Shown piece after piece: positions 1 to 64,000 of a stretch of DNA of 64,000 nucleotides. Where the stretch lies: NCBI RefSeq assembly GCF_001194135.2, contig NC_068983.1, forward strand, positions 143,277,221 through 143,341,220, in the 5' to 3' direction. The position numbers and the translations under genes were made by a program. The DNA comes from Octopus bimaculoides (Eukaryota). The notes beneath the pieces are model-generated. The model worked only from the letters and a program-made list of their open reading frames with translations. It did no database searches and was not told the DNA's origin. The first letter of the stretch is position 1. Every line of letters starts with the position of its first letter.

Positions 1-990
1 TACTAATACCTGACAAACTCTCAAAAGAAAAGTTTTAACTGAAAAGTGGTGATAAATTATAGATTCATAAAACATTCAATATTGTTGCTAAATAGATCTA
101 ATATAAATACATTTTCAAGGACTTTAGAATTATTCAAGAAAATGTGCTTCTCCAAGAGATTACATATAGGGTGGATGTAGTGAATATAGTGGGTGGCAGC
201 CTGGCTGATAAAATAATACACTCCACTCTAATTATACATTACATCCAGAGGCAACTCCAAGTCATCTGCGTCTCTCAGGCTCAGCACAGATTTTGCATAA
301 GACATGTATAAAAGAAAGTAAGAGACCTAATGCACACCACAGACTTATACGTGCACTGATAATTTAACAATAAGATAAAAATATAGTTTTAGTATATCTT
401 TCTCCATTTCTAAGTTAAGGGTAAAATTAAAACAACCTAGCAAAACACAATGATCTTTACACACAGATGTACAGAATGACAGCAAGCAGATAACGACAGT
501 GGAATGCACAACAAACATCAGCAATCTGACTGTCACCTGTACTCTTGACAAAAGATGCCAGTTAGTCTTTTACACCTACCACGCTCGTTTGTACTAGCCT
601 GAGTTGCTGTATAATTTTTCATTCCTTTAAGAATATTGTAGGATGGAAACATTTCATAGATTGGAATTTAAATCCTAATCTCTATAGAAATTTGTTTCAA
701 GAAAACATTGAATTTAAATTACTTTTAATTTTTACAATTATAGATAACTCAGGCTGTAACTTCCGAGTCTGAGTTAGGCGTGAATGAACGCTGTCGAGAG
801 ACCGTCTGCTATGAATGATATTTTTTGACACAGGACACCTCTAAGGTGACCACCAGACGCTGAATGAAAATAAATGAACTGCAGCCAGGCTCAATAAAAG
901 GAGTCCAAGTTACTGGCTGCAATTACATACTTGATGTCAGTGTTGACAGAAATTGAATCAGCTTGCAAATACACGTTCATGTAACAGAGT

Positions 991-1016
991 CTAAAGAAAC
1001 TGGTGATAAGCTTCAT
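991..1016 (-). CDS. Candidate NKAIN terminal coding exon (YEAYHQFL* when spliced to the 61-nt exon), followed by putative 3' UTR
   Basis: Acceptor ttgactattatatatattattacag|atgaag with a branch-like TTGAC. Phase-1 join gives t|at gaa gct tat cac cag ttt ctt tag. Sequence 240-990 is non-repetitive and UTR-like. No homology support. Confidence 0.35.
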
Positions 1017-1382
1017 CTGTAATAATATATATAATAGTCAACTCCTTTGGAGAAAAATCATAAGCATAAGTATTAAGAAAATTTTCAGAATAAATAGGGA
1101 AACATCCTGTCAAATATTACAGACAATTTAAATGGAGGAGAGGGTTCAGGAATATTTATCCAGAGTAAACTAAAATCTATTTAATAAAAAAACGAGATAG
1201 TGATAATTATTTAGGCATTTTGATCAACTTTGTTTAGGTAAGGGTGAAGTTTAGGGTATTAATTCAGAAAGATAGGTTTAGGTAAGGGGGGAAAAAACTG
1301 CTGATTGGGTGGAAAGAAACTTGTACACCTGACTGAACTTCCTAGATACAGGTAATTTCACCACAAATTTCTTATGGATTTT

Positions 1383-1446
1383 CTTGAACATAAAACAGGT
1401 AGAATATTTGAGCTGGGTAGGGCTGATTTAAATGCTAAATGATTAA
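1383..1446 (+). mobile_element. 3' fragment of the 43644-43861 MITE family
   Basis: cttgaacataaaacaggtagaatattt...tttaaatgctaaatgattaa aligns to 43801-43860. Confidence 0.6.
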
Positions 1447-2384
1447 AGAATGAACCTGCTGTCAATAGCAATAAAGTCCCTACATCCACATGGTACAGTT
1501 TCCAGCAAAGTGGGCCAAGCCATTCAAAATTATATGTCAAGTACTCAGTACCATGAGATACAAAGCCATACTATTTGAATCAGCAGCTACAATAGTAATA
1601 ATTTATGTAGTTGCAGCTATCAGATAAATAGAGAATGGTTGAGAGGAATTAAATGTATAAAAGACAATACAGCTAAGTATATTTTGGAGGTTGTTAGTTT
1701 AGCTTTGTGACTTCATTTCCTGCTTATGATAAAGCTGTGGATTGAAAAAACTATTTACAAGATTTGGGAAATAAGGATTTAATAACAATTTAATAATGAG
1801 TTCATAGAAAAAAAAGCAATAATAATGATTTCTTAATGACACAGTCAAACAATGTGCAGTTGACAGAAATTACCCTAGTATATACCCAAAATTGGAAAGC
1901 TGAAGGTAAAGTTGACAATAGTAGAATTGAATTCAGAACATAGACAAAATGGAATATTAAATGATTTGTTTCTTAGTCCACCACACTACACTTCCATTGC
2001 TAAAACGATCATCCTAAACATTCTACATTGTCTAAGTCCGAATTTCAAACTCAGCAAATTCTGTTTATTCATAACTAGTATTTCAAAATGGCATAATTTA
2101 AAATATATTTAACATATATTTAACATCATCATCATCACAACCACTGTTTTTACAACCACTTTTTTCATGCTGGCATGGGTTGGATAAGACTTGCTGAGGC
2201 AGTATTTTGCAGCTGGGTGTCCTTCTTGATGCCAAAACCTCTTAAAGCCTTTACCACTTTGCAAGCAAAGCAGATCTTATATGAATTTAAATTTACTGAT
2301 AAAGATGAAAGATAAGGGTGTGATTAAAGAAACATTTTAGAATAAAACAAATAAACAATCGAATCAATGAAAGGAACTCTGCAT

Positions 2385-2690
2385 AGTTACTTGACCTGCT
2401 AAAAATAGCAGCCAAATCACCCTCAAATCAAACCCATTTTAAAAGAGGGATCAAAACATTGGATAATGTTATCCTTGACACTGTACATTTAAGGACAAAA
2501 AAAAAAAAAACAGAGTGGATGATAGTCAAGGCTGTAAAGGCTTTCACCATACATCTGCTCAAATATATTGGATAATGTAGTCCTAGATACACTGTGTGGA
2601 GGAAAAAAAAAGAGAGTCACAGCTGGAAGGCCTTTCATCAAAAGTATGCCTGATCAAGGCTGACCTGGGGCTAAATGACAACAGCTAAAC
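2385..2690 (+). repeat. Old dispersed retroposon 3' end, with an internal ~110-bp duplication here
   Basis: ttgacctgcta.aaatagcagccaaa...ggataatgtagtcctagatac...gctggaa.gcctt..atca...gctgacc recurs near 13020, 19610, 21790, 22030, 25240, 27340, 32885, 51425 and 54330 in both orientations. Confidence 0.7.
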
Positions 2691-3507
2691 AAATAAGTTA
2701 CAAGCAAATATACACAAATGCATACATCTGAACAAGATTAAGGTGAGACAAGACTTGTGTAGCATCCAGATTTCTTAAGATGAAATACAAACCTTGCTTT
2801 AGACATCAATAATTTCACAGTAATCAACCTAGAGTGATATTTAAATGTAGTGATTTTACAGTGATCAAATTGCAGAGGTATTTGATAAAAATCTAAAGCT
2901 TTTTCATTCAACAAAATGCTGAAAGAATAATTTAAAAAAAAAAAAAAAAACATCGAACAGATTTTCAATAAGAATTTTAAAAATCTAACCATAAGAAAAT
3001 GTCAAATTACCCATTAGAGATTATGTGTGCATAATTTCATTTAAAAATAAATATATATGCTGTTGTAAACAATTAATTACCAAATATTATTTAAAATACA
3101 AACAGCTGAAAAAAAAAATGGGAATAAAATTAAATCTGGAAAATAATGATAAAGAAAAACACTTGAATATATAGATAAGATTTTTCCTTTTGGGCAAAAT
3201 ATGTAAAGTAAATTTGTTTCCTAAAGGAGAATTTAGTTCTATCAATGGAGTATTGGAATTGACATTTAAACAACTAATACTGCAAATATAGGATATGGCT
3301 GCAATAAAAATCAATTAACTATCTTTGCAACTGAAAACAAAGCAAACAAACAAACTAGATAAACAACAGGACTGCATAAGTGTGCAAATGTATACATTCC
3401 TATACACATGCAAATAAACAGGAAACACATACAACCAAAAGCTTTCACAAATGTGTGTCCATGTGTATGTATGCATGTATGTTTACAGTTTGTATGCAAT
3501 AGGTATA

Positions 3508-3873
3508 GGTGCAGCTGTGTGGTAAGTTTGCTTCCCAGCCACACAGTTCTGGGTTCAGTCCCACTGCTTAACACCTTGGGCAAGTGTCTTCTACTATAGC
3601 CTCGGGGCAACTAAAGTCTTGTGAGTGGATCTGGTAAATGGAAACTGAAAAGAAGCCCATAGTATAAATGTGTGTGTCTTCGTCCCCCACTACTGGTTGG
3701 CAACTATGGTGTTGTGTTTATGTCCCTGTAACCTAGCAGTTCAGCAAAAGAGACTGATAGAATAAGTACTATGCTTCAAAAAAATAAGTACTGGGGTCGA
3801 TCCATTCAACTAAAAATACTTCAAGGTGGTGCCCCAGCATGGCCACAGTCTAATGACTGAAACAAGTAAAAGA
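3508..3873 (+). mobile_element. tRNA-derived SINE (family A)
   Basis: Head gctgtgtggtaag...gggttcagtcccactg, core ggcaagtgtcttctactatagc, tail gactgaaacaagtaaaag; repeated at 10205 and 57107. Confidence 0.85.
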
Positions 3874-3950
3874 TGTGTGTGCACGTAAATATGCATTCAA
3901 TGGACAGCCATGAGTGAAGTAAGACACGTATGTGTGTGCGTGCATATATA

Positions 3951-3995
<45 letters not shown>

Positions 3996-4079
3996 GTGTG
4001 TGTGCGATCATCTGTTTTCCATGCTTACACACACACACATTTCTATCTTAATAGAAGTGTTACAAAGCTGTGTTGCAAC

Positions 4080-4560
4080 TGGTTATTAAAGTAGTAGCTC
4101 AACCAATCAAGTGTAGATGTTATATACCTGAACGCTGCAAAGCTTTTTAATACATTTGATCACAGGATAATATATCACAAGCTTCATGATCACAGCATAG
4201 TTAGAAAACCAGGAGTGATTGTATGACTTTAATGGACACAAATCAAGATATTGGCCAAGGACACCATTTCAAAAGAGTTAATTTTGAACAGAGTGCTGCA
4301 GGGTACTATTTTTTTGGCTAATACAATTTGAAATAGCTCTCTCAGACATTACCAGTTATTATACTTTGTTATTGCTAGTTATGTTGATACCAAAATATCA
4401 AAGGCAATCAAGAGACCCAATGATATCAAAAATATAGGGGAAGATCACAATGCCATTTGAAGGTACTGGTATCAAACTTTAGGAATTTGCAGAGTTTTGT
4501 CTTATAAACCATGCAGTGCTAAATGTGTTAACCTATCTCTCTGGGTTTGTTATTAGTTGC
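4080..4560 (+). mobile_element. Highly degenerate CR1/L2-like RT fragment
   Basis: Eroded equivalents of LDFAKAFD.VDH (ctgaacgctgcaaagcttttaatacatttgatcac), GVPQGT (gagtgctgcagggtact) and ADDTKI (gttgataccaaaata). Confidence 0.55.
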
Positions 4561-6868
4561 TTACAGTTTAAAAACCATCACAGCTCTTCAAGATCCTCTC
4601 AGAAAATGTAAAAGAAATGTATAAACATACACAAATGCATACACATGCATAAACCCAGCAAAATGTCATCAATAGCAATAATGTGAAACAACATGTATGA
4701 ACAATCTATAAAGTCTAAAAATGACTGCTGCACACTGAAATATTACATGAAAGAGACAAAGAATTAACAGTATCAACAATATTAATAATAATCGCAACAA
4801 AGAAATACAAGAGCATTTTGCTGACAAGCTGGAAATAATGAAAGTAGGTATGTCTTGACTACAATTACAAGGACCAAGAAAATTCAGGCAAATCATAGCT
4901 GCATATAACTGAAGATGTCTTCATAGCAAAAGCAAATATGGGTTATTATAAACAGTATTCATGCTTTTATTATCTGTTTAAGATGAAATCAAGGTTTTTT
5001 TTTTTTGCTAAATGTTTTAGAACTTGAAATATTTAATGTATGTATTACATGTTATTCTTTTACTGGCTTCAACTATTCAGTAATGATCATGCTCGAGCAC
5101 CATAACATTTGAATTACTTATAATTATAAAATTAACTATTTTTATGTAACATGTATAGAGAAAGCTACTGATTTTTAAAACTTTTTTGTAGAAAAGTATG
5201 TGTTTGAATACATGGTTGTAGGAGAAGTATGTGAGGTGAGTAGTGTGTGTAGACATAGTTAATGAACTCTTTGTGATTTTAAAGTTCTGGGTTTGAGCTC
5301 ACTGTATGTATTTTAGAAAAGTTGCCCCTATGAGTAATATTTGATTGGCAGAAACTCTGTGAAGCCTGACAGGTGGACTGTGCCTGTAATTTGAAGGCCT
5401 GGTCTCATCGCACACCGTCATGCTGATTTTGCTTGTTTCTTGAACACTCAGCCACTAATTCTATAAAACAAATGAGTAAATAGTTCTGTTGATCAAGCAA
5501 CTGAAATACTTATCAAAACAAGAGTTTGCGTGTATGTTTACTAAGGGCTTCAGACCCATACCTTACGTTTCAAACATGTCATACATAGGCAACTGTAAAA
5601 TTCAGCAGAAACTCGACAATCAATAGTCCATCAAATATTTAAATCCATTCTAATATGAACAAAATTCTATCAGGTCCTAGATACTGAATTTAAGCCCTAG
5701 TTACCACAATACACATACAAAGATATTTTGCATAAAAGTGTAAAATCCTGTGTTAGCTGATTCTTACTCATTAAAGTAAAAAAGAAAACAAATTTTAAAT
5801 GAAATATTAAAATATTAATTAGAAATAACATCATTATACTATCTCCTTGGTAGTCATGCGATCACAAATTCTATAGAAATTCTATACTTTTTTAATTTCT
5901 CCCCCATCACCCAAATTTTGAAGGTGATACTCCAGAATGGCCTTGGCTGTAGTGGCTACAACATACTAAAAGTAAAATCTTAATGTCAAAAATCCAGGTG
6001 GCAGGGCACTAAAAAGCAACTACATATGATATCTAGTCGTAATAAAACAATTTTAGTTTGGTTCGAATATTAATTATTGAACGAGTTATTAACCTAAGAT
6101 TGTTTTCAGACTACATTTCTATATATTTGATAAAAACATGGACACTGGGATAACAGAATTAAAGAGAAAGAAAAAACAATGCATAACAAGTGTAGCTTAT
6201 TCCTTCTTAAATCTTATCTATCCAAAGTCCATTTGGCATTTAATTTGATGTACAGAAATAGATTTTCGTTAATATTGAAAATAAAGAACATTTGTTAATT
6301 CCTTGGAAATACAGTGTGTGTGTGTGTGTGTGTGTGTGTGCATATTGCTAGAAGTACAATAATAATAAATTATAACAATACTGATTAACAGGCATTTTAA
6401 TAATTTTCAGAACACGATAAATGGAAAAACACAAACAAAAGTTGGCAGTCAAACAGGCAACAGACAATGTAACAAATGATAGCAATAGGTATATGCATAC
6501 ACACACACACACACACACACACATACACACACACATACACACACACACACACACACACGCATGTCTCAATAAATGTACAAATGAAAGAAAATGTGCTTAA
6601 TATGTTTATTTATATTAATTTTGACCCAGAATCACATTGCTTAAATCTTCAAAGGAATGGAAAAACATTATCATTAATGGTGAGTGGGGCTTTTCTTCAT
6701 TTGCTTTCCAACTCTAAATGCAGCTGATTAATCTTTCTAACAACAAATCCCACTGCTTTCCTTAACATGAAATCTGAACTGTCATTTTACTGCCAAGAAT
6801 GAGACTAATACTATTCCATAAACTTTTATCAACACTTACTTAAACTTTATTGAAACCTAATACTAGAC

Positions 6869-7026
6869 CAGTTGTTCCCAACCCTTTTATTTAAATGAGT
6901 TTTCCCAAGGACCCCTTTTAATATGCTTATCCTTTTGTGCATGTATGTGTATATATATATATATATATATATAATGTAAGCACACACACACATATACCAC
7001 CAGGGGTCCCAGGTGGGGAACCCCTG
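6869..7026. mobile_element. hAT-like MITE (158 bp)
   Basis: 15-bp TIRs cagttgttcccaacc / ggtggggaacccctg (12/15); perfect 8-bp TSD TACTAGAC at 6861-6868 and 7027-7034. Confidence 0.9.
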
Positions 7027-7350
7027 TACTAGACCCTCTAAATAGAAAAAGGGAAACTACACTAAGCCGAAATTACCAATTCCACTATCAGTCAGAAGTA
7101 GCTGGTAGACACCAATTCTACCACATTATCCAACCCAACTAAAAAAGATGGTACACATCATCATCCAATTAGAATCAACCTTGTTTAGAAGCTATCAAAG
7201 TCTGCCACTCAGAATCAAGTATTTGAATGATCAGGGTTATTGGTTTTATTTCTGTGAAACTTTAAGTAATGCAATTCTGAGTAAAATGTTAATACAAATA
7301 TACACATATACGTATTTAGACATATCCATGCATGCATATATATACATTTG

Positions 7351-7395
<45 letters not shown>
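7351..7395. repeat. (AGAT)n microsatellite
   Basis: Direct reading. Confidence 0.97.
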
Positions 7396-10204
7396 GAGAT
7401 ACATATCCATGCATGCACTTATATACACGTATAGACATATCCCTATACATATACATGTATGCACAATAACAATATGGAAAGTAAATGAAATGAAGAGAAA
7501 AATGACAAATATTATACAGCCAATGGACTAACTTGCCAGGTCAAAAGCAGCATGCAACAGCTCTCAGCTGAAGGCTAAACTATATCGGAGCTCTTAAGTT
7601 TGGGAAAGGAAATAATCTAAAAGGATCACAATCGTTTCTAAGGGTATATGGACAAGGACTTGGTTTGTAGGGTTCTCTGTTTTTTTTTATTTGTAACTTG
7701 CAAGTAACAAGATGTAGGGAAGAAAGTAACAAAACAAAAATAAATTGAGTGCATTGGTTGTTCCTTGTATATTATTTAATTTTATGTATTTATTGGTAGA
7801 CATAAAGGACAATTCACCGTAAGGGACCCATTGATAGAAATTGAAATATACATTACTTGCCTACTCAGCAAATGTTGAAATGTTTCAATGGTGTAATGGT
7901 TAGTATATTTATTTAATAGACAAAATTCAATTTGTCCTGAAGGATTTGTAAAAATACTGCTCTTGAATTATAACTTACAAATGCATAGTTTGATATTGTT
8001 TATATATAAGGGACAGAATTCTATCTCCCATGGATTGATTTACGAATTTAGTTTAAATAAACAGAGATAGAGGGCTAGAAATAATTTGTCATTAAATGAG
8101 CTTGCTATGAAGTAAAATCAAGAGTTTAAGAATAATTTATTTCTCACAGAGGAACAATTTCCTGTTTGTAGATGATTAGGTGTATAATGCAATTCTTTAC
8201 AAGATATCACTAAAATTATTATTATTTTAGGAGAAATATCTTAAATGTTCAGAAAATTTTTTTAAATAATTAAAAAAAAAAAAAAGGCATGAATATGGAA
8301 AATATAATTATTTTGAAGGTAAATAAATAAAATGTGTTGCTTAAAATTACAAAATAAAAAACACAGAAAGAGAACTTCAGGGAATGACTAAGGATCTAAT
8401 TAGTTGAGATCTGAATATTTTTACAGCTTAATATAAATTTTGTTTAATTAATGACAGACTAACTTCCATTTTAACAGAATTTTTAAAAAGTTGGCTTCTG
8501 TCATTATGACTTTCATATTTGTTGTAAAACCATATACAATACATTGTACAAAGTGTGTGTGTGTATAATTAACTAGATAAATAAGACCTTTAAACTCTTA
8601 CTATTTTTCTCTTACAGTACAGTAGCATAATCAAGGGAAATTTCTCTAATTATATTTTCAAAGGTTTGGGCTGAAACTAATCACCTGTGTTAATTTAACA
8701 CTATGAATTACACGTATTAAAAAATTACAATGTGTCAAATATAAGAATAATTTTTGAGTCAGAGAGAAAATATTAAAAGAAACTAATTGTATTTGTTTTT
8801 TGTTTTTTTTTTATAACAATTATTTTTTTTTAAGTACCTGATTTATGTACAGAAGCTATCAAAAGCAACAGGGTAGCAAACAAGACAACTAAAGAAAACC
8901 TACTAGCATCTTATAGTTTTATAGACATCACAAGCAATGCAACAACACAATATATGTTCAAACAAAGTATTAATCACCAAGAGAATTTATAAGAAAACGA
9001 AATCCAAGAATTTCTTCACAAGTAAACTCTAAATGAATTAGTAGGAGGTTAAAGTGTTAGAATGTAATGCTTTATTAAAGTAATCACTTGAAAGTGTTAT
9101 CGTTGTTAATCTTGTTGTTGTTGTTATTTAAGCAAGAGTGCAACCATAGTAACAATAATAAGAGCATTTCAGTTGTTGACAACTGCAGATGTTTGTTGGT
9201 CAAGGCCATAGAAGCTGTTATTCCCTGCTGCAACTGATCTGTGATTCAGAAAAATGAAGTGACAAGAGCCTTGACTACATTATGGAGCAAAGAAAAGGAG
9301 AAATAAGAGAATGGAAGAGTGAGAGAGTACTATGGAGGGGGTAGAAAATAAAAGAGAGAGGGTATTCTTAAAAATCTTAAATCACTGAGAATGGAACAAA
9401 TAAGTTCCCTTTGAAAGAGAGTTTTTTTTTGGAGTATGAGCATTGAATAATATATATGGTCCTTATTTAGGTGGCTGTCTGACTTGGGGAGTGAAGGAAA
9501 GAGCCAGAAATGAAACCTAGTAGAATCAAACTTTAAGATTATACATGACCAGGTAGGTGAAAAGTTTACTTCAGGATCTAAAGGGAAGCAAATTAATTTC
9601 AGGATTTCACCTTATTTGTTATTTTTCAATTAAAGAAGAATAATGCATCATAAACTAGTGAATTGTTGGGTCACCAGTGAAGTCTTCTATCTTTATCCAC
9701 CATGACATGAGCAAGTTTGTTAAATGGAGCTCATCTCTTTCTCTCTATCTCTCTCCTCCAAGTTATTGATAAATTAGCCAGAAGTGAATTTGTGGGTGCA
9801 AACCTTAAAGTTTAAAAAAAAACAAAACATGAAAAAGTGGAAGCATTCATACTTTTCCAAAGGGCACAAAAAACAAAAATGTGCAGAAATATTTTTGGAA
9901 AGGGTCCAAAGTTGCTTTGCGATCCCAAAATCTAAAATTCCTTGACAAATTCTATTTCGTCAGTTAGTCATCAGCTTCCTAATTTAATTTTGCAAACTTC
10001 CTGCTTCTATAAATCTCACCACTACTTTAAGTTCACACTAGATAACAACAATTGTAAAGTACAGATACACAAGGCTATGTGAATCACAAATTTTAATATA
10101 CAGAGCCTATTAAGTAGTCTCTACAAGGTTATTTGACTTGTTAGAAATAATAGCAAAATCTTCCCTACTGCCTTAAGAAAAACAATGGAATGGATACATA
10201 TATA

Positions 10205-10573
10205 GGTGCGGGCATGATTGAATGGTAAGAAGCTTGTTTCCCAACCACATGGTTCTGAATTCAGTCCCACTGCATGGTACCTTGGGCAAGTGTCTTCTAC
10301 TATAGACTTGGGCCAACCAAAGCCGTGTGAGTGGATTTGGTAGATGGAAGCTGAAAGAAGCCCATCATATATATATATGTATATATTTGTGTGTCTGTGT
10401 TTGTCTCCTCACCATCGCTTGACAACTAGTGTTGGTGTGTTTACATAACTTAGCAGTTCAACAAAAGTGACTGATAGAATAAGTACTAGGCTTACAAAGT
10501 CGTGGGGTCAATTTGCTTAACTAAAGGCAATGTTCCAACACGGCAGTTAAATGATTGTAACAAGTAAAAGAAT
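10205..10573 (+). mobile_element. SINE family A
   Basis: Same head, core and tail as 3508-3873. Confidence 0.85.
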
Positions 10574-11326
10574 AACAGCCATAGATATACAAAAATGTAT
10601 GGCCATAGTTGAAATTCCTTAAATCAAAGGTCCTCCCAATAAAGGCTGACCCAGAGAAAAACAATAACAACATGAATATTTCCCATCATTATTCCAATCT
10701 ATGATACTTAAAATTTTAACTACTAAAAGTTATTATATAAACAAAGGCAGACAGTAAATTTATCTCAGTCATATTTTGAATTATATCTATCTAGTACTTC
10801 CCAGTATACACAACTACAAACATAAACCAATTTATACTTGTACACAATCTTAATATTACAACACTCCACATATTATACATAAAAATACATTTAATGTTGT
10901 GAATATTAGATGTAATCAAAAAAACTTAGTTCAGTCTTTAGCTGAACTGGCTAAATTTGATACTCTTTTCTTACAATGTACTATAGAGAATTCTAATAAA
11001 ATAGGGAATCTAACACAGTGAACAGAATTTTGTTTAAAAATCTAGAAATATTTTGCGTAAATTGTTTTTATAAGAGACACCGTTCTTTTAATAATAGTGT
11101 CAAGCTTTTAAATACTTGAAAGAGAATGAGAAGGGAATAATTTAGAAACACAGTTTCACTAGCTACAAAGTCCCGAGTAGTCTATGTGTTACTAGACTTG
11201 GGATAAAATATTTTAAAATTAGAAAAAAAATTTAAAAGAATATTTCTAAACTATAAAAAAAAACCCTTACAAAAAAAAAACATTTGATGTTGAAAACTCA
11301 TCACCATAATCAGTTCTCTGTTTTAA

Positions 11327-11571
11327 CCCTTTCATTACCATATTTTTAATGAAATACACTGCCTACGATTTTCAATTAATTTTGAAAATAATCAAGAATT
11401 TGGAGAGATTTAATAAGATAATTTTCTCATTATTAAGCTGATGTTTGGAACATAAAAGGTTTTTACATTAAATTGCAATGAAAGATTTTTATATAAATAT
11501 AAACAATTTAAAACAAATAATTTTCTATCACAAAACCACGGGTGGTTTCAGTTGCATTTGTATCAAAAGGG
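11327..11571 (+). mobile_element. piggyBac-like MITE
   Basis: TTAA|CCCTTTC ... AAAAGGG|TAAT; homologous in inverse orientation to 50923-51137. Confidence 0.7.
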
Positions 11572-14269
11572 TAATGCAAGTTATTCATGAATTAAGCTTT
11601 TCAATACCTTGATTCATCAAATAGACTATCATTAACTTCAACTAAGATACAATCAACAGAGGATAGGTTGATATGATAGACACAATGTTTATGTCAGAAG
11701 GTCATAAATGTTTATAGACACGATGTTTATGTCAGAAGGTCATCACCTACATGTGGTCAGTTTCATTACTAATCAGTGACAATTTAACACTCCATCACTA
11801 TATAAAGAGCTCTTAATTCTTTTTTTTTTTCTTGAATGACTTCATCAGAAAATGAAGGACAAAAAGGCAGTGTCCATAACTTGTTAGGGCCTCTGAGACT
11901 GGAGGGAGAAAGGGAAGATATCCTTACACCAGAGACCTGGCTTGAGTGGACTCTGCTAGAGGCACTTATTCCTGAAAATTTTGTCTCCTAACAATGAAAA
12001 CTTGTTGCTGTGAGCAAGAGATATCGATATAAGATATCCGAGCCTTCTATAACCACAAACAGGAAATTTGCAAAACAAACTTTTTCAACATTGATAAATT
12101 GAAGCAAATGATAACTGGGGTTGGATTATCAATGACAATTGAGGTTATAAGTTGAATAAAAAAAAAACAAAGGAAGAAAAAAATGATGAGTATAGCGCTA
12201 AGTTGTGTCAAAGACAAAGCAAATTATAGAAAAAATATTTCATCAACCACAATACAAGCAAAATGACCAAAACAAATGGAGATGAGATTTCTTACAATTC
12301 AATTTTGAGAACTGTTTCAAGATAACTCTACATCGCTGACTTAACAAATAACTGACCGAAATTGATGAAAAGCAAAAAAAAAAAGAAAGAAAAAAAAAAG
12401 TAGTTTAATTAATTAGCAAAAAGTAAAAATATTTCAAGCAGAGTTCTCTATAATGATACTTGAAATGCTTGATATTTCTTCTTACGGTACTCTCACATAG
12501 TTCAGTTTTCTTTTTTTTTATTGAATCGACTCTTGATAATACAAAACCATTTCTAGTATCCACAAATCCTAGTGATGTGGAAGTTTTATTAGCTATTTAT
12601 TATTTCCAATGAACATTTTTCTCTTCTCACTATGTATGTGTGTATACACCTACACATGCATTTATACATATGTGTATAGGTGCAGGCATAGCTGTGTGGT
12701 TAAAAACTTCACTTCCCAACTGCATAGTTTCAGGTTCAGTTCCACTGAGCAAAGTATTTTCTACTATATATTTACTTTGACAAGAATTTTAATATATTTT
12801 TCATAGAGATTAAAACAATGTTAAAGCCAAAGCAAAGTGAAACACTTTAAAATGAATTTTATCATCATTTATAAGAAATAAAATGGAAAATAATTTGTTC
12901 TATGATGAATTTGAAATTCATTCAACACTTCTAATCTTTATGTCATATGTACACTAACAAAAGAATGAAAGAAAGTTGATTCATTCTGGATCAGCCCTGA
13001 ATTACCAGGTCTGTGGATCAAGGACATTTCAGCTGCAAATATCTGCACTTGTTTTACTTTTAGATATTGTATCTAGGACTAAATCATGCAATGTGTCTTC
13101 CCTTTATTTTTAAGTAAGGATTGATTAAAGAGGGATCTGAATGCTATTTCTAGTAGATCGAGCAGCTACACAAAGTTGTAATTAAAATTACAATAATGTT
13201 TTCATTTCTTACAAGTGATGGCAAAACTGATGACATTCTCATTGGATTTCAATAGGAACAAGACTGTAGAAATTCGTTATTGGAAACAGCATTGGTTAAA
13301 AAATAGTATTCTGTATATCTTACTTAATGCAGATATACTATAGAATACACAAAACTGATTCAATTTCCATAATTTTACCTGTTGTACTATTGTACCTGTT
13401 AACTATACTGTAACATAATTACTACACTAAGTAAAAGACCAGCTTATATTGTCTAAGAATATTGTTGAATGCATCAATTGCATAATACAGATACATATAT
13501 TATTTATCACTGAATAGCTAGAAAGCAATGATAAGATACACTGGATTTTAACTCAGAACAGTTGATTAATGACCCTGATACTGTGATGTATTAAGCCTAA
13601 CTTACTAATGACACCATTACTAATGACAACCATTTCCTATTTTTCTTTTATCAAAATGTGAAACCCAATAAATATTTCACAAAAAGGTTGCTTGTTTCAA
13701 TAAAGATTGTTAGTTATACATACAACTGGCTTCTGCAGTTTTTTTCCCCTCTACCAAATTCTAGTTAATCCAAGGCTATGGTGAAAGACACTTGTCCAAG
13801 GTACAGCAAAATGGCATCAAACATGGAACCACATGGTTGCAAAATGAGCTTAATGACACAGCAAAGGCTAAGTTGACTTCAGTGGAATTTGAACTCAGAA
13901 TGTAAAGCTGGAAGAAATATTGCTAAGCATTTTGTCCAATACTAATGGTTCTGCCAATACTAATTGTTGCCCATGACAACAAAGTTAGACTAGATTTACT
14001 GTGCACTCAACTGGTATTCATCAATTCTGGAAAAATGAATAGCAAAACTGAATCTAATAGGATTTGAACTCAGAATGTAATCAGACATAATATTATATAC
14101 TCTGTCCAGCACTCAAGTGATTTAGTCATCCACTGTTTTAACAACAATAATAATAATGCTTTCTAATTTTGGTACAAGACTAGTAATTTTGAGGGGAGGG
14201 GGCAAGTTGATTACATTAGATCCAGTACTTGTCTGGTTCTTTATTTTTATCAACCTTGAAGGTCACTCT

Positions 14270-14600
14270 TCTTATTGTCCGTCCAGAGGTTTGAACAAAC
14301 CATATACCCCAGGAACTTAACCAAACCTGTCTCTCCAATATATCAAAATGCAGAACTTGCTTCTCCAGGTGGTGAATTGCAAACCCAAAATCTTTTCCAG
14401 ATTAATTACTGCTTCTGCCACTACCTTGCATTCCTTTAGAATAGTGCCAACTAACTTATGTTCATAGTATCTGACAATGATTGTAGCTGTGTCCTTTAAA
14501 AGATTGAATTGACAATGTCTATCTTCTGTATTTCTCATCTCATTCAGAATTCTGATTGCTTAGTCACGAATGGCAAGGATTGTCAACTGCTGCCATAGTA
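14270..14600 (-). mobile_element. Degenerate L1/Tx1-like RT fragment
   Basis: GTILKECKVVAEAVINLEKILGLQFTTWRSK...VKFLGY resembles the Tx1-type GAKIN.EKS.GL.LG.W...VK.LG segment as recalled. Confidence 0.45.
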
Positions 14601-14627
14601 ATTATTCTAGATACTTTTGGAACAAAG

Positions 14628-14669
<42 letters not shown>

Positions 14670-15124
14670 AAAGAAAAAGAAAATGATAGCAGATTGTTCA
14701 TGTTCTGACATACAATGACTAGTAATTACTATTTGGGAAGAAGTTGATAATAAAAAAACAATAACTGTTAAACTTACAAAAAAAAACAACCTTAAGACAT
14801 CTTAGAACCATATTGGAGCACTAATGGAATGAGGTTAGTTCCAATGTAAAACATGAAGATAATATATAATAGTTTACCTTTGTTTTTGTTTTTCCCTCTT
14901 TTTAGTTGAGACATACACTATATTATCTCCGTTAATGAAATTTATCTATTTCTATGAAACTATCTACACCTAATTTATTCTCTATATCTGCCCACTGATA
15001 CCTATTAGCAATAACTATTTATCTATACCTGTATTTCTGTGAGTATTTATTTGTTATGAACTCAGATATATATTTACATAAAAGGAAAGAAAAAGAGTGT
15101 GAAAATGTGAGACAGCACTGTGGA

Positions 15125-15164
<40 letters not shown>

Positions 15165-15193
15165 TATGTGTAGTGCAGAGTGTAGAATATGCA

Positions 15194-15523
15194 CCTTACT
15201 GGCACTTGTGCTGGTGGCATGTGAAAATACATTCGAGCAAAGTCATTGCCAGTGCAGCTGGACTGGCTCCTGTGCAGGTGGTATGTAAAAAACACCACTT
15301 GAGCGTGGCCATTGCCAGTACCGTCTGACTGGCTCTTGTGCTGGTGGCACGTAAAAGTACCCACTACACTCGTGGAGTGGTTGGCGTTAGGAAGGGCATC
15401 CAGCGGTAGAAACTCTGCTAGATCAGATTGGAGGCTGGTGCAGCCATCTGGTTCCCCAGTCCTCAGTCTGATCATCCAACCCATGCTAGCATGGAAAGCA
15501 GACGTTAAATGATGATGATAATG
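15194..15523 (+). mobile_element. RTE LINE 3' UTR fragment with (GAT)n tail
   Basis: Inverse match to the 3' UTR of the 34595-36530 RTE; ends ccatgctagcatggaaagcagacgttaaatgatgatg. Confidence 0.88.
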
Positions 15524-15784
15524 TTTAGAACTTCATGCATTCCTTTGTAGTTCAAAGGATATGGCTGTGAATACAAATCAAATTACTTTTTGAAATATTC
15601 AGTAGTTATCCATCGATAATCTGAACAGATAGTGTGAGTGTGTGTGTGGTTTAATTAAAGGCTAATTCAATACTTATAAGTTGAGAATTATATATAATTT
15701 TAGGGGTAAGATTGACAGTGACTCTAAAGTTTTAGTTCAGTTGTCTTTGTCAGAGTGTTTAATGAAGTCACTTTTCTTTGCAAA

Positions 15785-15815
<31 letters not shown>

Positions 15816-16001
15816 CTTCGTGCAGGTGACACATAAAAGCACACACTACACTCTCTGAGTGGTTGGCGTTAGGAAGGGCATCCAGCTGTAGAAACTCTGC
15901 CAAATCAGATTGGAGCCTGGTGTTGCCATCCGGTTTCACCAGTCCTCTGTCAAATCGTCCAACCCATGCTAGCATGGAAAGCAGACGTTAAATGATGATG
16001 A

Positions 16002-16005
<4 letters not shown>
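15816..16005 (+). mobile_element. RTE 3' tail inserted within an (AT)n tract
   Basis: Same tail; (AT)n on both sides (15789-15815 and 16004-16032). Confidence 0.88.
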
Positions 16006-16036
<31 letters not shown>

Positions 16037-16759
16037 TGTTAGCATATAAGGAGCTAGTGCAATCACTTGTAGTAGCTGTTAACAAATAAAGGACTCAAAG
16101 GAATTAAAACTGTCCAGAGTAATTATTATTTATTAATTGCATAGTTTCACAGCAATCTGCAGTATGTTTTGGTCTAATGACCTTAATGAGTAGAATGACT
16201 GAAGTAGACACTCTTGATAAGTTGGCAATAACCAAATGAATGAAACTATTTCAACTGTTCCTTTGTTTATTTTGCAAAGAAAGCTCTGAGATTTGATCAT
16301 AAGGTCTATTTACACAGTAAGGTTAGGTATATGCTTATTAATTGCAAACAAACAGACCACCCATCAGACAGACCAGCCAATAGGATAGATGCCAACTTGA
16401 AACACATTGTGTTAAAATTTGCAGACATTAAGCTATATCACAAGATAAAAAGAATGGATTCTATGTTATAGATCTTCCCGCAGTCCTCCCTGACAATGCA
16501 GTAATGAATTGCGAAGTGGCAATTCAAGCTAGTTGTAAACAAGTGTACCAGTATATATTTTGTGAAGGAAAACCCAGAATTTACCAACTCCCTCCACAAC
16601 ACAAAGCTTAAGGAGTTTGCAGTTGAGCATCAGCAAACCATTATTGTCAACAATGATCTGTATTGGACAACAGTTCTAAAATTATCAAAAAGGTTGAAGG
16701 TGTAAGACCTTTGTTAGCTGCTTACCAGCTCTCATTTAAAGCTATATATGGCTGTGATA

Positions 16760-17122
16760 GTGGAGGCGCAATGGCCCAGTGGTTAGAGCAGCGGACTCGC
16801 GGTCATAGGAATGCAGTTTCGATTCCAAGACTGGGTGTTGTGAGTGTTTAGTGAGCGAAAACACCAAAAAGCTCCACGAGGCTGTACTCTTTCACCACAA
16901 CTTTCTCTCACTCTTTCTTCCGGTTTCTCTTGTACTTGTATTTCTAAGGGTCAGCCTTGTCATACTCTGTGTCACACTGAATATCCCCTAGAACTACGTT
17001 AAGGGTACATATGTCTGTGGAGTGCTCAGCCACTTGCACGTTAATTTCACAAGCAGGCTGTTCCGTTGATCGGATCAACTGGAACCCTCGATGTCGTAAG
17101 CGACGGAGTGCCAACAACAACA
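16760..17122 (+). mobile_element. tRNA-derived SINE (family B) with (CAA)n tail
   Basis: A box tggcccagtggttagag, B-box-like gtttcgattcc; 12-bp TSD ATGGCTGTGATA at 16748-59 and 17123-34. Confidence 0.92.
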
Positions 17123-17427
17123 ATGGCTGTGATATGACCACACAGTTTGCATCACCAATCTAGAACAACCATCTTGTCCAGACTATTGATTGAGTGGAAG
17201 TTGTCCAGAGATGTACAACCAGATGAATACCTATCCGTGCAAGAATAATGTTAGTCATTGACTAATGTTTCTTTCCTTAGCACATATTCGCTTTTAGTGG
17301 TTTTGTTAATCTTTTCAACATTAAATATGCTAATACAAATTAATTTACTAGTTAATTTAATGTGGGTGGATGACACATATGAATTATTTAATATCTAAAT
17401 AATTCTATCTTGTTTAATTTAAAGGTT

Positions 17428-18326
17428 ACTATTTGGAAGGTAGACAAAACACAAACCCCTGCTCTATCTGTAGAAACTCTATAAGATGTACCCAGTGTAA
17501 GCTATGGACACATAAGAGGTGCAGCAATATCAAAGGAAGGCTAACTAGGAAGATAGTTCTTGTATGTGGCAGATGCTCAGGAGCAATAAACACTGAAAAT
17601 GTGCAGAAAACCACTTTTGCCACATTCCAGGGAGAAAAACTAGAAGTAGATGATAGCTTCCGTTATCAAGGTGACCAAGTTAGTAACGGGGGAGGGTGTG
17701 CTGAAAGTGTAGCTGCTAGAATAAGAACAGCCTGGGCAAAGTTCAGAGAGCTCTTACCTCTGCTGGTGACAAAAGGCCTCTCACTCAGAGTAAAAGGCAG
17801 ACTGTATGACGCATGTGTACGAACAGCCATGCTACATGGCAGTGAAACATGAACTGAGGACATGCGTAAGCTCGCAAGAAATGAAGCTAGTATGCTCCGA
17901 TGGATGTGTAATGTCAGTGTGCATACTTGACAGAGTGTAAGTACCTTGAGAGAGAAGTTGAACCTAAGAAGCATCAGTTGTGTGCAAGAGAGACGATTGC
18001 ACTGGTATGGTCATGTGACAAGAATGGATGAGGATAGCTGTGTGAAAAAGTGCCACACCCTAGCGGTTGAGGGAACCTTTGGGAGCGGTAGACCCAGGAA
18101 GACCTGGGATGAGTTGGTGAAGCACGACCTTCAAACATTAGGCCTCACCAAGGCAATGACTAGTGACTGAGACCTTTGGAAATATGCAGTCTGTGAGAAG
18201 ATCTGGCAAGCCAAGTGAGACCATAATCCGAGGTCTCTGCCAGGGGTGTAGCCAGCCCACTTATGCATACTTTTCCTTCATTGGACACTAAACTTTGCTT
18301 GCAAAGACCTGTTGGGGCAAGTGAAA
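17428..18326 (+). mobile_element. 5'-truncated RTE-clade LINE (RT C-terminal half with PHD-like finger, start of 3' UTR), runs into gap
   Basis: ORFs 17433-17852 and 17946-18170: SFRY(L)GD, RIRTAWAKFRELLPLL, LHGSET, RRLHWYGHV.RM, GRPRKTW; stop at 18216-18. Confidence 0.92.
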
Positions 18327-18745
18327 NNNNNNNNNNNNNNNNNNNNNNNNNNNNNNNNNNNNNNNNNNNNNNNNNNNNNNNNNNNNNNNNNNNNNNNNNN
18401 NNNNNNNNNNNNNNNNNNNNNNNNNNNNNNNNNNNNNNNNNNNNNNNNNNNNNNNNNNNNNNNNNNNNNNNNNNNNNNNNNNNNNNNNNNNNNNNNNNNN
18501 NNNNNNNNNNNNNNNNNNNNNNNNNNNNNNNNNNNNNNNNNNNNNNNNNNNNNNNNNNNNNNNNNNNNNNNNNNNNNNNNNNNNNNNNNNNNNNNNNNNN
18601 NNNNNNNNNNNNNNNNNNNNNNNNNNNNNNNNNNNNNNNNNNNNNNNNNNNNNNNNNNNNNNNNNNNNNNNNNNNNNNNNNNNNNNNNNNNNNNNNNNNN
18701 NNNNNNNNNNNNNNNNNNNNNNNNNNNNNNNNNNNNNNNNNNNNN
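18327..18745. other. Assembly gap
   Basis: N run. Confidence 1.
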
Positions 18746-20469
18746 ATATATATATATATATAGATTAGCACATTTGTGAACAATGATTTTAAATATAATT
18801 ACTGATTAACTAATCAGTAATGATCTTATGAAGGACTGATTGAAACAAAGCTATATTGAGAACTTTAACTATGAAATATGCTAATAGTCCAAAACATTTT
18901 AAAAATATTTATTGTGGTAACATACTTTTAATGTAATTGATAAGATCTCAGTCAAAGTTTAGGATATTACTGTAATATCTTCCTTTTACTTTTAGAAACA
19001 ATGTTGCTAATATTGTAAGTCAGTCAAACTGATATTTCATTTATCTGCTGTGTGTTATACAGACAATCAGAAACACTAACAGTGAGTAATTAACCCAGTT
19101 GACTTCAAGAGAAATATCTATCATATCTTTAGTTGTCCACAAGGAATTGGACTAAGCACAAAGTAACAAAACCTACAAACTCCATCACTGAGATGTTTAT
19201 CTTATGTTCCCATGGCACCTACTGATAATGAATTAGTCTAGGCCATTGAGAGTTAAAAATATTTTCTAGGGACATAGTGTGGTAAAGGTAAAATAATACA
19301 GACTGTTGACCCATTAACTTGACGAATTCAGCTTAGTGTCTCTAAGGGAAAATTAGAAAGGAAGTAGGAAAGCTGACAGGATGGAGAGACTAAAAAATGT
19401 TTTGAAATTAAAAGTTATGTTTTTGACTAGGCCCAAGGATAATCTTTTGCAGGGGAAATGTATAGGCAATTGATTTAAAGCAGGATATTACTAGCACTTT
19501 TTAAATAAACCTAGGGAGGATAAAAGTCAAAGTTATCTTTGGTAAGATATAAAACTAAGAATATAGGCAAAGCAAACAAAGGAGCCACTATATGGAGGTA
19601 CCAGGTAGAAATAAATAGCAGTCAAACTTCCCTCAAATCAGACCCTGCTAACTTAAAGTATACAGTAGATAATGTAGTTCTACAAATACTATCTGAAAGC
19701 AAGATAAGATAATTATGGTTGGAATGCTTTTGATCACAGGAGTTGCATGTTCAGGGCTTGCCTAGGACTAAACATACCTGAATGTAAATGGAAGAAATTA
19801 AATAGTATAAGGAATTTAGTGTGGTGATCTAGTCACTTCTGCCAATTTCATTGACCTAATTTTACGATTAGTATGAATAAGCATATGCAGAATTTAATGA
19901 AAAATATCACTTCAGCTGTCAAGGAATCAGAGATTATATGTAATGGTAGAGAAGCTTAAATGATAACAATTATATTAAAATTTTTAAGTCTATCTGGGCT
20001 TGATGTCTTTGTATTTTGCACTAGGGGGTAGGGGATAACACATCTGATGCTTCATTAATTCATTTCTTTAAAAATAATATATCTGCTTCAAAAATTTCTT
20101 TGACAAGGCAATAATAATAGAATTAAAAGAAAGGAACAAAATGGCCTGATGGGGGTAGAGAAAGTAGGGAAGGGTTCATTCTTTTTTCTATTGAATACAT
20201 GTTATTTCCTTGATGTGCTATTGTAGGAAAATAATAGTTACTGAGATTTTGTTATTATGCTGGCTTATCTGAAGGGCTGAATTAATAATGACATTCCAGT
20301 GACAAAGAAGGTATTACTTGACAAGATGATGGAGTAATTTTTGGAGTAAACATTGAACAAAATTAGACATGAGTCATTAATGTGACAATCTTTTAAATAT
20401 CTAAATATTAATACTAAAAATATAACCCTGCCAAAATCTACAACAATAACAAAAATGCTTTAAATTGTG

Positions 20470-20472
<3 letters not shown>

Positions 20473-20561
<89 letters not shown>

Positions 20562-20562
20562 A
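20473..20562. repeat. (GA)n microsatellite
   Basis: Direct reading. Confidence 0.97.
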
Positions 20563-21452
20563 TTGCTCTTTGTCATTGTCATTTGGGTTTCTATTATTAG
20601 CAACAATAGATTAAAAGCCAACAGCATACAAATGCTACCACAAACATGAGTAAAGGTTAAAACCTTTTTCTCTTTTTTTTTTGTAACCTGCAGGGCTATT
20701 TATGACATTATTTATAGACCAGTCTTCCAAAACCACAAACCAAACATATTTACTTAAAGAAGTAAATGAAAAAATACTTTAAATAACTTAAAGTCATAAT
20801 TGAACATTAAAACCTTACAAATACCTTGAGTATCCCTTCGTTTTTATAAATGTACTTAAATGTAAGGAGAAATAGTTTTTCTTAAGGATAGCTACCTTTT
20901 GAAAAAATGTAATTTTACTATCATCTTTGAGCAAATAAGCTTAAGATACAATTTTTAGATGGTATAGTCATGAAGATATTATAGATTAAGCATATTTTAG
21001 TGAAAAAGCCAAAAAAGAATCTTTAAAATTAAAAAAAGTGGGATAAGTAAATAAATTTTAAAGTACGCAAATGAAAAAAAAAGAACCCTACTTAGAGAAA
21101 AACCCTGGAATAAGGATACTCTAATGGGAGACCTAGCAAGTTAATCCAAAGGTTAGATAGCATTGTCATAAGAAAAATCTAATGACCAATGCTATTGGGA
21201 TGGGCATAAAAAATAAAAGAGTGTACAATATTTAAAAGATTGGTGTACAACATTAACACAACCAACTGGTTATGTTGTGACCATTAAGAATTGGGTCTAG
21301 GAAGACTAATGCTGCAGTGAAATGTCACGCACCTGAGGCTGCAGGGATGGCAAGCCGCAATCTAAGGTAGTAGTAGTAGCAGTAGTAGTAGTAGTAAGAG
21401 AAGTCAGGGTGGTAGTTGGACGGAAAAAGAGCCACAGGTGAGCAGGTAGCAG

Positions 21453-21616
21453 TCAAACTGATGACGACTGAGCAGAGGAGGACCAATCCAGGCTCTCCGT
21501 GTAGGACACATAGGTGGGGAGTGCCCAGCTGTCCCGGAGCTGTACAGGCTGATACTTGGCACCGCTGTCACGGTCTTTGGGGCGAGTGTAAGTGCTAGTA
21601 GTTGTTATGTACTTAC
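21453..21616 (-). CDS. NKAIN: Putative alternative NKAIN C-terminus by read-through of the exon donor (54 aa, ends SSSV*)
   Basis: Frame stays open past the donor to TGA at 21455-21453: CKYITTTSTYTRPKDRDSGAKYQPVQLRDSWALPTYVSYTESLDWSSSAQSSSV*. About 55% GC by hand count (88/161) with several CpGs, against roughly 30% GC intron background. Confidence 0.55.
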
Positions 21617-21677
21617 AGCTCTCATCTTCTTCTGTGTACATGTAGATGGTGATGCAGGAAATTATAAACCCAAAGAA
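21617..21677 (-). CDS. NKAIN: NKAIN-family 61-nt coding exon (end of last TM segment plus acidic patch)
   Basis: Acceptor tgttttcttttcttctag|, exon FFGFIISCITIYMYTEEDES plus 1 nt, donor |gtaagt. Joins in phase 0 to the 37845 exon. Resembles vertebrate NKAIN L.GF..ACY.....EEEDS, whose exon I recall also being 61 nt. Confidence 0.9.
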
Positions 21678-23749
21678 CTAGAAGAAAAGAAAACAATTCA
21701 TTAACATAACAGTTTAAAATCAACCAACCAAAGCCACAAGATACATTGAATACTAAAGACATAAGACAGCTTCTGTAGTGGTTGTTGTTCTTTAGTCTCA
21801 AGATAGAACTGATCAAGCAGGACTATGATCAAAGACATTCCAGCTATGACCCTCCCATATTTTATTACAAACATTGTATATATAAGGCAACATTATCTAA
21901 TATAATCTTTTAAGCTGGTAGAACATGATTTTAAGGAGAATTGGTAGCTATTTCTAGCAGACAGAACAGTCACATAAAAGCCCTTTCATTGGCTTCATTC
22001 AGTTTCTATTTTAAATAACTATAGTTAGTCAACTTGCTAGAAATAGCAACCAAACTTTCCTCAAATTACACCATGAATAATGCAGTCCTGGATACATTAT
22101 ACATGTAAAATAGATGTATGGTTTGCAGCTGGAACACTTTATTATAGAATCTGCTCAATTAAAGAGGTTTTAATTTTGTCAAATCATCATCATTCAATGT
22201 GTTTTCCATGCTGACATGGTTTTGATGGTCTGACTGGAACTGGTAAGCCAGAGAACAGCATTAGGATCCAGTCATCCATTTTAGTATGATTTCTACAGCT
22301 GGATGCCCTTCCTAATGCCACCCACTTTAGAGTGTACTGGGTGTTTTTTACATGTCACTGGCAAATGATTACAATAAAATCGAATTACTTAATGCAACTG
22401 AGCAAAGAAAATATAACTGGTCTCTTAGAACTGTACATCAGGTTTGACAATTGGTCTTGTAGTGTTGATGCTGAAGGGTCAACACAGAAGCCAGTCATTG
22501 TGTAGAAGCTCAAAGGTGTAGTTTCCCCAATCCTTTCAACATGACTACAAGACTAGAATTTAGGATAGTAGAATAATGAAATACTCATCATTTTGATAGT
22601 GCTGCCACAACTTACAATAGTGAATTACACCAACCTGAAATACCTACTTGGAGCTTGGGGGAATCAAAGTCTTTTGTATATAGTCACAATGCAATCCTAA
22701 AGACAGGATAGGAACTGCAAAATTCTTGACTAATTTTCCAGTTTATTAGTGTTGGATAGAGCACAGTGGTTACTGCAGGTACCTGAAAAGTACATTAGTC
22801 ACTGCACAATAGAGAATTTACTGCAGATAGCAGCTGTTACTGCACAATATATAACGGCACATTAATCATTATACAATACAATCATCACTGGAAACCATAG
22901 TGGCTACAACACAGAAGAGTAACCAAGGAAGTGGAGTATGTAAATATATATGTGCAATGCATAAAGTATATATGTATGCAAAAGTCAGACTTTGTAACGG
23001 GGGGTATGCTGATAAATACTTCAGAGAAGTGGAGGTGATTGTAGTAGTAATAAAAGAAGCAGAGAAAGGAAACTATGTTAATGAATTAGTGAGGGAAACT
23101 ACTGGATGAAGTCAATGATTTTTGTGTACATAGCAGCAGTATTATCCCATAAATGTGAGCAATACTCCAGTCAGGAGTCTTTCCTGAGTCTTATTGAAAG
23201 TCAGAAACTAATTGGGTTTGAAGTATTTCATGGCTCTGAAGTGGAGTCCTAACCTTTGTGATGCTGTTTTAGCAATGTTATGTGTTAGGTTACCATAAGA
23301 AATCATCAGAAATTGCAAAAGATATCAAACGCTTCAATTCCAATCAGCACTAATCATTTCCAAAATTCTAAAGTTATTGTTCCTAAATATATAATATCTC
23401 AGGTTCTAACAATGCACAAAACCTATACACTACTATATCATTAATTTTGTCTTTGGTCGTTTGACTTTTTGCTATTGAAGTGAAATGTTAGAAATTATAC
23501 AATAAACAGCTGAACATAATTAAAATATTGATATTATCAACATACAAATTGCCTTAAATTTTTTTTTAAAAAAAGCAGAGACAGATAATTAGCAATTAAT
23601 AAATAAATGTATAACATATTTGACAAGTATTCTATGTCAGTTTTAGTTTACTACACACATACTAACATACTGTAAATGTATACTGTATGAATATAGTAAA
23701 GGTGTTAATACACAAACATTTAGACTAATCAATACATGCTTATATTGAA

Positions 23750-23786
<37 letters not shown>

Positions 23787-24189
23787 GAGAGAGTGAGTGT
23801 GTGTGTGTGTGTGTGGGTGCGTGCGTGTAATAAATCAGAATAACACAATGATGTATGTTTGGTAAAACCAATTAATTGCCAGTAATTGTTCAGTATTAGA
23901 GATATCTTCTCAGATGGAAGAGATAATAGACAACAAAAGCATCACAAAAGGATTGAACATACATTACCCACTCTCCTGGCCACACACAATTTTCTTTATT
24001 ATCATCATCTACATTATCATCATCATCATATAGACTATCTTTATTATTATCATCATCATCATTTTTAATGGGATTTTTTTCTGCATCCAATTTGCTTATA
24101 CTTCTTAATGAGTAACTCTTCAATTTTGGATATTTGGATAAATTGTTAAAATAAATATATTTACAGACAAGCACCTTCTTTAAACATTG

Positions 24190-24400
24190 TCAGTCAACCA
24201 ACCAATAAACAAGCCAATAGTAATGTACATTGGGAGGTGGAGTGGATATTTCCAGTAAGCTTAACTAAGGTCTGTAAAATAGTGTGGGATTTATCCATCT
24301 CTCATTTCTAGGAACAGAAAATTCCTGCCATGTTATTAGTCTATTAAAGCGTGTACACTCTTCAACTCTGGTGTGCCCCAAGGATCAGTCATGTAACTCT
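24190..24400 (+). mobile_element. Degenerate CR1/L2-like RT fragment
   Basis: tctggtgtgccccaaggatcagtc = SGVPQGSV at ~24367-24390. Confidence 0.5.
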
Positions 24401-24840
24401 CAAACTAGACCACAGGGATTAGGTTTAATTTTCAATCTTAATCCTCTCATGTAAGGCCCGTATTAGTTGATTGCTCACATACCTTATACAATATTGCTGC
24501 TACCCACAAACACACACATGTACGTGCACAAACACACAAAATCATCCTACATAGTACACAAAGCAAGGCACTTTGACTGATAAATATTTATTCTCCAATA
24601 AACTTCAATCCAATATTTAGCTTCCACTTTTTACCACTACTTTCACTTTGACAATAGCTTTTGTTCTTCTGAACAAGCTAACTACTTACCTTCTCCAGCA
24701 ATACAACCTACCTAACCAACCCATCATGCCATTGACTGGGTCTCATAAGGCTTTATATAAAGCACTTTGCCCACAACCTTCTTGCCAGAATTTTACACTA
24801 GTGGGATTCCCTTCTCGCTTGTTTTTTCTAAGAACACATG

Positions 24841-25183
24841 TTGAAGCTGAACATCAGCTGCTTCCATATACTGTGACTCGCCCAGCTGCTCTCACTCTCC
24901 ATGTGCCACAGCTCGCCCAGCTTGCCCAGCTGCCCTCACGCTCCATGTGCCGCAGCTCACCCAGCTGCCCTCACTTGCCACCTGCCATGGCTCATTCAGT
25001 TGCCCTTGCACCACAGCTTGTCCAGCTGCTGTTGCTCTCCACATGCTGTGGCTTGCCTAGCAGCCTCCACTCTCATTGTGCTGTGGCTTGCCCAGCTGCC
25101 TCCACTCTCCATGTGCTGCAGCTTGCCCAGCTGCTCCATGCACTGCAGTTCACTCAGCTCCATTCACTATGAACTTTTATCAC
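24841..25183. repeat. GC-rich degenerate minisatellite (gcccagctg/cagctt units)
   Basis: Many cccagct/cagctt/ctccatg units; AACACATG at 24833-40 and 25184-91. Confidence 0.7.
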
Positions 25184-25338
25184 AACACATGGTAGTTCAA
25201 CAAGCTATGTCTGGTTCACACAATAAAAGAGTCTATTAAATCACTTGACTTACTGGAAATTACAGCCAAAACACTGTCTTCTTAAAAATGAAAGGCTACA
25301 TTGGGCAATGCAGTCCCTAGTGAAAAAATATCAGGATA

Positions 25339-25505
25339 GCACCCACTACACTCTTGGAGTGGTTGGCATTAGGAAGAGCATCCAGCTGTAGAAACATTGC
25401 CAGATCAGATTGAAGCCTAGTGCAGCTTCCTGGCTTGCCAGTCCCCAGTCAAAGTGTCCAATCCATGCCACCATGGAAAACAGACGTTAAACAATGATGA
25501 TGATG
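25339..25505 (+). mobile_element. RTE 3' tail nested in an older retroposon fragment
   Basis: Interrupts a 25240-25570 copy of the old repeat seen at 2385-2690 and 32885-33075. Confidence 0.8.
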
Positions 25506-25669
25506 GTTACAGTTGTAATGCCTTTGACTACTCATCTGATCAATCAGAGCTGATCTGGACTTAAACAGTAGTAATACCTCTACACATGACAGCTCAGTTT
25601 ACCAAGGAGCATCTCAGTCACAGACACCAACTAGTATCTTCTGAGAATGTCACTGGCAACATAGTCACT

Positions 25670-25717
<48 letters not shown>

Positions 25718-25720
25718 CAC

Positions 25721-25754
<34 letters not shown>

Positions 25755-26327
25755 TGAACTACTTAGTTGATGTCATCTAAATTCCAATGAAAGAGCCTTG
25801 TTTCTTTCTCAGTTTGAAAGAAATTTGAGAAATAAAACCAGAACTCACATGCATATAGTCATACCTGCATATTCTCACACACAAGATTACTACAAAAGAC
25901 AGTGCTATAGCTATATTGTTATTTATTCAATATATAAGAAAGAAATATTGAGTCTGAGACAGTAAGAGAAAGAGAAAGCAAGAGAGAGAGGGAGAGAAAG
26001 TGAGAGGGATACAGTAACAGGAAATTTCTAAAGAGTGTATGGTAAGCTGATAAAATATTCTCAATATCCAACAGCACAAAGTTGTTAATGTACTGAACAA
26101 CATTTACCATTTCTATACAGTTGTTTACGTGAATCTTTATATATAATTGGTAAAGAACTGTCTTATTCACTAATGAAAAAAAAAAAAAATTAACTCATTA
26201 GTCAGCTGCTGAGTTATGGAACTTGTTTTTATTCTTCCTTTTTAAACCCCTACAAGCCTATTACACACACACACACACACAAAATGTATGTGTGTGTACG
26301 AATGTAAGGGCATGTAGTCTATAAATC

Positions 26328-26369
<42 letters not shown>

Positions 26370-27788
26370 TGCATACACACAAACACTTTAAAATTATCAC
26401 TGACATTCTTTTAAATGTGTAGATCTGCCATAGCAGATATTTTGCGATGTTATTATTTCTACTTGAATAGGAAAATTTTATGAGCCATTAATAATTCATA
26501 GCAAATAGAAGCTTTACTAAATAGAGGATTTATATCAATAAGGAAACACTGAAATAATTCTGGAAAACAAATCTACATTTTGTGGTCAAAGAAAAGAATT
26601 TATATAATAATTCATTTATTGGGAATGGTAATTTCTAACAGGCATTGAGCCAAGCATTTGGAGGTGGGAACAGTTGAATGAGACAACTCAGAGAACTGAC
26701 TGGTCCTTTATTTTATTGACCATGGGAAGATGTGAGGCTATGTTAACTTTGGTGGTATTTGAATTCAGTAAATAAATATTATAAGGTATTTTGGCCAAAT
26801 AGTCTACAGATTTTGCCACTCCACTATCCCTATTAATATTAATTAATGAAGATAATATATATAAATAATATAAAATATTTTATATAAACCACACTAAGCC
26901 CTTCATTTAATAGCTTTTAGATTTAATGGACAGAATAATAAAATACACTAATTAATCATTTTAAAAATAAAAAAAAATTATATGAATGGAATGTGTGTGA
27001 GAGGGAGGGAGAGAGAGAGAAAGAAAGAAAGAGGAGGGGGCGGACTGTTCCATAAAGTGATATAGGAGATGAAAATGAAGCATGAAATAGAAGCACTAGC
27101 AAAAAGAAATAGAGGGAAAGAAAAATATTTGGGGAGTCACTGGTATACATGCTAAAGAATGGTTGAGATTAAAGAAAATCTATGCATTTCTATTACTGAG
27201 AAAGTATAAGAGCATGTCACATGAGAGAGAGAGAGAGAGCGAGAGAGGGGGGGGATGGAAGCAAACATATACAAAAAAATATCCGTTACGGAATTGAAAG
27301 AATGTTGGAAAAATTCAGATTGAGAGGTTATTGGTACTGTTGCTGTTTAGCCACAGGTCAGACTGTTTAAAAGCAGACCCATGATTAAAGATAATATCCA
27401 GCCATGTTCAGCTGGTAGCTTCAGGATATCTACGAGCAAATTAACCCACCCATCCTTTGCTGTTGTTTCAAATAATAGGTTGAGATTCAAAAAGATTTAA
27501 CTGTTGTTTCTAGTATGCTGAATGACCACATAGGGGATGCTTCATTAGCTCAATAATGAAAAATTAAATGGGTAAGAAAAGCAAGTTTGTGAATATGTTT
27601 TTGTATATCCTAGAGTGAGTGAGTGAGTGAGTGAGTGTGCGCGCGTGTGCGCGCGTGTGTATTAATGTCTGAGGAGACGGTTCATTTGTTTTGGGAAGCA
27701 TGGAAAACACTTGTTTTGGTCTCAATCTGGTTGTGCACACATGCACACAGACTATTTTAATTTAATAATATAATTTTGTATTGTACAA

Positions 27789-28392
27789 NNNNNNNNNNNN
27801 NNNNNNNNNNNNNNNNNNNNNNNNNNNNNNNNNNNNNNNNNNNNNNNNNNNNNNNNNNNNNNNNNNNNNNNNNNNNNNNNNNNNNNNNNNNNNNNNNNNN
27901 NNNNNNNNNNNNNNNNNNNNNNNNNNNNNNNNNNNNNNNNNNNNNNNNNNNNNNNNNNNNNNNNNNNNNNNNNNNNNNNNNNNNNNNNNNNNNNNNNNNN
28001 NNNNNNNNNNNNNNNNNNNNNNNNNNNNNNNNNNNNNNNNNNNNNNNNNNNNNNNNNNNNNNNNNNNNNNNNNNNNNNNNNNNNNNNNNNNNNNNNNNNN
28101 NNNNNNNNNNNNNNNNNNNNNNNNNNNNNNNNNNNNNNNNNNNNNNNNNNNNNNNNNNNNNNNNNNNNNNNNNNNNNNNNNNNNNNNNNNNNNNNNNNNN
28201 NNNNNNNNNNNNNNNNNNNNNNNNNNNNNNNNNNNNNNNNNNNNNNNNNNNNNNNNNNNNNNNNNNNNNNNNNNNNNNNNNNNNNNNNNNNNNNNNNNNN
28301 NNNNNNNNNNNNNNNNNNNNNNNNNNNNNNNNNNNNNNNNNNNNNNNNNNNNNNNNNNNNNNNNNNNNNNNNNNNNNNNNNNNNNNNNNNNN
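27789..28392. other. Assembly gap
   Basis: N run. Confidence 1.
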
Positions 28393-28684
28393 CGATTCCC
28401 AGACCGGGCGTTTTGAGTGTTTATTGAGCGAAAACACCTAAAGCTCCACGAGGCTCCAGCAGGGGATGGTGGCAAACCCTGCTGTACTCTTCCACCACAA
28501 CTTTCTCTTACTTCCTGTTTCTGTTGTGCCTGTAATTCAAAGGGTCAGCCTTGTCACACTGTCACGCTGGATATCCCCGAGAACTACGTCAAGGGTACGC
28601 TTGTCTGTGGAGTGCTCAGCCACTTGCACGTTACTTTCATGAGCAGGCTGTTCTGTTGATCGGATCAACTGAAACCTTCGACAT
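28393..28684 (+). mobile_element. SINE family B copy, 5' end in gap
   Basis: Colinear with 16815-17095 (gagcgaaaacacc, gggtcagccttgtca, gagtgctcagccacttgcacgtt, gatcggatcaactg). Confidence 0.88.
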
Positions 28685-29695
28685 TGGCATGCTGGGTGAG
28701 ATGCTTAGCAACATTTTGTCCATCATTACATTCTGAACTCAAGTTCCACTGAGGTTGACTTTGCCTTTCATCCTTTTGGGATCAATAAAATAAGTGTCAG
28801 CTGAGTACAGGGATCAATGTGATTGACTTATCCCCTCCCCGAACTTGCTGGCCTTGTGCCAAAATTTGAAACAATTATTATTATTGTTGTTGTTGCTATT
28901 TAAGGTGGCGAGCTGGCAGAATTGTTTGCACACTGGACAAAATGCTTAGCTATGTTCTGAGTTCAAATTCTGCTGAGGTCAACTTTGCGTTTCATTCTTT
29001 CAGGGTCAATAAATTAAGTACCAGTGAAACACTGGGATCGATGTAATCAACTAGTTCCCTTCCCCCCAATTTCAGGCCTTGTACCTTTAGTAGAAAGGAT
29101 TATTGTGGTTGGCATTAGGAAGGGCATCCAGCTGTGGAAACACTGCCAAATCAGATTGGAGCCTGGTGTAGCCATCTGGTTCACCAGTCCTCAGTCAAAT
29201 CGTCCAACCCATGCTAGCATGGAAAGCGGACGTTAAACGATGATGATGATGATTATTAAGACTGTGAGATGGCAGAATCGTTAGCCTGCTGGACAAAATG
29301 CTTAGTGGCATTTCATCCATCTTTACATTCTGAATTCAAATTCTGCTGAGGTCAACTTTGTCCTCCATCTTCCTGGAATCAATAAGTACCTACATAGGGG
29401 GTTGATGTAATTGAGTAGCCCCTTCTTCTAAAATTTCAATGTCTATAGTAGAAAGGATTATTATACTAAAGTGGTAAGCTGGTGGAATTGGTAGCATATC
29501 AGAAGAAATGCTTTGCAGCATTAGTTCTGATTCTTTGCATCTTGAATTCAAATCCTGCCTTTCATCCTTTTAGGGGTTGATTAATTAATGTACTGGTCAA
29601 ATACTGGGTCAAGATAATCAGCTAGCCATCTTAATTTAAAATTACTAGCTTTGTGCCAACATTGAAAGAAATTATCATCATCTTCATCATTATTA
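28685..29695 (+). mobile_element. Four head-to-tail copies of SINE family C with a nested RTE tail (29105-29253)
   Basis: Repeated ggcgagctggcagaat...aaatgcttag...tctgagttcaaattctgctgaggtcaactttgcc...tttcatcc, each ending in an (ATT)n-like tail. Confidence 0.8.
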
Positions 29696-31323
29696 TTTAC
29701 AGAATGGTACTACAAATAAGAAAGATTGCTATCTTTCTATTTTTAAGTTGTTCATCAACAATTCAAGCTTCACAACTACTTTCTACGAAGTTAGTAATGA
29801 AGCATTAAACCTGTTCTCTTTTTTTTTACCTATTATATATATTCACTACAAAAGACATATGATTGAAAACTTATAATAATTCACTAATGGTCAGCTTTCA
29901 TTCATATATGACTACACTCCATATGATAGTTCGATATCATTTCTTTCAACATATGAGACTAATCCAGAAACAGACACACCTTCTATTATTGGTGATAGTG
30001 TTGTGTAGCAACAATCAGAAGTATAGAAAATTAAGACTGAGATATGTTGGTAAAATGTGGGGAAGTGATGGCTAATATTTAAGAGGAACCTTCATAGTAA
30101 CCTTCACAAAACTAAAATACCTTCATTTTTTCCCTTTTAAAACATATTTGATTACCAAATATCTGAAAATTTAATATACAAGAACACACATATACACACA
30201 TATACACATAAACACACATAGATAATACACACACACACACACACACACACATACGCCATCATCATCATTTAATATCTTCCATGCTAGTATGGGTTGGATG
30301 CTTTGACAGCTGCTATAAAATCACTTCATTTGAAAGTTTTTGAAAATATAAAAAATACTGAATGAGAGTGAATCTGGTCTTTAAGATAACTAGTGAAAGC
30401 AATTAGCTTGATTTGTCTTATTGGACAGTTATATTGTTGATTTTAATAAATAGCAACATTACATATTCTCTACATCATCATCATTCAATGTCCAGTTTTC
30501 ATGCTGGCATGGGCTAGATGGTTTGACAGGATGTAATGTATCCAAAGACTGCATTGTGCTTTAACATGGTTTCTATGGTTGGATACCCTTTCTAATGCCA
30601 ACCACTTTACAGTGTGTACTAGGAGTCTTTTTCACACTAACACTAGTGAGGTCACTATCTTGCAAGACTACAAATCCTGAGGTAGGGCAGCTTTATGCTA
30701 GGAGATGCAGGGTGAAAGTATGAGGAAAGGGGCCAGAGCAGAACAGGTTTCTTGCTGTAGAGGTGCTAAATGAATTCTCATATTTTAGGAGAGAGTGGCT
30801 GTGATTGGGTGAGGCTGGAAAGCAATATAATAGTAGTGATGAGGTGTCTGGGTGAGTAGAAGTGAGTTGGGATAGAGGAACCATGAGTGTGGGTGGGTAG
30901 AGGTGGCAAAAGTGTGTGAGGGAGATGGGGAATGTTTGAAGAAAGAGGTGACAACTATAATTAACTTTAACTGGATAATCTTAGTTCAAAATTTTCAATT
31001 CATATTACATATGTGAGACCATACCTAATATGCAGTAGGTACAGGCATAGCTTGCTTGCTATAGGATCTCAGGTTCAGTCCACTTCATGGCACCTTGGGG
31101 AAGTATCATCAAATCCACTCCAATAATGCATTTTCTATATTTTCTAAAAATTTAACTCATGATTTTATTGGAGCTGTTGCCTTTGCTTATTTGCATAATT
31201 AAACAAAGAGACCTCTGCCCTCCATCCGAAAAGAAATTTTGCATAACTGCATAGATAATCTCATTAAATTAAAAATTTTCAACTCACTATATTGCAAACA
31301 TGAAATTTGTGTGTTATCAATTA

Positions 31324-32601
31324 TCAGGTCATTAAGAATGAAATGTCCAAATTTCTTATGCACCAAGTTTGATAGTCATTAACTCTGTTTTATCCTGACA
31401 ATTCTTTGCTTTACAACATTGAAGAGTTACATCATCACTTTTTGAAATGCAATTCATGGTGTCTGATTACATTGTGTTTTCTCTTGTAAATCAATTTTTG
31501 TGAACCCATGGATAGATCAAAAATTCGTGTTGTTTATGAATGAGTTCTGTCATGGAACCAATGCATCCCAGACAGCTCAAAACATCAATGAGGCTTTTGG
31601 TGAAGATGTGGCGAATGTGCACACTGTACATCAATGGTTTGAGAAGATCCAGTCTGGAGACTTTACTCTTGAAAATCAACCCTGTGCTAGACCCAAGACC
31701 AAGGTGGATAATGATGAGCTGGAAACTGTAGTGGAAGGTGATACATCTCAAACTATGCGTGAGTTAGTAACAAGGTTTTATGTTTCAATTCCAACTGTAT
31801 TAGACCACCTGAAACAAATCAGCAAAGTAAAGAAGCAGAACAAGTGGGTATGACACGAACTGAATGAGCATCAAATGACACGCCATCTTGAAACTTGATG
31901 TTCTTTGCTGTCATGGCATAAAAGCAAATTATTTTTGTATCATATTGTTACATGTGATGAAAAATAGATTGTTTTCAACAATAGCAAATGTTCTGCACAG
32001 TGGCTGAATAGAGACAAAGTGCCAAAACACAATCCAAAAAAGAATTTTCACCAAAAAAAGCTAATAGTGTCTGTTTGGTGGTTCAGCACTGGTGTCATCC
32101 ACTACAGCTTCATGAGACCTGGTAAGTCAATTACAGCAGATGTATACATCAACCAATTGGATGAAATGATTAGTGAAGTTGCAATTAGACAACCAAGACT
32201 GGTCAATAGAGATAGGCCAATTCTCTTGCAAGACAATGCTTGACCACATGTTGCACAAAGAATGCTACTGAAGTTACAGGAACTGAACTTGGAAGTACTC
32301 TGTCATCCACCTTATTCACCAGACCTTGCACCAACTGACTATCATGTTTTCCAGGCATTAGACAACCTCTTGCAAGGAAAAAAATTCAAATCTGAAGAAG
32401 ATGCAAAAACAGCTTTTCATGATTTCATCACCTCTTGCTCTCCAGAATTCTTCACTGCCAGCATAAATAAGTTACTGATAAAATGGCAGAATTGTGTTGA
32501 TAATTTAGGTGCACACTTTGATTAATTGCATTACTTTTTATTGAGATAGAGTAAAATAAACTTTCAGTTCAAAATTGGACATTTCATTCTTAATGACTTG
32601 A
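31324..32601 (+). mobile_element. Full-length (1278 bp) mariner DNA transposon, D,D34D, Hsmar1/cecropia-like, inactivated
   Basis: 27-bp TIRs TCAGGTCATTAAGAATGAAATGTCCAA (31324-31350) and its inverse (32575-32601, 1 mismatch); TA at 31322-23 and 32602-03. Transposase motifs WV(P)HEL, IVTCDEK, LQDNA, HPPYSPDLAPTDYH with D34D spacing. Confidence 0.96.
31508..32525 (+). pseudogene. Mariner transposase pseudogene
   Basis: ATG at 31508 (MDRSKIRVVYE), one frameshift near 31540, then a single frame to TAA at 32523-25 with premature stops at 31851, 31896, 31965 and 32241. Confidence 0.93.
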
Positions 32602-34109
32602 TAATTTTTCTTCATGCTTGACATATATGCTAAGTGAAGACTTTCAGTTGATTCTTTAACCCTTCTTAAACAAACATATTACTACCCGTACTAAAGTATT
32701 CATATCTAAAATAAAATCTATTACAACATGAATTTTATTGCAAGACATCTGTTGATCAACATCAACATAATATATACAAATATATAAAATATATATTTTA
32801 CTAAACACCACCAAAAAATTTTTATATTAAAAATTACTTGAAACATAAGGCAGTCTACTCATCAGAAATGAAGTTAATGATGGACATCTGTGGTTGCTTG
32901 ACCTACTAGAACTAGCTGAATTACACCTACCATCTTAAAAAGAAAGACGGAAGGAAGGACATATCCAATAATGTAGTTCTAGATGCACTATAACAGTGGG
33001 AAAAAAGAGTGGATAGTCACAGTTGGCATGCCTCTCATAAATCAGCTTGATCAAAGCTGACCAGAGCTAAACAACAGTTTATTTGAAATATAGTTACAAA
33101 AGTTTAAATGGTGTCACATCACTACTTTCACTGCCTTTATCTGTATTCTTTTCCCTCATATTCTTTCCTTGAAGACAGATTTCACAAGCAGTTTTTGATC
33201 TTTCAATGTAGCTATAACTACATCAATTGACTTCTTTTTACTGCAGTTAGCAGATCTCAAAAGGTGACCAATATGCAGTTTAAATAGCCCACAGACTTTA
33301 TTGACCTCTTAGTCTGCTTTTTATCTATTCAAACACCTTTAAGCAAGCAAGACAACTTTATCTTTACATTCACCATCACTACCACAGCAGTTTATCATAG
33401 TATCCAGGTTAAAGAACTGTTCTTCACTTAATCAATCATTTTTACAGCAAAGCTAAACTTGTTTGACTTCAATGCTTTGTCCCTCCTTCTTCACCTCATC
33501 TGTCATATATAGTCAGGCATGTATGTAAGACTTCTTCCCTTTGGCTATTCGCTTTTATCAAGGTATCATCATGTTTTATTATCAATCTATAAATGAATAT
33601 TGATGTGTGCAAGCATTACAGTAGTAATGAGATTCAGGTCACATATAAGTAGGCATACAATTCATTATATAAACACATGCACACAAACATATACATGTAT
33701 AGATATGCATACATGGAGATACATGTTGGCACAGGCATGTGTATATGCTCATACATGTATGTAAATACCTTTATAGGGCTGCATATATGTATTTACAAAA
33801 CGCACACTCACACAATCAGAACCACACACACAAACATGTATTTACTATTTCTAATTTTCATTCCAGGATTGATATCAAATAAGAGTCTCAGGTCTCTGTT
33901 CACCTCCAAACTGGACAAGAATTAATAAGTGAAGTCTTAACCTGTAATCTAATTGATAACAAAACAAATACATTAGGTAACAGAAAACTAATACATTAGA
34001 TCTTGGATGGCAATGAATCCATAAAGAAAATCCTTTCACCAGATGAAGCTAATGAGAAAACAAAATATGATTATAAAACACAACAAATACACACAATGGA
34101 AACAAAGTG

Positions 34110-34110
<1 letters not shown>

Positions 34111-34169
<59 letters not shown>
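34111..34169. repeat. (TG)n microsatellite
   Basis: Direct reading. Confidence 0.97.
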
Positions 34170-34172
<3 letters not shown>

Positions 34173-34594
34173 GATTAACTGGGTACTAACACAGCATATG
34201 CGGAATTTTTAAACAAATCTACAATTATATAAACTACTAAAGAAGATCTTTAATTGTGGAAATAATCTTAGGGCAAGAATCCTCATAGACAATGTGCGGA
34301 AACATATTGGGCTATGAATGACATCATCAGAACATAGGATGCATACATTTCTGCATAATTATGCTTCATCAACTATGAATACAGAACCAATTCTTTCATG
34401 GCCCTATAAGAACAGTAGTCCTTATATCTAAGAATAGCAAATAGTATATTATCTGTGTGCAAAGGATGGTCAATTAAGTAGAGGAGCCTTGAATAAAATA
34501 TCTGTTACAATTATATTTAACACATTTGTGTACATTCAGACATAAGACCTTTCACTGCACGATAACCTCAAGAAACTATGCACCTTGTAGACAA

Positions 34595-36530
34595 CATCAT
34601 CATCATCATCATCGTTTAATGTCCATTTTCCACTTTGGCATGGGTTGGACGGTTTGACTGAGGTCTGGAGAGCCAGTGGCTGCACCAGGCTCCAATCTGA
34701 TCTGGCAATGTTTCTATAGCTGGATGCCCTTCCTAACTCAAACCGCTCCAAAAGTGTAGAGGGTGCTTTTTACATGCCACCGACACAGGAGTCAGTCCGG
34801 TGGGCCAGGCATCAATCACGTTTGGATGGAGCTTTTTATGTGCCACCGGCACAAGAGCCAGTCAGGGGTACTGGCATCGGCCACGATCGGTTGGTGCTTT
34901 TACATGCCACAAGCACAGGAGCCAGTCAGGCAGACCTGGCATNNNNNNNNNNNNNNNNNNNNNNNNNNNNNNNNNNNNNNNNNNNNNNNNNNNNNNNNNN
35001 NNNNNNNNNNNNNNNNNNNNNNNNNNNNNNNNNNNNNNNNNNNNNNNNNNNNNNNNNNNNNNNNNNNNNNNNNNNNNNNNNNNNNNNNNNNNNNNNNNNN
35101 NNNNNNNNNNNNNNNNNNNNNNNNNNNNNNNNNNNNNNNNNNNNNNNNNNNNNNNNNNNNNNNNNNNNNNNNNNNNNNNNNNNNNNNNNNNNNNNNNNNN
35201 NNNNNNNNNNNNNNNNNNNNNNNNNNNNNNNNNNNNNNNNNNNNNNNNNNNNNNNNNNNNNNNNNNNNNNNNNNNNNNNNNNNNNNNNNNNNNNNNNNNN
35301 NNNNNNNNNNNNNNNNNNNNNNNNNNNNNNNNNNNNNNNNNNNNNNNNNNNNNNNNNNNNNNNNNNNNNNNNNNNNNNNNNNNNNNNNNNNNNNNNNNNN
35401 NNNNNNNNNNNNNNNNNNNNNNNNNNNNNNNNNNNNNNNNNNNNNNNNNNNNNNNNNNNNNNNNNNNNNNNNNNNNNNNNNNNNNNNNNNNNNNNNNNNN
35501 NNNNNNNNNNNNNNNNNNNNNNNNNNNNNNNNNNNNNNNNNNNNNNNNNNNNNNNNNNNNNNNNNNNNNNNNNNNNNNNNNNNNNNNNNNNNNNNNNNNN
35601 NNNNNNNNNNNNNNNNNNNNNNNNNNNNNNNNNNNNNNNNNNNNNNNNNNNNNNNNNNNNNNNNNNNNNNNNNNNNNNNNNNNNNNNNNNNNNNNNNNNN
35701 NNNNNNNNNNNNNNNNNNNNNNNNNNNNNNNNNNNNNNNNNNNNNNNCTCTCAAGGCACTTACACTCTGTCATGTATGCACATTGACATTACACATCAAG
35801 AGGATCATACTAGCTTCATTTCTTTCAAGCCTACGCATGTCCTCAGCATTCATGGCCCATGTTTCACTACCATGTAGCACGGCAGTTTGCACACATGCAT
35901 CATACAGTCTACCTTTCACCCTGAGTGAGAGGCCCTTATTTGCCTGCAGAGGTAGGAGCTCCCTGAACTTTGCCCCAGCTATTTTTACTCTAGTAAGAAT
36001 AGCCCCCACTACAGACCTGGTCGCCTAGGTAGCAGAAGCTATTAACTACTTCTAGTTTCTCCCCCTGGTATGTGATGGAATCTGTTTTCTGTATATCTTC
36101 AGTGTTTATTGCCCCAGTGCATCTGCCACACACAAACTATTTTCCTGGTTAACCTTCCTCTGATATTGCTGCACCTTTTATGTGTCCATAGCTTACACCG
36201 AGTACATTGTATGGAGTTTCTAACCACACCTTTTCTACAGATCAAGCAGAGCCATCTACCTGAAGCGGGTTGTGATTTGACAGAGTTCCTACTAGGACTT
36301 AGGTTTTTGCTAGGTTAATCCTAAGGCCCGTCAATTCTAGACCTTGCTTCCACATCCTGAACTTTGTCTCCAGTTCTGATAGTGACTCAGCTATGAGAGC
36401 AAGGTCGTCAGCATAGAGGAGCTCTAAGGGGCAGCCTGTCTTGAATTGCTCTGTTACTGCCTAGAGGACTATAATGAATAAGAGGGGGTTGAGGACTGAT
36501 CCCTTCCATCTTACCTCTTGTACGCAACAT
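34595..36530 (-). mobile_element. 5'-truncated RTE-clade LINE of the same family, spanning an N-gap
   Basis: LYADDLAL at 36404-36415, GSVL.PLLFI upstream, Cys-rich finger, AKFRELLPL, LHGSETW; 3' UTR and (GAT)n tail at 34595-34942. Confidence 0.9.
34943..35747. other. Assembly gap inside the RTE LINE
   Basis: N run. Confidence 1.
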
Positions 36531-37844
36531 ACATCAACACATCTCTATTCAGACATCTCTACAATCTCGCTAGACCTACCTTTCAATGTGCCTACATTTA
36601 GAGTGCCAACTCTGAAAACTGGGAAAGAGATATGGCAGGTAACACAGGAAAGAGAGATGTTATTCAGTACCTAAAAAGAAGGTTCCCGTGAACATTTGAT
36701 AATAGGCGTCATAATAGTTGTTCTTGATTTTAACCTGCCATCATTCAAACATGTGTGAGTTGTTAAGGTTGTTATCTCTACTTAGGGGGCGGGGGAGCAT
36801 TGTATATGAAAGTGTTTTGGGATGTTGTAAATATAAGCATTGTGGGCCTAGTGGGTATAGCATTACTGATGCTGCAGATATGTGTAAATAAATAAATAAA
36901 AACATATTGTGAAACCATTGTGCTATGAATAATGTCATCAGACCATAAAATGCATGTATTTCTGCATTGTTATGCTTCATCAGCTACAAATACAGAATTA
37001 GTCTTTCACTGCCCTATAAAAATCAGGTGTTCAAATTGTTGGTTGGTTGAAAAGAGAAAGCTGTAGTTGTGCTGAGAGAGATAAGAGGAGGAGAAATTAT
37101 TATAAAGAGTGAAAGATTACTTAGATAAATAGATATACTGATAGGGTTGAGAATCAGCAGCATGCAAGAGCTGTAGTCCTGAGAAGGCAATTAGATATAG
37201 GAAATGGCTGAAGAGTGAGAGAGGGAAGAAATAGTGCGAGTAAAAGAAAAAATGTGGAATGAAGATACAATGAGGAGGAACAATAAGAGAGGTAAAGTGA
37301 TAAAATATAGGTATAAAAAGTAAATGACAGAGAGAGAGAGAGAGGGGGGAAGAAAAATGTTTACAACAGTTAAGTACAACTTCACTTGATACTGATTTAC
37401 AGCTGATATAGACTAGATTATACTGAGGTTTAAATAAGTCTATGTCAAGAAACAGTTTAGTTTGGTTATGCATTCCAAACTACTGATTTTTTTGTCAGTT
37501 AATTGTCACTTTATTTAATTTCTCCAAGAAATCTTTGAAAATGGAATTTAGAAAAAGTTTCAACAAAGGTAAAATAGATAGTTGAATACATGAAAGAAGC
37601 AGAAGTAGTTGAAGGCCAGAAAGAAATGGTTAAAGCCATGAAAGAATCAGTTAAAGTTATGCAAATAATAGTTAACAAGAAAATGTGGCTACAAATCTAA
37701 AAGAAGTGGTTATACATGGGAAAGAAGTGTTTAAAAACAAAAGAATATTTAAAAACTTGGGAAAATGGGTTAAAAACATGAAAGAAATAGTGTGGTTAGA
37801 GAAGAAAAATAGTTAAAGATCTGAAAGATATTAAAAGTACTTAC

Positions 37845-38057
37845 TGAAAACAAACACTGCACAGCAGCATGAATGAATTCAACATAATAATATTCTACAA
37901 GACACCCTTCTACAAATTCTTCAGGTGGAATTGGTCTACTGGTTTCTCCATGGTAATTTTTCTCCCATGTGTTATTTGTCACCTGACAACCAATGCCATG
38001 TTCTAACCACCAGCTTTTATTCTTTGTTCCAATATTTAAAATGTATAATTCTCGTGT
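37845..38057 (-). CDS. NKAIN: NKAIN-family internal coding exon (extracellular loop plus start of last TM segment)
   Basis: Minus strand: acceptor gatttcttaattttacag|, open frame of 213 nt (phase 0/0) TRELYILNIGTKNKSWWLEHGIGCQVTNNTWEKNYHGETSRPIPPEEFVEGCLVEYYYVEFIHAAVQCLFS, donor |gtaagt. SWW.EHG.GC and GCL.EY.Y.E.H...Q match NKAIN family motifs as I recall them. Confidence 0.92.
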
Positions 38058-38761
38058 CTGTAAAATTAAGAAATCAAGGTATTAAAATTCACAGAGAGAG
38101 AAAGAGAGAGAAGCAAAACAAGATATTCTTATACTAAGAAATAAGATAAATACACACACAAACACACACAGAGACCCACACCCAGACACCATATACATAG
38201 AGAGGCACATGCAGAGGAATAGATATATTTAAACCAAAAGATATACACACATACATAAGACAGAGGGGGGAGGGGAGATTGAGGGAGAGAGAAAAATTCA
38301 GGCCTTTTACTGTTGTCAGCAATTATTTTCTTGTAGTACTGTTAGATGCAGATGGGGATCAAATACAAAGAGTTTGAATCAAGAGATCAGTGTGAAGTGT
38401 TGTGACAAGTTCAGAATGATTTGCCAAATAATTTGTACATTTCTAATGAAATATAAATGAAACTATCTAGTCAGCACTTACAGCTACATTTAGCTGAGGT
38501 GGTAACTTCTTGAACCTTAGCCTATTGCCATATAAAGCAATAATTTATGAAGCCCTTATTCTCTTATAATAATTCCATGAATTTCTATGTACCTTGCTGT
38601 ATCAGAAATGTCAAATAGAAGAAACTTCGAAATATTTCCTCATTTATATATCATACTAAGCAATATAAATTAGCTTTGTTTTGTGGCTTGCAATTATCTA
38701 GTAGATAATTAGTTGTCATCTTTATTTCATCTTTGCATTCTGAGTTTTGACCAAGACTATA

Positions 38762-39321
38762 GATGAGGTTTGATCAAAACGTATCAAGACTTGCTATAAA
38801 AAGCAAACTACAACACTTATCAATTCAGTATTTAATCTCCTTTGAAGAAGTCCTTTTCTGAAGTCACATACTTTATCTAGCATTGTTTCCATTGATGGAA
38901 GCATTTTTGGAACTCCCTTTTTTGAGATAGCAAGAAGCTGCATCATCACATTCTTGTGGATATCATCAACATTTTGAAATCTTGTTCCTTTCAAGTGGGA
39001 TTGGATTCTTGACTTGGTTTTGGAGTCATAGCCATAGACCAAAAATTTGTCACATATTATGACCATTTTCAAGAAATTTTCATCTTTCACCACACAATCA
39101 GAGACCCTCCGCAGCTGAAACCCAATCTTCTTTCTGAGATGACCACACTCGACATACTTTACTTTCAAGCACTGCTATAAACAATGGAAGTGAACAAGAA
39201 CATTATAACTGTGTGCATGCATGGCAGAATTCAAGGTCAATCTGTGGCAAATGGCTTACACACTGTATACTTTAGCTCTGTTACCATAGCATCAGTTCTA
39301 ATACTTTCTGATAGGACCTTG
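38762..39321 (-). mobile_element. Internally deleted mariner of a second family (~560 bp)
   Basis: Minus-strand remnants DENFLKMVI.CD...VYGYDSKTK fused directly to LKGTRFQNVDDI and the C-terminus. Degenerate TIRs near 38765-38791 and 39294-39321 (about 19/27 identity), TA at 39322-23. Confidence 0.8.
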
Positions 39322-39371
39322 TATACATCTGTAAAAATACAAACTCATGTAAACATACATATAAATATACA

Positions 39372-39460
39372 TGTGTGTCATCATCATCATCATCGTTTAA
39401 CATCCGCTTTCCATGCTAGCATGGAAAGCGGATGTTAAATGATGATGATGATGACACACA
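39372..39460. repeat. ~89-bp near-perfect palindrome built from the RTE tail terminus
   Basis: Axis at 39417/39418 inside ccatgct|agcatgg; the arms differ only by one 3-bp unit. Confidence 0.92.
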
Positions 39461-39683
39461 CACAACAGGGTAGTTGTATACATATGTATTCTTATACAGA
39501 AGCATTTACTTGCATGCATACATACATGTTCAGGTGTGGCTGTATTGTTAAGAAGTTTATTTTGCAGCCATGTGATTTTTGGTTCCATCCCACTTTATGG
39601 TACTTTAGGCAAGTGTCTTCTACGACGGCCTTGGACTGACCAAAAACCTTGTAAGTGGATTTGGCAGATGAAAACTAAAAGAA

Positions 39684-39721
<38 letters not shown>

Positions 39722-40017
39722 ACGCGTGTGCGCGTGTGTGTGTGCGTGTGTGTTTTCATATCTTGGCATTGCTTGCTAACTGTATTCAAACACCTCCATC
39801 ATACAAGTGGTGGTATTTGTCTACAATCTTCCATGGAAGTAAGTTTTGCCACTGTGTTGTTCATTTCCAAAGGACTAGGAGGGCTTGTGTGTTGGCAACA
39901 GGAAGCACATCTGGCCATATAAAGTCTATCTCACTCATTCAAGCATGGAGAAGTGGGTGTTAAATTGATGTGTGTGTGTGTGTGTGCAGGCATGCTTGTG
40001 TGTTATTTTATTTCATT

Positions 40018-40160
40018 TCATTATCATTTAATGTCTGTTGTCCATGCTAGCATGGGTTGGAAAGTTTGACCAGGCTGATAAATGGGAGGCTGCACAAGAC
40101 TCCAGTCTGATTTGGCATGATCTTCTACAGCTGAATGCCCTTCCTAATGCCAACCATGCC
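40018..40160 (-). mobile_element. RTE 3' tail
   Basis: tcatttaatgtctgttgtccatgctagcatgggttgg...gcccttcctaatgccaacca. Confidence 0.8.
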
Positions 40161-41529
40161 AAAAATGTAATGAATGTATACAATCGAAATAAAGAATCTA
40201 ACAATAGCAAACCAAACAGAAAGCCTCTATGTCAGGAGTGGGGAACCCTTGCACCTGAAAGTGATATTTTGGCTACCATTCATATTTGAAACCACCAGCT
40301 GACAGAATTTCAGAAAACTCATATGAAGGTAATTATTTAAGCATTGATACCAAAACTTATAACTTAATATAGCTGCATTCTTAAGAATCAATGAAACTAA
40401 AGATTCAATGTTTGTGGCCCTGCAGATTCTTATGTACTGGTAAATTTCCCTACACCCACTGTTTTACATGGTCATTCAATACCAGACAAATTCCCTCGTA
40501 TCACAATAGAATTGATTAGCATTTCTTTGGCTTACAGTTCAGTATTCAATTCCTCTCAAGGGAGATACTACTGTAATAACAAATGTTCTATCCAAGAAGA
40601 TATTATTTTCCTCATTACTTTCTAAATGTTATAAAAACTACAGTAAAACACCAGGCTGTTTAAAAATCCTTTTGACAAAGAACAGATTAGCTTAGTGAGA
40701 ACAGCATAGAATCAACTGAAGACTATAATGTACAGTTACTATTAACCTCATTGTTGAAATTTCTATATAATTCACTGAAGAATATACAGGAGTAAATTCT
40801 TTTTGTTTCTTCTACATATATAGGCTACAAGATAATAAACACTTATCAGTTATCAATATCATTACTATTGTTGGGGAGGTGGAAGTATAACAAATTCTCT
40901 CATTACTTGTTAATCAAGAAAGAGGGATAGAGTCTACGACCTTTCTGAGACTTTTCTAAGACTAGTGGGATTAATGTGAGTGACACTCAACTTAAACATC
41001 TCTAGTTCAATAATTGCAGGAAAATGGCAGATAATGAGGGTACTAAGGAGTTTAGTCCCAATATTTACAACATGTAAGTTCTGTAAAAGGCACTCAAGGG
41101 CCAAATAATAACCATGTGAGGCAATGGTAGGCATGTGAGGCCTATTACTATATAATACCTATTTACAGCCGAGTTGATTTGGCCAATGAGAGTTGAATGT
41201 CTTTTGCCAAGGAAACAGTGAATGCCAATACTAGAATCTGAGTCAGTGACTCTTTCACCTTACTAACAGGCACCAATGACTACCCCGAAGACTATAAAGA
41301 TATAGGTTACCAAAAGATTATGAAAAGAGTTCCTAAAAACATTCTAAGGTTTAACAAAAGATCTTTCTTACAAAGCCTGCAATTCATTCTACTATACATT
41401 ATATACACATATTTTTACCTTTCACAGACATTATTGATTTCATTAATATTGAAAGAGTTTTCTTTGATCTACAATTAAATATAGATGTTGCCTAGTAGCA
41501 AATGTCCATATATCTTTAGATGCAATACT

Positions 41530-42330
41530 TCAGTTTTTTTTATATATTGACCAATTTATATGCATATATGCATACACACATACATATGCACATACATGTA
41601 CATATACACACACGTACATATACACATATATGCACACATGTACATATACACACACATACATATACACACATACGCACACATGTACATATATACACACATA
41701 TACATACACATGTACATATAAACGCATGTACATATACACACACATGTACATATACACACATATACACATGCACGTACATATACACACACACATGCATATA
41801 CACATATACACACATATGTACATATACACACACACACGTATACACACGTACATATACACACATACATATGCGCACATGTACATATACACAAACATGTACA
41901 TATATACATACATATACATACACATACACANNNNNNNNNNNNNNNNNNNNNNNNNNNNNNNNNNNNNNNNNNNNNNNNNNNNNNNNNNNNNNNNNNNNNN
42001 NNNNNNNNNNNNNNNNNNNNNNNNNNNNNNNNNNNNNNNNNNNNNNNNNNNNNNNNNNNNNNNNNNNNNNNNNNNNTGTACATATACACACACACATGTA
42101 CATATACACACACACATGTACATATACACACACACATGTACATATACACACACACATGTACATATACACACACACATGTACATATACACACGCGTACATA
42201 TACACACACATGTACATATGCACACACATGTACATATGCACACACATGTACATACACACACACATGTACATATACACACATACATATAAACACATACATA
42301 TACACACACATGCAGAAACATGTACCACAC
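41530..42330. repeat. Compound (CA/TA) microsatellite-minisatellite with a ~20-bp unit tgtacatatacacacacaca, containing a gap
   Basis: Direct reading; the long ORFs here are low-complexity artefacts. Confidence 0.95.
41931..42076. other. Assembly gap
   Basis: N run. Confidence 1.
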
Positions 42331-43643
42331 GCACAAATATTGATGTAATATAGCTGAATGGCTCAGGAGTTCACTCCTGAATAGAAGCTCCTTGTTTTGA
42401 TCTCACTGCTTGATCCCATGAGCTATTATTTTCACTATAGCCTCATGTCTAATCATGCTGTGTGAGTGAAACTGGGCAGACAGAAACTGTGCAGAAGCAT
42501 GTTGAATTGTAGAAGTAATTCAAAGACCCAGACTTGTGACACTGTATCATGCTTATTCTGCCTGAATAATCATGTCAAGAGTAAACATTCTTCTGGAATG
42601 AATACACAACTGGTTCAATGAGTTTGGCAGCTCAGTTGACTGAACAGCTGAAAACTCATAGTTGGAAATTCTGAGAAAGATTCATCATATAAATATAGAT
42701 ATTATCATTGTTTTATGCTCACTTTCCATGCTGGCATGGGTTGTCAAGATCGAAGTCAGTTCTTATTTGAAGCAACTAGGTTTCTATACCAAATGAGAAC
42801 CACACCTTGATTGTACATTTTATTTTTGAGGATGGTGTCTATGACTGGATGTCCTTCCTAAACCAACCACTTTACAGAGTGTACTGAGAAGATTTTATCA
42901 TGGCACTAGCATTGGAGAGGGTGTTATATCCTCAGTGAGTCAAGACTGAAGGTTCTTTTGACCTTATATTATCTCCAATTATTCACAAACTGCTTTACAG
43001 AGGATATTAGGTAATTTCATGGCATCATCAAAACTAGTGAGGATGCCATGTACCCTTCAAGAAAAAAAATATTCACAGCTCCTTGTAGTCTCTGTTCATA
43101 TGGGCTAATGTAGCTAGTAAACAGGGTGAAAGGGGAATGGTATGAGAGTATCAAAACATGATATGAGAATATCAAGACATGAACAAATGATCTTTGACAG
43201 GAATAACATTATCATTAAACCACTAAATTTACAAATAATTAAAGAATTCCTGAAGTACAGTGGATATAAGATTGAGGTGCTAAACTATATGGTTAAGTGT
43301 TCAGAATGGTCACAACCACTGGTTGGAGCAGAATAGCCACAACCAGTATCTGCTTTTGGGTCAAGAAACAACTCTTCTTGCCTCAATAGATCTGCCTATC
43401 TGATGAAACAGGTTCTACTTTGTTTCTCTTAAAGTGGTTAGCATTAAGACATCATATTATCTCAAAGAAAAAAAAAATAAGGTCATATTGGATATTGTAC
43501 TACCAAGATGATATGTCTACACTTATTTCTAATTTAGGTACAATGCCTGAAATTAGTGGTGGGAGGGATGCTAGTCAGTTGGTTGGTCAGAGCTGTATTG
43601 TTTTTGAGTATAGGCTTGCTCAGTCAGAGCTGACCTAGTTTAA

Positions 43644-43861
43644 CCCGTTAAAATACAGGTTACTCTGTCAAATGTAATGCTTATTTGTTTACATTGTTTT
43701 GAATTAATCATGCATTATGTTGTAGCTTCAAGATTTTGATATGTTAGTGTATTTTTAGAATGATGTTGCAGATTAGGTGTGAAAGGTCAGATCTAGCCAG
43801 CTTGAACATAAAGCAGAGAGAATATTTTAAGTCAGATATAACCAATTTAAATGCTAAAGAG
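43644..43861 (+). mobile_element. piggyBac-like MITE, second family
   Basis: TTAA|CCC start; its 3' 60 bp (cttgaacataaa...tttaaatgctaaa) recurs at 1383-1446. Confidence 0.6.
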
Positions 43862-45258
43862 CAAAACGAAGGAAAACAACAATGAATGTTCAAAAAAAAG
43901 AAAGAAAAAGAAAAAAACACAGCAAACAACAGTGAGTGAAAATGTATGCAAAATAAAAAAAAATATTATATGTGATAAAACAACGGATGATAAATCTTAG
44001 CTGCAGCCAGATACCTAAAATATAGAAACAAAATTATTTACATTGGTAGTAGCTAAGTCACTGTTGATATATTTATTAGGTGAATACAGAGATTTTGCTT
44101 TATAACCACTGCCTGCTGGTATTCTTGCTATTAGAAACTAAAATGATAAATATCTGCTTAAACATTTTTATGTTAAACTTTGAGATAACAATGGTTTCTT
44201 TTGATAAGGAAGAAAGCAAATCTTTTAAAGAAGTACAGGTAAAAATCAACAAAATTAACTGCTGCATATTATTTACTTTATTCATCATAGAGGGGTGAAA
44301 AGCACAATTGACACCAGTACGATTTTGAATTAGTAAATGGAATGACAAGACTAAATGTATTCTGTTATCTTATTTTTCTCTCCTACCAACTAGCTTGCAG
44401 AGCTGAGTTCAAATTGAAAGATGGATTCAGCTAATAAATCAATTAGCTGTTTGTCATAGTAAATTGACAAGCATTTTGTCCCTACTGTCAGCCACTAATA
44501 GACCAAAAGTGTGTGTGTATATATGTATGTGTGTATATATATATATATCATGCTAGAGAGACTGTCAGTAAGTACTAAAAGCTATTTTCCTCCAGTTTGT
44601 TCATTCATCTAATACCTGTTTATCCATGCTAAGCTTGGATTAGAAGGGGAGTTATTTGAGGTAGTATTTTATGGCCAAATGCCCTTCCTACTACCAATGC
44701 TTACCTGTTTCTCAAGTACAGATTGATCCAGCAGTTTGGCTGTGCATACACACACACACACACACACACAATACTTTATATATCAAGGTATTCTTCCTAC
44801 TACCAACCCATACCTGTTTCTCAAGTAAGAAATTTTTTCTTTATTCCAGAGTTCAAGAGTGCAGAACAACCAGTGATAATTTCAACAAGGAATGTTAACA
44901 TCATCACCAGTTATTATAATAGCCAATACATCATCATCATCAACAGTCCAATATGAATACTAAAGATTATGAGAGTTGTGGAATCTCTGAAAATTTGACA
45001 ATGCAATCAGCTTATGAAATTTTTTGTATGTAAACTGATATTTATTCATTGTTAATGAAATGCACATAACATCATGTAACTAAATATTATAGTGATCTAT
45101 CTAACTGTAGAGTCCAACTACCTGCAACTCGGATATAATAGTCCTTCACACACAAACAATATCAAAGTTAACGGTCTATTTTGAGTATCACTCTTAGTTG
45201 GGCTGTTCAAGAATCATGAACTGTCCAGCTAAGGGTGAATCTCAGAGTAGACTGTCAA

Positions 45259-45300
<42 letters not shown>

Positions 45301-45524
45301 NNNNNNNNNNNNNNNNNNNNNNNNNNNNNNNNNNNNNNNNNNNNNNNNNNNNNNNNNNNNNNNNNNNNNNNNNNNNNNNNNNNNNNNNNNNNNNNNNNNN
45401 NNNNNNNNNNNNNNNNNNNNNNNNNNNNNNNNNNNNNNNNNNNNNNNNNNNNNNNNNNNNNNNNNNNNNNNNNNNNNNNNNNNNNNNNNNNNNNNNNNNN
45501 NNNNNNNNNNNNNNNNNNNNNNNN
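45301..45524. other. Assembly gap within (AT)n
   Basis: N run. Confidence 1.
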
Positions 45525-45563
<39 letters not shown>

Positions 45564-47315
45564 CATTTATGCTATATATATACACACACATACACATGTG
45601 CATGGGACAAAGTTTGCTACTATCAATAACTGCTGTATATAATGTCATTGATTACAGGTTTCTAATGGGTCAATCATGGATTTATTGCATTTCTGGTAAA
45701 AGTGACAAGTGATTGTAATTCAGGCAGAACAAATATCACACAAAGTATTTTTATTTGATGATGCCAGTTTTTTTTTTCTGTTTTTGCTATTGTTTACATC
45801 ATTTGTCAATATACTTCAGTGAAAGACACACACAGAAAGTGGGATTAAACCTGGACCCAGATAGTTGTGAAATCAACTAAACCACACTGAAAATTTAACA
45901 CAAAATGACCAAACAAGTAACTATGAACTCCATGTTAGTGAAAGAAAAGTAACTGGCTAACTATCAACTTTGTGAAGGTTACAGTGGAAAATATAGATGA
46001 AACATGATACAAATGAAAGCACTTAATATCTCATGGCTTTCATACTTGTCTTGAACTAAATCTATTTAGATGCATGAACAGATGCACATTTAGTTTAGAT
46101 GCAGGTATGCACGCACATGTAACTACTTTTTTTAAATGTATTTTGGCAAGATGTCCTTTCTAGCACCAATCACAATGCCACCTTGTACTGACAAACAAGA
46201 AAAGAATTCCAGTGGTTGTTAGAGCAAAAATATTTGCCTAGGCTTGTAAGCATAAGAAGATAAGTTAAGAGTGTAGCATATATACAGTACCTGGAGAAGA
46301 ATACAAATTCTTTTACTTCTACAAGGAATTCACTTTCACCAATAACTATCAATGGACTAGGTTCAAAAATGGCCCACACTAATCTGAAACAGTGTTATGG
46401 TGATCTCAGCTGTTTCATATAGAGAATGTCCCAAGTTTGAAACTTACTGGAATCTTTAGAACTGTGTGCCAACAAGATAACCTCTATGCTGTTACTCAAT
46501 CTGCTAAGAAATAGCAGTTTAATCTCCTTAAAATTACAAAGTATACTTTTGAAAATTTAGTTCTAAATATATTTATCACTGGTATCCATCACAATCACCA
46601 ACCACTGCTACTCTCTCACTCTCTTCTATACCAGCAAATATAACTGACATTAGTCTTTCCATTGTTCTTTGCACTGTCTCTCCCATTTTCTCCTCCTCTT
46701 CAAAACTGTCCTCTTTCATACTTTTACCTCTTTACCCCATCTCACCCTAGTTCAATATTCTGCAATTTAATGAGTTTGTCAAAATGACTTTGCAATGTTG
46801 TCTGTTTAGAGTTGGTGCCACAATAAAATACTAGTACACATTTTAAAGTAGTTGGTGACTGAGTGGAAAGAAAATAGGGTTGAGAAGACCCTTTAGTCTT
46901 ATCAAGGACCTAACAACCTCTCAAATACTGGTACCATAATAAAAAATGCATAAGCACTATTAGTAGTTGGTGTTAGGATTAAACCCTCATTCTGTGCTTT
47001 TTTCGGCAACTCTGCCATGGTTAAATACATCACTCTCACTATGGAGGGAAGCCAGTAAAAATTATGGGTGATTCTTCCCTCTCTCTCTCTCTCTCAATAA
47101 GACATTTTGAACAAACTCAATTTTCAAAAGGTAAATGAAAATTCTGTACAGAGTTTAAATATTGTTCTTTAGAAGTAAGACAAGAGAAAAAGTATTTAAT
47201 AATATTACATTATGTTAGTTAATGCACAACTATTTTGAAAAGAGGTAAACAAAAGAGTAACTGCATTAATATACTTGTTAATTGTGATATTAATTTTTAC
47301 ACACACACACACACG

Positions 47316-47349
<34 letters not shown>

Positions 47350-50234
47350 CAACATCATCATCACTGTCATCACCATCATTAACTGCTTTGCTATCACAAA
47401 CACTGACTGCTTTGCAGTTTTCGTCATCAATAATACTCTTGCTGTTGACAACATCGTCATTGTCGATATGTTTACCACAACAGTATAATCAAAAGTGTGA
47501 GCAATAAGTTATTCTTAATAATGTTTTAACTGAAAATTATCCATTTATCAACCATGATGTTTCAAACTTAACTGAAGTATTACCAACATAACATTCCAAA
47601 AAGGAATGTTGTTACAATTAAATATTGTTAATGACTTTCTATAATTTAAATAGTTTTACAAAACGCTAAATGATTAACAATGTAGAAATAGCGAGAGACT
47701 AATTAGTTTTAAACTTTGAATATTTTAATTAAACATTTCTACTCATTAGAGAGGTTAAGATTTAGGTATGCTTCAAATGGAATAAAAATAAAACCAACTT
47801 AACCCTTATCAAGATGTTTTTCAATTCAGAAATGTTAAAAATATTAAATATAACTCTAATTAAAGTAATTTAGTTTATTTCCGATAAATAATTGAGATCA
47901 ATAGGATAGTGAGATAGTTCAATGAGTAGAATGCAACTTATTATTCTGAGTTCAAATCCTAAGTGAAATGAACCGCATATCATCTTTTGTTAAGGTTAAT
48001 GAAATAAATAGTACCGGGTTAGGGTTAGAGTTAGTCAAGCAAATCTATGATCAAAAGTATTCCAACCATGACCTTTCAGTTTTACATTCAAAACTAATAT
48101 ATCTAGAACACCAGTGTGTTCTTTTTTCTTAACATAGTAAGATGTGGTTTGCGAGATTTAGTTGATATTTTTAACAGGTTAATCAACCATGTTGGCTTGT
48201 ATAAGTACCAATTTTACAATAGGGCTGATTTAATAAACCATATTCAACCTATATATAATATCTTTCTTATGCCTCAGTTAAGAAAATCAATAGGTGCCAG
48301 ATTTCATTGTTGCCCGGTTTTACACCATCACCTGTTCCTTGGATACCTTTAATGCAGTTCAATCAATCGTAAAGAATTCAAACCAAGTTTCCAGTTTTAG
48401 GCCTTGAGAAAATAAAAAGATCACGGGCACTGCTTTTTCCTCCTTGATTAAACAGGAAAAATAATAAAAATAAAAGATTAAAATCATACATTTTATGATT
48501 AATTCAATTTTGAATTCCTATGCAGAAAATAATTATCTTGCAAATATTTTTTTTTTTCTAATAAAAAAAATTTAATTTTGACAACTCATTAGACTGTTTT
48601 TTTAAAAATATTTTTTGTAAGTTTTACAAGTGGATTCTTACTTTCCTTAATGTTGCCCTAATTTGGAATGTGAAAAATAATGTCAAGTTTGCCGATTTTT
48701 AATTAATCAAAAAAATCAAATGCTAACATGATGCAGTAATAGTCCAAGAAGAAAGTTAGGATAGTCTATAGTTTCATACACTGTAAATTAAGAAGCTCTC
48801 AAAGGGCTAAGTGTGCAAATTTGGACCCCACTATGAAAATTGTAATACAAATAGAGTAAGCACTAATGTGATGACCCATAATGGAATATTCTCTCATATC
48901 TAATAAAGTGCTGCTACTACACACATACATATTAAATTTCATGGAACAAAACAAAAACAACACAGCAACAAAAATACTATCCACTCAAATAATTGACAAA
49001 GTTGTCTCTCCTCTCATTATCTCATTTTGTGCCCTTTCTTTCAGGACATACACTTGCTACCAAGCCTTGACCCTACTCCCTACGGTATTAGTTTTAAGGA
49101 ATTCCTTCTCTGCCCATTTATTTTTTCCTTAAAGTGGTCAGCTTGCAGTTGGTCAAAAGAAATATCAACTGGATTGATTTCACTGGGCCCACAAAAGCCA
49201 TGGCTCAAACCCTTTCTACAAACCAAACCATTAAACACACACAAAAGCAGACCTGCCACAGAAGTTTGAAGAATAATAAAAATTATTTTGGCCCATTAAT
49301 ACACCATGTTCGTTTCTGTCCATGTTTCTAACAGCCTTTGTACTCTCAAACTTGTTGGTTCCAAACCAGTAATAATATTCAGTTCTATCACTGCTCTGCA
49401 TTATTGGGTTTTTCAAAAGAAACTAATATAACATCAGTAGATCAGATCAAGACGCTTAGGACAAACCAACTGTTAAAAACATTTTATTTGAGACTGTTAA
49501 TGCATGTGAGAAAGGAATGACTATTACAAAATCTCATTTTCTTTCCTTGCTCCAAATTATAGAGCCTTTGTGATTATTAAAAAGAAAGAAGGGGGAAAAA
49601 AGCAATAATCATATTGCATCTTTACAATTTCATATTTTGAGTGAAAATCCAGTTTGGGATGCTTCTTCCCAAAATGCCCCCAACAGAAAAACAAAAAAAC
49701 AAATGACCATAACAGCAGCAGCAACAACAGCTAGAGCAATGCCAACAACAGCAGCAGCACCAATAACAACTGTAGTGGCACCAACAATAACTGCAACAGC
49801 AGCACCAGTAGCAATAACTGCAACAATAACAACACTAACAATAATAATGATTATGATGCTGCTGTTCTATCTGCTGGTTGTATCTTATAGCAGGAACCCA
49901 GACATGTTTATTTAGATTACACATCTTAGCTCACCGCCAACCACCACCACCACCACCACCACCACCACTCATCATCATCCCTGCCTGACATCCACCTGAA
50001 ATAGCACATTACTATCTGAAATAAGACACAGCTAGAAAAGAATATTGCTGCTGCTACTGCTGCTGTTGCTGTACTACTGACTTTTATTGTCATGGCAAGC
50101 AATAACAACTTTGGTAAAAGAGGCCTGGTGTGATGTGAGCATGCCCACGTATGTGTGTGTGTATTTGTGCATGTAAACCTGTAAAAATACACACCTATAC
50201 ACATATGCACAAGCATATAAAGTAATGTGCATGT

Positions 50235-50268
<34 letters not shown>

Positions 50269-50922
50269 ATATGCATGTGTACATAATATATGAGAATGTG
50301 TGAATATAGACACAGTGTGTACCTGCATACGCAAACATTATCTCAATTGTTTTTAGATTCTGCTTTGAAAAACAGAATAATGAAAGAGGCCAAAAATATA
50401 TAAATATAACCCTCACCCACCACTACAAAAAATAAACATATAAAATTAAAATAAATATAGGAGAAAAAAACAAATTGAAATAAGTTTGGAGTATCATTTT
50501 GTGTTTTTTTAAAAATATTTTTATCACACTAACACTACTACTGCATTGATACAAAGAAAGAAAAATTAATTTTAGCATACAGCTTTTTACTTTTTTAATT
50601 ATCTACTTTATTATCCATATTATGTGAGAGGGTGTGTGTGTGTGTGTGTGTTGGCAAATTCCCAGATTTCCAAATGAACAATAAACTCTTTGAAGTAAGT
50701 AAAATTAGAATGGTGAGTATCTAATTCTAAGATCTTAATTCCTGGTCATCTGACGCTAAGATACAGCTTCAACTTCCTCATGTATTTTGATGCTTTAGTG
50801 TTCATGTCCCTTTTCAGGACCTCAGAGGAAGTAAAGTCTTTCTCAGAGCAGGATTCTGGCTTCAATGTTTGGAACAGAGTGGATTCTGCTGAAGTCATCT
50901 AAGTGTCAGGTACTCATGTTAA

Positions 50923-51137
50923 CCTTTTTGATACCAAACTGCCCAAGACTGCCTCTGGTTCTATGGTAGAAACTTCCAAATTTAAAGTGGTGTAAATTAA
51001 TATTTCCCATCAAAATTGCATGTTAATTTGTTTCAAATAACTTAATAACAAAGTTATTTTACAAAATTCTTCATTATTTTCAAAATTAATTAAAATATAG
51101 AGGGTATATTCCAACAAAACTATGATAACAAAAGGGG
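50923..51137 (-). mobile_element. piggyBac-like MITE, same family as 11327-11571
   Basis: TTAA at 50919-22 and 51138-41; termini CCTTTTTG and CAAAAGGGG. Confidence 0.75.
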
Positions 51138-52704
51138 TTAAACTAAGTGACAGATTAGGTCTACCAGCCAAGAATAGGATCAATCCCTCAGATAAACCGC
51201 CAAACAGTTTCCATGTTTCACTCACAAGACTTGGTGATCCACAGCTATGGCAGAAGACACTTGCTCAAAGTTTTATGTGCAATAGGGTCGAACTTGAGTA
51301 ATGACCCTCTGGCGCTGTGTCTCTTGTAAGAAAGAGTGATGAAAGACAAATGAGTAGATGAGTACTTGTATGCAATTCCTAGCATATTAACCAATTATTG
51401 TAATACATAAGACAAAAAAAGGAGTTATTAAACCTGCTAGAAATGATAACTAAATCTACCTAGATTTTGCACTTTATCACTGAGTCACTAAGAGAATCAC
51501 TATGCAGCAAATTAGCTTCCTAAGAATAGCTGCCAAATCTTCATATTATCTCCAACTGTCTTAAAAGGAAGAATGGCTATGGTTGGAATAACAATCATAG
51601 ATCTTCTCAGTAAAAGTTAGCTGGAGTTAAACAATAGTGCAAGTAGAATAAGAACTGAATGGATTAAATGTTAATCCTTCTCTCTTGTAACGGAAGGTAG
51701 AGTTTATTCCATCTTAGTTGAGATTAGACACAGTGCCATCTTGAAGCATGGACACACTGAGCAGTTGCCCAGTAGCAGTACAAGTTCAGAGATCCAACAC
51801 TAATCTATGAACGCTATGGTTGCGTATGCAGAGGCTCCAATACATTGATTTGTCAAGAGCCCTATAATACTATTAAAAGCTCTCATTAAACAAAACAGGA
51901 GGAGGGGTGGTTTGTGCTGTCTACAGCAATAACTTATCTGACAAGAAGTGGAGAGAGAAGGTAATATTGATATTTTACATGAGTATATCTCAAAATTATA
52001 GCAGAAGTGCATAATTGCTTGAATTGACTCAATATATAACTGACGTTGATTTTATTGTCCCTAGGGGGATAATAGAGGAATTTGATCTTGGCAGGATTAG
52101 AACTCAAAACACAAGACATATCTAAATACTGAAAGGAATTTTATCTGGTCACTACCACTTTTATCTTGTCACCATCAGTGAAGAACATAGTAACAATAAT
52201 GTATTTCACAATCAGTAGTAGACACCATACTCCTGCACACCTTGTATATGACCATACAAGTGGATGACAGCTTGTAAGAGTTCATATTTTGTCACCGGTA
52301 TTGTCATGTGCTCTTGGCTGAAGCAATTAACTTTCAATGTCCAACATGAGATTAGTAATATTCTCCACGCTGATCAGTAGTGTCTCTATAAAAAAAGTAT
52401 TTTGTCAGTTTACAGTACTGAATTCAAATCCTGCTATAGGTCTGAAGAAATGAATTGAAAAATTTTTCGGTCATTGCTTTTCTCATAAATCAAGTCTCTC
52501 AGCAAAGAAAACAAAATGCACTTCTTTGGGACAAGATAGTGTCTGCTCATTGATCACTAAGTCACTTTTGTAAAACAATGACAAGAAACCAATGACAAAT
52601 GAATGTCTAGGCTGTTTGTCTGTAGGTCAAAATTTCTGTCGACAAGGGTCAAGGTTTTGTATTATAGGGAAGACATGATTGTATTTATAATATGTTATAT
52701 AATT

Positions 52705-52872
52705 CAGTTCTATATTTAAGAGACGAGGAATTATGTACATTATTTACATTTGATGGATATTTGTCCTCATCTTGTTTGTTGTTAACACAACGTTTCGGCT
52801 GATAAACCCTCCAGCCGAAACATGTTAACAACAAACAAGGTGAGGACAAATATCTGTCAAATGTAAATAATG
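52705..52872. mobile_element. Penelope-like terminal fragment folded back into a ~60-bp stem, flanked by 12-bp direct repeats
   Basis: Arms 52737-52801 and 52812-52873, 10-nt loop; TGTTATATAATT at 52693-52704 and 52873-52884; GGCTG-N10-CAGCC-GAAAC motif. The Penelope assignment rests on recalled terminal motifs. Confidence 0.6.
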
Positions 52873-53184
52873 TGTTATATAATTTATTAACACACCAAAG
52901 ACATGAATGGTAAAGTTAACGCTAATAGAAACTGACCCAAGAATTTTGAATGCAAGATATTTAGGGGGTCTTTTAAAGTAGATCTCTAAATACTTTATAT
53001 CTATCTCAATAACAGTAATAATGAAGATTTCAATCAGTGAGGCAAAGTTGTACATTTTGGAGAAGTTATAGTGGTAGTAATATTGATCAGGATTATGATA
53101 ACTGTTTTCTTACAATGGATGAGGATTATAAAATTACATGAGAGGTATAAAGTTGAATGAATTAGTACCGATATATGACTGGTA

Positions 53185-53400
53185 CAAGGCAGGTAAACTC
53201 GCAGAGTCAATAGCACACCAAGCATAATGCTTAGTAGCATTTTGTCCATCTTTATGGTCTGAGTTCAAATTCTGTCAAGATTGACTTTGCCTTTCATCCT
53301 TTCAGGGTCGATAAAATAAGTACCAGTTGGACACTGGGGTTGATATAATTGACTTAACCCCATTCTTAAAATTACTGGTCTTGTGCCAAAATTTGAAACC
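53185..53400 (+). mobile_element. SINE family C
   Basis: aatgcttagtagcattttgtcc...ctgagttcaaattctg...gactttgcctttcatcctttcagggtcgataaaataagtacc...ccaaaatttgaaacc. Confidence 0.75.
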
Positions 53401-56400
53401 AATATATGATTGGTACTTATTTTACTAACTCTAGCAAGATTCAAGACAATATCAAACCCAGTTTAATTTGAACTAAGAATATGTACAAGGATACAAATAC
53501 CAGAAATTACTTGGAGTGGTATTCTATTGTTTTTGTTCGTTTTCTTCTTTAGCATTAAGAGAACACTAATCACAACCCAGACAAAATTACCAACACACAG
53601 AACATTGTTACAATGACAATAGACCATAGTCAGATAGTGTTGGTGGCACTTTCGGTTGAAAGTAAAAAGTAAACTGTGATAAAATAATTACTCTATCATT
53701 AATATCTTGGTAGACTTAATTTATTTTCAGGAGTCACAGGATCAAAAATATGGAAACTATATAGTCAATACAAGCAGATCAGTATGTAACTGATATTATT
53801 TTAAGTGTTAAAGATGGGAAAGATGAAACTAATCTAGGTATGATTTAGAATCAGAATAAGAAGAGAGAAATGTATCTAAAAACATTTAAATTCATTATTT
53901 TCTATTATTTCTAAGTTAGCAATACAGTCATTATCAATATGTAATTATGATGATTATTAATTATATAAAGCACAAAGCCTTAAAAAGAAAGAGAAATGGC
54001 AGATGATAATTATGATGATGGTTATGGTCCAGATTGGACCAAAGGTCCTTCCTGAGCCATAGACTAACAAGGCTGGCTTGTGTTGTGTATATATTACCCA
54101 CCTTCATGGGATATGCTGGTCCGTTACTGAGTAACATTTATACCAGCTGACTGGACTGGAGTAATATGAAATTAAGTGTTTTGCTCAAGAACACTACACA
54201 TCGTCTGGTCCAAGAATCGAAACCACATTCTTACCCTCAGGAGTTCAACACTAGTTACTAAGCTACACCCCTCCACTATGGTCCAAACTGAGTAGGCCTA
54301 TAATGAAAATACAATGAAACCATAACTACCACATTTTATTTTTTCAGAAATACCATATATTAGTCAACATTATTCAATGTATTTGTTTTTAAGTTGGTAG
54401 AGCATCATTTGAGGGAGATTCAGCTTCTAGCTCTAGCATACTGAGTGACCATGTAATGGTTCCTATCGCTTCCCTCAAAAGTTTGTGGGCTTAATTCAAT
54501 TTACTGAGATCTTAATGATAAAGGAATCGCATGAACACGCAAAGGGCCAATTTATCCTAGACGGATGCACTTAATTGATGAAGATACTTGATTGAATCAA
54601 TCCTAATGTCATGTTGGTAATTCAGAATTCATTTTGACAGGATTTAAACTCAGAATTATGCATCATAAAGCAATTAGCTCAACCCATAACTATTTTCACT
54701 GAGTCTTGCACTCTAACGATGCTATCATTACCACCAACCTAGAGGAGCTGGCAGAAAATGATAGTGAAATATGACGTTTCACAGTAAATGCTGAATCACT
54801 CCATTACTAGTTTTCAATCAAAAGAATCACAATACCATTTCCTTTATTAATACCTACCCTTTTCAAATGCTGTCTTTGTGCTTCTAAAATCGGTTACTCA
54901 TAAATGAACATGATCAGCTGAATATAAACCAGTCACAGTATTAATATACACTACACATTTGTTTTTGTTATTGTCTCTCCCCACCCACACACATAAGAAA
55001 CCTGAAAGGAATAGAAAACATGCTTCTTTCCATTATTGATTGATTGATTTCTTTGGAAGTTTCTAGTTTCTGGTAACATCACCTAATGGCAGTGAAGGCA
55101 TTTTTACTATACTAGCATTGATTATAACATAAGTAATTTGTTGCTATTTATTCAAAGTGTTTGGCATGTCTTGGAAAACCTCTTGAGATTTTCATTGATT
55201 CCAAGCATTTATTATTGCTCTGTCAGTTAACTACTTCCTCTACTTGAAAGTAAACTGCATGCTTGTGTGTGTGTGTGTGTGGGGAGGTTTGCCTGATTGT
55301 GAAGTATGTGAGTGTAAGTGAGTGTGCCAGTTTGTATCTGTGTGTGCATACATGCATGTATCTGTACATGCATGTCTGTACTTCATGACTACAGCACCAT
55401 TTTTTTTATCTTTGTTTCAATCTATTTTTTTCATACTTGTTATATCTCCATCACTTTTACGTCTTCATAAGGCTTAGAAATTAATCTCTCCTTAAATCCT
55501 CTTAACTGTAACCGTTTCAAGTTATCTTCTCTTGCCTCTCAATATAACTTTTCTTTAAATCAATATCAGCTGCCCAGTGTTTATTGAAAAATATTTTGTC
55601 TTCCATATTTTCCCCTTCATTTTATATTTTTCTTCCTAATATCATTGATACATTAATGTACTTTATTCTCCCTCTCTGCCTAGCTTGGCTACATTTTTGC
55701 CTAACTATATTTTTGTGTGTACCATCTATCTGACTGTCCATGCTTGTCTGTCTGCACCTGTCTATTCAGGCTTGTCCATCTGTATACCTATGTCAGTGAC
55801 TGTTTGCCTGTCTGTCTAGTAAATCTGCCAACCTAACAACTTCCATCAGTCTATTCACTTTTCTATTTTCCAGATTCTTGTTTGCCCAAACTATTCAATT
55901 TTCTTTTTTTTTTTTTTCTTTTAGGTTTGAGTTTTCACTCATTATCACATATATGAAGATTTGTTTTTAGTTTCATTATTGACTGCTTCTATATACCACC
56001 CCCTTTCATCTTTACATTAAATACTGCCATTTAGTATTAAATATATTTCATTATTATTTCTTTTTTCATTTTGTTTCTATCAGAACTTCACCCATAGCCA
56101 TGAAGAATTCAAGTGAAACAGATGGGAATTATTATTGTTTGAATACGAATTCTATGTTACCTTTTTTGATAATCAAAAGCACTTGAGGATGCATTGCTAT
56201 TTTTTTTCTATTTCTTGATTAAATGTATTTACTGAGCTGTATTATAATATGTATCGTTAAATTTGTGATTTTTGTTGCTGTTTTTGGAGGAGAAGGGTTA
56301 CTATTATAGAGATTTGTCTATTACTTTTTTTAATAACTATTTTAATACACACACACACAGTGTATATATTCATGTGTGTAGTTTATAGCTTTTATGGCCA

Positions 56401-57106
56401 AGAGGCAAAGTATGTAAATGCAAATGAGGTGTATATACACGTGCGTGTCAATGTATACATATGTTAGTGTGCATAAAGTATGACTGAATGAGTTTCTGTA
56501 ATATGTGTGTGTGTTTGTGTGTGTAATGAAACAGAAAAGAAAAAATGAATTGCTTTCGTCTATTGATTGTTTTCATGGTTAAGATTGTGTGTGTGTGTGT
56601 GTGTGTGTGTACATGTATGTACAGAGAAGTACACATGAACATTCATCTTTAAAAAGATCAGTAAATAACTATATTCCGCTAAACTCCAGTAAATGGCTAA
56701 AACATTCCATTTAGATACATTTACTAATCACAGTAGATTGATATATTGATATTAAATATGTTTTGCTTTTGAGTTTTTCACAATTTTGTAATGGATTTTA
56801 TCATCAGTTTTTGAATGGTTTGCTTTTGAATGGTTAGCTATTCATATATTTTTATGATATTCTTGTCTCCAAGGTAAATAAATAGAGTAAATAAATAGGA
56901 GTACTAAGGAGTTGATTCAATGGCTGGGATGTAGAAGTTAAAACATCCAAGACTGCTAGAGTGCTTGGTTCATGGCATGTTAATTCAATTTCTGTTGTGA
57001 ATGATACATTGTATTTCTGAGTAGGATTCTAAAATTCAACAATGTTTCTTTTTTCACATTGCTACCTTGAATCAAAGAGAGAGCTTCTGAGCTTAAAAAA
57101 TAAATT

Positions 57107-57771
<665 letters not shown>

Positions 57772-58389
57772 GAATATACACTACAACTAGAAAAAAAAAT
57801 GGGAGGTGGAAAAATGGTTCAAGTACTTTTGATTATAAGTCTACTTGATTAAGGTTGATTCAAGGTGAAATATCAGGGTGTGTGTGGTAGGGAAACCTAC
57901 CATCACCTGGTCCTTGTTGTAACACGCTCTTGTAGACATTCACATCAGTCTCCACCACTAACTTGTTCCGTACTCACTCATGGTTTTCCTGCAAATTTTC
58001 AGGCTAGTTACTAATGACAACAACCACACCAGTTTGAGAAGGCCTACAAAAGTCTTTGTATTGTCATTCTGTGTCTGACTTATTTTTAGCTGTTACAATT
58101 TGTTATGAAGTTATTCTGGAGAAAAGTACCTTTGATAGCCTGGTAGAATTGTTACTGACTTAGTAGATGCTTTGAGGAATTAAATTGATATTCGTATATC
58201 AAAAGTTTAATGAAATTATTTCAAGCAGTTATTATAAGTATATTTTTTTTAATTCTGTCCTTTCTTTTCAAAAGTCTTTTATGGGTTAATTTATGAATGC
58301 CTGTTATTCATAAGAGAATAAACTTATAAACTGCTCTACAGAGTGAGAAGAACCGGGACTTGTGTAATGTTGATGAAAACATTAATAGC

Positions 58390-58430
<41 letters not shown>

Positions 58431-60155
58431 CAAAACTTAATAGTGAGTTAAGAGGACACAAAGTGAAACCTGATAAGTGAGAGAAAAGAGAGATGACTGT
58501 TTAAGGAAATAAAATGAGAGTGAAATGTAAAAAAATATCAGGAAATATTGAGAGACAGACAGACAGAGAGTAGGAAAGGACAAGAAAAAAAAAACAGGTT
58601 AAATAGAGAAAAAGTAGTAAAGAGAGAAAATTTAAATTTAGTTAAATAAATTGAATAATGAACAAAAATAATTTAGTCTTCATAAAAGTGTTACAAACTG
58701 AGATAAGAAGTTGTGAAGTTGTTGTTTGCACAGTTAGGACCAACCTGGGACAAGACTTATGATCAAAGGCATTTCAGCTATAACCATCTCATCCCAAGGC
58801 AGTAGAGTGTGATTGGAAGAAATTTGGCTGCTATTAATAAATAGCAGGTCATGCAACCATGTAAAGGCTCAATCGGTGGCTCAATAGTGAAGTGATTTAC
58901 AGAGGTGGTGGTGATAGAAGGGAGAGAAGCAGCACCATTAATAATATTCTCTACTACCACCACCACCCCCATACAAAAATAAGGTATAAAATGAGTCATC
59001 TTTTTGAAATTGGTAAGTTGAAATGGATCAATTAATGATATTGTATCATTATTATTATTACACAATCTGACAGTTAATAGCCAATTTAAGGGACTGAGAG
59101 TGAGGCTGAAACCTCATTACCAACTATAAAGCTTAACTATTGAAGGTGGGTGGATTAGAGTGGTAGTTGTTTTTATTTTTTTCTTATCAATTCAAAGGAA
59201 CCCATAAGAATGAACTACAGGGTTAAAAATAAAAAAACAAATATGTAAAATGAAATAAAATTTTTAAAAGGCTTTGAGAAATCAAAAGGATTTTGAAAAA
59301 CAAAAGCAAATTAAAAAAGGTGAAAAATAAACAGTAACAAAATTAAAACAGAAAAATGAAGAAAGAAACAAGAACAAAAATAAACAACTCATCATCAAAT
59401 ACAATTATTTAAAATCGATGTGTGCCTTGCGTGACCTTAGAACTTTTATTAGAATGGTTGGAAAAGGTTGGGAAAATTGTCAAAAAATTTCAAAAAATTG
59501 GTGGAGCAGTGGATTAAATGCCTTTGATAATTTAGTTTATCTCACAATATTCAGAATTTAAATCCTAACAGAGTCGATTTCACTTAACATTCTGGGACAA
59601 AAGAGTGATAAAATATTTAATATGAAGAATATTCTGGGGAAGGCCATGTACTTTGTAAATAAATGAATAATTAAAACAGTAGAAACTTGGCATGATAAAA
59701 TGGTTGAACATCAGAGCTTTTAGTTTCTAATTGTAATGGTCTAATCTACAGCGTCTTGAGGGATACCTCAGTATACCTACAGGTTATAAATAAGCTGAAA
59801 CATCCCTCAAAACATGCTACTCCTAAATTATTCATTTCACTAAGTAGTAAGTAAGGTCTCCAAGGTGTTCATTTACTTGTTACTACCACAAAGATCTGCA
59901 TCAGTGGTTGGTTTTACCTGGGCTTGCATCCTATGCTTGCTGCAAAGTTGCAGAATATTGAAAATGAACGATACTGCTTGCATCAATATTTATTTTTGCT
60001 AGCAATAGCCGGCTCATTTGGTCAAACTATTGTATCTCCAGCTGCTTCAGATGCCAAGAGACCAAAAACTGTCAAAGTGCTATAGAATGGTGAAACTATT
60101 TTTTCATCTTCTGAAAAAGCAACTTTTTTGACTTACAACACTTTTGCATAATAGC

Positions 60156-60201
<46 letters not shown>

Positions 60202-60648
60202 NNNNNNNNNNNNNNNNNNNNNNNNNNNNNNNNNNNNNNNNNNNNNNNNNNNNNNNNNNNNNNNNNNNNNNNNNNNNNNNNNNNNNNNNNNNNNNNNNNN
60301 NNNNNNNNNNNNNNNNNNNNNNNNNNNNNNNNNNNNNNNNNNNNNNNNNNNNNNNNNNNNNNNNNNNNNNNNNNNNNNNNNNNNNNNNNNNNNNNNNNNN
60401 NNNNNNNNNNNNNNNNNNNNNNNNNNNNNNNNNNNNNNNNNNNNNNNNNNNNNNNNNNNNNNNNNNNNNNNNNNNNNNNNNNNNNNNNNNNNNNNNNNNN
60501 NNNNNNNNNNNNNNNNNNNNNNNNNNNNNNNNNNNNNNNNNNNNNNNNNNNNNNNNNNNNNNNNNNNNNNNNNNNNNNNNNNNNNNNNNNNNNNNNNNNN
60601 NNNNNNNNNNNNNNNNNNNNNNNNNNNNNNNNNNNNNNNNNNNNNNNN
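60202..60648. other. Assembly gap within (AT)n
   Basis: N run. Confidence 1.
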
Positions 60649-60696
<48 letters not shown>

Positions 60697-60918
60697 TTTG
60701 TTGTGTGTGTATGTGCCTTATGGATTCGAAAACAGAGTTGCTGATTTTGACGTATGAGGTATCAAAAGATTCAGTAAGTTTTCGGCTACCAGTTAAACTT
60801 TATTTTCATTTACATATTTACATAATAATCTTTCTAGAATATGTGTGTGCGAGAGAATCACAGAAAGAGTAAAAGACAAAGAGAAGAGAGAAAACAAGTT
60901 TCTATAGAAGTTGAAAGA

Positions 60919-60954
<36 letters not shown>

Positions 60955-61910
60955 AGTATGTGACTGTACTGCCCAACAGTGAAATGGGCTGATTTTGAAA
61001 GAGTTTAGTTCAGTTGTGGCCTGGACATTGAACAAACAATAGCGTTCACTGTTTGGATTTTCCTTTTCATCATGGAGAGTTGTGGTTTAACGAGCATTAA
61101 CAATTATCACTACTTATGGGCTGAAATATTCTAGTTTTTATAACCAACATGAAGATTTGGCTGATTTGACAGCACTCACAACACTCAAATATATCTGAAA
61201 AAAATGTTATTCTGGTTGTTATAACAAATTCAGAAACTTGGCAAAGTAGAAAGCCTTAGCCGCTCTTTCAATACAATTAAAGAAATGTTATTCCAGTCCT
61301 TATAACCAGTTTGAAGATAATGCTTTTTTAACAGTCCTAGCATCCTATCATATTCCTGCTATGTTGCTTTATCAGTTTGAGTATTCAATACCACACAGCC
61401 TTTTTTACTGCGTTAGAATTTATTCTACAACCTATAATCTTACACAGTTAAAATATATAGGAAGTGATGTGAAATTAATTTATATCTTGCTACATACATC
61501 CTTCAGCAAATGTTTTAAATTAATATTCACAGCAGCAACATATTCTTTCATACACACTTCGTTCAGCATTCATTTAAAAATTGTAAAATGATAAATTATT
61601 TGTGTACGAAAAATTGAATTATGCCTTCTGAATTTTCTTGTAGCTTGACTTTCTTCACCATGACATTCACTCTTGAATTTTATAACATTTAGTACATGTT
61701 CCAAATAAATGTTGATTTTCTGTACTTTGTTGCATTGGTGAGACACAGTAATTTTTGTTAAATTGGTGACTTTCTGACACCGGAATATTTCTTTGGGAAA
61801 TATTCCCTAAAAAAATTTTTTATAGCATAACTATGTACCTATATTGACCACATTTCATTTCACTTCAAGTTCATGTGTGTACATCTGGTTTCCAATATTA
61901 TCAATTCTAT

Positions 61911-61956
<46 letters not shown>

Positions 61957-61994
61957 CCCCGTTCGTTACATCTATTGTAAAATATAGTAAAGGA

Positions 61995-63916
61995 CATTTT
62001 ACGCTGTTTTAATGAGCCCACATTTAATGAAGTAGCCATCCTTATGGTAGGTGATCCCCATGAAAATCATGATATTCTCATTCATGCTTGAGATAACAAC
62101 CTTAAATGTGTTTCAGAGACTCACTCCTCTTATGATGCTCTCCAGTATCCTTTTATTCTGTGGAATGGACAAGATGGGTATCATTTCAATATTCCACAGA
62201 CTGAATCTGCAACAGGAGACCCAATTACAAATGAAAAGATATCATCAAATGATTTCTATTCTTACCAACTGGTGTTAAGACCAGAACAATCAAATCAATT
62301 ACACATGTATCATGATTTATTTCAGCAATACCTGCTAAAGTTGAGAGTTAGCGTCTCCTCTACATTTGTAACAATAAAAAAAGTTAAGGACTAAAAATTA
62401 TGTTCATCTCCAAGAAGCTCTGAGGACAGATGGTGATATTCAAAATGTTGGGCAACTTATAATCCTCCCATCATCATTCACAGGTGGTCCTCAATATATG
62501 CACAAACAAACAAGATGCTATGACATATAGAAAATCAAATCTTTTTTCACTTTCACCTGCAATCCTAAATGGGAGGAAATAAAATCCAACATTTTTCCAG
62601 TGTTGCATCCTCTGGTATTGCAGCGACCTCCTCAATGGGGGAAGAACTGTTCATTCTATGTTCAAGCTCCCTCTAAACTTTGCAATGGAAGAATCTCAAA
62701 TGTGCAACATTTTCAAAAACTCTGCAATAGCAACAGTTCAACGAACTTGCCTCATTGTTTGGGATGAGTGCACTGCAACATCATGGAGTTCTAGAGGTAC
62801 TTGACCATATCCTCCAAAACATAAAAAACAATAGCATACTGATGGGAAGAGTAACAGTTATTCTTGCAGGAGATTGTCAAATGTCACCAGTTATTCCCAA
62901 AGGATCAAAAGCTGATGAGGTCAATGCATGCTTCAAAAAATCGTACCTTTGGAAACGTGAAAAAACTTCATCTTACAAGCAACATCAGAGTACTTTCACA
63001 AATTGATATGAGCTTCTTAAGATTGGTAACGGGATATTAACATTCAACTCAAGACTTCTGTTACATGAAATTACATGCGGTCAAATGACACTTTCTCTTA
63101 GGGATCTTATGGATAAAGTATTTCCTAATTTATCTGTCAATTACACTGATGTAAACTGGCTATGTGAAAGAGCTATACTAGCTCCAACTAATGAAATGGT
63201 TGATAAACTCAATGAACTTCTTCAAAAGAAATGACTTTTCAATCAACTGACAACAGTTGACAAGAGTTGATAAGGTTGTTCAATACCCTGTTGAATTTCT
63301 GAACACACTTAAGCCCACTGGGATACCACCACATAACTTGACACTAAAACTGGGTGCTCCAATTATATTGCTTAGGAATCTTGACATATCTCACCTGTGT
63401 AATGGAACTCGTTTAATTGTTACTTCCATGAAGCCCCATGTCCTACAGGCAACAATCATAACAGGTAGTCACAAAGGAGAAAATGTTCTTATTCCAAAAA
63501 TTTCTCTCATACCTACAGATGCTCCATTTGAATTTAAACCACTTTAGTTTCCAGTAAAACTAAATTTTGAGATTTCAGTTAACAAATCTCAGGGTCTATC
63601 CCTCAAGGTAGTTGCACTTGATCTCTCTACTACATGCTTCTCTCATGACCAACACTAAATTGCTTGCTTGCAAGTTGGAAGCAGTGACAATTTATTCATT
63701 TTGACACCAACAAAAAATTACACAATGAATATTCTTTACCCTGAGGTGCTTCAACACTGACAGATTTTCAGTTCGAAATTCTATTATCATTATAACTTGG
63801 ATATTTTTTATACATTATAGATATTTTGAAATAATTATGAGAATATATCTTTATATTAATTGTTTACTAATCTGAATAAGAACAGCATTAACACAAGCAA
63901 CACCGGGTCCTTCAGC

Positions 63917-63919
<3 letters not shown>
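61995..63919 (+). mobile_element. Degenerate, internally deleted Helitron (Rep and PIF1-like helicase remnants)
   Basis: Rep remnants NEVAILMVGD, SYDALQYP, LPSSFTGGP.YM, FTFTCNPKWEEI (~62546-62581). Helicase remnants VASSGIAAT, IVWDE, RAILAPTN, LLRNL..HLCNGTRL, NKSQG. 3' end ...ccgggtccttcagCTAG|T at 63916-63920. 5' end uncertain. Confidence 0.9.

Positions 63920-64000
<81 letters not shown>

Follow-up and report, generated by a model that had tools for sequence, protein, structure and literature searches.

An NKAIN exon with two 5′ splice sites probably encodes an alternative, conserved C-terminal tail with a candidate PDZ-binding end in molluscs

Introduction

NKAINs are neuronal proteins that cross the membrane several times, and binding to the β1 subunit of the Na,K-ATPase has been reported for them (PMC3808344, summarising Gorokhova 2007); as an experimental property, the interaction with the β subunit is known, according to the same summary, only from mouse and fly. 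The window analysed here, a stretch of DNA of 64 kb, carries on its minus strand a short NKAIN exon whose reading frame runs on through its 5′ splice site. This raises the question of whether the sequence beyond the splice site is part of a protein and, if it is, how an mRNA that contains it would be made and what the resulting C-terminus could do. The original prediction, made from the letters alone, was that read-through of the donor encodes a 54-residue cytoplasmic tail with a class I PDZ-binding motif at its end. It further proposed that a composite internal/terminal exon allows the gene to switch between this and another tail, potentially controlling where the sodium pump is localised in cephalopod neurons.

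Results

The gene on the minus strand belongs to the NKAIN family, and two of its exons lie in the window (Table 1). Joined to the 213-nt exon upstream of it, with which it is in frame, the 61-nt exon matches the Pfam NKAIN family (PF05640) with an E-value of 4.5e-19 and a score of 69.1 bits (cut-off 25.9), covering positions 95-193 of the 206 in the profile. The upstream exon is flanked by an acceptor (ttttacag/, where the slash marks the splice boundary) and a donor (/gtaagt), and was matched by the cuttlefish NKAIN P0001 in tblastn with an E-value of 7e-44. It encodes the putative extracellular-loop region of the protein, and the 61-nt exon, which is preceded by a good acceptor, ttttcttttcttctag/ (...ttcttctag/), encodes the last transmembrane segment and an acidic patch. 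Within the loop an N-x-T/S sequon is conserved between the window (NNT), the cuttlefish (NDT) and abalone (NTS), as are the cysteines. This conservation suggests that the loop is extracellular, in which case a tail following the last helix would be cytoplasmic.

Table 1. Features of the NKAIN locus in the window, in the order in which they are read on the minus strand.
Feature	Position	Strand	Description
Upstream NKAIN exon	37845..38057	-	213 nt, 71 codons, TRELYILNIGTKNKSWW...AVQCLFS; 5′ boundary approximate
Short form of the alternative exon	21617..21677	-	61 nt, FFGFIISCITIYMYTEEDES + 1 nt (phase 1)
Proximal 5′ splice site GTAAGT	21611..21616	-	context GCT/GTAAGTAC; doubles as codons
Alternative 54-aa tail, coding	21456..21617	-	CKYITTTSTYTRPKDRDSGAKYQPVQLRDSWALPTYVSYTESLDWSSSAQSSSV; 54 codons including the split TGT
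TGA stop after ...SSSV	21453..21455	-	TGA at the matching place in cuttlefish genomic DNA and mRNA
Untranslated end of the long exon	21333..21452	-	120 nt
Conserved island around the distal donor	21300..21365	-	~65 nt, ~95% identical to cuttlefish
Distal 5′ splice site GTGCGT	21327..21332	-	context GCAGCCTCAG/GTGCGTGAC; CAG/GTGCGTGA at 21332

The closest relatives of the window gene are cuttlefish NKAIN transcripts carried by RNA-seq runs, one of which (SRR25097173) is from Sepia esculenta larvae; their proteins share a cluster with an entry named 'NKAIN [Acanthosepion pharaonis]'. The two window exons are about 90% identical to the cuttlefish at the protein level, and the window species is therefore not the cuttlefish but a fairly distant cephalopod. 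In the cuttlefish transcripts, as in a 20-kb locus from another animal (L012), the N-terminal NKAIN exons (the FDFLGYMWAPI... region) are present. Neither these further upstream exons nor the two downstream exons that open with FDFIGGFD and STSANDEMEF were found within the 64-kb window by tblastn and fuzzy pattern searches. The window sequence is draft-quality, interrupted by six N-runs, and the missing exons sit outside it or, conceivably, within the N-gap at 18327-18745.

Beyond the GTAAGT donor of the 61-nt exon, the minus-strand frame stays open for 54 codons, includes the peptides DSGAK, YQPVQLR and DSWALPTYVSYTESLDWSSSAQSSSV, and ends ...AQSSSV before the TGA, just as had been predicted. 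A tryptophan that follows SSSV in one predicted protein (P0004) is an artefact of the gene caller, which took the TGA as Trp. The description of this segment as a GC-rich island that retains CpGs within a GC-poor intron was likewise accurate: the tail has 54.3% GC and 6 CpGs (observed/expected 0.51), against 29.6% and 35.2% GC in the flanking 1-kb stretches, where CpG observed/expected is 0.09 and 0.03. It is also free of the window's repeats, as had been stated, since a blastn search of 21200-21700 against the window returned nothing except chance 12-26-mers and none of the copies of the window's ~170-bp interspersed repeat overlaps the tail.

The expectation that a functional tail would be conserved in relatives, at the level of dN/dS, was borne out by comparison with the orthologous cuttlefish genomic locus (L001). 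In this locus the 61-nt exon is identical to that of the cuttlefish transcripts, and the GTAAGT, the read-through frame and the TGA are all as in the window. The only block that aligns between the two loci by blastn within ±10 kb is 21679-21255, which starts exactly at the acceptor. All 54 of the tail residues are identical, and the DNA encoding them differs by 18 synonymous and 0 non-synonymous changes (dS 0.74, dN 0). Third codon positions account for 17 of these differences, and scoring in the other two frames gives a pattern without constraint (neutral or worse). For the transmembrane exon the same comparison gave a dN of 0.064, making the tail the better conserved of the two. Together these data indicate that the tail is genuine coding sequence under purifying selection at the protein level.

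We also considered that the open frame might be a chance ORF, a fragment of a transposon, or part of a gene on the opposite strand, given that other frames and the plus strand hold ORFs of 53-60 aa at the same place. The substitution pattern, however, fits the minus-strand NKAIN frame alone, the segment has no repeat match in the window and no match in Rfam, and every homologue runs on directly from the NKAIN transmembrane exon. The substitution pattern, together with the layout of locus L012 and the cuttlefish mRNA L014 (both described below), refutes all three origins, to which we attach a negligible probability. The 74-aa exon plus tail on its own gave no match in a Pfam scan, nor in a word-index homology search, the index of which missed even the identical cuttlefish ORF and whose negative outcome therefore carries no weight.

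The donor that is read through does double duty. The last T of the exon followed by GTAAGTAC reads TGT-AAG-TAC, or C-K-Y, and T/GTAAGTA is kept in the cuttlefish, in Haliotis and in three further loci (L002, L012 and L013). As CKY is T/GTAAGTA[CT] read as codons, eight bases act both as splice signal and as coding sequence. Five cuttlefish transcripts (L005-L009) join the 61-nt exon at this proximal donor to the FDFIGGFD...LQPLY exon, and a sixth (L010) joins it to the STSANDEMEF... exon, which opens a long tail. These junctions establish that the proximal donor is functional in the cuttlefish.

A second, distal 5′ splice site lies 284 bases beyond the proximal one and defines a long form of the exon (21677-21333, 345 nt). 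A cuttlefish RNA-seq contig of 1153 nt with a full 242-aa ORF (L014, protein P0085) has the long form. In this contig the GTAAGT is retained and the tail is present to its ...SSSV end, with one Q-to-E change, followed by TGA. The 61-nt exon is directly preceded by 30 nt of the exon before it, which means that the upstream intron has been removed and that the contig represents a mature mRNA. At 100 nt past the stop, ...GCAGCCTCAG/ (CCTCAG/) joins TTGACTTCATTGGAGGATT, which corresponds to nucleotides 1-19 of the FDFIGGFD exon. These 19 nt do not occur in the 20 kb of genomic L001, where the DNA continues instead as GTGCGTGAC. The cuttlefish transcripts that use the proximal donor (L005-L009) and the one that uses the distal donor (L014) therefore share an acceptor, TTGACTTCATTGG..., and the window and the cuttlefish are identical at the distal donor (GCAGCCTCAG/GTGCGTGAC). 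The evidence for the distal junction is one Logan contig that reaches 19 nt past it. Its protein was found inside a 90% identity cluster; isoforms can hide in clusters made at 50% or 90%. The tail isoform accounts for 1 contig, against 46 for the canonical and 41 for the long-tail form, and on this count it may be a minor form.

The junction in L014 and the identical site in the window argue that the isoform arises by a choice between 5′ splice sites, giving an exon of 61 or 345 nt that is joined to a common acceptor; for the window species this splicing is taken over from the cuttlefish. The idea that read-through provides an alternative NKAIN C-terminus thus stands, with a mature cuttlefish mRNA for this tail and two other tails reached from the proximal donor. 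The composite internal/terminal exon does not. According to that model the donor is left unused, cleavage and polyadenylation occur in the intron, and the tail exon is the last one. Three observations would suit it: the conserved block does not end at the distal donor but reaches 21255, ~80 nt further on; Haliotis has an AATAAA 204 nt past the stop; and L011, an mRNA contig of bivalve-like type, continues for 650 nt after the stop with no FDFIGGFD junction. However, the cuttlefish mRNA splices onward from CAG/GTGCGT, a site that the window has without any change. In addition, neither AATAAA nor ATTAAA occurs after the stop for 1555 nt in the window or 1951 nt in the cuttlefish, though both are ~70% A+T; in the window the first ATTAAA is 1555 nt and the first AATAAA 2540 nt past the stop. 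We consider intronic polyadenylation an unlikely origin for the isoform; it may operate alongside the splicing route or in lineages other than this one.

Conservation after the stop is concentrated around the distal donor, where identity to the cuttlefish is ~95% despite a dS of 0.74 in the nearby tail. Elsewhere after the stop, indels between the window and the cuttlefish are frequent, and the sequence includes a (TAC)10 microsatellite at 21367-21396 (Tandem Repeats Finder) that the cuttlefish lacks. We considered a conserved RNA structure as an explanation for the island and rejected it, as the island gave no structural signal (folding z-scores of -1.07 and -0.43) and no Rfam match, and the distal donor explains it better. 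The island probably holds the splice site together with regulatory sequence.

The position of the stop raises a further possibility, namely that the long exon is an unproductive 'poison' extension through which nonsense-mediated decay tunes the dosage of NKAIN, with the peptide itself having no function. The stop lies 120 nt upstream of the junction in the window and 100 nt upstream in L014 (>50 nt in each case), a position that in vertebrates would invite nonsense-mediated decay, and the isoform looks rare on the contig counts given above. Against this, an extension of that type would require no more than a stop and regulatory sequence, yet here all 54 codons are constrained for the amino acid they encode (0 non-synonymous versus 18 synonymous changes), the peptide motif is kept across mollusc classes despite divergence of the DNA, and the C-terminal residues are non-random. 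A poison extension cannot account for constraint that spans the whole tail or for its conservation between classes, and we regard this explanation as very improbable.

When 1.84 billion representative proteins were searched exhaustively with a profile, 37 matches were returned, and in all of them the tail is preceded by the same exon and CKY junction. CKY is invariant in the alignment of these tails (A4), and the conserved positions can be written as CKY-x4-STY-x-RP...Y-x-P[VI]...R[DN]SW-x-x-PTY[VI]S[YF]-x-[DE]S-x-[ED]W. Its core, R[DN]SW-x-x-PTY[VI]S[YF], was found across mollusc classes, with the peptide kept while the DNA diverges. Five named gene models carry the tail: those of Haliotis asinina (XP_067667465.1, C-terminus QSEA), Pomacea canaliculata isoform X2 (XP_025092282.1, LVGL), Tegillarca granosa (KAJ8322288.1, TAEI), Sinanodonta woodiana (KAL3888158.1, IQLI) and Batillaria attramentaria (KAG5699932.1, LVEP). 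The tail is also present in many unnamed ORFs and in other marine invertebrate loci, including a scaffold from TARA plankton. In locus L012 three upstream exons are followed by the 61-nt exon with T/GTAAGTA, a 46-aa tail ending QSSL-TAG and, 9 kb beyond the tail, the FDFIGGFD exon, so that the tail sits between the 61-nt and FDFIGGFD exons. Its presence in cephalopods, gastropods and bivalves indicates that the tail predates their split, and the cephalopod-specific framing of the original prediction was therefore too narrow.

Outside these groups the picture is different. The vertebrate ORFs that we found (tuatara and others) run ...EEEDSCK.. into the intron and are without the RDSW..PTYVSY core, and their likeness to the tail reflects only the translated donor consensus. 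With regard to insects, in which the original prediction placed a P-M-Y-V-S-Y motif similar to LPTYVSYT in the tail, no named insect protein was among the matches of any search, in clusters that may hide isoforms. What comes nearest to that motif among the sequences found is QP[LMIV]YV, which other invertebrates carry in their canonical spliced tail. Alignment of the read-through and canonical tails with hhalign gave no significant similarity, only a 5-column LPTYV/QPxYV match, and the possibility that one is a duplicate of the other was rejected.

Two parts of the tail are candidates for a function, the core and the free C-terminus. The core is the better conserved of the two: in alignment A4 its P, T and Y are invariant and its R, S and W nearly so. 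To judge by this conservation, the RDSW-x-x-PTYVSY core must have a partner of its own. The other two alternative tails hold QP[LM]Y (canonical) and PPSY (long), and the P-x-Y motifs common to the alternative tails hint at a shared function that does not involve PDZ domains, which we offer as a lead and not as a result. As a separate observation, LPTY in the window resembles an LPxY WW-domain site.

At the terminus, the window tail ends -S-S-V-TGA, which has the class I form [S/T]-x-[V/I/L], and the cuttlefish genomic sequence and mRNA are identical in this respect; the codon for the serine at -3 in the SSSV end has changed synonymously in the cuttlefish. We grouped the tails into 16 clades and recorded the last residues of each. 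An [ST]-x-[VIL]-COOH end is present in 9 of the 16, compared with 3.4% of internal positions in the same tails, an enrichment for which the binomial P is ~6e-10 if the clades, which share ancestry and take most of their ends from predicted proteins, are treated as independent. The nine ends are SSV (two coleoids), SKV (L002), [VI]S[PA]V, SPV, TGV, SEI, TSL, [ST]KL and SSL, and [VI]S[PA]V was found in 8/8 members of one bivalve-like clade. The stop was confirmed on DNA for the window, the cuttlefish, L002 (NSKV), L012 (QSSL) and L013 (STKL), and in the frame-shifted contig L011 a GNVSPV-TGA is still recognisable downstream. Class I ends that follow unalignable linkers of very different length are what is expected of a short linear motif under selection. 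The other 7 of the 16 clades, among them those of Haliotis, Pomacea, Tegillarca and Sinanodonta, do not have a class I end. The predicted PDZ motif thus has comparative support in many lineages as a candidate ligand. We take a PDZ ligand to be the best single guess for the terminal S-x-V, at no better than roughly even odds.

These observations also bear on an alternative that accepts the splicing and the tail but attributes the function to the core, with no role for the S-x-V as a PDZ ligand. The core could then act, for example, in WW-domain/Nedd4 binding through an LPxY-type site, in tyrosine-based sorting or phosphorylation, or in contact with the pump, and the hydrophobic C-terminal residue would be an ER-export signal or nothing specific. 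The far better conservation of the core, the seven clades lacking a class I end and the recurrence of P-x-Y in the other two tails are all in keeping with this. On the other side are the enrichment of [ST]-x-[VIL] at the very C-terminus, amid unalignable sequence of varied length, and the [VI]S[PA]V end, which is uniform in the bivalve-like clade and persists in the shifted frame of L011. We think this alternative improbable overall, yet it deserves more weight than any of the others considered above. Full-text searches of the literature, which included NKAIN splice variants, returned no paper that links NKAIN with a PDZ motif and none that describes the tail.

Discussion

These data allow us to propose a mechanism in which a choice between the two donors of one NKAIN exon selects a conserved tail and, with it, S-x-V docking of the NKAIN complex. 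We assign this scheme as a whole a probability of about 0.7; the transcript evidence for it comes from the cuttlefish, and we infer that the window species splices in the same way. When the proximal T/GTAAGT is used, the frame would run into a downstream exon beyond the window, which by analogy with the cuttlefish would be the FDFIGGFD... or the STSANDEMEF... exon. When the distal CAG/GTGCGT is used, the proximal site would be skipped and the 345-nt exon would add 54 codons up to the stop, so that the downstream exons, including the FDFIGGFD exon, would become 3′UTR. The predicted product is an NKAIN with the core KYQPV...RDSW-x-LPTYVSY...S-L-D-W and a free C-terminus, -S-S-V. The -S-x-V end would dock the complex of NKAIN and the Na,K-ATPase β subunit onto class I PDZ scaffolds, and the choice of splice site would then decide whether the complex can be anchored.

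A splice-selected and conserved tail that combines a core with a PDZ-type end in many lineages suggests that the cell regulates how the NKAIN-pump complex is anchored or trafficked. More tentatively, and with the odds against it, the locus may represent an ancient switch, at least mollusc-wide and possibly lophotrochozoan-wide, in which 5′ splice-site choice adds a PDZ-docking end and an RDSW-x-x-PTYVSY module to the NKAIN/Na,K-ATPase complex. Were this to hold, sodium pumps could be directed to, or kept in, particular regions of the membrane, for instance at synapses, and there would be a first mechanistic handle on the function of NKAIN. For the gene model itself the practical consequence is a correction, since the tail exon would be an internal exon with two donors. 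A stop upstream of further exons is a layout that annotation pipelines often drop as a target of nonsense-mediated decay.

Several known systems resemble parts of this arrangement. Within the NKAIN family (PF05640; NKAIN1-4 of vertebrates and NKAIN of Drosophila) this gene shares the domain match, an exon layout in which a short phase-1 exon encodes the last helix together with the acidic patch EEEDS and precedes the FDFIGGFD exon, and the possession of several alternative C-termini. C-terminal splice variants of mammalian NKAINs have reportedly been described, and the vertebrate NKAIN sequences that we found have no detectable counterpart of the read-through tail. The five mollusc gene models have the exon, the CKY junction and the core as in the window, with C-termini that are not class I; they are database entries that come with no description or experiment.

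In immunoglobulin mu, with its secreted and membrane forms, and in calcitonin/CGRP, composite internal/terminal exons are combined with intronic polyadenylation. There too an internal exon is extended past its unused donor, and the extension encodes a different C-terminus with its stop; the cuttlefish transcript differs in that it continues through a second donor into the normal downstream exon, which serves as 3′UTR.

The closest functional parallels are splicing at site C of PMCA/ATP2B and the C2/C2′ cassettes of GluN1, where splicing decides whether a transporter or a channel subunit ends in a PDZ ligand. As proposed here for NKAIN, alternative splicing in those genes exchanges one cytoplasmic C-terminus for another, by which an S/T-x-V/L-COOH end is gained or lost. 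The proteins are unrelated, however, and the switch proposed here would give a candidate PDZ end to an accessory protein of the pump and not to the pump itself. Set beside these systems, the NKAIN tail isoform appears to be ancient and already present in automatic gene models, new as a described isoform with defined splicing, and plausible in its function.

Sequence following the SSSV-tail stop codon

Past the stop codon of the SSSV tail, indels between the window and the cuttlefish sequence are abundant, and they surround an island of ~65 nt that retains ~95% identity (see the table below). This island contains the distal donor of the long NKAIN exon (CAG/GTGCGTGAC, the slash marking the splice site) as well as a CTGCAG...CTGCAG pair. 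The island is probably splice-regulatory; neither an RNA structure signal nor an Rfam match was found in it. A (TAC)10 microsatellite (GTA on the plus strand) also lies in the untranslated part of this exon and is absent from the cuttlefish orthologue.

We found no AATAAA or ATTAAA hexamer over the 1.5-2 kb past the stop in either cephalopod (window 19898-21452, minus strand; 10337-12287 of L001, the cuttlefish-type genomic contig carrying the orthologous tail). Both stretches are ~70% A+T, and their composition predicts about one such hexamer per 270 nt. One possible cause is that polyadenylating the transcript too early, within this NKAIN intron, is selected against.

Repeats and gaps in the window

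Copies of one repeat family of the window, ~170 bp long and interspersed in both orientations, share 72-88% identity and look SINE-like; one copy is found ~500 bp upstream of the 61-nt NKAIN exon, and the spurious ORFs of the family read ...TCH[QR]H[KR]SQS.... Another repeat, of ~480 bp, is probably a retroelement fragment and is present as two copies with 80% identity. In the plus-strand copy, an ORF of 139 aa matches a PHD finger, but below threshold (E=0.0098). The window also contains six runs of N and is therefore part of a gapped draft scaffold. The gap at 18.3-18.7 kb, downstream of the tail, could in principle hide a small exon.

Repeats, gaps and post-stop features of the window
Feature	Position	Strand
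Conserved post-stop island	21300-21365	-
(TAC)10 microsatellite	21367-21396	-
~170-bp repeat	15338-15522, 15826-16005, 22183-22358, 25338-25509, 34601-34780, 40014-40172	both
~480-bp repeat	17433-17952	+
~480-bp repeat	35748-36222	-
N runs	18327-18745, 27789-28392, 34943-35747, 41931-42076, 45301-45524, 60202-60648	

NKAIN sequences and C-termini in other species

In L011, a bivalve-like full-length NKAIN mRNA contig (SRR6474597, ~1100-1270), the proximal donor has GC in place of GT (ACTA/GCAAGTAC, codons S-K-Y). A frameshift precedes the tail end, and the conserved ...MR..C...GNVSPV-TGA of this clade continues in the +1 frame. Either the contig is misassembled here or the variant is genuine. 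At the Haliotis asinina locus (L004, CM074528.1, ~11556-12210), RefSeq model XP_067667465.1 fuses ...YYYVE directly to LLGFVVSC... and omits the conserved (V/F)IHAAVQCL residues encoded at 11556-11590, likely through an alternative or mis-called donor.

Database ORFs P0004, P0021, P0069 and P0030 read the TGA stop as W and overrun the true end. Here the gene caller applied a TGA=Trp code to eukaryotic contigs, thereby masking the real C-termini SSSV, NSKV, STKL and LVGL.

Cuttlefish NKAIN proteins (P0001, P0081, P0080, P0089, P0085) have at least five distinct C-termini: ...LQPLYSGAVVEPLD; ...LQPLYSYQCE; the FDFIGGFD exon followed by the long tail; a long STSANDEMEF... tail with a terminal His run; and the SSSV tail. 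Every tail type carries a P-x-Y motif, as QPLY, PPSY or LPTY.
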